64,000 nt of DNA from a virus. Lineage: Duplodnaviria > Caudoviricetes. Below the pieces are notes generated by a model. The model was not told where the DNA came from and did not search any database. It worked only from the letters and a program-made list of their open reading frames with translations. Positions within the stretch are counted from its first letter, which is position 1. Every line of letters begins with the position of its first letter. The stretch is taken from the IMG/VR virus record IMGVR_UViG_3300042010_000129, positions 1 through 64,000 of that record; one strand, given 5' to 3'. Made by a program: the position numbers and the translations under genes. Shown here piece by piece: positions 1 to 64,000 of the stretch.

Positions 1-53
1 GGCAGGGCGGGCGGGCGGCTGGCGGGAAGGGGGGCTGCGGAACTGGGGGATGG

Positions 54-293
54 GCGCCTTCGGCGCAGTTACCGTAGGTAACGAGCATTAAACCGAAGGC
101 CTATTGTATTGTCGCAAGATCAATACAACGCAGGCAGAGCTATCCTTAAAAGTTCAAGCATTCATGCAACGCTTCCGCCTTGCTTTCTGCACCGACGCTG
201 GGTGTGGGGATTTGCCGGACGCTTTTCTATTACGGGGAACCTTCGGTTCCCGCTCCTAACGCTCCGCGTTAGTCGCTATCGTTCTCGCTTCGC
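54..293. other. Cluster of short perfect hairpins, most with GNA triloops; candidate origin or structured region
   Basis: gcgcc-ttc-ggcgc (54-66), gttacc-gta-ggtaac (68-82), ttgtattg-N9-caatacaa (104-128), gggaacc-ttc-ggttccc (235-251), ctaacgc-tcc-gcgttag (256-272), GCGAAGC on - strand (287-293); no credible CDS. Confidence 0.55.
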
Positions 294-442
294 TCTAACT
301 GTCTGGCTTTCTCGCACGTTCAGTGCGATTGTGCCGGTTCCTGTTACTCAAGCGGTTCGATTTGCAGGCTCACTCTGTTCGCAACGTTCCAAACGATTTC
401 TCGTTCTGTCACTCAATTGTTCAGCATCCATACTCAATCCAC

Positions 443-455
443 TATTTACAGTTTT
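443..455 (-). promoter_or_regulatory. AACTGTAAATA motif (putative phage promoter), pointing left
   Basis: tatttacagtttt = reverse complement of aaaactgtaaata; one of 16 ACTGTAAAT copies. Confidence 0.5.
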
Positions 456-541
456 GGATTTCATGTTTTTGGTTCGGATTCCCTGTACCCATTGGGCCTA
501 TTGCCGGGTTGCCATTCGAATCATTTGAATAAAAAGGCAAT

Positions 542-570
542 AAAAAAGGGGAACCTTTCGGCTCCCCTTT
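542..570 (-). terminator. Intrinsic terminator for the - strand operon
   Basis: On - strand: aaaggggagcc-gaaa-ggttcccc followed by T6; lies just after the 588..1487 stop. Confidence 0.85.
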
Positions 571-587
571 GGGTGGTTTGAAACGAT

Positions 588-1487
588 TTAAATGCTGCTG
601 GCAGTCAGTTTGTCGTAGAGTTCGAGGATGTTTGCGCTGAAATCAAACCCTTTCAACCCGTGCAAACAAACTTTGCAATCGGGCCAATCGTGTTCGGCGC
701 AATTGGTTGGCATTGCCATCATGCGCGCAGGCAGTGGGCACGGGTCTGCATCCATTAGCAAACGTTCGCAAACCAGTTTCACAACCTTGACCATTTGTTC
801 ACCGGTCAACAGGAAGTTTTCACCGGTTTGACCGTTGTTGATTTGCACGGTTGCCATCGGCTCTTCAATCACACCACATTCGGCAACAACGGGTTCAACG
901 GCCACCGCTGCATCGCACGTCGCTGGATCTACCGCAATTGGCGTTTCGCAAGGCTGATCCAACAATTCAGGCGACGGCGGATTTGGAATAACCTGTTGGA
1001 ACGTTCCGTCTTCCGGCACGCCTTCCATCATGGTATTTCCATTTACAGAAATACGAATTTTCCGTGGGCCGTAAGTCTGAATGCAAACCGACGTATCACC
1101 GTCGCGCTGGAAAGTCGTAACGTCTGCGTAACTCGGTTCCACTTGTGCAGGCGTGTACGGATTTGCGCAAGGTTGACCAGCATTCAAACGGGCTTCACGT
1201 GCTGCCCATTCTTCGCGTGTCCAATCGCCCATACTGGCGAGCGCCAGATTGCTTGCCGTGGCCCGGTGCTGTGCTTCGAGTTTGTGGGTGATTTCGTGTT
1301 TGATTTTGTCCCACATTTTTGCGAAGTGACGCGAATCCTTTTTCTGGATTGCGGTCGCCAGTTTATCACCGGTTTCCTTGGACAAAAGGGGCATGATCAT
1401 ACGCAACATGATGCTGCGTTTCTTTCCTGCATCCTTGTGACTGCGAGCCATGGCAATCATGTTGGATGCGATGATTAATTCTTTCAT
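588..1487 (-). CDS. Hypothetical protein, 299 aa
   Basis: Full ORF, start overlaps upstream stop, terminator follows; N-terminus MKELIIAS and internal LALAS resemble the A-x-A/S leader motif. Confidence 0.85.
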   Translation of the reverse strand: MKELIIASNMIAMARSHKDAGKKRSIMLRMIMPLLSKETGDKLATAIQKKDSRHFAKMWDKIKHEITHKLEAQHRATASNLALASMGDWTREEWAAREARLNAGQPCANPYTPAQVEPSYADVTTFQRDGDTSVCIQTYGPRKIRISVNGNTMMEGVPEDGTFQQVIPNPPSPELLDQPCETPIAVDPATCDAAVAVEPVVAECGVIEEPMATVQINNGQTGENFLLTGEQMVKVVKLVCERLLMDADPCPLPARMMAMPTNCAEHDWPDCKVCLHGLKGFDFSANILELYDKLTASSI

Positions 1488-2035
1488 TAATCCTCCTGCG
1501 GTGCCGCGTTGATAACCACAATTTCGTAGTCTTCAGTACGCAGAACTTTTTCGATTGTGGAATCAATCATGTGATTGGTCACAACGATTGCGCCCATCGG
1601 ATCGGCCTGCGCGTCGAGGAACAGTTGCGCAATTTCCTGCAATTCTTCATACGTCGGTTCCCAATTATCAGAACCTGCTTTGACGTGCAAAATGCGTTTC
1701 ATGGTTTGCAGCGTGTAACCGTCTTCGAAAACATCCTGCGGGCTGAACGATTCGTGGCCGTTGGAATAACGCACGAAATAACCGCCAGTGTGAACCGGGT
1801 TGCGTTCCATGTAATCGTCGCCAACTACCGCAACGAATTCACCGGTTTTATCGACCAGCACGTATTCGGTGTGGGAAGCAATCGGCAGCAAATCAACGGT
1901 GCCGTTTTCGCGTGGTACTTCTGCGTATTGCTGGGCAGGCACCGTGTCGTTGTGGGTGCCTTTCGCTTGCGCAGTGATGTGTGCGATTTGAAATGCTTCG
2001 ACTTGTTTGTGGCAATTGTAGATTGGAAAATTCAT
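1487..2035 (-). CDS. Conserved phage hypothetical protein, 182 aa
   Basis: CHKQVEA ... GGYFVRYSNGHESFSPQDVFEDGY is a recurrent phage domain signature; coupled overlaps on both sides. Confidence 0.85.
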   Translation of the reverse strand: MNFPIYNCHKQVEAFQIAHITAQAKGTHNDTVPAQQYAEVPRENGTVDLLPIASHTEYVLVDKTGEFVAVVGDDYMERNPVHTGGYFVRYSNGHESFSPQDVFEDGYTLQTMKRILHVKAGSDNWEPTYEELQEIAQLFLDAQADPMGAIVVTNHMIDSTIEKVLRTEDYEIVVINAAPQED

Positions 2036-2199
2036 TCGTAAACCTCGACAGTTGGAGTCCCGCGGCAGCCCATGTGTGGACGCTGCCCATTAGAAGAATC
2101 ATGGTGATACCAATCGGAATACATCGGCTCATGCATCCAGTATTCCCACCGGCCACCGATCAGGCGGCGATACCATTTGAACATCCGAAAGATATTCAT
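2032..2199 (-). CDS. Small hypothetical protein, 55 aa (MNIFRMFK...)
   Basis: Internal Met of ORF 2032..2349 gives ATGA overlaps at both ends. Confidence 0.65.
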   Translation of the reverse strand: MNIFRMFKWYRRLIGGRWEYWMHEPMYSDWYHHDSSNGQRPHMGCRGTPTVEVYE

Positions 2200-2669
2200 T
2201 TGAGTTTGTACCCGTAGTGGATCGAACCACCGTTTGGACTGCCGTTGGAAACGTAACCGCCGCGCAGTTCGAAAATGTCCTGCGCTTTGTTGATAATCTG
2301 CGTCCACTCTTCCGCGATTTGTGCATTCGTGAAAGTCAGGCGTGCGCAATTGTCCGGGCGATCAAAGATCAGGAACACCGAATCGGAGGCCAGTGCAATT
2401 TTCAGCAGGTTCGGGAAAACAGTCCACGGTTTCCACGCACTCAACGAAAGGAATTGCTTGTGGATTTCTGCACGGATGCTGGCAGTCGCCAACATCAAAC
2501 CGCTTTCCAGTTCCGGTTCGAAAAAGTTATTCGAATTGTTGGTGATTTGCCCGATGGAATAACCACGCAGCGCGTAGTGCGCATCGTCGTCGTTTTTGAC
2601 GATCAGTTGGCCGTCGATTGGCGTCACGTTGGTATCGTCGTCGGTGATAATCAGGTGAACGTATTTCAT
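2196..2669 (-). CDS. Hypothetical protein, 157 aa (MKYVHL...)
   Basis: Start at 2669 overlaps the stop of 2666..3748 (ATGA). Confidence 0.75.
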   Translation of the reverse strand: MKYVHLIITDDDTNVTPIDGQLIVKNDDDAHYALRGYSIGQITNNSNNFFEPELESGLMLATASIRAEIHKQFLSLSAWKPWTVFPNLLKIALASDSVFLIFDRPDNCARLTFTNAQIAEEWTQIINKAQDIFELRGGYVSNGSPNGGSIHYGYKLK

Positions 2670-3748
2670 CGCAGTTTGTATCCTTTCGAGATTGTCCTGA
2701 GTGGTTCGGTCGGTTGCAGCACGCGCGCAGAGCAAACCCATTCCAGCCGGGCCTGATCCTGCATAATTTTCCGTTCCTTGTCGCGAATTTTCAGATAGAG
2801 ATTTCGTTCTGGAATGCAGACGATATCACCTTCGTTCACGTCGCTGACTTCTGGCCCCATCACGATTGGAATATCGCTCATGGTTTGCAGACGGTCGTAA
2901 TCGAGTACGGTGGTTTCGCCGCCGATGTTCGCGTTAATCCGCTCGACGCCCATATCGAATTCAATTGCGAAATGGGTGAAGCGCTCGACCTTCACGTACA
3001 GGTCGATGGTGCGGCCTTCGAAGCGGCGCAAATCTGTAATCGTGATTTGTTTTCCGTCTTTGCGTAGCGGACGTTCACGCAGCACGAACAAATCTTCGCG
3101 GATGCTGTAGGTCGCAGAAACGAAATACTTCGGCACCAGCACTTGGAACATCACGTAACCGTTTTGTTCTTCACGCACGAATGCATGCGGGCTGCTGGTC
3201 GAATCCAAATGCACGCCTTCGAGTCCGGCCACATCGTAATGCGTGTAGACCTTGCGCTGCGCACCGTAGGATTTATAACCGGGTTGGCGCAGCGAGCGAT
3301 AGCAGATACCGCAATTGACCGAGCCTTGGTTTACCGAGTCCTCGAATTGTTCCGTTTCGATTCCGCGCAGGCCGTCGTTTGCATCTTCCTGAATACCGGA
3401 AACGTCGCGGACTTCCACGTCGTTAAACATGCGATCCATTTCCGTACCGAAAATATCTTCGTCTTGGAATTCGATCCCGATATTTTCCGAGGAACGATCA
3501 CGCTGGGGAATTGTTGGCGTTACGTTTGAGGTGGGCGGAATTTCGACGTTGGTACGGCAGCAGGAACAGGGGCGTCCGACTTGCCGATCAATCTGATACA
3601 GAACGATTTTAACCGCGTTAACGGCCAACGAATTCGAAACCTGATGGTTGTAAGCTGTAACCGTTTCATCCATTCGGGCTTGCGCCTGCTTCTGAATGAA
3701 ATTTCGTGCGTGATTACGACGCACATTAGCGGGGCCGCGTTTGATCAT
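2666..3748 (-). CDS. Hypothetical protein, 360 aa, possibly virion neck/head-completion type
   Basis: GGAGG SD upstream; CSCC and CGIC motifs as in some myophage neck proteins (weak inference). Confidence 0.8.
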   Translation of the reverse strand: MIKRGPANVRRNHARNFIQKQAQARMDETVTAYNHQVSNSLAVNAVKIVLYQIDRQVGRPCSCCRTNVEIPPTSNVTPTIPQRDRSSENIGIEFQDEDIFGTEMDRMFNDVEVRDVSGIQEDANDGLRGIETEQFEDSVNQGSVNCGICYRSLRQPGYKSYGAQRKVYTHYDVAGLEGVHLDSTSSPHAFVREEQNGYVMFQVLVPKYFVSATYSIREDLFVLRERPLRKDGKQITITDLRRFEGRTIDLYVKVERFTHFAIEFDMGVERINANIGGETTVLDYDRLQTMSDIPIVMGPEVSDVNEGDIVCIPERNLYLKIRDKERKIMQDQARLEWVCSARVLQPTEPLRTISKGYKLR

Positions 3749-3835
3749 AGATGATCCTCCATTCCCTTTAAATTACTGGCCTGAAAACCGAGGATGCGAA
3801 TTGTAATTCAGTAGTATGAGTTAAGGAGCAACACC

Positions 3836-4471
3836 ATGGCCCGTAAGCGTAAAGCAAAACCGAAGCCGATCAAGATTGAATTGCCTGTGCCCAAGAAGAA
3901 ACGTATTCGCGTAATGGGCGAAGACATGGGCACAAAGAATTACGCCGTAACGCAAATCGAAGCGTGGGTGAAAGAGGAAGACGGCAAACGCCGCATGTGC
4001 TTTAAAATCATCGGTACAAAGATGATGGAACACATGATTCACGACGTAAAGATTGCACAGCTTGAATGCCGTGCGTTTGTCGATGAATACAACCAATTGC
4101 CAGCCGTTGATTACATTGCAGCCGAACGCTTTCAGGCCCGGCCCGGTCGCGGTGCTGGAACCACGGTTGAAGCCATTTCCATGATGCTTGGCGTAATGAT
4201 GATCCTGCGCCCGGACGTTCCAACCGAGTTCTATACGGCTGCAACGTGGAAAAACGAATTCAATCGGACGCCCGCCGATTTGAAAGAGATGTACGAAGAC
4301 CTGAAAGTGAAATACAAAGGCCAAGGAATCGTGATTCACCAACTGGATTCGTTCCTTATCGCGCTTTACCACGCAGCGAAATTATTGCGTGTTCCGGCCT
4401 ATGATTTCATTCATTCGCATACCGATGAAGAACGACTTTTCAATGTCCTTTCCAAAGCCCCAACCCTTTAA
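3836..4471 (+). CDS. RuvC-like Holliday junction resolvase
   Basis: RNase H-fold pattern VMGEDMGTKNYA, IAAERFQ, WK, HQLDSFLIA; AAGGAG SD; Lys-rich N-tail. Confidence 0.75.
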   Translation: MARKRKAKPKPIKIELPVPKKKRIRVMGEDMGTKNYAVTQIEAWVKEEDGKRRMCFKIIGTKMMEHMIHDVKIAQLECRAFVDEYNQLPAVDYIAAERFQARPGRGAGTTVEAISMMLGVMMILRPDVPTEFYTAATWKNEFNRTPADLKEMYEDLKVKYKGQGIVIHQLDSFLIALYHAAKLLRVPAYDFIHSHTDEERLFNVLSKAPTL

Positions 4472-4519
4472 ATAATGTAAATACAGGTTAATAATCTGGC
4501 ATTAAAAAGGGCGGGGAAA

Positions 4520-4954
4520 ATGAAGGATATCAAAACTGTTTCGATTGATTTTAAACTGTTTCGGGCGGGCTTTAGCATCGGCCATAACGACCCGAAAAAC
4601 CCGTTCCCCGAATCCTTTTTGGAGAACGTGGTGTATGCTCATTTGGATATCGACCGCCTGCGCGAAGACGATCAGACCCGGCCACACCAGCTGGCGCTGG
4701 GCATCGCAGAACGCATGACCAACGTGAAATATATTTACGAATTGTCGGTGGGGAAAATCGAACCGCCGCAAGAAATTTGGCTGTACAGCGAAATGCTTTC
4801 GAAGCACGTTGTGGCGAAACGCATTCTGACCGATATCAAAATGCGCGCAAGTTCGAGCAGCTATTCGAAATTGCCGGGCGGTGACAAAGAAATGTTGGTG
4901 CATCGCATGGTTTTCAATTGCTTCCTCGACGATATCGAGTTTCCGGGTCTGTAA
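4520..4954 (+). CDS. Hypothetical protein, 144 aa
   Basis: ORF with coupled downstream start; variant motif aatgtaaata at 4474-4483 upstream. Confidence 0.8.
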   Translation: MKDIKTVSIDFKLFRAGFSIGHNDPKNPFPESFLENVVYAHLDIDRLREDDQTRPHQLALGIAERMTNVKYIYELSVGKIEPPQEIWLYSEMLSKHVVAKRILTDIKMRASSSSYSKLPGGDKEMLVHRMVFNCFLDDIEFPGL

Positions 4955-5493
4955 TGGCGCACGAATGCCCACTGAGCCACTATGCGTTTAAAACGAAATG
5001 CCGTGTGACCACTTGTAAATATTACACGGAACAAACGCAACGTCGCTGTATGGCCCTCGATGCTGTGTTCGCCTCAACGAAAGGCGATCAGGAACAAGGT
5101 AAGAAAAAGAAAAAGAAAGACCAGCCAAAAGGTCTAACGGATGTGGAACTGCGATTGTTGAAATTGCCACATCTGACAAAGCGTGATGTGTTGATTGCCC
5201 GCAAAGCTTCGTGCGAACGCGTGTGGGCCGTCGTCGCCTTGTATCACGCGGCCCTCGAAGCAGCCAGCTACCAAAGTGACGACTTCGCGGAAGAAACACC
5301 GATCACCAGAAAAATTGCGGCGCATCCACTTTTTCAAGATCCGGATTTGAAATTGGAACCGTGGATGATTCCGATGCTGTTAGACAAAGAGCATATGTCG
5401 AAATACGGCAGTCCAAAAATTCACCTACTGTTCGATGTGACCGACAAGGAACTAGAACAGACCTACCCTAGCGACGGAGAAACACCTACATGA
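4954..5493 (+). CDS. Hypothetical Cys-rich (zinc-finger-like) protein, 179 aa
   Basis: TAATG overlap at 4952-4956; CP..C...C...C cluster at N-terminus; K6 patch. Confidence 0.8.
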   Translation: MAHECPLSHYAFKTKCRVTTCKYYTEQTQRRCMALDAVFASTKGDQEQGKKKKKKDQPKGLTDVELRLLKLPHLTKRDVLIARKASCERVWAVVALYHAALEAASYQSDDFAEETPITRKIAAHPLFQDPDLKLEPWMIPMLLDKEHMSKYGSPKIHLLFDVTDKELEQTYPSDGETPT

Positions 5494-6131
5494 GCGCCAA
5501 GCCACAATCGAAAGCCCTGATGCGTCCCCTTACCGTTACTCAAGCGCTGGTCGATCACAAAGACGATCTGGCCCTTTACGTGATGAACCGTACCAAACCG
5601 GCAGGCAATATCAACCTGACCGTTTTGGGCGAAGACGGCACGCAACAATCCATCGTGATTCCGAAAACTTTCGTGCCTATCGACATGACGCTTTTCGCGC
5701 CGCGTTCGAACCTGCTGAAAAACAAACATTTCCGTCAACTGTGCCAGCTGGGCGAAATCGCCATCGCGCACCCGGACGACGCTGAAGCAGCAATTCAGAA
5801 CAGCCCGAAAGCGAAACAGGAAATCCAACGCGTTCTGACCATGAACGCCGGTTCCGATTCTTCGGCAATGCCGGAAATGCTGGAAATGCGCACCGACGTT
5901 GCGCCGCCTGTTCAACAGCAAGCGCCGATCCACAACGAAGAATCGTACAGCCCGACGCCGTTTGTTGCTGGCATCGTGAACCGTGCGCTTCTGGAAGGCG
6001 AAGACATGGCCGACCTGATGGACGACATTTCGATGCGCGGCGACGAACTGACCTTCGACGATCTGACCTACATCGCGAACAACGTTGAAGATCAGACGCT
6101 GAAAATGTTCATCGCTGACATGATCCCGTAA
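5490..6131 (+). CDS. Hypothetical protein, 213 aa
   Basis: ATGA overlap, strong phage codon usage, terminator follows. Confidence 0.85.
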   Translation: MSAKPQSKALMRPLTVTQALVDHKDDLALYVMNRTKPAGNINLTVLGEDGTQQSIVIPKTFVPIDMTLFAPRSNLLKNKHFRQLCQLGEIAIAHPDDAEAAIQNSPKAKQEIQRVLTMNAGSDSSAMPEMLEMRTDVAPPVQQQAPIHNEESYSPTPFVAGIVNRALLEGEDMADLMDDISMRGDELTFDDLTYIANNVEDQTLKMFIADMIP

Positions 6132-6151
6132 TTTTACGGAATTTAGGCAAT

Positions 6152-6192
6152 AAAAAAGGCCGCTCTCCTAAATGGATTGCGGCCTTTTTTTT
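6152..6192. terminator. Bidirectional intrinsic terminator between convergent genes
   Basis: aaaaaaggccgc ... gcggcctttttttt. Confidence 0.85.
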
Positions 6193-6207
6193 GGTTCTGA
6201 CGCAGCG

Positions 6208-6510
6208 TTAATCGGGGATTTCAATGTCACGGATTTGTTGGCAGATATCCAACACCGTATTTGGAATCGAACCTGTACGCAGAGCTTTCAGCAGCGCGAC
6301 GTTACGCACAATCCCTTCGTGCATCCCGCGCACCATGTCGAGTGCGAAAGATTCCGTCACGTCTTCCTGAAAACCAACGAACTGTGCAGGCGCGTGGCCG
6401 TAGCCGAATTCCTCGTACAACTTACGCATGACCAGCATGTGTTTTTCCATCGCAATGACCAGCTGTTCACGCGTGGCGTCGGTGACGAACTTTTGTTTTG
6501 CTCCGCTCAT
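6208..6510 (-). CDS. Hypothetical protein, 100 aa
   Basis: Start overlaps the upstream stop; ends at the terminator. Confidence 0.75.
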   Translation of the reverse strand: MSGAKQKFVTDATREQLVIAMEKHMLVMRKLYEEFGYGHAPAQFVGFQEDVTESFALDMVRGMHEGIVRNVALLKALRTGSIPNTVLDICQQIRDIEIPD

Positions 6511-6821
6511 TAAATATTCCCCGCTGTTGCATGTTTGGTGCGCAGTGCAATTGTCAGCGTGCGCTTTTTCAATTCACCTTGACGTAGCAACTCAAGCTGT
6601 TCGAGTTTTGCATTAATGCTTTTCTCGGTGGCAATTGTCCACAAGAATACATTTGTCAGCAGCAAATCCCCACCGGGCAAGCCACGCGCCCCAGCGCCCC
6701 ATGTACCTACACCGAATTCGAAGTGCAGGGCCTTGTCTACTTTGTCTTCCATGTTGTACAGGCTTTGCAGTGCGGCTGTCGTTTCTTCATCCGCGTACTT
6801 TTCGTTTGGTTGGTTCGACAC
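6510..6821 (-). CDS. Hypothetical protein, 103 aa
   Basis: GTG start; in the primase operon. Confidence 0.7.
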   Translation of the reverse strand: MSNQPNEKYADEETTAALQSLYNMEDKVDKALHFEFGVGTWGAGARGLPGGDLLLTNVFLWTIATEKSINAKLEQLELLRQGELKKRTLTIALRTKHATAGNI

Positions 6822-7908
6822 TTTTTGTGATCCTCTTCGGTTTCTTTTCCATGGACAGCTTCGGGAATTCCTTGCTGGTTTTCTCGATAGCCTTAACTTT
6901 CTTCACTTTCTTTTTCTTCGGCTTTTCTTCTTGGCCGTAGGCGTAGACAATATCCTTCACCTTGTCTATCAGCTTCTGCGGTGCGGCGTCCGGGTCAAGC
7001 TTGATCAGATTGCCTTCGTCGTCATACTTGCACGGCAATTTCAGTTCTTCGAAATCCAGCTGACCGTCACAGAAACTTTCAACCAATCGGGCCATCTGCT
7101 TACCGGCTTTGTCGTTATCCGTCAGCGTGTAAACCTTCGTGATGCCGAGGCCTTGCAGCAGCATCAATTTACGCGGGCCAAACATTTTCGAACCGAGAAT
7201 CGCACAGGCCGGGATTTTATTCAGCACCAGACGCAGCCAGTCACGCGGGCCTTCACACAGCACCACCGCTTTGCAACCGAACAAATCGTACTTGCGTATA
7301 AAATCGTAACCGAGCAAACCGTAGTCCATTACCCAATCACCTTTGGTGTTGATATAGGACAATCCGGTTTCCTGTTTTTCCATCAACGCTTTAACGCCGC
7401 CCTTGTACCGGCCATTAATGTAAATAGGAAGAGCAAGCAAAACGTCTTCGCGTTGATCCTCACTGAACATGTGACCATTCACGCGTTCGATCATTGTGCC
7501 GGGATATCCGCGCCAGTCTTTTTCCTTGGGCCACGGAATTACCGCGCCGCCCAATTCTTCGTAGAGTCGCCCGATGGAACGGTTATTCGTATTTTCTCTT
7601 TCTTTCTTTTTCCGGTTGTATCGTGCCCGGTCGCCAGCAGTTGATCCGTTGAAGAATTGCCATTTTTTCAACTGCTGTAAATCAAGCTTAGCCGCCAGCT
7701 TGTTCCACGGCCCCGATTCGCCACACGACCAACAGTTAAACGTTCCTACAGGCACCCGCGCTTCTAGGCTGATGTTAATGCCGAGCGATGGGTTACTGTC
7801 TTCGTGGAACGGACAAACGATTTCGAACGTGGTTGTTTTGAATCTGGTTGGGCCTTGGATTTTTTCTAGTTCGGCCATGATGACCGTGAAGGCATCATCA
7901 AGTTTCAT
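6787..7908 (-). CDS. dnaG: DNA primase (CHC2 zinc finger plus TOPRIM)
   Basis: CPFHEDSNPS...FNCWSCG zinc ribbon; LCEGPRD and LTDNDKAG TOPRIM motifs; Lys-rich C-tail. Confidence 0.9.
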   Translation of the reverse strand: MKLDDAFTVIMAELEKIQGPTRFKTTTFEIVCPFHEDSNPSLGINISLEARVPVGTFNCWSCGESGPWNKLAAKLDLQQLKKWQFFNGSTAGDRARYNRKKKERENTNNRSIGRLYEELGGAVIPWPKEKDWRGYPGTMIERVNGHMFSEDQREDVLLALPIYINGRYKGGVKALMEKQETGLSYINTKGDWVMDYGLLGYDFIRKYDLFGCKAVVLCEGPRDWLRLVLNKIPACAILGSKMFGPRKLMLLQGLGITKVYTLTDNDKAGKQMARLVESFCDGQLDFEELKLPCKYDDEGNLIKLDPDAAPQKLIDKVKDIVYAYGQEEKPKKKKVKKVKAIEKTSKEFPKLSMEKKPKRITKSVEPTKRKVRG

Positions 7909-7943
7909 TTAATCGACCTCAAGAATACCAATTTAATAGTATC

Positions 7944-7953
7944 ATTTACAGTT
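7944..7953 (-). promoter_or_regulatory. ACTGTAAAT motif upstream of the primase
   Basis: atttacagtt = reverse complement of aactgtaaat, ~35 nt before the primase start, same strand. Confidence 0.6.
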
Positions 7954-7965
7954 ACTGGGGCGCCT

Positions 7966-9132
7966 GTGTTTAAGGATATTGCGAGCCGTATAAAAAAGGA
8001 AAGACGGTCAGTGCATATCGAATCGCACTTAGGCCAAGTCTATGCGCAGATAATGGATAGCAACATTATCACGCCGAATGGTCGCGGGCCTGAATATCGC
8101 CCGTCCTCCTTTCCAATTTGTCCAATCCTCGTTCACATGCAGTTTTTGCAAGCGGCGGAAAACGGATTCTATCAATCGAACATGTCAGCAGGCGGCGGGT
8201 ATTTCACCACGGTCGGAACTGCTGCGCACGAAAACATTCAGTATTACATGGGGCAGACACGGAAAGTTTTCGGTGATTGGAAATGCCGGAACAGCAAGTG
8301 TCAGAAGCACCACGACGCCCGCGATCTTTACGACGAAAAAGGCGTGATGTATCGCAAAGGAAAACTGACGACAAAAAACACCACGAACAACCTGTGCCCT
8401 GAATGCGGCATCGCTTGTGAGTACGTGGAAAAGTGCATTGATTACTTCGGCCTGAAAGGTCACATCGACTGCATTTATGAAATGCCTGATGGCACGTACT
8501 GGGTTCTCGACTACAAGACGACCACCAAAGGTCTGATGGAAGGGAACAAACTTCCGAAGCGTGAACACTTGATGCAGGTTCCGACATACTGCTACGTGTT
8601 GGAAAAGAAATACAAAATGAAAATCTCCGGATTCTCATTGCTGTACCTCAGTCGCGACAACCCGTATCAGTTCAAAGAGAAAGCCGAACGCTGGGGCGAG
8701 CGCCGTCGCAACGAAACGAAAAAACTGATCATCCAGCAGAAGAAAATCTACCGGTCTGCTGTGAACAGTTTTATTCAGAACAAACCAGAACTCGCGATCA
8801 AGTGCAAACCGTGCAAAGCGCCAGACGATTACGAACGTTTGATGCCCGCATATGAGCCGTGCCCGATGGAAAAGGTCTGCTTTAATAAACGCAGCCTGAC
8901 CGACAACATGCTGCACGCTCTGCAACCGGAAAAACTGATCAAGGTACTGAACATTACCAACAACATGGAAAACTATGTTGAACCGGAAGTGCTTTCGGTG
9001 CTGAAGAAACTCTGCGACAAGCCGAAGAAATTGAAAAAGAAATCCAGCGCGTCTGATACCGACCTCAAACTGCCGTCGGCCAAGGCGAAAAAGAAAAAGA
9101 CTTCCAAACCTTTGAGGTTGACCAAGAAATGA
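7966..9132 (+). CDS. Cas4/RecB-like PD-(D/E)xK exonuclease
   Basis: RPSSFPICP, GTAAHENIQ, GHIDCIYE..VLDYKT, QVPTY, CKPC..CPMEKVC (Fe-S staple pattern); GTG start uncertain. Confidence 0.8.
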   Translation: MFKDIASRIKKERRSVHIESHLGQVYAQIMDSNIITPNGRGPEYRPSSFPICPILVHMQFLQAAENGFYQSNMSAGGGYFTTVGTAAHENIQYYMGQTRKVFGDWKCRNSKCQKHHDARDLYDEKGVMYRKGKLTTKNTTNNLCPECGIACEYVEKCIDYFGLKGHIDCIYEMPDGTYWVLDYKTTTKGLMEGNKLPKREHLMQVPTYCYVLEKKYKMKISGFSLLYLSRDNPYQFKEKAERWGERRRNETKKLIIQQKKIYRSAVNSFIQNKPELAIKCKPCKAPDDYERLMPAYEPCPMEKVCFNKRSLTDNMLHALQPEKLIKVLNITNNMENYVEPEVLSVLKKLCDKPKKLKKKSSASDTDLKLPSAKAKKKKTSKPLRLTKK

Positions 9133-9824
9133 AAATCACCATTAGTGTGAAACCGAAAGTGGTAGCGACCGCCGGGACATACAGCGCACCCGACATGGGC
9201 GCCGCCGAACAGATGCAATACTCTGACGAAGAACTGGCCGAGCGCGACCGGGAAGAAAAAGCCCGTGAGGAAGTAGCGGCAGAAGAGGAACGGAAAAAAG
9301 CTGCTGAGAAACAGAAAAAAGACGCAGCAAAAGCTCCGCAAACTCCGAAAGAAAGTGGCGAGTCCGGCACCGATGGCGACAAATCGGATGATGATTCCGA
9401 AGATGAAGAGGATGAAGAATCTGACGACGATGATTCGGAAGACGACGACTCTGAAGAAAGCGACGACGATGACGACTCCGAGGATGATGATTCCGAAGAG
9501 GAAGAGGACGACGATGACGACGGCGACGAAGAGGCCACCGCAGCGAGCAAGCTGCCGTATCCGGAAGCACAAACGAATCGGAAAGCTCCTGATTTGATTC
9601 CGGCAGAAACAGCGGAAAAAGTCGTTGATCCTGAAGTGCAAAAGGAACAGGACGAAATCCGTGAAAGCGAAGCCGCGAAAAGCCGTCCGCTTTCCAAAGA
9701 CGATCCGAACAACAAAGCGGCACAAGGTAAAAAGCTGGATAAAGACAACGGGAATACTTTGGTTGCTACGGCATCCTCGGAACTCGGCCTGCCTTATCCG
9801 GATGTGAAATTGCGCAATCGTTAA
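9129..9824 (+). CDS. Acidic low-complexity protein, possible internal head/scaffold protein
   Basis: D/E/S-rich core flanked by VVATAG, EATAAS, LVATAS motifs. Confidence 0.8.
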   Translation: MKITISVKPKVVATAGTYSAPDMGAAEQMQYSDEELAERDREEKAREEVAAEEERKKAAEKQKKDAAKAPQTPKESGESGTDGDKSDDDSEDEEDEESDDDDSEDDDSEESDDDDDSEDDDSEEEEDDDDDGDEEATAASKLPYPEAQTNRKAPDLIPAETAEKVVDPEVQKEQDEIRESEAAKSRPLSKDDPNNKAAQGKKLDKDNGNTLVATASSELGLPYPDVKLRNR

Positions 9825-9831
9825 ACGAATA

Positions 9832-9866
9832 GGCCGTGATTAGGGATTCCCTTTTCGCGGCTTTTT
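9832..9866 (+). terminator. Intrinsic terminator
   Basis: ggccgtga ... tcgcggct stem followed by a T-run. Confidence 0.6.
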
Positions 9867-9880
9867 CGTTTCCGGGCAAT

Positions 9881-9890
9881 ACTGTAAATA
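9881..9890 (+). promoter_or_regulatory. ACTGTAAATA motif
   Basis: Directly after a terminator and ~30 nt before the next start. Confidence 0.65.
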
Positions 9891-9921
9891 ACAGATATAC
9901 CTATAAGCTCATGGTGTGTGC

Positions 9922-10440
9922 ATGCCTTACTTCACCGAATACCATTTGATTAAAGATCATTACGGCGACCGCGTAGCCGAACGCAGCGGCGTGCCACTGA
10001 TGCAACACATTGACGAAGGCCTTTTGATTCTGAATTGGTTGGGCGCAGCGGATTACATTAAGGGCGCGTACTGCCTGCATCCGCTGATTCAAAACGACAA
10101 CGATTATCGTAAAAATCTTGATGCCCTCATGTCTAATGAACGTGTGGGCATTTCTGCGTTTCAGCTTGCATTTGCCTACCGCAGACAGGCGAATGCCTAT
10201 CTGTGCAAGCCTGCTACAGACGATTGGACGCAGGACGAAATCAGCGAAGCAGTTGGAATCCTTTTGGAAGACATGCGCTTTATGCTGATCGCGGACAAGG
10301 TGCAGAACAAAAAAGATTTCATGCTTCACCACTACGGTTCCCATGCGCGCTCTGATCAGTTGCTGCGCTACTTCGACCAGTGGATGGAATATCTCAATTT
10401 CGATTATGAAGTGGGCAAGGAGATTATCTATGCTGGCTGA
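9922..10440 (+). CDS. Hypothetical protein with degenerate HD/Mesh1-like features
   Basis: RSGVPLMQH, AYCLHP and IADKVQN echo RelA/SpoT HD motifs, but HD is replaced by HP. Confidence 0.8.
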   Translation: MPYFTEYHLIKDHYGDRVAERSGVPLMQHIDEGLLILNWLGAADYIKGAYCLHPLIQNDNDYRKNLDALMSNERVGISAFQLAFAYRRQANAYLCKPATDDWTQDEISEAVGILLEDMRFMLIADKVQNKKDFMLHHYGSHARSDQLLRYFDQWMEYLNFDYEVGKEIIYAG

Positions 10441-10807
10441 TTTGATTAGCGGTGACGATTTGCTGGGCAACAACCACACCCGCCGCAAATTCCAAAACAC
10501 CGTTGCAGAATTCAAACGCGACGAACGCAAAGCAACTGTTTCTGGTTTTCATTTCCAGCACCATCACGTTGTGGAACTGCACGGCGGGCGCTGGCTGATC
10601 TGCGTTAAAAACGAAGCCGGTGAAGCCTTGCTTTTCGAAGCGGAAGCAGACGGCACGAAACAGGTTGTGCTGGCCGATGGTAATTACACAGATTATCAGG
10701 GCATGTTGAACGAAGCGCGGGCGCATCTGCGTTGCCACATTGCGGCGAAGGCCACACGCAAACGCGCAGCAACCGAACGCAAAACCCGAGCAAAGAAAAA
10801 TGCGTAA
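10430..10807 (+). CDS. Hypothetical protein, 125 aa
   Basis: AAGGAG SD before ATG at 10430. Confidence 0.8.
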   Translation: MLADLISGDDLLGNNHTRRKFQNTVAEFKRDERKATVSGFHFQHHHVVELHGGRWLICVKNEAGEALLFEAEADGTKQVVLADGNYTDYQGMLNEARAHLRCHIAAKATRKRAATERKTRAKKNA

Positions 10808-11240
10808 GCCCGGAAAGTTGCGTTGGTATCAGGCGACGTATCTAGGAAGCGATGACGTTTTTGAGGTTCATCGTTTCCCGGCTGAAAAAGATCCGCAGCG
10901 CAGCACGTACCCGGCCATCACCAGCATGAACTGGTTTCGGGAACGTGAATACACGGAAAACATTTTCGTGGATATCGAACCGCTGGTGTGCGTGCTGAAA
11001 ATGGAAGCTGTGCGAAAAGTCCGGGCGCCAGACCACGTGTATTCGTACCATGCTGATCCGCATTTCTTTCACGAATCTTTGTGGGCGTTTTATGACGCCA
11101 TCGGCTACGACCGAAAGAAAAAGAAATGGAGCGTTCGTCCGATCCCCGGCCCCGCACTGACGCCAGCGCAGCTGGATGAAATCTGCACCAATTTGGATGC
11201 TGACTATGCGAATTATCCTGAAATCGCTGTGCGGGCGTGA
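10800..11240 (+). CDS. Hypothetical protein, 146 aa
   Basis: Start overlaps the upstream gene end. Confidence 0.75.
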   Translation: MRKPGKLRWYQATYLGSDDVFEVHRFPAEKDPQRSTYPAITSMNWFREREYTENIFVDIEPLVCVLKMEAVRKVRAPDHVYSYHADPHFFHESLWAFYDAIGYDRKKKKWSVRPIPGPALTPAQLDEICTNLDADYANYPEIAVRA

Positions 11241-11484
11241 CTTCGAAATCGCGCCGAAATCCCGTGAGCAATTCAACAAAGAATATATCGGCGCCACTGA
11301 AGAGGCACGCCGGGAAGTGTGGCCGCACAAACCGCCATATCACGAACTGACGGTCGTACCACGCTCCGCTTACGACCACTACAAAAGCTCGAACAATTAT
11401 CACGAATGGAAAGACTTCAGCGTCGAGTGGCTGAGCGTCTGCCAAATCGTGATCATCGGTTCCGAAGAAGAATTCCTCAATTAG
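11206..11484 (+). CDS. Hypothetical protein, ~92 aa
   Basis: Fills the gap before the topoisomerase; start uncertain. Confidence 0.6.
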   Translation: MRIILKSLCGRDFEIAPKSREQFNKEYIGATEEARREVWPHKPPYHELTVVPRSAYDHYKSSNNYHEWKDFSVEWLSVCQIVIIGSEEEFLN

Positions 11485-11497
11485 GTAGCAATCCCCA

Positions 11498-13603
11498 ATG
11501 GCTGAAAAGAAAGTGAAACCCAAGGCGAAGGCTGATCCAGCCGTCGAAGGGAAAAAGCTCAAGAAAACGAAAGTTGCTGAAGGCGTGGAAAAAACCACCA
11601 AAAAGAAATCAGCATCGCAGGAAGATTTCACGATCCACGAAGGTCTAGCGGGTATCCGTGCGAAACCTTCCATGTACCTTGGCGAGCAAGGCGCGCCGAT
11701 GGCTTACCGCTGCCTGAAAGAAGGCGTGGATAACTGCTACGACGAACACATTGCCGGTCGCAACAAAGTAATCGAAGTTATTCTGGATTACGACGCCGGT
11801 TGCTACATCGTGGCTGACCAAGCGGGCGGCATTCCTACCGATTTCATGAAGCTGAAATCTGGTGAGAAAATTTCGATCATGACCGCCGCGTATACCAAAA
11901 CGCACGCAGGCGCAAAATTCAACGACAAGGCTTATAAAACTTCGGCAGGTACTCACGGTATCGGTATGTCCGCAGTTAACGCCGTGTCTGAGCGCATGCG
12001 TGTGTGGACAACGTACAACGGCAAGCTGGCGACACAAACGTACAGCAAAGGCGAAATCGTTCCGGGGCCGAAAAAAGATTTGCATCCGTACATCGTCAAG
12101 GCGGTGGACAAGGATGTAATGGGCCACCTGAAAGACAAGCTGCAAAAATACGGAACCATCGTCGCAATCGAACTGGATCAGACCGTCGTTTCCATCAACG
12201 CGAAAGCCGGTAAACTTCCGAAGACTTTCGAAGTTGCAGAACCGAACGCCGCTGAAGTTGGAATGTGGCTGAACAACGTTGCGATGCTCAACCCCGGTCT
12301 GGAAATTCGTTTCTCCACGATCCGCAAGGGCAAACGCAAAGACGAACTTTTCCTGAACAAAAAGGATCTGGCGTTCGTACCGAAAAACATGTGTGAATTG
12401 CGCGACCTCACACCGCAGGGCAAGACGTTCATTTTCAAAAGCGACAACATCACGTGCGCGCTGGTTTGGTCTGACCACACCGACGCCGATAACTTCCTGA
12501 CATTCGTGAACACTTCGCCAACCGTAGACGGTGGCTGGCACGTAACGGGTTTCACCGCTGCACTTTCCAAAGCCGTGAAAAAACACGTGCCGGAAAAGAA
12601 ACCAGCGAAAGGAAAAGGCAAGTCGCAAGGTTACACCGGCTCCGACCTGCTGATCGGCCTGACGGGCATGTTCGACTGGCGTATGCACGGCGCTGCGTAC
12701 ACGTCGCAGGTAAAAGACAAACTCAGTTCGAAAGTGGACAAAGAAGTCGAAGACATTATGTTCCCGGCTTTCGACAAATATTTCACCGACAACCCGAAAG
12801 TAGCGAAAGACATTATCAAGCGCGCCTTGATCATGAACAAAGGCCGTGAAGAATTGGCCGCTGTCGTGAAATCCATGGCCGACGTGAAGAAACAAGGCAA
12901 GGGCACACTGCCTGTCAAACTCGCACAGTCGCCACACTGCAAAGCGTGGGAACGTGAATTGTTTGTGGTGGAAGGGGATTCGGCAAAAGGCCCATCGGTT
13001 GACGCCCGCGACACGCACTATCAGGAAGTTTTGGCCGCTGGTGGTAAACCACTCAACGCCCTGAAAGCGCCGATTGCAAAAATCATCACGCACAAAGATA
13101 TTTCGGCATTCCTGATTGCCATCGGCGTCGATCTGAAATCGCTTGACCCGAAAGCAGAACGCCCGAAACTCAGCACCGAAAAATTGCGGATCAAATCCGT
13201 TCTGTTGCTGGTTGACCCTGACCCGGACGGCGGTCACATTGCGGTTCTTTATCTGGCCGTGATTTATCGTTTGCTTCCGGATCTGTTCAAAGAAGGCCGC
13301 GTGTTCTGCGTACAGGCGCCGCTTTATGCTGCGCTGGATTCGAAAGGTGCGCTTTACGGTGGCATGACCCACGCCGAGTGCCGTGGTGCTGCGCCGAAAT
13401 CTGTAAAGGATCAGGACATTGTGCGTATCAAAGGTTGGGGGGAAGTTGGCCCGGAATACATCGGCCCGATTGCTTTCGATCCAAAATATCGCAAGCTGAT
13501 TCAAATCAACCCGTTCGCATCTGCTGCTGACGAACAGTGGTTCCGCGCCGTAGTTTCTGAAGACGCTGTGAACCGCCGTAAACTTCTCGGCCTTGAGGAT
13601 TAA
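11498..13603 (+). CDS. gyrB: Type II DNA topoisomerase subunit B (GyrB/ParE-like)
   Basis: GHKL ATPase motifs (EGVDNCYDE, DQAGGIP, HAGAKF, GTHGIG); TOPRIM VEGDSA and DPDPDG. Confidence 0.95.
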   Translation: MAEKKVKPKAKADPAVEGKKLKKTKVAEGVEKTTKKKSASQEDFTIHEGLAGIRAKPSMYLGEQGAPMAYRCLKEGVDNCYDEHIAGRNKVIEVILDYDAGCYIVADQAGGIPTDFMKLKSGEKISIMTAAYTKTHAGAKFNDKAYKTSAGTHGIGMSAVNAVSERMRVWTTYNGKLATQTYSKGEIVPGPKKDLHPYIVKAVDKDVMGHLKDKLQKYGTIVAIELDQTVVSINAKAGKLPKTFEVAEPNAAEVGMWLNNVAMLNPGLEIRFSTIRKGKRKDELFLNKKDLAFVPKNMCELRDLTPQGKTFIFKSDNITCALVWSDHTDADNFLTFVNTSPTVDGGWHVTGFTAALSKAVKKHVPEKKPAKGKGKSQGYTGSDLLIGLTGMFDWRMHGAAYTSQVKDKLSSKVDKEVEDIMFPAFDKYFTDNPKVAKDIIKRALIMNKGREELAAVVKSMADVKKQGKGTLPVKLAQSPHCKAWERELFVVEGDSAKGPSVDARDTHYQEVLAAGGKPLNALKAPIAKIITHKDISAFLIAIGVDLKSLDPKAERPKLSTEKLRIKSVLLLVDPDPDGGHIAVLYLAVIYRLLPDLFKEGRVFCVQAPLYAALDSKGALYGGMTHAECRGAAPKSVKDQDIVRIKGWGEVGPEYIGPIAFDPKYRKLIQINPFASAADEQWFRAVVSEDAVNRRKLLGLED

Positions 13604-13606
13604 AAA

Positions 13607-13909
13607 ATGCAAACCGAAATTACTTTGCAGCGCCTGCAACAAATGGTTGTGGACGCGCAGCGCAACATCGAACAAAACCTGATGCCAGAAATACGCATGC
13701 GCAGCACTGACCCACGCGGCCCGCTGCCATCGTTCCCGAACCACACCGCAAGCGCCTGTCTGGATTCGCTGGAAAAACTCGCAGAGATTCACAAAGGCTA
13801 CGTGAAATTCCTCGAAGAAAACCACGTGATGTTTGGCGAAGACCAGTGGAAACGCCTCGAAGCCGCGATGGACGAACTCGGCCTCGAATACCCGGAGGCG
13901 CAAGCTTAA
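13607..13909 (+). CDS. Hypothetical protein between the topoisomerase subunits, 100 aa
   Basis: Clean ORF abutting both neighbours. Confidence 0.75.
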   Translation: MQTEITLQRLQQMVVDAQRNIEQNLMPEIRMRSTDPRGPLPSFPNHTASACLDSLEKLAEIHKGYVKFLEENHVMFGEDQWKRLEAAMDELGLEYPEAQA

Positions 13910-15502
13910 ATGGCGAAGGTAAAAACGAAAGAAGTAGCGAAGGTTAAGAAATCTTCGCTCACGAAAATGAGCAAGACGGAAGTAGCGAAATCGCCGGTGA
14001 TTAAATTCGTCACCGTCGCACGCGAAACCAAAATGCAAACCATCAACGAATTTTCTGATGGCGCCCTGCATATCTACGGTTCCTATGTGGTGGAAGATCG
14101 GGCCGTTCCCGACTTCCGCGATGGTCTGAAACCAGTTCACCGCGCCGTGTTGTGGGCACTCGATGGCCTCGGTCTGCACCACCACAAAGGTTTCAAGAAA
14201 TCGGCGCGTACAGTCGGTGACGCAATCGGTAAATATCACCCGCACGGTGACAGCGCCTGTTATGGCGCAATGGTGACGATTGCAAACAGCAACCCGCCGC
14301 TGGTATGGGGCCAAGGTGGCTGGGGCAAACCGGATGGCACGACCGCATCCGCGTATCGTTATACCGAAGCAAAGAAATCGAAATTTGCTGATACCTTTTT
14401 GCTCGATCAGCAATATCTGAAAGTTGTTCCGATGGAAAACAACTTTTCGAACGATGAAAAACTTCCGCTGTATCTGCCTGCACTGCTGCCGACTCTGCTT
14501 TTCCTTACATCGACGCCGCCCCCGGCCTACGGTGTGAAAGTCGGCAACCCTGCGTTCTCTGTCGCCACGGTTTCGAAAGTCGTGGTCGATATGCTCAACG
14601 GCAAAACGTACACCGCGAAGAAATTGGCGGAAACGTTGAAAATTGTTCACCCGTTCGGCTGCATCGACGTTTCGTCTGACGCGGCAATCGAAGACCTCAT
14701 GGCGACCGGTAAAGGTTCCGTGCAGTACATGCCGCTGATTGATTACGATATCGAAAAGCGCATCATTCGAATTCGTTCGTTCTGTCCGGGCACGCTGACC
14801 GGCGAAGAGGGTTTGGACAAAGCGTTGCAAAAGCTGGCGAACATCGACGGCGTGAAAAACGCGTCGAATACTTCCGGCAAAAAGAACAAACACGCTGGCC
14901 CATACGGCGCGCATCTGGAAGTGGCTTGTCCGAAAAACATGGACGAAGAATCTTTCGATGAAGTCTGCGCGAAAGTAGACAAAGCAGTGAAAAGTTCTGT
15001 CGCTTACCGACTGGGCATCACGATCCGGAAATCCGGGGAAGAAACCAACCGCTTCAAATACGTGAACTACGTCGAATATTTCACGGCGTGGATCAAGTAC
15101 CGGGTCAAGCTCGAAGAACGTCTGATCGACTTCCTGCTGGCGAAGGCTGCGCGTGAACTGCACTTGAACGAAGTGTATTTGTACGCGGTGCAGAACCGTG
15201 AAAAATTGCTGAAAGCGTTGCCGAAAGTTCTGGCGTCGAAAACCCCGGCTGAAGTGCTGGCAAAGACTCTGAAAATGCCGGTGCCTGATGCGGAAATCAT
15301 CCTTGAACGGAAAGTGCGCCAATTGGCAGCGCTGGAAGAATCCGACCTGAAGGCCAAGATCAAAGGCATCAAGGGCGAAATCAAGGATTTGAAATCCGAC
15401 CAGAAAGAACCGGGCAAGCGTGCGGCGCGTGACACAACCGAGCGCGTGAAAAACTACCTGAAGAAACCTGACCCGACTGTTTCGGGTATCAAGGTTGAGT
15501 GA
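13910..15502 (+). CDS. gyrA: Type II DNA topoisomerase subunit A (GyrA/ParC-like, no C-terminal pinwheel)
   Basis: DRAVPDFRDGLKPVHR, KKSARTVGDAIGKYHPHGD, SAYRYTE (catalytic Tyr); only 530 aa. Confidence 0.95.
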   Translation: MAKVKTKEVAKVKKSSLTKMSKTEVAKSPVIKFVTVARETKMQTINEFSDGALHIYGSYVVEDRAVPDFRDGLKPVHRAVLWALDGLGLHHHKGFKKSARTVGDAIGKYHPHGDSACYGAMVTIANSNPPLVWGQGGWGKPDGTTASAYRYTEAKKSKFADTFLLDQQYLKVVPMENNFSNDEKLPLYLPALLPTLLFLTSTPPPAYGVKVGNPAFSVATVSKVVVDMLNGKTYTAKKLAETLKIVHPFGCIDVSSDAAIEDLMATGKGSVQYMPLIDYDIEKRIIRIRSFCPGTLTGEEGLDKALQKLANIDGVKNASNTSGKKNKHAGPYGAHLEVACPKNMDEESFDEVCAKVDKAVKSSVAYRLGITIRKSGEETNRFKYVNYVEYFTAWIKYRVKLEERLIDFLLAKAARELHLNEVYLYAVQNREKLLKALPKVLASKTPAEVLAKTLKMPVPDAEIILERKVRQLAALEESDLKAKIKGIKGEIKDLKSDQKEPGKRAARDTTERVKNYLKKPDPTVSGIKVE

Positions 15503-15509
15503 GGTCAAC

Positions 15510-16025
15510 ATGAGCAAAGAAAAAATCTACGTGCATGATTCGTCGATTGATTTCAACCTGATCGTGTACTGTTTCATGCGTGCGTATCACCTGCCACAAA
15601 TCGAAGGGCAGGAATTCCCGTTGAAAGATACGTGGTTTGCAATTCCTGCTGTGAAGCACGGCCCGATTGTCAGTCTGGTGAATCCGAATATCGAACTGAC
15701 TGCGCTGATGATGATCGACGAAGAGGGCCGCGTGGTGAAAGCTGCGCGGGTAAACCCCAACATCGCGCCAGCCCTGAGCGAATTTGAACTGAACGCAATT
15801 CGCAAAGAAATGTTCGACATTCCGATGTGGGAAAAAACGCAGCAGAAATCTTTCCCATACGACACGATGTTCGACAAAGCTTTGGTGGCGACTCGCTTCA
15901 AAGAATCCGGCGCTACACAAGCGACCGCGATGAACATTGATTCGAGCAACATCACCTATCAAGAAATTCGCAAGAAAGTGCAGCCGCGTCCGTGTACGAC
16001 GTGTGGCGGGAGCAAGAAACGATGA
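15510..16025 (+). CDS. Hypothetical protein with C-terminal CxxC, 171 aa
   Basis: GAGG SD before MSKEK. Confidence 0.8.
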   Translation: MSKEKIYVHDSSIDFNLIVYCFMRAYHLPQIEGQEFPLKDTWFAIPAVKHGPIVSLVNPNIELTALMMIDEEGRVVKAARVNPNIAPALSEFELNAIRKEMFDIPMWEKTQQKSFPYDTMFDKALVATRFKESGATQATAMNIDSSNITYQEIRKKVQPRPCTTCGGSKKR

Positions 16026-16504
16026 ACACCGATTTCAACCCGGCTTCGAATTTGTACGACGAACTACGCCGGGTTTTGGGGATTGCAGCCGATCAAGAAA
16101 TTCCGGTCGCTGCGATCCGTGAACGTTTCGCGAAAAAGAACGTGCCTGAATTGCCGGTGGCCTATATCGCACTGGCACTTCAAACGTATCCGAGCATGTA
16201 TCAAGACGGGATGCTTTCGCCGGGCCAAGCTGATGCGCTTTTTGCGCAAGGCTCTGCGATTTCGAATTACATCGACAATGTTCTGTCACAGGAACATCCG
16301 ATGGATAAACGTTTCCTGTTGCGTTACATGGAACAGGTCTGCATGCAGCTGGGCAATACCCGGCAAACAAGCGTCGGGTTCGGCCACGTAATTGTTTTCA
16401 ATCGCGAACCGTTTGTTGGTGAAGGATTCGAAACGTTCGACAATTCCCTGTACGTTCCGCCGCTGACCGGGCACTGGGCAATCGTCAAGCGAAAGGAATA
16501 CTAA
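16022..16504 (+). CDS. Hypothetical protein, 160 aa
   Basis: ATGA overlap. Confidence 0.8.
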   Translation: MNTDFNPASNLYDELRRVLGIAADQEIPVAAIRERFAKKNVPELPVAYIALALQTYPSMYQDGMLSPGQADALFAQGSAISNYIDNVLSQEHPMDKRFLLRYMEQVCMQLGNTRQTSVGFGHVIVFNREPFVGEGFETFDNSLYVPPLTGHWAIVKRKEY

Positions 16505-16514
16505 ACTGTAAATA
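16504..16514 (+). promoter_or_regulatory. AACTGTAAATA motif
   Basis: Starts at the stop codon, ~50 nt before the next gene. Confidence 0.65.
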
Positions 16515-16562
16515 TATGGCAGGACAACGAATAATTGACTGCCATATTCCGTGAGGTGTGCG

Positions 16563-16820
16563 GTGAATACATACAGCTTGCGTCGATTGCTGGTTCAAGT
16601 AGAACTCGCCATGGAAATGGGAAAAGCTTACGGCGAATCCGAAGAGGTTATCGCGGATAAAATGCGACACGCCGCGAAGTGTTCCATTGTGAACGGCCAT
16701 ATCCCACGCGAAACGTTTGCTTATGCAGAAATGTTTATGCAGGCCACCGACCCGGCTGCGTGTTTGCGTGGGGCGCGTCGATTGTTTAATCCGAATCCGT
16801 TTTACGCGGGCCTCGTATGA
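16563..16820 (+). CDS. Hypothetical protein, ~85 aa
   Basis: GAGGTG SD then GTG; overlaps the next gene. Confidence 0.7.
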   Translation: MNTYSLRRLLVQVELAMEMGKAYGESEEVIADKMRHAAKCSIVNGHIPRETFAYAEMFMQATDPAACLRGARRLFNPNPFYAGLV

Positions 16821-17227
16821 AAATCATTCTGGCGACGGTTAATCGAATTCGTAAAGGGGAAACCTTTTTGGAATCGGTGAACATGGAAGGCCCCGGCGCA
16901 CAGCCTTTGTTGATCCAGCTGTTTCAGGATCGCGGCCACATGCTGATCACCCACCACAAAGGGAAAACTGTTTTTCATAATTCAGAACTACTCGAAGTAA
17001 TGCCCGAGGTTGCCGACCGCGTACCGAAAGGGAAAGCCGCTGTCGGTTCTGTCGGAACGCACACGTTTGTTGTGGTGCCCTACGCAAAAGAACGGTTGGT
17101 TACTGCGTTAATTCGCAGCGCCCGCGCCTTCCGTATGGTGCGCAAGCCTGTACGGATAATCGACAACGTTGGCGACTTGCTGAATTCACACGCGGAATTG
17201 CCAAGCGATCCCCGCTTCAAGGATTAA
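16817..17227 (+). CDS. Hypothetical protein, 136 aa
   Basis: ATGA overlap. Confidence 0.75.
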   Translation: MKIILATVNRIRKGETFLESVNMEGPGAQPLLIQLFQDRGHMLITHHKGKTVFHNSELLEVMPEVADRVPKGKAAVGSVGTHTFVVVPYAKERLVTALIRSARAFRMVRKPVRIIDNVGDLLNSHAELPSDPRFKD

Positions 17228-17229
17228 CC

Positions 17230-18066
17230 ATGACTCTTTTATCAGTGGATGGTACGAACACAATGCACCGGGCGTATCACGCTATTCGCCCGTTGAGTTA
17301 CAGGGGATTTCCCACGCACGTGATTAGCGGGTATTTTTCGATCCTGCGTTCTAATCTGAAAATCACGGGTGCGAAATTCTGCCTGAACTCGTTTGACCGC
17401 CCCGGTAAAAACTTCCGGCACGAATTGCTGGAGAACTACAAAGGCGACCGTCCAAAAGACGAAGAGAAAAGTAAATCCATTGCAAAACAGTTGCCGGTGA
17501 TTGTGGAACTGCTGGACGCGATGGGGTTTGCGATATTCGGTCGTGTCGGCGTAGAAGCTGACGACGTGATTGGTTCGACCGCTGCGAATTACACGGGCGG
17601 TCTGGCCTATATCCTTTCCAGCGACAAAGATTTTGCGCAGGAACTGATTCACAAACACGTTCGCCTGATCAATCCGAACAAGCAAGTGACCATTAGCCGT
17701 AAAAACTGTAAAGAAATATACGGGGTTGAAGCAAAACGAATGATCGACTTCCTAATGCTGGATGGGGATAAGGTCGATTGCATTCCGGGTATTCCCGGCG
17801 TTGGCGGCAAAACCGCAATCAAGCTGATTGAGGAATTCGGAAAGGCGGAAAACATCCCCCATGACCGGTTTCCAAAGAAGGCGCGAGAAACTGTAAATAC
17901 AAAGAAGATTCTGAAACTCAATCGACAGCTTGTAACCATACGGCACGACCTGTACGATGCGAACAAGGAATTGGATTTATCAATTTCTAAAGTGAACGTG
18001 AAAGCATTCACGCGCATTTGCGATAAATATGGATTGGACTCGTTGAAAAAGTCCGTCCTGAAGTAA
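17230..18066 (+). CDS. 5'-3' exonuclease / flap endonuclease (Pol I N-terminal domain family)
   Basis: VDGTN..HRAYHA, FD..FRHE..YKGDR, EADDVIG, SSDKDF, GDKVDCIPGIPGVGGKTA (H3TH). Confidence 0.95.
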   Translation: MTLLSVDGTNTMHRAYHAIRPLSYRGFPTHVISGYFSILRSNLKITGAKFCLNSFDRPGKNFRHELLENYKGDRPKDEEKSKSIAKQLPVIVELLDAMGFAIFGRVGVEADDVIGSTAANYTGGLAYILSSDKDFAQELIHKHVRLINPNKQVTISRKNCKEIYGVEAKRMIDFLMLDGDKVDCIPGIPGVGGKTAIKLIEEFGKAENIPHDRFPKKARETVNTKKILKLNRQLVTIRHDLYDANKELDLSISKVNVKAFTRICDKYGLDSLKKSVLK

Positions 18067-18136
18067 ACGCGGGAACCATACCTGCAAATCACCCGGCAAT
18101 AACGCCGACCATGCTGGAAAGTAAAGAGAGAAAATC

Positions 18137-18721
18137 ATGACCGAAGTAGCCGTAGTAAAACTGTCGAAAAACGAAACCGCCGCTGTCAAAGCCGTTGCCG
18201 CTGCTGCCAAAACTCTGGACGGCCTGAAAGCCGACCTGAAAACCGCGCAGAACGTTGTTCGCTCGAACGCCAAGCTGGCTCTGACCACCGCGCCGAAAGT
18301 CGTGAGCAATCTGCAAAAGAACGTCGGTTCCGTCGTTGAAACTCTGCAACAGGCCGTACTGGCCGCGACCACCGAACTGAACGACGCGAAAGCCGCGCTG
18401 ACCAACGTTCGTTCGACCGAAAAAGCAGAAGCCGCGCAGAAAGCAAAAGACGCCAAAGCCAAACAACGCGAAGCCGACAAAGCAGCCGCTGCCAAAACCA
18501 AAGCAGCCAATGCCAAGCCTGCTGCCGCCGCTGTCGTTGCCGCACCGGTCGTGAAAGCTCCGAAAGCAAAAGCTGTTGCTGCCCCGGCTGCTGCCAAAGC
18601 TCCGAAAGCTGCAAAAGCCGCTGCCCCGGTTGCCAAAGCTCCGAAAGCTGCCAAGGCGCCGAAAGCTGCCGCTGTTGTTGCTGCGCCGAAAGCCAAAGCT
18701 GCGAAAGCTGCAAAGGCATAA
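18137..18721 (+). CDS. Histone H1-like Ala/Lys/Pro-rich protein with N-terminal coiled coil
   Basis: C-terminal KAPKAAKA repeats; highly biased codons suggest high expression. Confidence 0.85.
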   Translation: MTEVAVVKLSKNETAAVKAVAAAAKTLDGLKADLKTAQNVVRSNAKLALTTAPKVVSNLQKNVGSVVETLQQAVLAATTELNDAKAALTNVRSTEKAEAAQKAKDAKAKQREADKAAAAKTKAANAKPAAAAVVAAPVVKAPKAKAVAAPAAAKAPKAAKAAAPVAKAPKAAKAPKAAAVVAAPKAKAAKAAKA

Positions 18722-18755
18722 GCCTTAGATCCATCGCGGGTCTGTAGCAAAACCG

Positions 18756-18784
18756 AAAGCGGCCTAGAAATAGGTCGCTTTTTT
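18756..18784 (+). terminator. Intrinsic terminator
   Basis: aaagcggccta-gaaa-taggtcgc followed by T6. Confidence 0.85.
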
Positions 18785-18804
18785 CATTTCTGCGGGAGAA
18801 AAAC

Positions 18805-19605
18805 ATGTTCAACGCTAGCGGAATTGTTCAAAACATTCTGAGTGGCAGCGTCACCTATTCTGAATTGCTGCGCGATATCGCCACTGTGCAGCAAATGAGT
18901 TCCAACGCCATCGGTGCAGATTACATTGTCAACATGCTGGCCGCTCTCGGTTGCCGTCTTTCTCTCGACGGTGAAAAACTTATCACCGTTCCTTTTGATG
19001 CCAGCGTTACCGTTACTACCCCGAATCACATGCGTGCGGCTGGGAATGATCTTCCATTCATCAAATCCGAACCGTTCGTGTTGCTGCCAAACTGGCAGGA
19101 TCTTTATGCACGCGTCGAAGTTATGCTGCCCGGCAAAACTGAATCGCTGTTGGTAATCGCCTATCGCGAAACGTTGAACATGCAAAACACGTTCGCCGCG
19201 CAAGGTCGCCGCGTTCCATCGCAAATGGTTTGCTTCCCTGTCATGTCGTTGAATGACGGCAAGGTCAAACTTGCGCGCATGTCGCTTTTCAGTTTCATGA
19301 AAGGTTCTGCGGCCTTCTTGAATGGTGGCGCCTGCACCATCGTCGGCCATCACGCACGCAAACGCATTCAAGCGTGCGCCGCGCAACTGAATCACAGCCA
19401 TGACCCGGTTAAAGCAATGGCCGAGGCTGAAGCGGCGTTGAATGCATTGCGCGCCGACTATCAACAGCCGAACACCCTTACCTATGAACAGGGCTGCATG
19501 CTGCGTACCTTGCTGGACACGCGCAAACGCAATGCAAAGGCCATTCAGGCGGGTATGGGCAGCATTCATAACGAACCAAAGGGGCAAGGCGCTAATCCCG
19601 CTTGA
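18805..19605 (+). CDS. Hypothetical protein, 266 aa
   Basis: GGGAG SD, full ORF. Confidence 0.8.
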   Translation: MFNASGIVQNILSGSVTYSELLRDIATVQQMSSNAIGADYIVNMLAALGCRLSLDGEKLITVPFDASVTVTTPNHMRAAGNDLPFIKSEPFVLLPNWQDLYARVEVMLPGKTESLLVIAYRETLNMQNTFAAQGRRVPSQMVCFPVMSLNDGKVKLARMSLFSFMKGSAAFLNGGACTIVGHHARKRIQACAAQLNHSHDPVKAMAEAEAALNALRADYQQPNTLTYEQGCMLRTLLDTRKRNAKAIQAGMGSIHNEPKGQGANPA

Positions 19606-19821
19606 CCCTATGAAGGCCCTTTGATACCTTAAAGGCCTTCCGTAACGTTTTGTGCCTGATGCATTAGCGCTCACGGAATAAGGGAAGTTTGTAGTTGCTG
19701 CCTTATATAGGCATGCGCCACCGCCTGTTCTGCGATGTGCGTTTGCCGTTGGTAGTTCGCCGCCCTCGGCAAAAATGCACAGTCGATAAACGACACTAAC
19801 GAAATTTGGAAAGTTGGAGAT

Positions 19822-21717
19822 TTGGAAATGACTATTCTTAAAGGCCAGACCGTAAACGTTAACCACGGCAAGAAAGGCGTATTCAAAGAGACGGTGAAAA
19901 CCGTTCTGCGTAATGGCACCGTTCGCACCGAGGAAGGTTCCGAGTTCAACACCGCCGACATGTACAACAAAGGCAAAGGCAAATTCGTTGACCTGAAAGG
20001 CGGCGTCGTGAAGAAAACCACCGCTGCCGCTGCACCTGCTGCAAAAGCCGAACGTCCTGCACCGCCGACCATCACTTTCAAAGAACTGGAAGAGAAAGCG
20101 CGCAAAATCAACGGCATCGAAATCGAAAGCCTGAAGCGCAAAGAAGGCACCGTGGTTCTGGCTGACGGTTCGACCGTTGCAATCGGTGACATTTCCCGCA
20201 AGGGCAAAGGTTACGGTGCCGACGTTGTGACCCCTGCGCCGAAAGCTGGCAAGAAAACCGCCGCTGTTAAAGCTGCAACCGAAAAAGCCCCTGTGAAAAC
20301 TTCCGGCGTTAAGCCAGCTGCAAAAACTGCTGCCCCGGCAAAAACTGGCGGCGCAGTGAAGAAAGTCAAAGCGGCCCCGGCTGACGACAACGCATTCGAC
20401 GAAGGCGCGCTGTATGGCCCGGCTGGTCAATACGAAACTTCCGACGTTCGCGGCAAGGTGATCGACTTCAACGGCGACGACGTGAAAGTGGTTAAAACCT
20501 TTTCGTCCGGTCGTTGCGTTCTGGAAAGCGGCGACGAATTCCAAGCCGACGAAATTCGCAAACGTCATGATGGCCGTTTCTGCGTGTACTCCGATGAATA
20601 CATCGACGAACTGAAAGAACTGCACGAACAAGCCAACACCCGTGCGAAGGCAATTCAAAAGGCCAAAGACACGCCGAAGCCTGTAACGTCGCGCAGCTTC
20701 AAAAAGAACGTGACTCAAGTTCTGGTCGGCAAGAAAATGCAAACCGTTGCACGCGTTCTGACCACTGGCGTTGTCGTCATGGATTCCGGGTTGCGCATTG
20801 CAATCGCTGACATTGAACAGCAAGGCGCAAAACTGGTTTACGGCGGTGCTGCATCGACCAACCAGAAAGCCGGTGGCGCACTTCCGAAAACCCGCGAAGT
20901 TCCGCCGTTCGAGAAAAAGATCGTTCGCGTTTCTGAATTCGACGACGACACCGCGCAAGACATTTGCGATTTGCTCGAAGAAAACGTGCGCAAAATCATG
21001 GCGGGCGAATACGACGTTCAACTGGTTTCGTCGTTCGCCGGTCGCGGCACCGAATTCTGCACCGTTGCATTCAGCTTCGCGATTGCCGACGCTGACCCGG
21101 CGCGCATTCAGGAAATGGTTGCACGTCAACGCGCTGAAAACTTCGCTGATGATGAAAACAGCGATACCGACGCGCACCAGCTGACTCCGAATGCCGACGA
21201 CATTCCTGAAGAGGAAGAAGAGCAGGAAGAGGAAGAGGAACAGGAAGAAGAGGAAGAGCAGGAAGAGGAAGAAGAACAGGAAGAGGAAGAGGAACAGGAA
21301 GAGGAAGAGGAACAGGAAGAGGAAGAAGAACTGGAAGAGGAAGAACTGGAAGAGGAAGAGCAAGAAGATTTCCCCGACAGCCAGACTTTCGCACCTGCTG
21401 AAACTTCGTTCCCTATCGACACCTCGGAACTGGTCGGTGATGCTTCGGCCCGTATGGCGAAAATCGTTCCTACTGCCAAATATCAAGGCGCAATGCGTAA
21501 AGCCGCTTTGGCATGGTATGAATCGCAAGATGCGTACACCAATTTCGGTTATGCCATTGAACCGGGTTCGACTGTCGAAGATGCAGGTCAAACCTACCTG
21601 TTCATCGGCCTGCGCAATGATGTTGTCGGCCTGATCAACGTTGCGAGCGAAACCGTTCGTTCGGTGGACTTCGAAAAATTCGTTGAGATTTGCGAAGCCA
21701 ACGGCATCGAAATCTAA
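19822..21717 (+). CDS. Multidomain protein, 631 aa: four SH3/KOW-like repeats, K/A linkers, EEEEEQ tract
   Basis: GGAG SD; repeated V..v...G.vv...G..f...DI units; acidic repeat. Confidence 0.9.
   Translation: MEMTILKGQTVNVNHGKKGVFKETVKTVLRNGTVRTEEGSEFNTADMYNKGKGKFVDLKGGVVKKTTAAAAPAAKAERPAPPTITFKELEEKARKINGIEIESLKRKEGTVVLADGSTVAIGDISRKGKGYGADVVTPAPKAGKKTAAVKAATEKAPVKTSGVKPAAKTAAPAKTGGAVKKVKAAPADDNAFDEGALYGPAGQYETSDVRGKVIDFNGDDVKVVKTFSSGRCVLESGDEFQADEIRKRHDGRFCVYSDEYIDELKELHEQANTRAKAIQKAKDTPKPVTSRSFKKNVTQVLVGKKMQTVARVLTTGVVVMDSGLRIAIADIEQQGAKLVYGGAASTNQKAGGALPKTREVPPFEKKIVRVSEFDDDTAQDICDLLEENVRKIMAGEYDVQLVSSFAGRGTEFCTVAFSFAIADADPARIQEMVARQRAENFADDENSDTDAHQLTPNADDIPEEEEEQEEEEEQEEEEEQEEEEEQEEEEEQEEEEEQEEEEELEEEELEEEEQEDFPDSQTFAPAETSFPIDTSELVGDASARMAKIVPTAKYQGAMRKAALAWYESQDAYTNFGYAIEPGSTVEDAGQTYLFIGLRNDVVGLINVASETVRSVDFEKFVEICEANGIEI
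21208..21363 (+). repeat. Coding tandem repeat (EEEEEQ)x6 plus three degenerate units
   Basis: 18-nt units such as gaagaggaagaagagcag. Confidence 0.9.
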
Positions 21718-21784
21718 TCGCGCCTGTTCCCACGCGGGGGAGCAATAAGAATCCCCCGCAAATTTAATTCCGAGGTAAAAGATC

Positions 21785-22939
21785 ATGAACGAATTTTTCA
21801 GCCGCTTGGTAGGATCTGCACACGTTGCAATCGCTGCCTTTTATCAGAGCCTGTTTTCGCAAGCTCTCAGTACCTCCGCCGATGAATTGGCAGACTGGTA
21901 CAAACTCGATCCGACCGAAGTCGATCTGGAAGACGGCGCAGAAATTTACGCCAAACGTATTTCGCTGCCGATTTGGGATTTGGTAAATCCTGATCATGCG
22001 GCGGAAATTGCCAGTGACATGATGCTGGAACTCGAATCCAAGCACGATATGCATTTGTGCAGTTACACCGGCGACGGCGAATTCATCGTTTACATCACCA
22101 ACGAAGAAATCGAACTCGACGCTTTGCGTTTGGCTTTCGACGACCTCGAAGAACTGGAAGAGGAAGAGGAAGAACTCGAAGAACTCGACGGTTCCGAACT
22201 TCAGCAACAACCGGAAAGCGGTCGCGTTCTTTCGATGGTTCCACGCATCGACCAATCGGCCCCGGCCCCGGCTGCGCCAGCCGTTGAAGTCGAAGCGGAT
22301 TTCCCCGAGGAAGATTTCCCCGAGGAACCAGAACCAACCGAACAGGCCCCGGTAGCCGCGCAAACCGCGCCTGAGCAAATCGAAGACGCCGATCTGGTAG
22401 AGGAAGAGCCTTTGCCCGAGGAAACGCCTGTAAACGAAGCACAGGCCGCGCCAGCACCAACCGAAACCAACGCGCAAGCCGATGCACTGGCGAACGCATT
22501 GAACGGTGAACCTGTACACGCACAGGAACCGCTGACCGAATCGGAAACCGTGGCAGTCATTGCCGAACGTTCCGACCAGCAGCAACCAGCAGCAGAACCG
22601 GCGCCAATCGACGACGTTGTTGATACCGGCCCGGTAAAAGAATCGCCGGAAATCATTGCGGCAATTCACGCGGAAAAAATGCAGCAACTGATGGGCATGT
22701 TACCGTCTGACACCATGTCTGAAGTTGATGAAAATACCGGCGTGCTGTCCCTGATGTACAGTCGTGACGTGAACGGCGAAAACGTGGATTACATCCGCAA
22801 CATTCGCCTTGTAAATGAAAACTTCCAAAACATTCGTTACGTGGACGTTTTCTATGTCGAAGACGAAGCGGGTAAAGTGCTGCACCGCACGTCGAGCGTA
22901 CAGAGCATTATCCAGCACTTGGATAACCTGAACGCGTAA
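21785..22939 (+). CDS. Acidic protein with long E/P/A-rich disordered middle, 384 aa
   Basis: GAGG SD; composition. Confidence 0.9.
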   Translation: MNEFFSRLVGSAHVAIAAFYQSLFSQALSTSADELADWYKLDPTEVDLEDGAEIYAKRISLPIWDLVNPDHAAEIASDMMLELESKHDMHLCSYTGDGEFIVYITNEEIELDALRLAFDDLEELEEEEEELEELDGSELQQQPESGRVLSMVPRIDQSAPAPAAPAVEVEADFPEEDFPEEPEPTEQAPVAAQTAPEQIEDADLVEEEPLPEETPVNEAQAAPAPTETNAQADALANALNGEPVHAQEPLTESETVAVIAERSDQQQPAAEPAPIDDVVDTGPVKESPEIIAAIHAEKMQQLMGMLPSDTMSEVDENTGVLSLMYSRDVNGENVDYIRNIRLVNENFQNIRYVDVFYVEDEAGKVLHRTSSVQSIIQHLDNLNA

Positions 22940-22944
22940 CGCGA

Positions 22945-22955
22945 AACTGTAAATC
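22945..22955 (+). promoter_or_regulatory. AACTGTAAATC motif
   Basis: Intergenic copy, immediately followed by a terminator hairpin. Confidence 0.45.
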
Positions 22956-22960
22956 AGAAT

Positions 22961-22991
22961 GGAAGGGCTACCCTGTGGCCCTTCCTTTTTT
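22961..22991 (+). terminator. Intrinsic terminator
   Basis: ggaagggc ... gcccttcc followed by T6. Confidence 0.8.
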
Positions 22992-23011
22992 CATTTCTGG
23001 AGCCTGTGCAT

Positions 23012-23467
23012 ATGATTCACCGCAAACGCAGCGAAAAAATCGAAAACATTTACATGGCGTTGGGCATGCTGGAAAAAGATCCGCGCCGTGAAAAATTCGA
23101 AATGGACATGACCCTCACTTCCCTAATCGGCCCGAACATCACGTTGAAAACTTCGCACTACGAAGCGATTATCACCGTTCCGTTCGAAGGGCAGATTGTC
23201 ATTCTCGAAATCGACGGGGCTAAGCAGCGCTTCGCTGATTACGCCGCGTTCCTCGAATTCTTCCTGCGCTCTTTGGAGCCTGCCCGCCCGGCTACCCTTG
23301 CCCTTGCTGCTGTAATGACCGATGGCACCCGCTTGGGCAACTCAGTGGCGTTTGAGCGCAACGGCGTGCGCTACCTGTGCGTTGAAAAAGACGGCCAGTT
23401 CGAAGTGCGTTACAACAACCAAATGATGGTAATGCCGCACGACGACATTGCCGCCGTTTTCGGCTGA
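23012..23467 (+). CDS. Hypothetical protein, ~151 aa
   Basis: GGAG upstream; start 23006 or 23012. Confidence 0.8.
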   Translation: MIHRKRSEKIENIYMALGMLEKDPRREKFEMDMTLTSLIGPNITLKTSHYEAIITVPFEGQIVILEIDGAKQRFADYAAFLEFFLRSLEPARPATLALAAVMTDGTRLGNSVAFERNGVRYLCVEKDGQFEVRYNNQMMVMPHDDIAAVFG

Positions 23468-23484
23468 TCAACCGAGGGATAAAG

Positions 23485-23787
23485 ATGGAACTGGCAGAAT
23501 TTGTTTCGCACGTTTTGCAATTTGCAGAACATGACGAAATTGCAATTACGAACCATCCCCTTGATATGCATCCTTTCGAGGCTGCTATCGCCCTCAACAG
23601 CGCGTTGGCCCTTGTGCCCGGTGGTGAAGCCGTAAAAGTTTTCGGCACCACTGGCGACACAATTATTATCGTGCGCGTGTCGGCCATTCCTGAATATCGC
23701 GAAGCCATTGAATTCGGTTGCGATAAACGACACGCTGAAGAAATCAAACAAATTTGCGAGCGCCCGAACAATGCAGCTACTGACTAG
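23485..23787 (+). CDS. Hypothetical protein, 100 aa
   Basis: GAGGGA SD. Confidence 0.8.
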   Translation: MELAEFVSHVLQFAEHDEIAITNHPLDMHPFEAAIALNSALALVPGGEAVKVFGTTGDTIIIVRVSAIPEYREAIEFGCDKRHAEEIKQICERPNNAATD

Positions 23788-25057
23788 CACTCTCCATCAC
23801 CTGTACGAAAAAGGAATTCTCAAAACGTGCGAACCAACGCATGATTTCGAGTCATATTCGTATGAGTACATGGGCCGACTGGTTAAGCAGCCCGTTACGG
23901 TTGGTACGCGTATGAAAAAATCAGACCTGTTGAATATCGTGCGCAGTGCGTGCGATGGAAACCTCGAAGACATGGCGACGGTTGCCATGCTTTACAACGT
24001 AGGCTTTGGCCTGCCGTTTGATCGTGATCGCGCAGTAGCGTGGATGCAATATTCGTTGGTGAACCCATCGAGCCAGTTCGACGCCGAATGTGAGTACGCG
24101 ATTAAATGCGCAGAGGAAGCGCCGGACGTTTCCTATCCGGACTCGCTGATTTATCCGTGTCTGGATATCGTGCGTAAAATTCACGATCATAAAAACACTG
24201 GCACCATTCGCAAAGGCTGTTCGGTTCTGCCGCGCTTTAAAGGCGTGCGCGTGTATTTGATTTATCGCACGCAGCCCGGCGTAACGCCGCATCTGTACGC
24301 AGGCTTTTATCACGACAAGGAGAATTATTTCCTTGCGCTGGATAAACTGGTTGCGTTGGGTGCGCCGCGCTATTTCGGTGAACTCCGGGGCCGCGTAACG
24401 ATTCCGGAATACACACCGTTCGGCCACAATGCGATGTATGTAATTGCTGGCACCGTTTACATTCCCGAATCGAAACGGAATGGCGACAAGATTAGCAAAG
24501 TGTTCAAAGAATTCCTGACGGATGAAACGCCGCAGCTGACACCGCAACACTTCAGCGTTGACGACACTGTTGCCATGCTGGAAGAGGCGCAGAAAACTGT
24601 AAATACTATTACACGGTCACAGAGCCGATTGGCGGAACAAGGTAAGGCCATTCCTTTGGAGTCGCTGCAACAATTGCAGAAGGCAAACAAACGAGTGGAT
24701 CAGCTTACGGCGCAGGTTAAGAACGCCAACCCGGAAGCCGAGTATCAAGCCTATCTCAAATCGCGCCCTGAAGCCCGTCTGCGCTTCGTTGCGACTGAAA
24801 TGTACCGCTGGAACCGGGACGGACTTAAAACCGTTCCAATGGGACGCCAGCAGCACCAGCAAATGCAATCGTTAGGGTTTCACAGCCTCACGCATCCAGC
24901 CCTCGAATTCGTTGGTCATGTCGCAGACACAACCGACGTGCGTGAAACTGTAAATAAATTCGAGAAGGCTATGGACGCAAAGGTATCTGCCTTAATCATT
25001 CAACCCGGCCCCGAATCGACGGTTCGGTTTGTAGACGTTACGAGGATTGATCTGTGA
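23771..25057 (+). CDS. SEL1-like repeat plus degenerate NAD-ligase adenylation-like domain, ~428 aa
   Basis: LYNVGFGLPFDRDRAVAWMQYS (SEL1-like); PRFKGVR, VIAGTVYIP, RLRFVA, QSLGF and VSALIIQ parallel LigA motifs. Confidence 0.8.
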   Translation: MQLLTSTLHHLYEKGILKTCEPTHDFESYSYEYMGRLVKQPVTVGTRMKKSDLLNIVRSACDGNLEDMATVAMLYNVGFGLPFDRDRAVAWMQYSLVNPSSQFDAECEYAIKCAEEAPDVSYPDSLIYPCLDIVRKIHDHKNTGTIRKGCSVLPRFKGVRVYLIYRTQPGVTPHLYAGFYHDKENYFLALDKLVALGAPRYFGELRGRVTIPEYTPFGHNAMYVIAGTVYIPESKRNGDKISKVFKEFLTDETPQLTPQHFSVDDTVAMLEEAQKTVNTITRSQSRLAEQGKAIPLESLQQLQKANKRVDQLTAQVKNANPEAEYQAYLKSRPEARLRFVATEMYRWNRDGLKTVPMGRQQHQQMQSLGFHSLTHPALEFVGHVADTTDVRETVNKFEKAMDAKVSALIIQPGPESTVRFVDVTRIDL

Positions 25058-25992
25058 GCAATGACATTTCGTACAACGAAGCACATGAGCAACAATTGAA
25101 ATCGAGCGAGCGCCAATTGGGCATCGCTACCGAACCGGAAAACGTTACACGCAACAAAGAAAATATTCCGGTTAAAGTTGCCGGTGAATTCCCGGTGCGG
25201 ATTGTGCCGCGTGTTGAAGTGGTATTCGGCGCCGTGCTGAATACTGTAAATGAAGTAATAGAACAGCACAAAACGCTGACGCCTTTGATCGGCCACGACA
25301 ACGGCGTAGTGGAAGAGGAAGACAATTCGGTTTCCCTCTACAGTCCGCTTTCGCGCAAATACAACGGCGCAGCATTGCAGCCGCTGGAATCGCTTTACGA
25401 ATTCCTTGCAGCCCTTGAGCTTGAGCAATATTTGATTGTCTGCGAAGACTCGGTATTGCAGCAGCGCATTCAAGGTCTGATCGACACCCTGCATTCGCAA
25501 TTGCAGGATACGTTCGGTGGCCCGGCCTTCGAACAACACGGCCTCGATTTTTCCGTGGCCCGCAGTGATTATTTCTCTACCAGCGTCACGCAGTACACGG
25601 TGGAAGAGAAAACTGTAAATAATATTCATCTGGTGATTCGTGTGTACATTCACGCGGCCAGCTTGACGAATACCCCTGACGATCCTGTCGAAGCTATTAA
25701 CAGCGCATTCGGTGCGCCATACCGGCAAGTGATCAAAAACTTCGCGACTGCAACCAAGATCAAAACTCAGATTGCAGTTGCATTTGATGTTTCTAATTTC
25801 ACTGTACGGCCTAACCTTCTGACTCTGTTCACCGCGCTTTGCGCAGAACCGGGCGCACAAGCGGACGCTGTAAACAAAGACGATCATATCGACGCAAACG
25901 TAATTGTTTCCGTCGCGCTGACAAACCCAAACGCCAAGGTGAAGACTGCCCCGAAAAAGGGTGTGGCACCGGCAAAACGCAAAGGTAGTTAA
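25054..25992 (+). CDS. Hypothetical protein, 312 aa
   Basis: GTGA overlap; contains two ACTGTAAAT copies. Confidence 0.8.
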   Translation: MSNDISYNEAHEQQLKSSERQLGIATEPENVTRNKENIPVKVAGEFPVRIVPRVEVVFGAVLNTVNEVIEQHKTLTPLIGHDNGVVEEEDNSVSLYSPLSRKYNGAALQPLESLYEFLAALELEQYLIVCEDSVLQQRIQGLIDTLHSQLQDTFGGPAFEQHGLDFSVARSDYFSTSVTQYTVEEKTVNNIHLVIRVYIHAASLTNTPDDPVEAINSAFGAPYRQVIKNFATATKIKTQIAVAFDVSNFTVRPNLLTLFTALCAEPGAQADAVNKDDHIDANVIVSVALTNPNAKVKTAPKKGVAPAKRKGS

Positions 25993-25997
25993 ATCTC

Positions 25998-26555
25998 ATG
26001 GCAAAGCCAGAAAAAACCGTTAAAGCAAAAGCACGCACCAAAGTTTCCCGTCTCGACAAAGCCCTGCGCAAGCTGACCGGCACCAGCGCCAAAACCCCGT
26101 TCAGCATGAAAACCGGCGTGTTCACCGTGACCGGTTTCAGCGTTGTTCCTGCCGAAGTTCCGGGCTACCTGATCGACCGCACCGCGACCCACACCATCTA
26201 TCGCCACAAGGCTACCAGCGCCTCGAAGAAAATGGTTGTGTCCGTGTTCGCAAACTCCGACGTTCTGCAACTGCTGGGCGGCAAGGAAGGCGGTAGCGTT
26301 ACCGTTCGCCGTCGTTCCGCTTTCACCAGCGCAACCGGCACCCTGAAATTCGACGGCACTTCGGTAATCGTTACCGACGCTGACGGCGGCGTTGCCGTAT
26401 TCGATCTGGCCGCTGGCGATTACGAAATCAAAGCCGCTGACACCGAAGGTTCGCAAACTTCCGGTCGTGGCGTGAAATCGTCTTCCGACGAAGGCAAGAA
26501 GAAAAAGAAAGTCGTCGATATCAAAGAAGGCGGCAAGAAAAAAGCAAAAAAGTAA
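25998..26555 (+). CDS. Hypothetical protein with Lys-rich termini, 185 aa
   Basis: Full ORF, strong codon bias. Confidence 0.85.
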   Translation: MAKPEKTVKAKARTKVSRLDKALRKLTGTSAKTPFSMKTGVFTVTGFSVVPAEVPGYLIDRTATHTIYRHKATSASKKMVVSVFANSDVLQLLGGKEGGSVTVRRRSAFTSATGTLKFDGTSVIVTDADGGVAVFDLAAGDYEIKAADTEGSQTSGRGVKSSSDEGKKKKKVVDIKEGGKKKAKK

Positions 26556-26612
26556 CTGACACCCGGTACATGGGCGACCTCGACTGAGTGCGCCCGTGAC
26601 CACCTCGCAGTA

Positions 26613-26660
26613 AACTGTAAATACACTGTACAAGATGTGCAGTGCAGAAAACTGTAAATC
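26613..26660 (+). promoter_or_regulatory. Tandem AACTGTAAAT motifs (26613-26623, 26650-26660)
   Basis: Two copies 37 nt apart upstream of the poly-Glu gene. Confidence 0.65.
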
Positions 26661-26698
26661 TCTTTCAGCAACATCAATCAATATATCTGGAGTTATTC

Positions 26699-27229
26699 AT
26701 GGCTAAGCCAGCAAAAAAATCCGCCGCCAAATCCAAGCCAGCACCGAAGAGCAAGAAAAAGGCAGTGCCGGAAATCTCCGCTGACGACCTGAACCTGATC
26801 AACATGGATGTGCTGTCGCAAATCCTGATCGCGTTCCAAGACAAAGGCTTCGAAACCATCGAAGACGTGATCGGCGCCATCCAGCAACTGATCGAAAGCG
26901 AAGAGGAAGAGGAAGAGGAAGAGGAAGAGGAAGAGGAAGAGGAAGAGGAAGAGGAAGAGGAAGAGGAAGAGGAAGAGGAAGAGGAAGAAGAGGAAGAGGA
27001 AGAGGAAGAGGAAGAGGAAGAGGAAGAGGAAGAGGAAGAGGAAGAAGAGGAAGAGGAAGAAGAGGAAGAAGAGGAAGAGGAAGAGGAAGAGGAAGAGGAA
27101 GAGGAAGAGGAAGAGGAAGAGGAAGAGGAAGAAGAGGAAGAGGAAGAGGAAGAGGAAGAAGAGGAAGAGGAAGAGGAAGAGGAAGAGGAAGAGGAAGAAG
27201 AGGAAGAGGAAGAAGACGACGACGAATAA
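26699..27229 (+). CDS. Poly-glutamate protein, 176 aa (basic N-tip, helical core, E105 tail)
   Basis: GGAG SD before MAKPAKKS; 105 consecutive Glu codons; terminator follows. Confidence 0.85.
   Translation: MAKPAKKSAAKSKPAPKSKKKAVPEISADDLNLINMDVLSQILIAFQDKGFETIEDVIGAIQQLIESEEEEEEEEEEEEEEEEEEEEEEEEEEEEEEEEEEEEEEEEEEEEEEEEEEEEEEEEEEEEEEEEEEEEEEEEEEEEEEEEEEEEEEEEEEEEEEEEEEEEEEEEEDDDE
26900..27214 (+). repeat. (GAAGAG)n purine-only coding microsatellite
   Basis: 315 nt of only GAA/GAG codons with occasional GAAGAAGAG interruptions. Confidence 0.95.
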
Positions 27230-27293
27230 TCGTCTCTGATCTTCTGATCTGAACCGCTTCGAAATTCTCCGACTTCTTTCGATCTGAGAATTC

Positions 27294-27325
27294 AAGAAAC
27301 CCGGTAAAATCGCCGGGTTTCTTTT
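27294..27325 (+). terminator. Intrinsic terminator
   Basis: aagaaacccgg ... ccgggtttctttt. Confidence 0.85.
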
Positions 27326-27369
27326 CGCCTAAAATCGGCATTCTGAAAATTTAAGGGAACACGAACATC

Positions 27370-35516: not shown

Positions 35517-36773
35517 ATGGCGACCGCCGTTTTTAAAGGCATGGGCAGCATCCGCACCAACAGTGGCAAGGGTGATTCGCTCCGCTTGGACGAAGTTGTT
35601 GATATCATCCAGTGGCCGAAAAACAAATATTTCCTGTTCCGCATTTTGCCGATCATGCCGCTGCAAGTGCGTCAGGTCTGGATCAAACTGTGGGCCGGTG
35701 GCAAGGGCAAAGAAAAACGCGAAGTGAACATTCCGCGTTACGCTATCGACTTCGATCCGAACGATCCGGAAACCCCGAAAAAAGGCGTGAAGTGCCCGTA
35801 CATGGCGCTGGCCGACAAGTTCAAAGGCCAGAAAGAAAAGCCGGTGCGTGCATCCGACTTCTGGTTGTTCAACGTGATCGACCGTGACATGCAGGAAGAA
35901 GGCCCGCCGCGTAAAGCGTCGAAGCCAACCAAGGAAGAAAAGAATTCCGGTTTCAAGGATATCAATTCTGAAACTTGGACTCCGGTTCGCGTTGCCCGTC
36001 TGACCATGACTTCGATCAACCGACTGCAAGAATTGTCGGAAGAAAACAAAATCAAGTCGAAGAAAACCGGCAAAACCGCGCAGTACGACGTATCCGATGC
36101 GAAGTTCGGTTTCGATACCAAACTGAAATTCAAACCGGACGCAGCGGGCACCGACAAATATACCATCGACAAAGCGGACGGCCCTACTCCGCTGAGCGAC
36201 GAAGAGCAAGGCTATCTGACGTGGAACCTCACTGAAGAACTTCTGGACGCCACCGGTCGCATGACCGAAAAGGCTGCGAAGGAAGACGTCAAGCGTATGG
36301 AAATCATCGGCGGCGAAGAACTCGACGATGACGACGATGAAGACGAAGACGAAAAGCCGAAGAAAAAGAAAGGCAAATCCACTTCGCTCGACGACGATGA
36401 CGACGAAGACGAAAAGCCGAAGAAAAAGAAAAAGAAATCTTCCATCGACGATGACGATGATGAAGACGAAAAACCGAAAAAGAAAAAGAAGTCCAAGTCC
36501 ATCGACGACGATGATGACGAAGACGAAAAGCCGAAGAAAAAGAAAAAGTCTTCGGACAAAGACGCCAAGTCTTCCAAGGTGAAAAAGAAGTCGAAGTCGG
36601 ACGACGATGACGAAGACGAAAAGCCGAAGAAGAAAAAGAAAGCCAAGGAAGAAGAAGCTCCGAAGAAAAAGAAAAAATCTTCGGACAAGGAAGAGAAAGG
36701 CGGCGCCAAAAAGAAAGTGAAGAAAGCTGACAAGAAAGGCAGCGGCAAGAAAAAGAACGCGTGGGATGACTAA
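35517..36773 (+). CDS. gp32-like single-stranded DNA-binding protein with block-charged tail
   Basis: FRILP, KCP, FNVIDR and D..FGFD..LKF...YT pattern of phage OB-fold SSBs; directly upstream of the recombinase; acidic-aromatic C-tip AWDD. Confidence 0.65.
   Translation: MATAVFKGMGSIRTNSGKGDSLRLDEVVDIIQWPKNKYFLFRILPIMPLQVRQVWIKLWAGGKGKEKREVNIPRYAIDFDPNDPETPKKGVKCPYMALADKFKGQKEKPVRASDFWLFNVIDRDMQEEGPPRKASKPTKEEKNSGFKDINSETWTPVRVARLTMTSINRLQELSEENKIKSKKTGKTAQYDVSDAKFGFDTKLKFKPDAAGTDKYTIDKADGPTPLSDEEQGYLTWNLTEELLDATGRMTEKAAKEDVKRMEIIGGEELDDDDDEDEDEKPKKKKGKSTSLDDDDDEDEKPKKKKKKSSIDDDDDEDEKPKKKKKSKSIDDDDDEDEKPKKKKKSSDKDAKSSKVKKKSKSDDDDEDEKPKKKKKAKEEEAPKKKKKSSDKEEKGGAKKKVKKADKKGSGKKKNAWDD
36324..36647 (+). 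repeat. Five DDDDEDEKPKKKKK units in the SSB tail
   Basis: Near-identical gacgaagacgaaaagccgaagaaaaagaa units. Confidence 0.9.
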
Positions 36774-36840
36774 TCGGTAACTGCCGACTGGGCCTAGATT
36801 CTTAGGCCCACTTCCCTGATCTACCTGCTGTGGAGAATGC

Positions 36841-38403
36841 ATGGCAAAAACCGCCGTAAAGACCAAAAAGCTCGACCTTTCCGAAAAGGTTCTGAAGACT
36901 TCCAAGTCGAAAGTTCCAGCCGTCGTTGAGAAAAAGACTTCCAAGTCGAAAGCTCCGGCAGTGAAAGGCTCTAAGAGCAAGGATGTAGCCGTCGCGTCTG
37001 CAAAGTCCGACAAATTTGTCTTCAACCCTTACGCATCATTCGAAGACGAAATTGATAACATGGAAAAAAAGGTCGGCCTGACCTCCATGTCTGTCAACGA
37101 AAAAGAAGACCGATTGGGAACAGGCAGTCTCTGTCTCGATCTGCAAATGGCTGGTGGCCTTCTGGCCGGTGGCTGGTACACCTTCTACGGTGCGGAACAG
37201 TCGTGTAAAACCACGCTCGCCACAACCGTGATGGGTTCCATTGTTCGTAAAGCAGATTTCTTGGGGAAAGCGTTTTTCTTCGACTACGAAGGTTCGTTCT
37301 CCGCAGAATATGCGAACAACATGTGGAAATATAACGGTGGCGGTTCTGCCGGTACTGTTGAGCAGGTTTTCGGCCTGCAAGGTAAAGACGGCGAGTGGAT
37401 TATTCGCCCGCGTATTCGTAACTACGCGCCAGCAGTTGGCGAAGACTTTTTCGATGCGCTGGCTAGCACACTGAAAAAGCTTCCGTCTGTTCTGAAACTC
37501 GATGGTGATTTCTTCTACATTTACGAAAACACCAAAGCAAATCAGAAGCTGACCAAGGGTCACTACGACGTTAAATATTTCAAGAAGACCAACAAGTTCA
37601 AAGTCCCGGCGCCTCACGGTTTGCCGCAGGCTGTGTTCCTTGTGGACTCCTACCCGGCAATGCTTTCGCGTCGTGCAGATGACAGCGACGAAGGTAAAGA
37701 CGGTTTGGCCTCGCAAGCGCGTATGTTCTCTGACGGGATCAAACGTGTTAAAGGCCGCATGAAAGAAAAACGCGTTCTGGTTCTCGGCATCAACCAATTG
37801 CGTTCTGTTCCGATGGCGATGTACGGCCCGACCGAACAGGAACCTTGCGGTCAAGCGCTGAAATATTTCTCTGACGCTCGTTTCCGTATGTCTCCGATTG
37901 CGATTCCGCACGCGAAAGGCATGATGGAAGAAGAGCCGTCGATCAGCGGTAACGGTGTTGATACCTACCGTTACATCAAATGCCACGCATTCAAAAATAA
38001 ACTCGGTGGCCCGCAAAAATCCAACATGATCATGCGTTTGTATGTGTCGAACGAAGACGGCGAAGGCCTCGGTTTCGACCGCGTGTGGGATACGTGGATG
38101 TACTTGAAAGAAACTGGTCAGATTTCCGGCCAGCGCAACAAAATGAAATTCGCAGAAGGTACACCGTTCGCAGGTCACACCCTGTCGTACATGGATCTGA
38201 AGAAATTGGTCGATGGCAAAAAAGAATTGATCAAATCTTGCTGCGAAAAAATGAAGGTCAAGCCGCTGCGTATTTACGAGTGGTGCCGCAAGCAAATCGA
38301 ATCCGGCAAGGGTTACGATTTGTACCTTGAGCAAATCAAAGCAACCCACACCAAAAAGGCAGCGAAAGCCGCAGCCAAAGGTGACGGAGAGGACGAAGAA
38401 TGA
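36841..38403 (+). CDS. recA: RecA/UvsX-like recombinase
   Basis: GTGSLCLDL..GG, YGAEQSCKTT (Walker A variant), FLVDS, ASQARMFS, INQLR, GQALKYFSDAR. Confidence 0.9.
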   Translation: MAKTAVKTKKLDLSEKVLKTSKSKVPAVVEKKTSKSKAPAVKGSKSKDVAVASAKSDKFVFNPYASFEDEIDNMEKKVGLTSMSVNEKEDRLGTGSLCLDLQMAGGLLAGGWYTFYGAEQSCKTTLATTVMGSIVRKADFLGKAFFFDYEGSFSAEYANNMWKYNGGGSAGTVEQVFGLQGKDGEWIIRPRIRNYAPAVGEDFFDALASTLKKLPSVLKLDGDFFYIYENTKANQKLTKGHYDVKYFKKTNKFKVPAPHGLPQAVFLVDSYPAMLSRRADDSDEGKDGLASQARMFSDGIKRVKGRMKEKRVLVLGINQLRSVPMAMYGPTEQEPCGQALKYFSDARFRMSPIAIPHAKGMMEEEPSISGNGVDTYRYIKCHAFKNKLGGPQKSNMIMRLYVSNEDGEGLGFDRVWDTWMYLKETGQISGQRNKMKFAEGTPFAGHTLSYMDLKKLVDGKKELIKSCCEKMKVKPLRIYEWCRKQIESGKGYDLYLEQIKATHTKKAAKAAAKGDGEDEE

Positions 38404-38618
38404 AACCCGACGACGTAGTAACAGAAAACACGGCAGCGCACGCGGCAGGTATGACGGCTGCGTCGTTGGAATTCCTCAAGACCAATCTGGAAGCGCTCCT
38501 AAAATTGCAGGCATATTTGCAGGCAAATAAATTGGGCGGCGGTCGGGAAGTCGCGTTGTCGATTACCAACCTGCAACAAAGCATCTTCTGGCTGACTGAA
38601 GCCAAAATCAAAATCTGA
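38400..38618 (+). CDS. Acb2/Tad1-like helical hairpin protein, 72 aa
   Basis: GREVALSITNLQQSIFWL matches the RE.ALA.T.LEEA.MW pattern of that family. Confidence 0.6.
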   Translation: MKPDDVVTENTAAHAAGMTAASLEFLKTNLEALLKLQAYLQANKLGGGREVALSITNLQQSIFWLTEAKIKI

Positions 38619-38627
38619 TGCGGTAAA

Positions 38628-38656
38628 AGAGACGGGGGCCTTTTGGCCCCTTTCTC
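38628..38656 (+). terminator. Probable terminator
   Basis: ggggcc-tttt-ggcccc followed by tttctc. Confidence 0.6.
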
Positions 38657-38679
38657 CATTCTTGGGCCTAGAACTGCAT

Positions 38680-38949
38680 ATGGAAAATCCGATAATCAAA
38701 CCCGGCACCGTTACGCGGATCGGGGAATTGATCGAAGCAGAAAATAAAACCTACGGCGAAGAAACACGGGAACGTAACGCCCGCGAACGCCGCTGGAAAA
38801 AACCAGAAGAGGAAACACGTAGACCATACCGACCGCCGCTGATCGCAATGGGTTTTGGCGACCTGCTGCTGTTTTTGACTTTCTTCGGTCTGTGCATTTA
38901 CGCCTTTCAGAAATTCCTCAACTACTTGGATACTCTCAATCCGATTTAA
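38680..38949 (+). CDS. Small protein with C-terminal TM helix, ~89 aa
   Basis: FGDLLLFLTFFGLCIYAF hydrophobic stretch. Confidence 0.7.
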   Translation: MENPIIKPGTVTRIGELIEAENKTYGEETRERNARERRWKKPEEETRRPYRPPLIAMGFGDLLLFLTFFGLCIYAFQKFLNYLDTLNPI

Positions 38950-38963
38950 TCGTGGGGTACAAA

Positions 38964-39449
38964 ATGGAACAAAAACCTAAGTCGAAAGAAATCATGATCC
39001 TGTTACGCGCCCATTCGGGTTTCGTCCTGAAGGCCTACCGGGTGATGGTGCCTGATTTTTCTGAGCCGGGCTTCTACCGGGAAATCCGCTCACGCCAAGG
39101 ATTCACCAACCGCGAACATAAGCGCCGTGCAATCAAAAAATCCTGCGCTTCGTACATCGTGCATCACGACCTGCGCGACTACGAATCTTTTCAAGGTGGA
39201 TGGGAACGCACCTGCGCAATTATTGACGGCAGTGTTCCGCAACGCAGCACCGATCCAAACTTTATCCGTATTCACAACGCTCTGATTCCCTACCCAACTT
39301 TCCAAGGCATTTTCGAATTCTACAAGGAAATCGGTTTCAACCATCGACTGAATAAATACGCGCCGGATTCCTACGCGATGAAATTGGAAAACGACAAAGA
39401 ATTTCAGCGCACGGAATTTCATCGGGCGTCGTTTAATGCGCGTGCATGA
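38964..39449 (+). CDS. Hypothetical protein, 161 aa
   Basis: GGGG SD-like before MEQK. Confidence 0.75.
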   Translation: MEQKPKSKEIMILLRAHSGFVLKAYRVMVPDFSEPGFYREIRSRQGFTNREHKRRAIKKSCASYIVHHDLRDYESFQGGWERTCAIIDGSVPQRSTDPNFIRIHNALIPYPTFQGIFEFYKEIGFNHRLNKYAPDSYAMKLENDKEFQRTEFHRASFNARA

Positions 39450-39590
39450 CCACGCCGCGTTCGTCGGATGCCGGGGCAACCTAGCGGTCGGGTAGTTGAC
39501 AGGCACGGCCCCAGTGTGCTAGGCCGCAGCCCTCCCCAAGGCCCCCGTAGTACGGGCGTCTCCGGGCATAACTTCCGATATCGCGTGAGC

Positions 39591-39619
39591 TTGCCTAAGT
39601 GCTTGATTTTCGGTAGAAT
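39591..39619 (+). promoter_or_regulatory. Host sigma-70-type promoter
   Basis: TTGCCT-N17-TAGAAT. Confidence 0.65.
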
Positions 39620-39723
39620 TGACGGGTTCAGCGCGGTCGTGCTGAGCAACACACTAACGGAATATGGGAAGTTTCATTTCCCTGAATGCCATGCATACAA
39701 CCAGCAGTTTGAAGGATCGGTAT

Positions 39724-40197
39724 ATGGATATCGACTATCAGACATTCGAGTCCGGGGATTTTTCTTGCCTACTCGTTTTGTCTAACGGATGCGCAGATTC
39801 AATCGGTTATATTGCAGACCACATTCCACGCAAAGATAGCGTGCTTGTGGTGGCGTCTCATAAGAATATTGAGGCGGCGGAAAAGGAAGTGGCCGGGTAC
39901 ATTATGGCTACTGCAAACAAAGAAAGTATCTACGTGCATAACGTTTTGGTACTGGATAAGTTCCAACGCAAAGGCATCGCTACCAAGATGCTGATGGAAC
40001 TCGAAAAACTTATTTGGCAGGAGCGCGCTGAATACCCGATTATGCTTTTTACAGGCGAAGAAAATAAAGCGGCAATGAATTGTTATGCGAAGGCAGGTTT
40101 CACTATTGCCCTACGCATTCCGAATTGTCGCAACTCAGGCGAAGCACGAATAGCTCTGCGTAAAGACAGCAGCGTCGGCTATCATCTGGCGTCGTAA
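39724..40197 (+). CDS. GNAT (RimI-like) acetyltransferase
   Basis: YVHNVLVLDKFQRKGIATKML (motif A), NKAAMNCYAKAGF (motif B); AAGGA SD. Confidence 0.9.
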   Translation: MDIDYQTFESGDFSCLLVLSNGCADSIGYIADHIPRKDSVLVVASHKNIEAAEKEVAGYIMATANKESIYVHNVLVLDKFQRKGIATKMLMELEKLIWQERAEYPIMLFTGEENKAAMNCYAKAGFTIALRIPNCRNSGEARIALRKDSSVGYHLAS

Positions 40198-40280
40198 AAA
40201 GCAGTAGGAGCGAATGGTAATTTTATATTACCGGGGCAGTTTCTAGGCCCTTGCTACGTCTATAATCGGGGATTTACATA

Positions 40281-41531
40281 GTGGCTCATTCTAAATTTGA
40301 CGACCTGATCAAAGCGCTCAATGCCTTTGAATCCGGTATGGCAGAAAATACGCTCACGCGTAAAAGCGACATTATCAAACGGCTTGAAGAAATTTCGAAC
40401 CAAGCCACTATCCTGTTGAATCAGGGTAGCCTCCCAACGGGTAGCAAATCGACGCTTCTGAAGATCCGGAAACTGGTCAAAGAAACCGCCGAAGGTTTGC
40501 GCACCGACGTGTTCAGTTCCTTGGGGCCGATCCGTCGTATTTCTCGCGATCATTTGGGCACGCTTCACTCTGCATTGACTTTGCAGCTTGGCGGCGGTCT
40601 GACTGCTGAAGAGAAAACGCAAATCCGCGAAAGCTACGTCTCCGACGAAGATACGTCAGCCGAAGTCGAACGCCTCATTGAAGCATTCGATCCCGGTTCG
40701 TTGACCATCGGCGGCACGAAAGTTGATCTGCAATTGGCGCTGAATCATGTTCGCCAATTTCTGGATCAGAATTTCACGCTCTCGCAATTGCGCTCGATCC
40801 AGCCTTACAAATCCGGCGAATTGACTCCGGGCGGAAAGCCAGTCAAAAATCCTGACTCTGTTTGGAATGACCTCACGTACAGCGAAGTGCTGGCCGCGTC
40901 CGAGGAAACCCCAAAAGGCAAAACCCGTCTGGCCGCTCTCAAGCGCGAACTGGTCAAAAAACACGACGATGATTTGGCGACTCTTTCCGAGTCCTACAAA
41001 GAATTGTCGCGTCGTATGCCGCGAACCCTGAAACATCCCTTTGCCTCAATCTATTATCCCGTTGTTCCGATTTTCCAAGACATTGGCGTTTACAAAAATC
41101 CAACCCGTTTGGAAAACGCTGGCCTCAAGGTGACTCGCATTGGCGACCACTTTATCGTTCTGGAAAACCAACTGCTGCTGTGCATTGATCTTGATCGCAT
41201 CGGTATTAAAGACGGCATCCGTTTGACCAAAGACGGCCAGCGGATGAAAACTGTAAATAATAACAGTGCGTTGGAAACCGAAGTACACAAGATCGTTGGT
41301 CACATTAACGAAACGGCTCGCCACTCCGGCACTTCGTTTGCTGTTGCATCCGATACCATCGTGCGCAATCCGAACAACCCGCGAATCGCACTCGTCTGGT
41401 TGATTGAAGAAAAAGTTCGTAAGAAACTTGCCAACACGTTGACCAACACAAAAGTTCAGTGGGATATTCCGCGCCATCAAATGGAACCCACGCGTCTTAG
41501 CAAACGCCCTGCGCCAGCACGGACGAAGTGA
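40281..41531 (+). CDS. Hypothetical protein, 416 aa
   Basis: Long ORF with phage codon usage. Confidence 0.85.
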   Translation: MAHSKFDDLIKALNAFESGMAENTLTRKSDIIKRLEEISNQATILLNQGSLPTGSKSTLLKIRKLVKETAEGLRTDVFSSLGPIRRISRDHLGTLHSALTLQLGGGLTAEEKTQIRESYVSDEDTSAEVERLIEAFDPGSLTIGGTKVDLQLALNHVRQFLDQNFTLSQLRSIQPYKSGELTPGGKPVKNPDSVWNDLTYSEVLAASEETPKGKTRLAALKRELVKKHDDDLATLSESYKELSRRMPRTLKHPFASIYYPVVPIFQDIGVYKNPTRLENAGLKVTRIGDHFIVLENQLLLCIDLDRIGIKDGIRLTKDGQRMKTVNNNSALETEVHKIVGHINETARHSGTSFAVASDTIVRNPNNPRIALVWLIEEKVRKKLANTLTNTKVQWDIPRHQMEPTRLSKRPAPARTK

Positions 41532-42037
41532 CAGAAAAGTACAATGAGGGAGACTGCACGATTTGCGAAAAGTACCAGTCGCTTTTGCACTGGCACCACA
41601 CAATTCCGCAATCGCTTGGCGGTAAAAACAGCCTGCAAATCCCTCTTTGCGCTCAGTGTCATAACCTTCTGCATGCACATGCGTTGGCTATTTACGCTAG
41701 AACTAAAACAGGCCGAGCAATCCAGAAAAAATACTGGGCGACTCCGGCCATGGAACACAATGCAGGCCAGTGGTTAAAAATACTGGTAGAGGCAATTTTG
41801 TCTGACGAAGCTGTTGTGGGTAAACAGTACGTCATGCAATTCAAAGCGTCCCCTGCGTTGCACACAGCACTGCAACTGTTCAAATCGGACAGCAACGTAT
41901 CGTCGCTAGAGAAAGCGATGATATTAGCAATTAGTGATCATTTAAGAAATAGGGGCTACTTGGATAATGAGCGTTCAATCAGGGATCAAAGCACGGGTAA
42001 CAAAGGCACTTCGCGAAGTAAGCCCAACCTGTGGTGA
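41528..42037 (+). CDS. HNH endonuclease-domain protein
   Basis: CTIC...HWHHTIPQSLGG.N...LCAQCHNLLH. Confidence 0.85.
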   Translation: MTEKYNEGDCTICEKYQSLLHWHHTIPQSLGGKNSLQIPLCAQCHNLLHAHALAIYARTKTGRAIQKKYWATPAMEHNAGQWLKILVEAILSDEAVVGKQYVMQFKASPALHTALQLFKSDSNVSSLEKAMILAISDHLRNRGYLDNERSIRDQSTGNKGTSRSKPNLW

Positions 42038-42932
42038 TTGCAGCGGCCTACAAGACGACGTACTGGTCGAAGGAAATACGGTTCCATGTGGGGTGGTTCC
42101 GAAGGGTAATCTGACCAAGAAAAGTGCGACGGAAAAAGGTAATGTTTCGGCTAAAGAGTCCGCGAAAAACCGCGAACCAAAAACCGAGGCGTCTAGTATT
42201 TGTCCAAAGTTTTCGCCAAACACTCGCCCTGTCGGGGCGCTGGGCGATAACAAAATTGCTGAACTGGCTGACCTGATCGGCAGCATTGACGCTAAGGCCC
42301 TGCGTGCCCTTGGCGTCCTGATGTTTAACGAGCCTGCGACACGTGATCAAGGCATGACCTTTATGCAGAAGGTTTATGTTCGTTATCGCGGCGCAGCAAA
42401 CCGCAATTACATTTCCAATTTCATGCAAGCGTATGTCATGTACGCGACTTCACAGCAATACAAACTCATGAGCGCCGATGGCCGTTGCGTCCTGACTTAC
42501 GGGCCGCATTGCCGCCCGGTAATTCACACCGAAGCCGAATTTAAATCCATGTATGACAGCATGATGGCGAAAGGTGCATTGCTCGACCCTGATGCAACTA
42601 CTTTGATTTCCCGGCGCTGGCGCCACGAAGAGGAATTCAATCTCGGCATTTCTGATCTTGGCGATAAAATGGCTAAAGACGGAATCGGTGTTTCGACGAT
42701 TGACGATGTGTTTACCTCAAGTGGTGTTCGGAAAGGTCGCAAAAAAGGTTTGCCGGATCTTATCAGTCTGGTGGCCGATGCGGCAGCTGGTTACGACGTG
42801 GACAACATCGCCGCCAACTTTGTGGAACGCGACGTTAAGCGTGACAAAGGCGACGACGGTGATGATGACGCGCCGAAAAAGAAACGTGGTTCCGGGGTTA
42901 AAGTTCGTAACGTTCGTGGGGGTGCAGAATAA
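41967..42932 (+). CDS. Hypothetical protein with Cys motifs and D/K-rich C-tail
   Basis: TCGDC..PCG..CPKF; start uncertain because of the 71-nt overlap. Confidence 0.8.
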   Translation: MSVQSGIKARVTKALREVSPTCGDCSGLQDDVLVEGNTVPCGVVPKGNLTKKSATEKGNVSAKESAKNREPKTEASSICPKFSPNTRPVGALGDNKIAELADLIGSIDAKALRALGVLMFNEPATRDQGMTFMQKVYVRYRGAANRNYISNFMQAYVMYATSQQYKLMSADGRCVLTYGPHCRPVIHTEAEFKSMYDSMMAKGALLDPDATTLISRRWRHEEEFNLGISDLGDKMAKDGIGVSTIDDVFTSSGVRKGRKKGLPDLISLVADAAAGYDVDNIAANFVERDVKRDKGDDGDDDAPKKKRGSGVKVRNVRGGAE

Positions 42933-44038
42933 TGCTGGGTAAATACATCACTCAAATCGGAATTGATCCTCAGTCCCATGACGGGCAGCGCTTGATCGAG
43001 GAATGTATTCTCTGTTTGTCCGGCGTAAATTCTGCTTTCGATTTCCAGCGCAACGTCAAAACCATCGACCTGACCCCTACAGGTATGAGCGGAAAAGATG
43101 TGCGACTCGGCCTCATGGAAAAAAGCTATCTCACGGTCAACGTGAAATATGCAGCTTTGTTCCTCTCGCTTGTCCCAAACAATGCTGACGCCTACAACAA
43201 GCTCCAAGCGTATTTGAACGCGGAAGACATTGCGCTTTTCCGTCACTACTTTACGCGCCGTTCGTTCAAGGCCAACGTCAAGGCCTACGCTGTTGCGCGT
43301 GGTCTGATTGCCCGCGACGTTTCGATTGTGGCAATGCGTCGGGACAAAAAAGCGTTTGACGATCTTCTGGATAAAGCGACCCGCCACATTACATCCCGTG
43401 TGCGGAAAAAACTTAGTTTTGTGATGAAATCCGAAAACACCAGCAACAAGGATTTCAACGGCGACCTGACTTGCAAAGTCCTGCGCGCTTATCACTCGCT
43501 GATCCCGACAAAGCAGCCTGAAGCCTACATCGTGAATTACCTGCGCCGTTCCGCGTCCAATGAGACGACGAACCTGTGCAAGAAGCACACGACCGGCAAG
43601 CGGGGCCGTTTGGTGGCAACCGGTGATGACGGCTACGGCGGTCAGAATTATGAGGTTGTTTGCCGTTCGGAAAACCAGACTCACAAAGGCGCAGAAGGCG
43701 AGTCGGAATTCGACATGCTGATGGGTACTCAGGTTGAGGACTCGACGCCAACAATTGAATCGTCGATTTTAATGAGCCGTTTGTTCAGCAAGTTCAAAGG
43801 CCGCAAACTCAAAGTGCTGGAAATTTTGAGTGGGCACATCGACGAAGGTTTCACGCGGTTCCTGAAGCGCAATAATAAACTTGGCCGGGGCATCGACCAT
43901 ACCGACTACCAACGTCGTGTTCCGCACCAGACCTTTCTGAATACACTCGCTGAATATGTCGGCGTTTACCGGGAAGCGTTCATGCGTTTTGTGCAATACA
44001 TCGGTGGTGTACTGACTGCACATAAGGAGTTTGCTTAA
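42932..44038 (+). CDS. Possible second, ECF-like sigma factor, 368 aa
   Basis: AFDDLLDK..HITSRVRK..DFNGDLTCKVLRAY..NYLRRSASNETTNLCKK resembles sigma region 2 (weak). Confidence 0.45.
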   Translation: MLGKYITQIGIDPQSHDGQRLIEECILCLSGVNSAFDFQRNVKTIDLTPTGMSGKDVRLGLMEKSYLTVNVKYAALFLSLVPNNADAYNKLQAYLNAEDIALFRHYFTRRSFKANVKAYAVARGLIARDVSIVAMRRDKKAFDDLLDKATRHITSRVRKKLSFVMKSENTSNKDFNGDLTCKVLRAYHSLIPTKQPEAYIVNYLRRSASNETTNLCKKHTTGKRGRLVATGDDGYGGQNYEVVCRSENQTHKGAEGESEFDMLMGTQVEDSTPTIESSILMSRLFSKFKGRKLKVLEILSGHIDEGFTRFLKRNNKLGRGIDHTDYQRRVPHQTFLNTLAEYVGVYREAFMRFVQYIGGVLTAHKEFA

Positions 44039-44391
44039 TGGATGTGAAAGTCCACCTCAAGGACATGGAAGCAGACGCGCTGACCCTGTGGAAAGTGGAT
44101 GCTCCGATTACCTACAAGCGCCAGATTATGAAAGAGCTTTACAATCTGATCCGGCTGCAACCAAACCAAACTGACGTGCGCCTTTTTAATGATCTGAAGC
44201 GCACGTGCTACAACGTGACACGCGTCGAATTTGACTGTGCATTGGCCTCGCTGAAATACTTCGATGTGATCGGGATTCATCCCGTACCACTGGCAGAAGG
44301 CGATGTTTTCCACGTCAACCGGAAACGCCGCAGTGTCCCGCTTTGGAGAAAATACTTAAAACAACTTGGGGCCGCTTCCGTGGCATCGTAG
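44038..44391 (+). CDS. Hypothetical protein, 117 aa
   Basis: TAATG overlap. Confidence 0.8.
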   Translation: MDVKVHLKDMEADALTLWKVDAPITYKRQIMKELYNLIRLQPNQTDVRLFNDLKRTCYNVTRVEFDCALASLKYFDVIGIHPVPLAEGDVFHVNRKRRSVPLWRKYLKQLGAASVAS

Positions 44392-44401
44392 TAGGTAAAC
44401 T

Positions 44402-45916
44402 ATGCAGATTCACAGTCAGACCGCTGAACTCCGGGCGTTGCTAACAGTAACGACCAAAAAGATGAACGAAGAACAGCGAACACTGTGGCTCGGCAAACTC
44501 AACAAGGATCATTTCTTCACGCCGGTGATGCGACAAGCTTTCGAGCGAATCACATCGCTGGCGCGGAAGCGTTTCCAAATCGTCAGCTGGAAAAGTCTGA
44601 TTGAAGACCCAAGCCTCGACGAAGACATTCGCGATATTCTGGCGGAAACCAAGGAAAAACCTTGCGTCAAGAAATCGCAAATGCGGGAGACGCTGGAAAC
44701 TCTTGAAGAGTTCCGCAAAATTCGAGTCATGCGGGACGTTGCGAATCTTATTTATGAATCGCTCGAAGGCACGGCAGTTGATGCTGAAAACCTTCTGAAC
44801 CGCGTCCAGCAGAACATTACGAAAGCCACCGCCGCTAAGCATCAAGACGTTTCTTTTCTGCGCTTCGGTAAGGATGCAAACAGTCGCGAAGTAACCGACC
44901 GTATCTGTCGTAACGAAACCATGCCCCGGATTAAAACGGGCATGGCCGCTTACGATTTGGCGAACGGCGGGTTTCCGGATTCTGGCGTGGTGTTTTTGGC
45001 CGCGACAACTTCCGGTGGTAAATCGACAGTCGCGATGAACATTGCGCTGCACATGTTTTTGAATGAAAAGTTAAGCGTCTTCCGCGTCTCCCTCGAAATG
45101 CAGGAGATTCAAGAAACGCAGCGGATGTATTCTCACTTAACAGGCATTCCGCTCAAGCGGTTCAAGCATGCCGTGTTGACTGAGGATGACAAACGCAAAA
45201 TCCGCAAGGTCGAAAAGGATCTTGCAAAGCATGGTGAAAAGCACGGTATCCACCAGACGATCCACTGCCCGAAAGGCGGATTGTCCATGGAAGAAACTCT
45301 GCAACTCGCCAAGCCGTTTGGCTACAAAATCATCGTGATCGACTACATCGGTTTGTTGAACGAAGACAGCGGCAAAGATCAGTGGAAATCTCTGATGGAT
45401 GCGGCGCGTATCGCGAAGAACTACACGCAAGAAACTGGCGCCCTCGTTATCCTGCTTGCACAGTTGGACGACGAAAAAGAAAGCATGCGTTATTCCAAAG
45501 GTATGAAGGAACACGCCGACGTTGTAATCCAGTGGAACTACACCCGTCCGGAAAGTCGCGAAGTGCGCCTGATTCCAATGTTCGTTTCCAAAGACCGGGA
45601 CGGTGAAACAAACTTCGGTTACGACCTCGAAGAACGTTTCGATATCATGACTGTATTTAACCCCGGCACGCAAAACGGCGGATCGGGCGGAGGAAACCTT
45701 GAGTTCGAAGATGACGACGGAGACAAAAAGCCGAAAAAGAAAAAGCTTAAAGACGGGTCAAGCAAAAAGCTCAAAGACTCCGACGACAAGCCGAAAAAGC
45801 TCAAGAAAAAAGGAACCAAGTCACTCAAAGAAGAACTCAACCCCGGCAAAAAGAAAAAATCTAAATCCAGCACCAAATCCATCGGGTATGATGATGGGCC
45901 TGCCGCGCTCTCTTGA
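44402..45916 (+). CDS. dnaB: DnaB-like replicative helicase
   Basis: AATTSGGKST Walker A, VSLEM, IIVIDYIGLL Walker B, LAQL, ADVV; D/K-rich C-tail. Confidence 0.95.
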   Translation: MQIHSQTAELRALLTVTTKKMNEEQRTLWLGKLNKDHFFTPVMRQAFERITSLARKRFQIVSWKSLIEDPSLDEDIRDILAETKEKPCVKKSQMRETLETLEEFRKIRVMRDVANLIYESLEGTAVDAENLLNRVQQNITKATAAKHQDVSFLRFGKDANSREVTDRICRNETMPRIKTGMAAYDLANGGFPDSGVVFLAATTSGGKSTVAMNIALHMFLNEKLSVFRVSLEMQEIQETQRMYSHLTGIPLKRFKHAVLTEDDKRKIRKVEKDLAKHGEKHGIHQTIHCPKGGLSMEETLQLAKPFGYKIIVIDYIGLLNEDSGKDQWKSLMDAARIAKNYTQETGALVILLAQLDDEKESMRYSKGMKEHADVVIQWNYTRPESREVRLIPMFVSKDRDGETNFGYDLEERFDIMTVFNPGTQNGGSGGGNLEFEDDDGDKKPKKKKLKDGSSKKLKDSDDKPKKLKKKGTKSLKEELNPGKKKKSKSSTKSIGYDDGPAALS

Positions 45917-46643
45917 TAAGCTCACACGCGGCGAACACATCGACATTGTTGCAGGCAACACCCGCATAGGAACCCATGACGTTTTTCCAACGAAAAATGT
46001 TTTCCTTGTCGAACATCGACCGGTGCCAAACGGAGTCTTCCGTGCTGACCCGACCATCCCGCCATGGCGTTATGCAGACGCAATTGCCATGGACGTTCCC
46101 TACGATGCCCCGCGCACTCGCCACGAAAATATTCACTACTACGAAGAAAAAGAATCTCCGCTCGCAATGAACGAGTTCGAGGTTCCTGACTCTGAATTAG
46201 TGGATTTCAATTCGGAAGCATCGCGGGAACTGGAACGTTACAAAAAACTCTTTTATAAAAACGCCGCGTCTCTCAGTGCTTTGCACGATGCGGCGGAATA
46301 TGTTGAGGCTGCTTTGAGTAGCGGCCTCGATATCGAACTCGACATGGACTTGGCGTTGCTTAACGCCTTTGTCCCGCTGTCCCGGCTCGACGCAATCGCA
46401 ACCATGGCGCGTTCCACTTCTTTGACCGGAACGCAGCAAGAATCCTACATCGAAAAAGTCACTGCATTCCTTGCTGAAAAAACTGTCCACGCTCTCGATA
46501 AATACGACGCGGGTGTGGCTGCACGCAAGGGATTCGAACATGCTAAGGAACTGTATGCACGCGTACTTACGAAAGAACAGCAAACTACGCAGAATGCCGA
46601 TCATCCGCAAACGATGTGGGGCATCCGAGGTACACGCAAATAA
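45888..46643 (+). CDS. Hypothetical protein just upstream of TerL (small terminase candidate by position only)
   Basis: Stop overlaps the TerL start; no diagnostic motif. Confidence 0.7.
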   Translation: MMMGLPRSLDKLTRGEHIDIVAGNTRIGTHDVFPTKNVFLVEHRPVPNGVFRADPTIPPWRYADAIAMDVPYDAPRTRHENIHYYEEKESPLAMNEFEVPDSELVDFNSEASRELERYKKLFYKNAASLSALHDAAEYVEAALSSGLDIELDMDLALLNAFVPLSRLDAIATMARSTSLTGTQQESYIEKVTAFLAEKTVHALDKYDAGVAARKGFEHAKELYARVLTKEQQTTQNADHPQTMWGIRGTRK

Positions 46644-49543
46644 TGAAGATGAAGAAATCGAAAGGGGGCTTATTAGTCCCCGACAAGCGCATCATGGTGG
46701 CGCAGGATAATCCGTTCGATTACCTTCTGAATTTGAAGGAACACGGACGGGTTCCCGCCCACGATGACATTGAACACATGGGCAAGTCCGCCGCATCCAT
46801 GATTACAAGTCTGGATGTGGATTCGGAAATCAATATTTCGAAAACCATCCGCGAATTGATGGACTCGAAAGTTGTAATCCCGAAGGACATGAAAATCGAC
46901 GACGGCGATTTGCCAGTCGCGAAAAACTTTTACGAATGGGTCACGCAAGACAAATTCGGCACCATCGGTGATGAACGTCCGTTCCTCGAACAATTGATTT
47001 GGGGCCTGATCGGATTCAACGACGTTTGTTATTCGTGTTCGGATATGCAGTGGTTGTTGCACGACCACAAAGTTGACGACACGTATTCGAAACTCGAACG
47101 GAAAGTCGCGCTGCTGGAAGAGGGCGTGTGTCCGCACTGTCACCGTGGGCGCTCTGAAGCCGTCAACGCGGGATTGATGCCGTACTACAACGAACTGGCA
47201 ATCAACGCCGGGCAACGTTGCGTAATCGGCAGCACACCAGTTCTATCGCAGCACGGCCTGCTGCACATCGACGAAGTTTATCCGGGGGCACCAATCGGAT
47301 TTACTGAATTCGAAACGCCAATTCACAACGGCCAACAATTTGAAACCACGTCGCATTATTTCGTCGCTGAGCCAGAAATGGTTTATCGGGTAGATACTGC
47401 ACGTGGTTTCTCTGTTACTGGCACAGCTGACCATCCTATCGACACGGAATTTGGTTTCGTGAAAATTGGTGAACTGGTGCCGAACACGCAGCTGGAAATT
47501 CACTACGGCCAACGGATCTTCGGCCAAGGTGTGTTGCGTGATGCTCGCCAAATGGGCAGCAACTTTTTCAATACAATTCTTCCGCTGCAAATACGCACAT
47601 CGTGCGAAGCGGATGTAATCAAATTTCTGCAAGGCCTCTTCCGCGAAGCGCGGCGCGTATTTGTGGGCACCGAAGCCCTACGCGACGTTAGCGCACTTCT
47701 CCTGAATGCTGGTTATCCTCACACGATTGACGGCCCAGCAATTCAACTCGAAAACGCCACGTTCGAAAATCTGAAAACAGATGCTTGGACTTCCGGCACA
47801 TTCACCGATCAAATCACAGAAATTTCTGAGTTCGGCGTTCTTCCTACCTACGATTTCACTCTGCCGGAAACGCACCAGTTCATCACTGGCGGTATTCTTT
47901 CGCACAACTCCGGTAAATCTCACACCGTGGGCACGTATCTAGCGCCCTATCACCTGCACCGATTGCTGAAACTGCAAAAGCCTGCGCAGTTCTATGGCCT
48001 GTCACGTACCACGATGCTGCAAGGCACGTTCGCGGCCCTGACCTACACGCAAGCAAAGGATACTTTGTGGACGCCGTTCTATGGCGCGCTCATTGAGTCC
48101 GCATGGTTCAAGCAATACCACGGGATGCTCAAGCATTACGAAAACGTTTATGGCGAACGTCTTTTCAAACTGACGGATACCTTCGTTGACTACCGTGTTC
48201 GGGGTTTGCAATATCACCCGATGGGGCCAGACAAACGGGTAATGCGGGGACGTACTCGCGTCTTTTTCTCAATCGACGAAATTGCATACTTCGACGCTGA
48301 AAAAGATTCCGGCAAAGTGAAAATCAACGCCTACGAAGTTTACGATGCATTGGCGAACAGCTTGCTTACCGTGCGCGGTGCGGCTGAACAGTTAATTCAA
48401 CGTGGCTTCGATGACGTGCTTAGTGCCTACGCGATGAACGTAAGTTCTCCGACCGCAAAAAACGACATGATCCACGTGCTGCTGGATCGTGCGAAAGAAT
48501 CCCAATCCATTTACGGGATTCACCGGCCAACGTGGGAAGTAAACCCGAACTTCAAACGCAATTCCAAGGTTATTGTCGATGCTTACCGCAAAGATCCGGA
48601 ATCTGCTGAAAAGAACTTCGGTGCAAATCCGCCGCTGATCGCAAACCCATTCCTCGCGAACCACAAGTTCATCATGAACACCGAGGATACGTCGAAAAAG
48701 AATGCGATCAAACTGGTTACGCGTTTCAAAAACAGCAAGCAACTCGGCCAGTCGTACATGTACGCCGAAATCGAGAAAATCAAGAAGAGCGGCAAGCCGT
48801 CTATTCTGGCAATCGACGCCGGGGAAAAGGACAACAGCTTTTCTGTTTGCGGCGGTACTCTCGACGAAGATTTTAATTTATGTGTAGACCTTGTTGGCGA
48901 GATTATTCCGCTGCCCGGCTACCGTTTGAATCATTCAAAGATTTACGATCACGTTATCCTGCCAATCATGCAGGCGCGTAATTGCAAGATACTTCTGGCC
49001 GACCGCTGGAACAGTATTAAACTTTTGGACGATGCACGCGGTGACATGAGCGATCCGGAAGCCGACGATGCAATGCCGGACTTTATCGCAAAGCAATACA
49101 GTCTGAAATACGTGGACATGGTGGGCGTCAGAACGCGAATGGAACAGGGCCAGATTATTCTGCCTAAATCCGAAATCAAGGTTAACACTTTGATCGACGT
49201 TATCGACTCGAACTATCGTGAGTTTTACCACGAAAAACCTGTAGCGCATTTGTACAAACAGATGTTTACCATTCGCGACCAACTAAAAGGTGTTGGTAAA
49301 GGCGATGGATATACCGATGATAACTGGCGAGCGATGGCCCTGCTGTTGTGGGGTTTGATGGAAGAGGAATACGTCGGAATGCTTATGGCAGAACCGATGA
49401 ACCTTACGCTTGCACGTCCTAACGCGTTGGCTGCTTCGAAACTTGGCGCAGGCGGTGGCGGATCGGTTGGCAATGGTGGCGGGGGCCTGACCACACAAAA
49501 CGGCGCACCACTCATGATTATGAGTTCCGGTCGCAGTCGTTAA
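46643..49543 (+). CDS. terL: Terminase large subunit with an intein
   Basis: Spliced Walker A GQR/SGKS, FFSIDEIAY Walker B, NVSSP, RNase H-like LAIDAG ... DRWNS ... TDD. Confidence 0.9.
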   Translation: MKMKKSKGGLLVPDKRIMVAQDNPFDYLLNLKEHGRVPAHDDIEHMGKSAASMITSLDVDSEINISKTIRELMDSKVVIPKDMKIDDGDLPVAKNFYEWVTQDKFGTIGDERPFLEQLIWGLIGFNDVCYSCSDMQWLLHDHKVDDTYSKLERKVALLEEGVCPHCHRGRSEAVNAGLMPYYNELAINAGQRCVIGSTPVLSQHGLLHIDEVYPGAPIGFTEFETPIHNGQQFETTSHYFVAEPEMVYRVDTARGFSVTGTADHPIDTEFGFVKIGELVPNTQLEIHYGQRIFGQGVLRDARQMGSNFFNTILPLQIRTSCEADVIKFLQGLFREARRVFVGTEALRDVSALLLNAGYPHTIDGPAIQLENATFENLKTDAWTSGTFTDQITEISEFGVLPTYDFTLPETHQFITGGILSHNSGKSHTVGTYLAPYHLHRLLKLQKPAQFYGLSRTTMLQGTFAALTYTQAKDTLWTPFYGALIESAWFKQYHGMLKHYENVYGERLFKLTDTFVDYRVRGLQYHPMGPDKRVMRGRTRVFFSIDEIAYFDAEKDSGKVKINAYEVYDALANSLLTVRGAAEQLIQRGFDDVLSAYAMNVSSPTAKNDMIHVLLDRAKESQSIYGIHRPTWEVNPNFKRNSKVIVDAYRKDPESAEKNFGANPPLIANPFLANHKFIMNTEDTSKKNAIKLVTRFKNSKQLGQSYMYAEIEKIKKSGKPSILAIDAGEKDNSFSVCGGTLDEDFNLCVDLVGEIIPLPGYRLNHSKIYDHVILPIMQARNCKILLADRWNSIKLLDDARGDMSDPEADDAMPDFIAKQYSLKYVDMVGVRTRMEQGQIILPKSEIKVNTLIDVIDSNYREFYHEKPVAHLYKQMFTIRDQLKGVGKGDGYTDDNWRAMALLLWGLMEEEYVGMLMAEPMNLTLARPNALAASKLGAGGGGSVGNGGGGLTTQNGAPLMIMSSGRSR
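47219..47908 (+). mobile_element. Intein, 230 aa, with degenerate LAGLIDADG remnant
   Basis: Starts CVIGSTPV, block B TGTADHPI, ends TYDFTLPETHQFITGGILSHN with +1 Ser; KFLQGLF and DVSALLLNAG remnants. Confidence 0.95.
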
Positions 49544-49548
49544 ATACG

Positions 49549-49583
49549 GCGCTCCATTTGGGGCGCTGTTTACTTTCTTTTTG
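49549..49583 (+). terminator. Probable intrinsic terminator
   Basis: gcgctcc-attt-ggggcgc followed by a T-rich run. Confidence 0.6.
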
Positions 49584-49635
49584 CTGGTGACTATTATGAA
49601 AACTTTGCATCCCAAGATTTTCGAGGAATTCCCTA

Positions 49636-50652
49636 ATGTCACTAAACCTGACGCAGTTCAAATGGTTTCAGTATGACGAAAAAGCGGCGGAACTGGTTTT
49701 CGATCAGGATCGCCACAACGAAGACTACGTGCTGGAACTTCACCCCGGAAATATCTACGGTGTAAAGAAACGCGCACATGGCATTTTCGTCGTACACAAA
49801 AACAGTCCCGATATTCAGTTCTCGCTGAATGATCAGGAATACACGCGCATCGTTACGCACTCCAAAGGCTGGTCGGGAAAGATCAAACGCCAAGAAGTGA
49901 AAGCGGGCGTCGGTGGACTCGACAAACCAGTAACCGAACTGCCTGCCGGTTGGGTTCGGATGGAAGTCGATAGCTCCAACCTCAACACCGTTATTTACGA
50001 CAAGAAACGAAAAGTTTTGTACGTTGCATTCCACAACGGCGCGTCGTGGGCCTATGAGAATGTTTCGCTGAAAGAATACAAGGAAATGGAAGCCGCTGAA
50101 TCGCGTGGCCGTTTCTTTATTTACCGAATCAAATACGTGAAGCCTCAATACAAACTGGGGAACAACTTCGACCAGCCGCCGTATGACGTTGAGAAAACCA
50201 GTCCGAGTGTAATGCCTGTAAATCCAGCCGAGAAAAATAAACCGGTGGAAGAAAAATCTGTAAAGGAACCTAAGAAGACTGCGAAAAAACCGGCTGAAAA
50301 ACCGGGTCATGTAGCTTTGAAAGTTCCACGCGGCGCACTCGATAACTGGATGGGTTCCGAGGAAGGTTCGTTCGAAGATCACCACGTCGATAACAAACCT
50401 CCGGCCAAACACGTTTACAACCTGCTGAAGAGTGGCAAGATTGAAAGTGAGGAAGATATGTTCTCCCTCCTGAAATCTCTGAAAAACAATTCGCTGGTTT
50501 CCTACGATAAGCGCTCTTTCAACACCGCCGCTAAATCGTTGCTGTCCATTGCCGACCACTATCCGTTCTCGGAAAAAGGTTTGAAGGATTATAAACACGA
50601 CCGTGAACTGATCATGGAAATGATCAAGAAATCCGCACTCCATTTTATGTAG
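49636..50652 (+). CDS. KTSC-domain protein, 338 aa
   Basis: VDSSNLNTVIYD....LYVAFHNGASWAYENV...Y..M..AESRGRFF...IK. Confidence 0.85.
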   Translation: MSLNLTQFKWFQYDEKAAELVFDQDRHNEDYVLELHPGNIYGVKKRAHGIFVVHKNSPDIQFSLNDQEYTRIVTHSKGWSGKIKRQEVKAGVGGLDKPVTELPAGWVRMEVDSSNLNTVIYDKKRKVLYVAFHNGASWAYENVSLKEYKEMEAAESRGRFFIYRIKYVKPQYKLGNNFDQPPYDVEKTSPSVMPVNPAEKNKPVEEKSVKEPKKTAKKPAEKPGHVALKVPRGALDNWMGSEEGSFEDHHVDNKPPAKHVYNLLKSGKIESEEDMFSLLKSLKNNSLVSYDKRSFNTAAKSLLSIADHYPFSEKGLKDYKHDRELIMEMIKKSALHFM

Positions 50653-50659
50653 GAAGAAA

Positions 50660-51298
50660 ATGCCAATCCTAGCCGATGCACTGGTTGAACCAATCAAAGA
50701 AGACGAAGGCCGTTATTTGCAGATGATTGCAGACGGCGACCTTGAAGAGTCCGAGCCATTTGGTTTTATGGGAATCGGATACAAACTTTACGTGGGCACT
50801 GATCGTTATGTTCCGGGCCTGTCGAATTGTCGGTTGGTCGTCCTGTTCAAAGGCGAAGATTGTGTTTATTCCTGCTATTTCAAAATGGCGGAAAACCAAT
50901 ACTTCGGAAATCGCGTGGTGCAGGTTGAGGTTCGGCAGTCTCCAACGTTGCCGGGCCTTGCACGCTCCATGATGCGCAATTATTTCCTGCGTTTTTATGA
51001 TTCGATTCGCACGGATCTTTCAAGCACACCGCAAGGCCGCAATATGTGGCAGCAATTCTACACGGACTATCGGAAATCCGGTGACGTGTTTTTCTACCAA
51101 GGGTTGGTAAATATCGACCTGCGCAAATCGGACGGGTCGAATAATCAAGATGCATCCTGTCCAGAGGTGGTAACTCACTTGCGCGCCATGCGCAACGCCT
51201 GCACCGTACTGCGTGAAGGGATGTGGCACGACAATAAGCAGGGTAACGTTATTGTTATCTACGCATCCAACAAACCTCTATGGACAAAAGATCAATGA
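50660..51298 (+). CDS. Hypothetical protein, 212 aa
   Basis: AGGA SD; ATGA overlap with the portal gene. Confidence 0.8.
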   Translation: MPILADALVEPIKEDEGRYLQMIADGDLEESEPFGFMGIGYKLYVGTDRYVPGLSNCRLVVLFKGEDCVYSCYFKMAENQYFGNRVVQVEVRQSPTLPGLARSMMRNYFLRFYDSIRTDLSSTPQGRNMWQQFYTDYRKSGDVFFYQGLVNIDLRKSDGSNNQDASCPEVVTHLRAMRNACTVLREGMWHDNKQGNVIVIYASNKPLWTKDQ

Positions 51299-53235
51299 AA
51301 CTACGAAAAACGAACCGGGTTCCAATCGGTCAAGCGCCTGCTAATCGCGCCCCGCAAGCGATGGGTACTGCAAAGCAGTATTACCCGAAAACCAATCAGC
51401 AAAAGATCGACGATTATCTGGCAACGGCAGGCAGCGGCGGCAACGCGCAAATGTCTCAGATGCCTATCGAAATCGACATTGATCCGATGTTGAAAGATAT
51501 CGTGTTTTCCGAAGACCTTGAACAGAAAAAACTGGTCATGCGGATTTACACGGACATGTATTACAACGATTCCATCGGCGGTTCCATTGTCGATATCAAA
51601 TCGCAGCTGATGTTCTCCGACTTCACCATTTCCGGAATCATGGATCGCCGGGTGATGGATGATTTTATGGAAAACGTGGATCGTCTGGATATCCGCAACC
51701 TGATGCCCGACGTGGCAATCGACTACAACGTAAAAGGCGGTTTCATCGGATCGCTTTTGTACAACGAAAAATCGCAAGTGTTCTCGCGGATCATGCCGCA
51801 CGCTTACGAAAACACAAAGATCGACATGCTGCCTTTCCACGGCACCGATCCGCTGATCACTGTAGCGTTTCCCGAATACATCCGGGCGACCATGGCTTCC
51901 GATAGTCCGCGTGTAAAAGCACTGCGTGAATTCCTCGGCGCCGACGTGATGAAACAGCTTTCGAACGAAGCGCTGGAACTCGACCAGAAATCCACCGTTT
52001 ACGTTCCGCGCCGTTCTGGTTCCAGTTCAACCGGCACCAGTTATTATCGTCGAATCATGCCGTGGTATTTGCTGGAGAAAAACCTTTTCCGTGGCACGTT
52101 GGTACGAAGTGCAATGCGTCAAAAAGGTATTCTGCACGTAACGCTTGACGGCGCTGGCGAATGGGAACCGACACTGGCCGACATGCAGGCCGTGATGGAT
52201 ATGTTCATGAACGCCGATGCTGACCCGGTAGGCGCCGTGGTTGCAACGCGTGGCGGTATTTCCACTGAGGAAATTCGTGACCCACAAGGCGGTTGGACAA
52301 TCTTCGATAACAAAGACGCAATCGACTCGATTAAAATGAAAGCACTCGGAATTTCCGATGCATTCCTTTCGGGTGACGCGACTTATGCAAACGGCGATAC
52401 TTCGACCAGTTTCTTTATCGACGCAATTCGTACTGAACGTGATTGGCTGACCCGCAAGACTTTGTACAGCCGCATTTTCCCGATGATTTCCGCGTTGAAA
52501 GGCTACACGCTGAACCGCGACGGCAAATTGATTACTCGCGGTAACAGCCTCGACAAACTCGATCCAATGGGCAGCTTCGAACGACTCAACGACGGCACCC
52601 GTCTTTTGATTCCGACGATCCATTGGGAAAAGACTTTGCAGCCGGAAGGCGATCAGCAATACATGGATATGCTGCAAGCCATGTCGGATAAAGGCGTACC
52701 TGTTCCACTGCGCGTTATGGCGGCGGCTGGTGGCCTGAACCTTGACCGTTTGTTGGCCGGTCAGGATTCCGATTTGTTGGCGCAAGAATCGCTTTATCAA
52801 TACCAAAAGAAAATCAAAGATTTGAAAAAGAAATACGGTATTGATGACGCTGGCGATATGGGCGGCGGTGGCATGGGCGGTGGCGGTTTCGCTTCTACTG
52901 CATCCAGCTACGATCAGCAATTGATGCACATGGCCCGCACTAATCCCGGTTTGTTCGAAGCATTCCGCGCACAGGCACAATCCATTTATAACCAGAACCT
53001 CGACAATACGCATTCCGATGTATTGGCCCGCAACAATGGTCAAATCGTTGGTTTGGCGAATCGCCAATTCGGTGAAATGGGCGATGCTTACGGCTATTCG
53101 CATGACGGTAAAAAGAAACATTTGACCAATCAAAAGTTGGCGAAAGAACGTCAGAACGAAAAGATCGTTAAATTCCTTCGGGATCGTGATGCTCGTACCG
53201 GCGTCGGTGCAAAGCGTTCGCGCACTCGTTTGTAA
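51295..53235 (+). CDS. Probable portal protein
   Basis: ~650 aa, near TerL; GTSYYRRI and ALGISDAFLSG segments plus an overall pattern like myophage portals. Confidence 0.6.
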   Translation: MKLRKTNRVPIGQAPANRAPQAMGTAKQYYPKTNQQKIDDYLATAGSGGNAQMSQMPIEIDIDPMLKDIVFSEDLEQKKLVMRIYTDMYYNDSIGGSIVDIKSQLMFSDFTISGIMDRRVMDDFMENVDRLDIRNLMPDVAIDYNVKGGFIGSLLYNEKSQVFSRIMPHAYENTKIDMLPFHGTDPLITVAFPEYIRATMASDSPRVKALREFLGADVMKQLSNEALELDQKSTVYVPRRSGSSSTGTSYYRRIMPWYLLEKNLFRGTLVRSAMRQKGILHVTLDGAGEWEPTLADMQAVMDMFMNADADPVGAVVATRGGISTEEIRDPQGGWTIFDNKDAIDSIKMKALGISDAFLSGDATYANGDTSTSFFIDAIRTERDWLTRKTLYSRIFPMISALKGYTLNRDGKLITRGNSLDKLDPMGSFERLNDGTRLLIPTIHWEKTLQPEGDQQYMDMLQAMSDKGVPVPLRVMAAAGGLNLDRLLAGQDSDLLAQESLYQYQKKIKDLKKKYGIDDAGDMGGGGMGGGGFASTASSYDQQLMHMARTNPGLFEAFRAQAQSIYNQNLDNTHSDVLARNNGQIVGLANRQFGEMGDAYGYSHDGKKKHLTNQKLAKERQNEKIVKFLRDRDARTGVGAKRSRTRL

Positions 53236-53254
53236 TTTATTCATAGCAGCCAAA

Positions 53255-53265
53255 AACTGTAAATA
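53255..53265 (+). promoter_or_regulatory. AACTGTAAATA motif
   Basis: 5 nt before the 5' arm of the rod-shaped RNA. Confidence 0.65.
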
Positions 53266-53269
53266 ATGT

Positions 53270-53478
53270 ACAAGGAGTTGAGAAACGTTCGACACTAGCC
53301 AGACCAAAGGGTTGGGGATCGGGTAACGACGCTACGGGCTTAGCTGGCCATTACATGATAGTCGTTGCCCACTTGACCGATAATGATATGTGGAACGTTC
53401 TCTCAATTTCTCCTTTGTTCAGGCAAAGGTGGTACAACCCAACCGCGCCCTGTGAGCAATTGCACGGCGCGGTTTTTT
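53270..53478 (+). ncRNA. Candidate non-coding RNA: ~150-nt rod with central bubble, plus terminator
   Basis: 53270-53290 pairs with 53393-53418; 53321-53330 pairs with 53361-53370; bounded by motif and terminator; no credible ORF. Confidence 0.6.
53441..53478 (+). terminator. Intrinsic terminator
   Basis: aaccgcgcc ... ggcgcggtt followed by T-run. Confidence 0.85.
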
Positions 53479-53496
53479 CGTTTCTGGAGCCGAAAT

Positions 53497-53796
53497 ATGT
53501 GGGACGAATTAACATACGAAGAACAACTGAATTTTCTGATTGAATTGTGCGGAACATCTAGCGGATATCCGACGATTGATCACGAACTGGTTTTCCTGTG
53601 CGAAGCGGTATTGAATACCAAACAGCGCCGGGAATACGTGGATCATATGAGCGGCACAATTGCCGATCACACCTATCGCCGGATTGATCCTGAACACCCG
53701 GACGCCGCGACTCAGTATTACTTCAACATGATGCACGCTGCTGTTGAATTGCGTGCGAAAATGATTTGGTGCGCTGCGACAGGAAATCAACCGTAA
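53497..53796 (+). CDS. Hypothetical protein, 99 aa
   Basis: GGAG SD before MWDEL; TAATG overlap with the spike gene. Confidence 0.75.
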   Translation: MWDELTYEEQLNFLIELCGTSSGYPTIDHELVFLCEAVLNTKQRREYVDHMSGTIADHTYRRIDPEHPDAATQYYFNMMHAAVELRAKMIWCAATGNQP

Positions 53797-54572
53797 TGGC
53801 TGGTTCACCGCTTAACTCGACAAAGCATTTGCAACGGCAGGGCCTCGATTCGAAAATCATTCACGCGGGCGTTGTGGTTGATAACCTCGACCCACGAAAG
53901 AATGGCCGCGTGCGTGTGCGTATTCCCGGTATCTTTCCGGATGCAATCCCCGACAATCATTTGCCGTGGGCGTTGCCAATGAATCAGGACTACGCCACCG
54001 ACGACGATAAGCCTACGCGTTCCGGTTTTATCAACGTTCCGCCAGTCGGTGCAAAGGTTGGCGTTCGCTTTCCTAAAGGCGATCCGCACAAGCCGGAATT
54101 AGCGCCATATCCCGGTGATAAAAAGACGATTTCTTCGATTGCAAATACCAACTATCCGTTCCGCATGGTTATGGAATTGGAGAACGGTTGTGCAATTGTG
54201 GCCGACAAGAAAACGAACGAAGTATTCGTCACCAATCCGGGCGATGCTCACTTTGTTTTCCTCGGTGATTACAGCAAAACAATCGTTGGTTCCTGCACCG
54301 AAATCATCACTGGTTCGAAAGGCGATGTGCCCGGTTATTTGACCAATGCCAGCAATACCAAAATCAGCGAGATTCAAGAAAAGTCGGCTGGTGGTGTGAG
54401 CAAAGGCAAAGGCAATAAATTCGAAAAGATTACCGGCAATTACACGCTGGAAATCGGCGGCAATCGCATCGTAAAAGTGAACGGCAATGATCAATTAACT
54501 GTTGGCCGTAACCGTGATGAAAAGGTCGGCGGCAACCACAAAATTCAATCCTCCCGTTCTGATACGAACTGA
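53796..54572 (+). CDS. Baseplate spike, T4 gp5/VgrG OB-fold type (no lysozyme)
   Basis: GVVVDNLDPRKNGRVRVRIPG, LPWA, VPPVGAKVGVRFPKGDP; C-terminal beta-helix-like repeats. Confidence 0.85.
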   Translation: MAGSPLNSTKHLQRQGLDSKIIHAGVVVDNLDPRKNGRVRVRIPGIFPDAIPDNHLPWALPMNQDYATDDDKPTRSGFINVPPVGAKVGVRFPKGDPHKPELAPYPGDKKTISSIANTNYPFRMVMELENGCAIVADKKTNEVFVTNPGDAHFVFLGDYSKTIVGSCTEIITGSKGDVPGYLTNASNTKISEIQEKSAGGVSKGKGNKFEKITGNYTLEIGGNRIVKVNGNDQLTVGRNRDEKVGGNHKIQSSRSDTN

Positions 54573-54580
54573 GGCCCACT

Positions 54581-55201
54581 ATGCCAACACCAATTGCTTC
54601 GCGATTCACGCGCACAGGCGATACCTACCTGCTGGAAGATACCGATCTGGCCGGTGGTTATCGCAGCGTTTCAACAATTGCAGCACGCGACAATATTCCG
54701 CTTAGCGCCCGGCGTATCGGCATGGCCGTTTATTGTGTTGCGGATAAAACCGAATATTTGCTGCTGAATGCATTGACCAATGCAAGCTGGGCACAACGCC
54801 CGTTGTTCAGCGGTAAGGCCCACGCAATCGCACAGGTTGTGGCGGTTGATCCGTTGCAACAATACACGCCGCTGACGTTTGAGCAATACGCAATGGCAAA
54901 GGTGCGCGAATGGTTTAACGGCCTGCCGTCTGCTAATCGCGTACTGAATAAACCGATCTATTATTTCAAGATCGTTTGCGGAACCGGCACCGCTTCGCTG
55001 GCAGCAGGAACCATTCTCCCGCCGCCCGCTGAATACATCGGTGACGCGACTTTCATTTACGACAATGCTGCCAATACGCTCCCGGTAATTCTGGATAACG
55101 CGGCATTGGTTTGTATTTCGAAAACGTTGGTGCCACTCGGTGACGCAGTAATTCGAGCGATGGACGAATACGCAGACCGTAAAGCATCGGAGGCCCCGTA
55201 A
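54581..55201 (+). CDS. Putative tail/baseplate accessory protein, 206 aa
   Basis: N-terminal ~60 aa paralogous to the N-terminus of the 55739 fibre protein. Confidence 0.75.
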   Translation: MPTPIASRFTRTGDTYLLEDTDLAGGYRSVSTIAARDNIPLSARRIGMAVYCVADKTEYLLLNALTNASWAQRPLFSGKAHAIAQVVAVDPLQQYTPLTFEQYAMAKVREWFNGLPSANRVLNKPIYYFKIVCGTGTASLAAGTILPPPAEYIGDATFIYDNAANTLPVILDNAALVCISKTLVPLGDAVIRAMDEYADRKASEAP

Positions 55202-55380
55202 TGGCAAACGTTGAATACACGCGCACGTTTCTTTCTGGTGAATTGCTGGCAGGTAATCGCCGCTCTGATCCCCATGGCGTGCGTTGGATTAAAGAACCTA
55301 TTCCGGCACAACAAAAACACAAAATGACTCGGCAGGTTGGGCGTTACCTTTCTGATGACCCATCAACCTATTTGAAATAA
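55201..55380 (+). CDS. Small hypothetical protein, 59 aa (not in ORF track)
   Basis: TAATG overlap; GGAGG upstream; terminator follows. Confidence 0.65.
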   Translation: MANVEYTRTFLSGELLAGNRRSDPHGVRWIKEPIPAQQKHKMTRQVGRYLSDDPSTYLK

Positions 55381-55401
55381 CCCACTTAATCGTGGGTTTT
55401 T
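55379..55401 (+). terminator. Intrinsic terminator
   Basis: aacccac-ttaatc-gtgggtt followed by T-run. Confidence 0.7.
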
Positions 55402-55431
55402 GTGTTTTCCCGCTAATTTAATGGTAAGTTT

Positions 55432-55749
55432 ATGACAAAACTATTCGAACCACGTGTGCTTGGTGCAGGCATTACAATTGAGGAAAAGCCAACGCAGCCA
55501 AACCATGGCGCTCGGCTGGTGGACGTTCAGAGCTATGCCACGATTACGAAGGCGACACTGACCAACGTATTGCAAGTGGATATCCCTGTTCGTTCTCCTG
55601 ATTATATTGTTCAGTGTTTCGATCAAACGAAGCAAATCATTTATCCGGATAGTGTCCAAGAAGTCGGGGAGAATATCGAGGTGAAATTCCTTGAACCTCA
55701 ATCTGGCGAAGTAAGGGTGCTGTTCGTCGGAGGCGACAGTGGCGACTAA
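55432..55749 (+). CDS. Hypothetical (probably tail-associated) protein, 105 aa
   Basis: Beta-rich ORF preceding the fibre gene. Confidence 0.75.
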   Translation: MTKLFEPRVLGAGITIEEKPTQPNHGARLVDVQSYATITKATLTNVLQVDIPVRSPDYIVQCFDQTKQIIYPDSVQEVGENIEVKFLEPQSGEVRVLFVGGDSGD

Positions 55750-56566
55750 TATTTCGCAGCGGTTTGTAAAAACGGGTGACTTTTACCTGTTGGTGGATAC
55801 TGACCTTCGCGGTGGTTTCCGGATTGTAAGCAGCATCGTAGAACGTGACGCAATTCCACTCGCAGCCCGTAAACAGGGCATGATGGTTCGCGTTATTGAA
55901 GCAACAGGAATTACCAACTGGGAACTGGGTCACGGCAAACCGATTACCAACGCCGGTTGGGTAGAAGCCAGTCTCGGTGGCGGCGGGGATTATATTCCAA
56001 TTGCTGGCGGGCCGTTGGAAGGCGAAATCAAAGCGAACGAATTCGGTTCGATCAATTTCAATGACACGTTGAAAATGGAATCGCTTGACGGGAATTTGCA
56101 GATGACGCGAATGACCCCGCAGGCCGTTGATGATCCGGAACCGCGTGGCATGTTGACCTTCAACAACGGTACGGAAAACACCGTTGAAATCAATACCGAA
56201 ATCGGCCAAATGGTTTGCAAAACCGAAGTGGCGCTGTCGTCTGATCGCACACTGAAAACCGAAATCACGCGTATTGAAGGCGCGGTGAAAAAGATTCGCC
56301 GTTTGTATGGTTACACGTTCAAGAAAGTCGGTGCCGGTAATCGCCTGTTCATGGGCCTGATTGCGCAGGAAGTAAAACAGATTATGCCGGAAGCCGTGAC
56401 CAACACCACGGACGGCAAACTGGCGGTGTTCTACGGATCGCTGGCTGGTGTATTTGTCGAAGCCTTCCACGAAATCGACGACCGCCTGAAAGCAATCGAA
56501 AAATCGGTTGAAGAAATTCGTTTGCATCTTGACCTCGATAAGAGCGACGAAAGCGATGGGGTGTGA
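55739..56566 (+). CDS. Tail fibre/spike protein with Peptidase S74 intramolecular chaperone
   Basis: SSDRTLKTEI, GYTF, GLIAQEVKQIMPEAV, LAVFYGSLAGVFVEA, coiled-coil end. Confidence 0.9.
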   Translation: MATNISQRFVKTGDFYLLVDTDLRGGFRIVSSIVERDAIPLAARKQGMMVRVIEATGITNWELGHGKPITNAGWVEASLGGGGDYIPIAGGPLEGEIKANEFGSINFNDTLKMESLDGNLQMTRMTPQAVDDPEPRGMLTFNNGTENTVEINTEIGQMVCKTEVALSSDRTLKTEITRIEGAVKKIRRLYGYTFKKVGAGNRLFMGLIAQEVKQIMPEAVTNTTDGKLAVFYGSLAGVFVEAFHEIDDRLKAIEKSVEEIRLHLDLDKSDESDGV

Positions 56567-57014
56567 ATACGGCCCCAGCCCAATTTTTACGGTCGTTGCT
56601 TCGGAGATTCCTAACTCGGGCAAACGACCAGACACACCGAAACCAGAAATAAACGAAGTGGGCGAATCGGCTTGCGTTACCGGGCTTTCCAGTCTGGCAC
56701 AGCGCCTGACACAGGATATTCTTGTGGCCCATGAGCGCGTGCATTACGGATTTCCAATGCCGCAATTTCTTTTGCTCGCCCATGAATCGGAATTCGATCA
56801 TCCAGACTTGGCGATTGCGCAGCAGCTGCACCAATATGTGGAATTTCGGGATATCACAATCGGTTATCCGCTGTCGATCAATGCATATTTGTATATCACT
56901 GATCCAGCGGCCTACGGATTGCCACGCGGCTTAACTGAGGAAGAGGTACTGAATAGTTTTCTTCGGAATTCTGTGCGGATTACCTACATCGTCAAGAATA
57001 CGGATTTAAAATAA
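56556..57014 (+). CDS. Hypothetical protein, ~152 aa
   Basis: Overlaps both neighbours. Confidence 0.7.
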   Translation: MGCEYGPSPIFTVVASEIPNSGKRPDTPKPEINEVGESACVTGLSSLAQRLTQDILVAHERVHYGFPMPQFLLLAHESEFDHPDLAIAQQLHQYVEFRDITIGYPLSINAYLYITDPAAYGLPRGLTEEEVLNSFLRNSVRITYIVKNTDLK

Positions 57015-58339
57015 TGGCAAACTATCGCTACATGGGTGAGCGTGACCTCGAATACACGGACGCCAGCGACGAATACGATCTGCATTTTGTGCAAGGTGAT
57101 TTGTTCACCATGTACCGCCACGGGCAGGTCTACATCGTTCAGCATTCCGACGCACCTGAAGTTATTTTCAAACTGAAATTGAAGCAGGGTAACGACCTGC
57201 ATAACATGAGCGAAGAGCTTTTGTCGGTCGAAACCGATCCGGACAATCCGCCGTACATGTTGTTCAAACCGTCGTTCGAAATGATGCCGTTGCTGTACGA
57301 TTATTTCAACCGCACTTATTTCAACGGCGAATGCCCGGTTGTGAAATTCCGCAAGACCACGAAAAGCAGTGTGTGGGGTATGGCGCAGCTGGAATGGCTC
57401 CGCAATAAACCGGTCTACACGTTCTTCGTGAACGAAAGTGCAATGATCGACCGCGTGTTGTTTTCGAACACCGTTCTGCACGAACAGATTCACCTTCGTA
57501 ACTTCGCGAAGGGTTACAAACTGATGGACATTGATCCAAGTTCGTCGAAAGATTATTTGCACGATGACCACGGCCCACATTTCCAAGACGAAATGCGCCG
57601 CCTGAATGCAAAAGGTTTCCACATTCTGCTGGCCGCAACGCACGAAGAATTCAAACGTGATGCATCGGAAGAATTCTACGCAATCGTTGCGCAGGAAACA
57701 GCCGGTGGGCGTGTGCTGTCGTGGAACGCGTGGTACACGGCGAAAGAACTTACCGCCGATGACACCGAACGTCTAGCCGGGCAGTTGAAGGAAATCAACC
57801 CGCATGCGGAATACACGATTAAACTGATCAAGACAAAAGATCGGAACGTGACGCACGCGAACCACATCAAAGGCACGAAAACGTTTACCGATTCGACGTT
57901 GAAAAAGAAAATCCAAGGCGATATCGACCTGAAGAACGCAGAGGTTTTGTACACGACCTATTTGCGTCCGTCGATTGCTGTGGAATTGCCTGATTACAAA
58001 GACGTGCCGGATCTGTACGCGTTGCCGCTGGAAAACTTCTACCGTTCCATGCGTAGCTACACCGATGACCGAATGGTGTTGCGCGCAAAATGGATGAAGT
58101 TTCCGGGCAAGCTTTTGAGTTCCCAAATCGACAAGAAGTTCAGCACCTTGATTGGTCGCATGGGCCGGGATTCGATCCACGACGATGATGTGGTAAACAT
58201 CTTGAACGATATCCGCGCAGCGTATGCGGATCGTTTTTCGTACCAACAATATGTGGACGCCATGCATGCGTTCATCAAGAAATATGATCGCAAAGGCCTG
58301 CTTGCAGAGTACGCCAAAATTATGCGACTGATTGCGTGA
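57014..58339 (+). CDS. SprT-like zinc metalloprotease
   Basis: YDYFNRTYF, WGMA, TVLHEQIHL (HExxH), HGPHFQ. Confidence 0.85.
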   Translation: MANYRYMGERDLEYTDASDEYDLHFVQGDLFTMYRHGQVYIVQHSDAPEVIFKLKLKQGNDLHNMSEELLSVETDPDNPPYMLFKPSFEMMPLLYDYFNRTYFNGECPVVKFRKTTKSSVWGMAQLEWLRNKPVYTFFVNESAMIDRVLFSNTVLHEQIHLRNFAKGYKLMDIDPSSSKDYLHDDHGPHFQDEMRRLNAKGFHILLAATHEEFKRDASEEFYAIVAQETAGGRVLSWNAWYTAKELTADDTERLAGQLKEINPHAEYTIKLIKTKDRNVTHANHIKGTKTFTDSTLKKKIQGDIDLKNAEVLYTTYLRPSIAVELPDYKDVPDLYALPLENFYRSMRSYTDDRMVLRAKWMKFPGKLLSSQIDKKFSTLIGRMGRDSIHDDDVVNILNDIRAAYADRFSYQQYVDAMHAFIKKYDRKGLLAEYAKIMRLIA

Positions 58340-58355
58340 TAAAAGGGGATTGACG

Positions 58356-58931
58356 GTGGCTTACACAAAGCGACGTAGAAGCAGCACGAAACAATCGCGT
58401 GCCAAAAAGGCATACGAAAAGAAAACAGCCCTTCCGGAAACAACAGTGAAAATGTCACGCAGTGATATCACCAGCGCATTGATGCAGGCGCTGACTTATT
58501 ACTACGTGAAGAAAACCTGTTCGGTTCACAAAGAAGTGGGCGTGGTGCCGTGGGGCCGGTCGCGACTGGATGCATTGGTTATCGACTATCCCGGCAATTT
58601 CCACGGGGTTGAAATCAAAAGCTGCTTGGCAGATTTCCGCGCTGATAAAAAATGGCGTGATTATTTGCCACACGTGAACAAGATGTATTTCTTGTTCGCA
58701 CCGTCAATCACCCAATCGCGGTGCTATCCGGAAATTCGCGCAGAACTGAAAGCAGAGGGTGTGGGCATTCTGGTTCTGAGCGAAACCACCGGGCGCATTT
58801 CGTGCAGTCAGAAAGCGAAGCATCGGCCTGTCGCAATCACTGCAAAGTATCGCATGTATCGCAAACTGGCTTGGCTCGCGGGTGACGCTAAGCACACCAT
58901 TACCAGAACGCAGCGGGTGTTTTTGAAATGA
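58356..58931 (+). CDS. MmcB-like PD-(D/E)xK nuclease
   Basis: RLDALVID, GVEIKSCLADFRADKKWRDYLPHVNKMYF; basic N-tail; GTG start is a guess. Confidence 0.7.
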   Translation: MAYTKRRRSSTKQSRAKKAYEKKTALPETTVKMSRSDITSALMQALTYYYVKKTCSVHKEVGVVPWGRSRLDALVIDYPGNFHGVEIKSCLADFRADKKWRDYLPHVNKMYFLFAPSITQSRCYPEIRAELKAEGVGILVLSETTGRISCSQKAKHRPVAITAKYRMYRKLAWLAGDAKHTITRTQRVFLK

Positions 58932-59539
58932 TCGGGAAATTCATCGCACTGGAATCCATCGAAGCAGCGGGCAAAGGAACAGCTTCCGTTTATGTTGGTG
59001 ATCATGCCAAGAAACGCGGGTTGGAAATGATCTTTACCCGTGAACCGGGTGGCACTCCGTTTGCCGAAGCTATCCGCGCCCTAATGCTTGATAACGAAGG
59101 GAAAATTCCCGCGTTGTGCCAACCTTTCCTGTCGTATGCTTCCCGCATTCAACACACCGAACATTTGATTCGTCCGGCGCTGGAACGTGGCGCGCACGTT
59201 TTCAGTGAGCGCTATTACTGGTCGGCACTCGCTTACCAAACGCGCACCTGTGATCAGACGTGGGCCATTCACGAAATGTGTTCGGAACATTTGATCAAAC
59301 CGGATCTGACAATTCTGTTGGATCTGCCGCCAGAAGTCAGCTTTCAGCGTATGCACGAATCTCGCGTTGCAAAGGGAATCGCTCTCGATGAATTCGAGAA
59401 AAAACCTTTGTCTTATTTCGCTGAAGTGCGTGAGGCCTACCACAATCTGATTGATGATTCGTGGGTTGTGATCGACGCACAGCAACCCCTTGAAGAGGTA
59501 CAGCGCCAAGTATTGGCACTGATCGACCGAACGGTGTAA
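58928..59539 (+). CDS. tmk: Thymidylate (dTMP) kinase
   Basis: GKFIALE..AGKGT, FTREPGGT, ERY..SALAYQ, PDLTILLDLPPEV. Confidence 0.9.
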   Translation: MIGKFIALESIEAAGKGTASVYVGDHAKKRGLEMIFTREPGGTPFAEAIRALMLDNEGKIPALCQPFLSYASRIQHTEHLIRPALERGAHVFSERYYWSALAYQTRTCDQTWAIHEMCSEHLIKPDLTILLDLPPEVSFQRMHESRVAKGIALDEFEKKPLSYFAEVREAYHNLIDDSWVVIDAQQPLEEVQRQVLALIDRTV

Positions 59540-59541
59540 AA

Positions 59542-59967
59542 ATGAAAATGATGCTCGCATTAGCGGCCAGTGGTAAAAAGTATTTGTCGGGCGGGCTGAT
59601 GATTCGGTTGGCCCGGAATTACCCGGATATTCGCGACCTCGGTAATCGCCTGCTGCGTCTGCCCATTATCCCGCGTGGGAATTTCGTTCCCAAATTGCCG
59701 AAAGGCGATGACCAACTGATCAAGTTTGCAGAGCAGAATAAGTTCTCGCTTTATTACGGTTATCGCGTGTACAAAAACGCAGAAGGCAAAGACCAGATGG
59801 AATCTTTGCTGATGTGCGTGGACGACAAGGGCCGCGTAGTTGAAACCGAAGAAAGCCGGTTGGATAACACGTCGAGTTATGTAGGAATGCGTATCCCGAC
59901 CGACGATATCAAAAGCCGTCGCTACGCCAACAAATTCAACCGGATGGATTATCTAAAGGCCCAATGA
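59542..59967 (+). CDS. Hypothetical protein with MKMMLALAA leader, 141 aa
   Basis: Full ORF. Confidence 0.8.
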   Translation: MKMMLALAASGKKYLSGGLMIRLARNYPDIRDLGNRLLRLPIIPRGNFVPKLPKGDDQLIKFAEQNKFSLYYGYRVYKNAEGKDQMESLLMCVDDKGRVVETEESRLDNTSSYVGMRIPTDDIKSRRYANKFNRMDYLKAQ

Positions 59968-61649
59968 TGGAAATGACAATTGCAGCCTCAGTATCGCCGC
60001 CCGGTGCAGCGGATGCGTTCATTAAACTTTTGATCGCGATCTACAAGGCGCCCGAATTCGACTATGGTACGAATTTTCAAACGAAATTGAAGAAGTGGAA
60101 CGAGCAGGCGCAGCCGTTCCTTGAGCAATACGCGATCAAGCGCACCTTTGCCAAAACTTTGTCGATGTTGGTCAATGGCGAAGACGTATCGAACGAGAAA
60201 TATTCGATCATCGTAAAGGGCTGTTTCGACTCCCTGAAAAAGAAAAAGAAATCGTTCGATAAAGACAAAGGTTTGTCCAAGCTGCAATTGAGTTTCCTGA
60301 ATGATGTGCGTCTGGCCTACAACGGATCGTCGGGTGCGGGTAATCGCATCATGCAGAACGTTGGCTACTTCAAAGATTCGCATATCAGCAAAATGTTTTT
60401 GCACGAAGGCGAACACGTTGATACTTCGGTGCAGCAATCGCTGTATGATCGCCTCGAACAGCACGTGAAAACTCACGGCAAAGTGAAGGGCCACGTGATG
60501 CCGAATACCACGCTTGAGAAATGGCGTGATAAGGCAAAAGAAGTGGGCACCAATCTAACGGAACACCAAGACTATTTGGACATGCGCCGCCAGCGTAAAG
60601 CCATCGCAGATAAAGCGATTGCGAATATCGTTCGTGCATCCGGTGAACACATTGTGGACGTGGACGTAATCCGCGAACAAATGAACGGCGTGCAGCACGA
60701 TATTCCTGATTGGTTCGTAGGCAAGATCGACGACAAAGGGAATTACTTCACCACTGACGGTTTGCAACTGCTGAATAAACCGATTGGTGAAGGTTCGATG
60801 AACCCGAATTACAAACCGGGATCGACCGTTTACTACTGCCAGTACAAAGCACCGTTTGCTGCAAATCTTTCGAATGTCTACACGATTGCAGCCCGTACCG
60901 AAGGCCGCGTGCAGTCCTTTAACGTCGTGCAAAACATGCTGCCCGATGTGACGAAGTATGTGAAAAAATGGTTGCCTGATTTGGCTAAAGGGCCGGGATC
61001 GTTGCGCGGTGTTGCTGCTGCCGTTTGTGAGACGATTTACCAGACCTCGGCGCGTATCGGTTCGACCCGTGGCAACACTGCCGGGGAAACGACCTACGGC
61101 ATTTCTACGCTGCTGCGCAAACACATTCTGTTCAATGATCAACGTGCGATTTTCAAGTACATCGGCAAGAAAGGCGGTGCGCAGAAGCACGTGATCAAGT
61201 TCGAAGATCAGCGGACGCAAATGCTGCATGCGGCCCTCGACGAATTCCTGTACGAGAAAAAGCCAACGGAATATGTTTTCACTTTCCGTGGCAAACCGTT
61301 ATCGAACAGCCAAGTGAACGGCTACCTGCGCGACCTCGGATTTCCTGAAGGTTTCAGCATTCACAAATTCCGTAAGTTGCGTGGTACAGCGATGGCGAAA
61401 TTGCTGATGGATAAATGTCCGTTCGGTGCCCGCGCTCGCGATGCTGACGTGAATAAATGGATCGAAACGCAGTGTTTGAAAATCGGTAAGGAACTCGGTC
61501 ATTTGGCCGGGGAGAAAGTGACGGCCACCACGGCAATCGCCAACTATATCGACCCTTCGGTATTCCTGCCGGTCTACGAAAAAACGAACACGCGCCCGAA
61601 CTCCAAAATCCAAAAAGCGATTGACCTCGCGACGAAGAGTGCAGAATAA
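59964..61649 (+). CDS. DNA topoisomerase IB with long N-terminal extension
   Basis: SARIG (R), FKYIGKKG (K), HKFRKLRGT (R), LGH (H), NYIDP (Y). Confidence 0.85.
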   Translation: MMEMTIAASVSPPGAADAFIKLLIAIYKAPEFDYGTNFQTKLKKWNEQAQPFLEQYAIKRTFAKTLSMLVNGEDVSNEKYSIIVKGCFDSLKKKKKSFDKDKGLSKLQLSFLNDVRLAYNGSSGAGNRIMQNVGYFKDSHISKMFLHEGEHVDTSVQQSLYDRLEQHVKTHGKVKGHVMPNTTLEKWRDKAKEVGTNLTEHQDYLDMRRQRKAIADKAIANIVRASGEHIVDVDVIREQMNGVQHDIPDWFVGKIDDKGNYFTTDGLQLLNKPIGEGSMNPNYKPGSTVYYCQYKAPFAANLSNVYTIAARTEGRVQSFNVVQNMLPDVTKYVKKWLPDLAKGPGSLRGVAAAVCETIYQTSARIGSTRGNTAGETTYGISTLLRKHILFNDQRAIFKYIGKKGGAQKHVIKFEDQRTQMLHAALDEFLYEKKPTEYVFTFRGKPLSNSQVNGYLRDLGFPEGFSIHKFRKLRGTAMAKLLMDKCPFGARARDADVNKWIETQCLKIGKELGHLAGEKVTATTAIANYIDPSVFLPVYEKTNTRPNSKIQKAIDLATKSAE

Positions 61650-61651
61650 AT

Positions 61652-61933
61652 ATGGAAATGGTACTGGCAGTTGCCAATGATAAAAACCCGGTTTCGGTAG
61701 ACAAATTGCCGAAAGGTTCCAAGGTCACTCATTTTGTGCTGTATCACGCAGGCACCTTCAACGTCTTGGGGCGTGGCCGTGCCGCTACCGCCAAACAGGC
61801 GACAAAACAAATGGATCGCCTTATGTCGCTGGGGATGAAAGCTGATCTTGCGCTTTACGCAGAAGACGGCGACCGCACGGTTTTGCTGCGCGAAACTTAT
61901 ATCCTGAAACGCACCGGCCCTGAGAAGGTTTAA
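61652..61933 (+). CDS. Hypothetical protein with MEMVLAVA leader, 93 aa
   Basis: Full ORF. Confidence 0.8.
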   Translation: MEMVLAVANDKNPVSVDKLPKGSKVTHFVLYHAGTFNVLGRGRAATAKQATKQMDRLMSLGMKADLALYAEDGDRTVLLRETYILKRTGPEKV

Positions 61934-61936
61934 CAA

Positions 61937-62506
61937 ATGGAAATGATGCTTGCGTTGGCTACGACTAAGCAACAACAAACTGCCTCATTTTTCCGGTGGT
62001 TCAAACACAGCAAAGTCGTCGATAAAAACTACCAACCGTTGCGGGTTTACCACGGCACGAAACACGAATTCAAAGAGTTCAGCCGGGCGCACCATGGCAA
62101 ACAGGACTTTGGTTATTTGGGCGAAGGCTTTTATTTCACAGCTTCGCACAAGATTGCCAGTTCCTACGGTACGGGCGGCGATGGTGGTCACATCATCCCC
62201 GTTTATTTGAGCCTGCAAAATCCGTACATAATCGACAAACACAATTGGCAAGATCAGTCGCAGGGTTATTCCCGCGTCGTTGCAATTAGCCAAGAATTCC
62301 AAGCGAAGGGTGACAATTTCAGTGTCGCCAATGCGAAGGCCGCGAAACAATATCGGCAAGAATTGGAAGACGCTGGTTACGACGGAATCATCGACGACAG
62401 TGACGGCGCTATGACGCAGATTGTTGCGTTTTATCCGAACCAAATCAAAAGCGCCATTGGCAACACTGGCTATTTCGATTTGCACAATGACGAACTGACG
62501 GAATAA
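61937..62506 (+). CDS. ART-PolyVal-like ADP-ribosyltransferase domain with MEMMLALA leader
   Basis: F..WF..SKVVD...PL.VYHGT, GFYFT, VYLSLQNP, GYDGI, VAFYPNQIKSA..N.G.FD. Confidence 0.75.
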   Translation: MEMMLALATTKQQQTASFFRWFKHSKVVDKNYQPLRVYHGTKHEFKEFSRAHHGKQDFGYLGEGFYFTASHKIASSYGTGGDGGHIIPVYLSLQNPYIIDKHNWQDQSQGYSRVVAISQEFQAKGDNFSVANAKAAKQYRQELEDAGYDGIIDDSDGAMTQIVAFYPNQIKSAIGNTGYFDLHNDELTE

Positions 62507-62509
62507 CCG

Positions 62510-62800
62510 ATGGACGCATACGAAAGCGGTGTTTGTACTGGTCAGCGCGGCGAAAAAGGCCCGGAAGGCCCACGCGGTGCCTGTGGCCCTAATTGCAAGG
62601 GGCCTGAGTGTGGATGTGGGAGCGTATGCGGGCCTGTTGGGGTTCCCGGCCTGCTTGGCCCCGGCCCGCACCCGCAAGGTGTTCCCGGCCCCGACTACGG
62701 CGGCAATAACGCAGGCCTTTCCAAGAAAGAAGCGCACGCGATGCCGTGGTATGTCGCTCACGTAATGCGGCAAACGCGCCGCCAGAACAGGGTGAATTAA
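62510..62800 (+). CDS. Collagen-like Gly-X-Y, Cys-rich protein, 96 aa
   Basis: GQRGEKGPEGPRGACGP...GPVGVPGLLGP. Confidence 0.7.
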   Translation: MDAYESGVCTGQRGEKGPEGPRGACGPNCKGPECGCGSVCGPVGVPGLLGPGPHPQGVPGPDYGGNNAGLSKKEAHAMPWYVAHVMRQTRRQNRVN

Positions 62801-63187
62801 ATGGAAATGCAATTGGCTTTGGCTGGCGACCGCAACGACACCGAGAAATTCAAAGCGGTGCTTGTGGCGCAAGGTTACGAAATTCGCACCAAAGATAAAG
62901 ACACCATTCAAGACGGTCAGATTGTTGTCTTGCCCGGTGATCCAGATTCCAAAGACCTCGCGGCCTACAAAACTTTCAAAGATAGCGCTGGTGTGGTTCG
63001 CGCTGAATTGCAAATGTCTTTGGACGACGGCGGAAACGTCGAATACAGTGGCCGGGCGCGGATTAACATTGGCGAGCCTGATCAAAAAACTGCGTACTGG
63101 TTTAGCGTTCACCAGCACAACGTGGACGATAAACTTGAAGTCATTGACGCCCTGATGACCAAACTTTACGGCCAACCAAACCAATAA
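62801..63187 (+). CDS. Hypothetical protein with MEMQLALA leader, 128 aa
   Basis: Full ORF. Confidence 0.8.
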   Translation: MEMQLALAGDRNDTEKFKAVLVAQGYEIRTKDKDTIQDGQIVVLPGDPDSKDLAAYKTFKDSAGVVRAELQMSLDDGGNVEYSGRARINIGEPDQKTAYWFSVHQHNVDDKLEVIDALMTKLYGQPNQ

Positions 63188-63205
63188 CGCACGGGACTAA
63201 ATTTA

Positions 63206-63481
63206 ATGGAAATGATTTTGGCGGTAGCGGCTGCAAACATGGCCCCGCGTGGTTACAAGATTATCGGCTACGAAATTCGTGACACGAAGCACGGCAACCC
63301 GCTGTTGAGTCGTGGCAAAGGCGATAAGCAAGAAGCCATCCGCAACAATATCAACCAGTACGCCGAACAGATGGATAAGATTGATTTTATCCTGTACCTC
63401 GAAGGCAAAGACGGCGAACAGCAAATCCACAAACGCTTCGAATGGGATTCCAACGAAGCCGTCGAAATTCCGGTGAAATAA
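63206..63481 (+). CDS. Hypothetical protein with MEMILAVA leader, 91 aa
   Basis: Full ORF. Confidence 0.8.
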   Translation: MEMILAVAAANMAPRGYKIIGYEIRDTKHGNPLLSRGKGDKQEAIRNNINQYAEQMDKIDFILYLEGKDGEQQIHKRFEWDSNEAVEIPVK

Positions 63482-63658
63482 ATGGTACGCGCTTTCGATC
63501 TGAGCAAACTGCACGACCAGTACGCGAACGAAACGCCTGAGCAAAAGGCGAAGCGTTACGCGGAAAACAAAGAACGCACCGAACGCTTTCTGAATCGCTG
63601 GAAAGAGTTCGAGGCAAAACATCCTGAGCTTGCAAAAACAATGGTGTGTGCCGCATGA
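63482..63658 (+). CDS. Small hypothetical protein, 58 aa (not in ORF track)
   Basis: MVRAFDLSKL...; abuts the upstream stop and overlaps the next start (ATGA). Confidence 0.65.
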   Translation: MVRAFDLSKLHDQYANETPEQKAKRYAENKERTERFLNRWKEFEAKHPELAKTMVCAA

Positions 63659-64000
63659 AAATGGAAATCGCAACCGCTGCTGAACCTACGCTGCTGCCGA
63701 GCCGCTACGCCATTGGCGAGCCTGTGTTTTTTCACCCGGCAATTCACGATTTCACGCCGGATCAAGTACAGAAACATGCACTGAAAGCCAAAATCATGGC
63801 TGTGCGTTTCACGAAATCGAAAGTGTTGTACGAATTGGCGCTGGATACCGCACTTGATCCGGGGCCTGCCGAATATTACGAAGCAATCCCGCTGGCTGAT
63901 GTGGATTCGTATTTCGTCCTGAACGCAGCCGATGCAATGGACGGCGACCGTTTGCTGGCCGACGTTTCCTACATGGCGACCGGTTCCAACCAATCCCGCA
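63655..64000 (+). CDS. Hypothetical protein with MKMEIATAA leader, truncated by the window end
   Basis: Open frame from ATG 63655 to the window edge. Confidence 0.75.
   Translation, partial: MKMEIATAAEPTLLPSRYAIGEPVFFHPAIHDFTPDQVQKHALKAKIMAVRFTKSKVLYELALDTALDPGPAEYYEAIPLADVDSYFVLNAADAMDGDRLLADVSYMATGSNQSR

What the first reader, a model, noticed from the sequence alone, without database searches (positions are those of the whole stretch)
53255..53478. Promoter- and terminator-bounded rod-shaped ncRNA after the portal gene (6S-like or pRNA-like)
Seen: motif at 53255-65, then ACAAGGAG-TTGAGA-AACGTTC (53270-90) pairing with GAACGTT-C-TCTCAA-TTT-CTCC-TTTGT (53393-418). Inside is an asymmetric bubble (~53295-309 / 53379-88), then GGTTGG/TTGACC and GGGTAACGAC/GTCGTTGCCC stems. 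An alternative hairpin CCTTTG/CAAAGG (53412-29) competes with the closing stem, and an intrinsic terminator follows. There is no credible ORF. Known: 6S RNA is a rod with a central bubble that mimics an open promoter and sequesters sigma-70 RNAP, and phi29 pRNA is a small RNA of the packaging motor. Inference: a phage 6S mimic that would favour the phage sigma, or a packaging RNA. I see no primary-sequence match to host 6S.
Basis: partly seen in the sequence, partly recalled or inferred. Interest (0 to 1): 0.85.

Follow-up and report, generated by a model that had tools for sequence, protein, structure and literature searches.

The report
Structured RNA downstream of phage portal
A jumbo Pseudomonas-type phage carries, between its portal gene and its tail-hub genes, a roughly 150-base rod-shaped RNA fold that compensating mutations preserve in many relatives; it sits between a phage late-promoter motif and a terminator, and it is a new RNA family of unknown role, not a recognisable 6S or packaging RNA.

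Summary
Window 53266-53478 folds into a closing stem (P1), an asymmetric conserved bubble, stems P2-P4, a small hairpin (P5) and an intrinsic terminator. A copy of the phage's recurrent AAACTGTAAATA promoter motif lies just upstream.

The window is a Lu11/HRDY3/PaBG-group jumbo phage. I collected 17 distinct homologues at the same locus. P1 forms in all 17, although its sequence differs completely between subgroups.

- Covariation: 29 of 50 pairs change on both sides and stay paired (0 of 500 shuffles reach this).
- Strand: 40 G-U cells against 3 A-C cells place the RNA on the + strand.
- Copy number: single copy in the window and in the one complete relative that has a match.
- Coding: no conserved ORF.
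- Distribution: the rod is cleanly deleted in some close relatives that keep the promoter and terminator, so it is accessory.

It is not a member of the 6S family. It is very unlikely to be a phi29-type packaging RNA, and it shows no riboswitch-like antiterminator. Transcription could not be shown from public runs.

My best reading is a late, terminator-bounded accessory small RNA that also serves as the 5' leader of the hub operon and acts through its conserved bubble. A 6S-like mechanism remains possible but untested. The same stretch was noted once more by this scan in an overlapping window.

The parts
51280..53235 (+). portal gene (upstream neighbour)
   Evidence: phrog_16240 portal, E 5e-261; 86% aa identity to HRDY3 portal, 76% to Lu11, 52% to PaBG
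53233..53239 (+). TAATTTA motif at or just after the portal stop codon, meaning unknown
   Evidence: Present at or just after the portal stop in every relative with a long spacer there, including the PaBG clade, whether or not it overlaps the stop codon. TAATTT is not enriched elsewhere in the window.
53253..53265 (+). phage late/middle promoter motif AAAAACTGTAAATA
   Evidence: Over-represented and strand-biased motif. Lu11 annotates the same site as a putative middle/late promoter. If spacing is like T4 late promoters (my own knowledge), the start site falls at about 53271-72, at the foot of P1. This is inferred, not mapped.
53268..53271 (+). P0 5' strand (GTAC), pairs with 53432-53435
   Evidence: Invariant 4-bp helix in the group A consensus. 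It may lie upstream of the real 5' end.
53274..53293 (+). P1 closing stem, 5' arm
   Evidence: 18 pairs. 16 of the 18 show changes on both sides across 8 sequences. P1 of 10-21 bp forms in all 17 homologues with unrelated arm sequences.
53294..53309 (+). 5' strand of the central bubble, with conserved CAC and GCCA(G/A)(A/C)C
   Evidence: Conserved in sequence across groups A, B and C and not complementary to the 3' strand
53310..53316 (+). P2 5' strand, pairs with 53372-53378
   Evidence: 7 pairs with covariation (GGTTGGG/CTTGACC against GGCCGGG/CTTGGCC). The group C equivalent, P2a+P2b, has 54 of 60 and 26 of 30 cells paired, with several pair types.
53321..53331 (+). P3 5' strand, pairs with 53360-53370; preceded by the conserved GAU(C/A) bulge at 53317-20
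   Evidence: 11 pairs, 9 with changes on both sides
53337..53349 (+). P4 apical hairpin (GGCT-TAGCT-GGCC); the apical region varies in length between groups
   Evidence: Group C carries 30-50 extra nt here.
53360..53378 (+). 3' strands of P3 and P2
53379..53389 (+). 3' strand of the central bubble, with the conserved A-T-A-N-T-G-A motif starting at the edge of P2
   Evidence: The motif is present in nearly all 17 homologues, 8-11 nt before P1'
53390..53410 (+). P1 closing stem, 3' arm
53412..53429 (+). P5 hairpin CCTTTG/CAAAGG, almost invariant in sequence
   Evidence: Kept almost letter for letter in groups A, B and C, with no changes on both sides
53441..53478 (+). intrinsic terminator: 13-bp two-part stem, GCAA loop, T6
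   Evidence: The sequence is nearly identical in relatives down to about 70% portal identity. The exact pattern occurs once per contig in 15 viral contigs and once in the window.
53479..53496 (+). translation initiation region CGTTTCTGGAGCC...ATG of the next gene
   Evidence: The same T-run/TTTCTGGAG module follows other terminators in the window, for example at 22987
53497..53796 (+). downstream 99-aa gene, followed by the gp5-like baseplate hub (53766-54572)
   Evidence: ORF conserved in all relatives; hub matches phrog_430 and PF04717

Best explanation
This is a genuine RNA element read from the + strand, and it is a new family specific to Lu11/HRDY3-like jumbo phages. It sits inside a promoter-terminator cassette. 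The cassette starts at the phage's own late/middle promoter motif, presumably read by host core RNA polymerase carrying the phage sigma factor encoded at 33592-34605. Transcription would start at about the foot of P1. Termination at the strong hairpin 53441-78 would release a compact RNA of about 205-210 nt: rod, P5, terminator. Read-through would place the same fold at the 5' end of the mRNA for the 99-aa gene and the baseplate hub. I read the rod as an accessory RNA gene, an 'RNA moron', inserted into a pre-existing promoter-terminator-RBS cassette. I propose that it acts in trans as a protein-binding or decoy RNA. The specificity would lie in the sequence-conserved central bubble and the invariant P5/terminator, while the helices serve only as scaffold. 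Shown here: the fold, its covariation, its strand, its single copy, its synteny, its presence/absence pattern and the flanking signals as motifs. Inferred: that it is transcribed, where its ends are, and that it acts in trans. The partner is unknown; RNA polymerase holoenzyme is one candidate.
For: - Fold: z = -4.06.
- Covariation in the MAFFT alignment of 4 close relatives: 97.5% of cells paired, 11 pairs changed on both sides against 5.0 +/- 1.5 in shuffles, 0 of 500 shuffles as high, and the signal collapses when partners are slid by one column.
- Covariation in 8 sequences from three subgroups: 95.7% paired, 29 pairs changed on both sides, P1 16 of 18, P3 9 of 11.
- P1 forms in all 17 homologues with unrelated arm sequences. 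P2 of the third subgroup also covaries.
- Strand: 40 G-U cells against 3 A-C cells, which is 95.7% paired on + against 85.1% if read on -.
- Promoter motif directly upstream and terminator directly downstream.
- Phage sigma homologue: 51% identity to PaBG gp118, with a Sigma70_r2 match. The PaBG paper predicts a sigma-70-like factor gene and reports no phage RNA polymerase subunits in the passages I read (PMC7412058).
- Accessory nature: L008-L011 and L082 (portal 87-89% identical) keep promoter, terminator and RBS but lack the rod and P5. A rod-less promoter-terminator-RBS cassette also exists at window 22944-23014.
- Single copy: once in the window and once in complete genome G002.
- No conserved ORF.
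Against: - No transcript evidence. The public runs that hold the sequence are DNA or ambiguous, stored as contigs, and show no enrichment over neighbouring genes.
- The downstream essential genes have no promoter motif of their own after the terminator. The terminator must therefore be read through, and the fold is also a 5' leader, so a purely cis role fits the position equally well.
- In the PaBG clade a long-stem element occupies the same place, but the promoter motif lies after the terminator and the interior differs. Homology and a common mode of expression are therefore uncertain.
- No binding partner can be named from sequence.
Confidence: 0.4

Rival explanations
1. Cis-acting leader or 3'-UTR element. 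The fold modulates the fate of the messages that carry it. It could protect the 5' end, be processed by RNase III in the 17-21 bp P1, tune read-through at the terminator, or insulate the portal transcript from the hub operon. No free RNA would have a function.
For: It lies between the only visible promoter motif and the RBS of the next operon, so read-through mRNAs must carry it. P1 is long enough for RNase III. In the PaBG clade the positional equivalent lies in the portal 3' UTR, upstream of terminator and promoter. Promoter-terminator-RBS cassettes are a recurrent design in this genome.
Against: Close relatives express the same essential genes from the same cassette without the rod, so it is not needed for read-through or expression. 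A simple processing or stability hairpin would not need a sequence-conserved 16/11-nt bubble, a conserved GAU bulge and an invariant P5. No alternative pairing with the terminator exists.
Confidence: 0.3
2. Functional analogue of 6S RNA. The rod mimics an open promoter and binds RNA polymerase holoenzyme, either host sigma-70 or the phage-sigma form. P1 would be the downstream duplex, the bubble the melted region, and P2-P3 the upstream arm.
For: The topology and polarity match the published definition of 6S: a rod of about 200 nt with a central bubble between a closing stem and an apical stem, and recognition elements in the 3' bubble strand and the apical arm (PMC8876501). The conserved 3'-bubble motif N-A-U-A-N-U starts at the edge of the upstream helix and lies 8-11 nt from P1. 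By my own knowledge this resembles the spacing of a -10 element in an open complex. The phage replaces the host sigma.
Against: No match to Rfam 6S in the window or in four complete relatives, while controls are found. In real E. coli 6S the 3' bubble strand is not TATAAT-like, so that resemblance is not a 6S trait. The bubble is not significantly similar to the phage's own promoter. Trapping holoenzyme would also trap the core enzyme the phage needs. The element is dispensable in close relatives.
Confidence: 0.15
3. Riboswitch or attenuator. The rod is a ligand- or factor-sensing aptamer that controls formation of the terminator.
For: The order promoter, P1-closed structured domain, terminator, RBS is the classic layout.
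Against: The terminator's 5' arm finds no better partner upstream than in shuffled sequence (z about 0 in 15 of 17; the site differs between homologues). No Rfam riboswitch hit. In the PaBG clade the promoter lies after the terminator.
Confidence: 0.05
4. phi29-type packaging RNA, or a DNA-level signal (cruciform, pac site or origin) placed next to the portal gene.
For: Only the position beside the portal gene and the long inverted repeat.
Against: No Rfam pRNA hit. The packaging enzyme is a large terminase; by my own knowledge such motors use no RNA. No conserved loop-loop complementarity was seen by eye. The 40:3 excess of G-U over A-C pairs argues for an RNA of one strand, not a DNA cruciform. 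The element is absent from close relatives that must still package DNA.
Confidence: 0.04

Closest known systems
Bacterial 6S RNA (SsrS, Rfam RF00013)
   Same: Rod-shaped RNA of comparable size with a closing stem, a large central bubble and an imperfect apical stem. Helices drift while the shape is kept. The source is a system that switches sigma factors.
   Different: No covariance-model match. The gene sits inside the leader of an operon rather than standing alone. It is followed by an extra hairpin and a terminator. The bubble strands are sequence-conserved within the family. It is dispensable in close relatives. Binding to RNA polymerase is untested.
Lambda PR'-tR' late leader ('lambda 6S' transcript) and HK022 put RNAs (from my own knowledge)
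   Same: A promoter followed within about 200 nt by a strong terminator, directly upstream of late structural genes, so that a short terminated RNA and a read-through mRNA share a 5' end. put RNAs are structured and lie promoter-proximal.
   Different: No Q-like or put-like sequence or two-hairpin architecture was recognised. Rod-less relatives keep the cassette, so the rod is not required for read-through.
T7 RNase III processing sites and lambda sib (from my own knowledge)
   Same: Intergenic hairpins with an internal loop between phage genes; P1 is long enough to be a substrate.
   Different: Much larger and multi-helix, with a 16/11-nt conserved bubble. It lies between a promoter and a terminator rather than simply between cistrons.
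phi29 pRNA (Rfam RF00044)
   Same: Phage-encoded structured RNA of 120-170 nt whose ends form a helix.
   Different: No model match. The packaging machinery is of a different kind (large terminase). No conserved intermolecular loop pairing was seen. The gene's position next to the portal has no counterpart in phi29.
Phage 'morons' (accessory genes with their own promoter and terminator between conserved genes; from my own knowledge)
   Same: An insertion/deletion polymorphism between two conserved structural genes, flanked by a promoter and a terminator.
   Different: The cargo is an RNA fold, not a protein gene, and it shares its promoter with the downstream operon.

Membership tests
6S RNA (RF00013) | Match to the family covariance model | tested here: not met
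   No hit at gathering score in the window. No hit at E<=10 on 53100-53600. 0 of 4 complete related genomes match, while control genomes do. E. coli ssrS scores 139.8 bits with the same tool.
6S RNA (RF00013) | Rod with a central bubble between a closing stem and an apical stem | tested here: met
   P1, a 16/11-nt bubble, then P2-P3-P4, supported by covariation; definition taken from PMC8876501
6S RNA (RF00013) | Discrete stable transcript of about 180-200 nt | tested here: inconclusive
   Promoter motif and terminator predict about 205-210 nt, but public runs give no usable RNA evidence
6S RNA (RF00013) | Binds sigma-70-type holoenzyme and templates product RNA | not testable with these tools
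   Needs EMSA and in vitro transcription
phi29 pRNA (RF00044) | Match to the family model | tested here: not met
   No Rfam hit of any family except a chance miRNA match on the terminator
phi29 pRNA (RF00044) | phi29-type packaging motor that needs an RNA ring | tested here: not met
   The phage has a 975-aa large terminase (phrog_17415) and a portal of the Lu11/PaBG type
phi29 pRNA (RF00044) | Two loops with intermolecular complementarity that covary | tested here: inconclusive
   Short complementarities between the 5' bubble strand and the apical loop exist in some members but are not conserved. This was inspection only, with no formal test.
Transcription-attenuating riboswitch or leader | Alternative (antiterminator) pairing that competes with the terminator | tested here: not met
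   The best duplex between the upstream RNA and the terminator 5' arm is no better than in shuffles, and its site is not conserved
Processive antiterminator RNA (put-like) | Needed for read-through of the downstream terminator | tested here: not met
   Relatives L008-L011 and L082 keep promoter, terminator and downstream genes without the rod. This is comparative, not experimental, evidence.
RNase III processing site | About 20 bp or more of near-continuous duplex | tested here: met
   P1 of 15-21 pairs in most members; cleavage itself is not testable here

The most novel reading that the evidence does not exclude
The rod is a phage-encoded open-promoter mimic, a functional analogue of 6S RNA that evolved independently. 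Made in bulk late in infection, it would capture RNA polymerase holoenzyme through its conserved bubble, with P1 as the downstream duplex, and so shift transcription between host-sigma and phage-sigma programmes. To my knowledge, and in one literature search, no virus-encoded 6S-type regulator has been described.
Probability: 0.15. Interest if true: 0.9.

Novelty: new variant of a known kind. Interest (0 to 1): 0.6.

Why it matters
Structured non-coding RNAs of jumbo phages are almost unexplored. This one has several properties that make it a clean candidate for a new functional RNA class.
- It has unusually clear comparative support: 17 distinct natural variants, compensatory changes in most pairs and an identified strand.
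- It has a defined genomic address.
- Natural deletion alleles show it is accessory.
- It can be studied in cultivable phages (Lu11 and HRDY3 on Pseudomonas).

If it binds RNA polymerase, it would to my knowledge be the first viral 6S-type regulator. If it binds another host or phage protein, it would add an RNA decoy to the list of phage takeover or counter-defence tools. If it is purely cis-acting, it documents an unusual promoter-fold-terminator-RBS design for late operons.

Tried and rejected
- Rfam, all families, on the window and sensitively on the locus: nothing except a chance miRNA hit on the terminator.
- 6S model on four complete relatives: nothing.
- tRNA/tmRNA scan: none.
- Strand assignment by folding energy or z-score alone was ambiguous: the + strand is better in 11 of 17, and composition biases the energies. 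Pair-type counts settled it.
- 3' bubble strand as a copy of the phage's own promoter: not better than shuffles. Rejected.
- The TATAAT-like look of that strand as a 6S trait: rejected, because E. coli 6S has no such sequence there.
- Antiterminator pairing: none.
- Targets complementary to the 5' bubble strand elsewhere in the window: none.
- P1/P5 competition, and the GGTTGGG/CCCAACC and AGAAACG/CGTTTCT pairings: present only in the window's subgroup, so not treated as functional.
- TAATTT as a general genome motif: not enriched.
- RNA evidence from public runs: the 'RNA-Seq' wastewater libraries hold scattered low-depth contigs across the phage, probably DNA. The contig over the rod is not distinctive (one search failed).
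Model R1 is therefore narrow, and it misses Lu11 and most of subgroup C.
- The metagenome scan with the portal profile added only one new locus.
- Hairpin-ribozyme, Y-RNA and k-turn resemblances that I noticed by eye were not conserved across subgroups and had no Rfam support.

Full report
**Context**

The window is part of a jumbo phage. The genes around the finding are a 975-aa large terminase, a KTSC protein, a hypothetical protein, the portal (51280-53235), a 99-aa protein (53497-53796), a gp5-like baseplate hub and tail-fibre proteins. The portal is 86% identical to that of Pseudomonas phage HRDY3, 76% to Lu11 and 52% to PaBG. No whole genome is held for the window.

The PaBG paper predicts a sigma-70-like factor gene in this phage group (PMC7412058). 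The window encodes its homologue at 33592-34605, with 51% identity to PaBG gp118 and a Sigma70_r2 match.

**Observation**

The 262-nt spacer folds at -89.4 kcal/mol, z = -4.06, and 0 of 200 shuffles fold as well.

The upstream motif belongs to a recurrent phage motif, (A)AAACTGTAAATA. It has 12 exact copies of the 9-mer in 64 kb, 11 of them on the coding strand, mostly just before genes. Lu11's authors annotated the same site as a putative middle/late promoter. The downstream hairpin plus T-run is a strong intrinsic terminator. It runs straight into the ribosome-binding region of the next gene.

**Relatives**

The spacer is syntenic and of similar size in three named phages: 253 nt in HRDY3, 265 nt in Lu11 and 211 nt in PaBG. 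Each folds far better than its shuffles.

BLAST finds only the terminator/RBS end conserved at the DNA level. The rod is kept as a shape, not as a sequence.

I collected 17 distinct versions of the element, using portal-anchored searches of viral and metagenome contigs and look-ups of contigs that encode portal homologues. They fall into these subgroups:
- Group A: window, L005, L006, L080.
- Group B: HRDY3, L012.
- Lu11.
- Group C: L013, L016, L084, L085, L086, L088, L089, L090, L018, L093.

The sequences are shown.

**Architecture**

The elements, in order, are:
- the promoter motif;
- P1, a closing stem of 10-21 pairs;
- a central bubble;
- P2;
- a GAU(C/A) bulge;
- P3;
- a variable apical part with P4;
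- the return strands;
- P5 (CCTTTG/CAAAGG);
- a short linker;
- the terminator;
- TTTCTGGAG and the ATG of the next gene.

The bubble's 5' strand carries CAC and GCCA(A/G)(A/C)C. Its 3' strand carries A-U-A-N-U-G-A followed by 8-11 nt.

**Is the structure selected?**

In the sequence-based (MAFFT) alignment of group A, 97.5% of 200 cells pair. Eleven pairs change on both sides, against 5.0 +/- 1.5 in shuffles (0 of 500 as high). Sliding the partners by one column drops pairing to about 45-50%.

A covariance model built from group A (R1) finds group B at E about 1e-12. It finds two group C members weakly, at the right place. On that 8-sequence alignment, 95.7% of cells pair and 29 of 50 pairs change on both sides. 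This includes 16 of 18 pairs in P1 and 9 of 11 in P3. That alignment is fitted to the model, so it leans towards the structure.

P1 forms in all 17 homologues, although the arms are unrelated between groups. In group C the P2 equivalent pairs in 54 of 60 and 26 of 30 cells, with several pair types per position.

**Strand**

Energies and z-scores alone were ambiguous. The helices, however, hold 40 G-U cells against 3 A-C cells, which gives 95.7% paired on the + strand against 85.1% on the - strand. The selected molecule is therefore an RNA in the sense of the surrounding genes, not a DNA cruciform or an antisense RNA.

**Coding**

No ORF is conserved. The longest ORFs differ in strand, frame and peptide between homologues.

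**Distribution**

The element is single copy. R1 hits once in the window and once in complete genome G002. The terminator pattern occurs once per contig in 15 viral contigs and once in the window.

It is also accessory.
- L008-L011 and L082 (portal 87-89% identical) keep TAATTT, the promoter motif, the terminator and the RBS, but lack the rod and most of P5. The junction looks like a deletion ending inside P5.
- L019/L022, L028, L091 and L094 have 4-10 nt between portal and the next gene, and L092 has only a 40-nt spacer without the rod.
- Given the portal identities, the rod is most simply ancestral to the Lu11-like clade and was lost several times. This is an inference; I built no tree.

A rod-less promoter-terminator-RBS cassette also exists elsewhere in the window, at 22944-23014. 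The cassette is therefore a normal design in this genome, and the rod is an insert within one copy of it.

In the PaBG clade (L003, L048, L051, L021, L023) a long-stem element with a perfect 15-20 bp closing helix occupies the same place. Its interior is different, and the promoter motif lies after the terminator. Homology with the Lu11-type rod is unproven.

**What it is not**

- Not a member of the 6S family. There is no Rfam hit in the window or in four complete relatives, while controls are found. E. coli ssrS scores 139.8 bits with the same tool.
- Very unlikely to be a phi29-type pRNA. There is no model hit, and the packaging enzyme is a large terminase.
- Not a terminator/antiterminator switch. 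The terminator's 5' arm has no conserved upstream partner.
- The bubble is not a copy of the phage promoter.

**What it most likely is**

The motif-predicted start falls at the foot of P1, assuming spacing like T4 late promoters. The terminator follows P5 by about 12 nt. Termination would therefore give a compact RNA of about 205-210 nt with both ends structured, and read-through would give the hub-operon mRNA with the same 5' fold. The helices evolve freely. The bubble strands, the GAU bulge, P5 and the terminator are conserved in sequence.

Together with the presence/absence pattern, this fits an accessory RNA gene that acts through sequence-specific recognition of its unpaired parts, that is, a protein-binding or decoy RNA. 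I give this 0.4.

The main rival is a cis-acting role on the messages that carry it, through stability, RNase III processing or tuning of read-through. I give this 0.3. The rod-less relatives argue against it. So do the conserved bubble, bulge and P5, which a simple processing hairpin would not need.

**The 6S-like mechanism**

The published definition of 6S is a rod with a central bubble, a '-10-like' element in the 3' bubble strand, a '-35-like' region in the apical arm, and product RNA templated from the 5' bubble strand into the closing-side helix (PMC8876501). This maps onto the present fold without contradiction.

The conserved N-A-U-A-N-U at the upstream edge of the 3' bubble strand, 8-11 nt from P1, is reminiscent of a -10 element in an open complex. 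That resemblance is recalled knowledge, not a test. Real E. coli 6S shows no such sequence. Sequestering holoenzyme would also cost the phage its core enzyme. I put this mechanism at 0.15.

**Expression**

Public runs holding the sequence are soil, rhizosphere, plant, food and wastewater metagenomes. The few 'RNA-Seq' libraries show scattered low-depth contigs over the phage and no peak at the rod. Transcription therefore remains unproven.

**Unexplained**

- Why P5 and the terminator are nearly invariant, and the terminator unique in each genome, while neighbouring coding sequence diverges.
- What the TAATTT(A) motif after the portal stop means.
- What role the extra conserved block has between TAATTT and the promoter in group C.

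**Verdict**

This is a real, well-supported new structured RNA family in Lu11-like jumbo phages. Its family assignments are not supported, and its mechanistic idea remains open.

Noticed in passing
window 22944-23014: A second promoter-terminator-RBS cassette: GAAACTGTAAATC, then the hairpin GGAAGGGC...GCCCTTCC with a T-run about 6 nt later, then CATTTCTGGAGCC and ATG. The same T-run/TTTCTGG module follows terminators at about 9862 and 18780. A promoter placed directly upstream of a terminator seems to be a regular design in this genome. How read-through is achieved is unknown.
   Followed up: partly
window, whole (for example 9882, 16506, 17891, 24597, 24948, 25613, 26615, 34600, 35451, 41251, 53257): The motif (A)AAACTGTAAATA is strongly over-represented and strand-biased: 12 exact copies of the 9-mer, 11 on the + strand. 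Several copies lie inside ORFs (for example 24597-25613), not only before genes.
   Followed up: partly
window 33592-34605: Homologue of the PaBG gp118 sigma factor: 51% identity, with only a Sigma70_r2 Pfam match at 27 bits. A copy of the promoter motif overlaps its stop codon at 34600.
   Followed up: partly
L013:4430-4500, L018:4224-4300 and relatives (group C loci): Group C spacers carry an extra conserved block of about 60 nt between TAATTT and the promoter motif. It includes a small hairpin followed by a T-rich run and an invariant GGCAATCCATCGC(C/T)GG. Its function is unknown.
   Followed up: no
proteins P0002, P0016, P0017, P0026, P0055 and others (portal homologues of about 1100 aa): Several relatives have portal proteins about 460 aa longer than the window's, with intein and homing-endonuclease Pfam domains (PF14528, PF14890). 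This indicates inteins inserted in the portal gene in some lineages. The window's portal has none.
   Followed up: no
window 49636-50652 and 57014-58339: Both proteins start with a KMPT-N domain (PF20294). One continues with KTSC and the other with an SprT-like metalloprotease domain.
   Followed up: no
L003:4340-4550, L048, L051, L021, L023 (PaBG-clade loci): At the same position after the portal gene these more distant phages carry long-stem elements with perfect 15-20 bp closing helices that covary between PaBG and L048. They are followed by a terminator and only then by the promoter motif. They may be a diverged or an independent RNA at the same address.
   Followed up: partly
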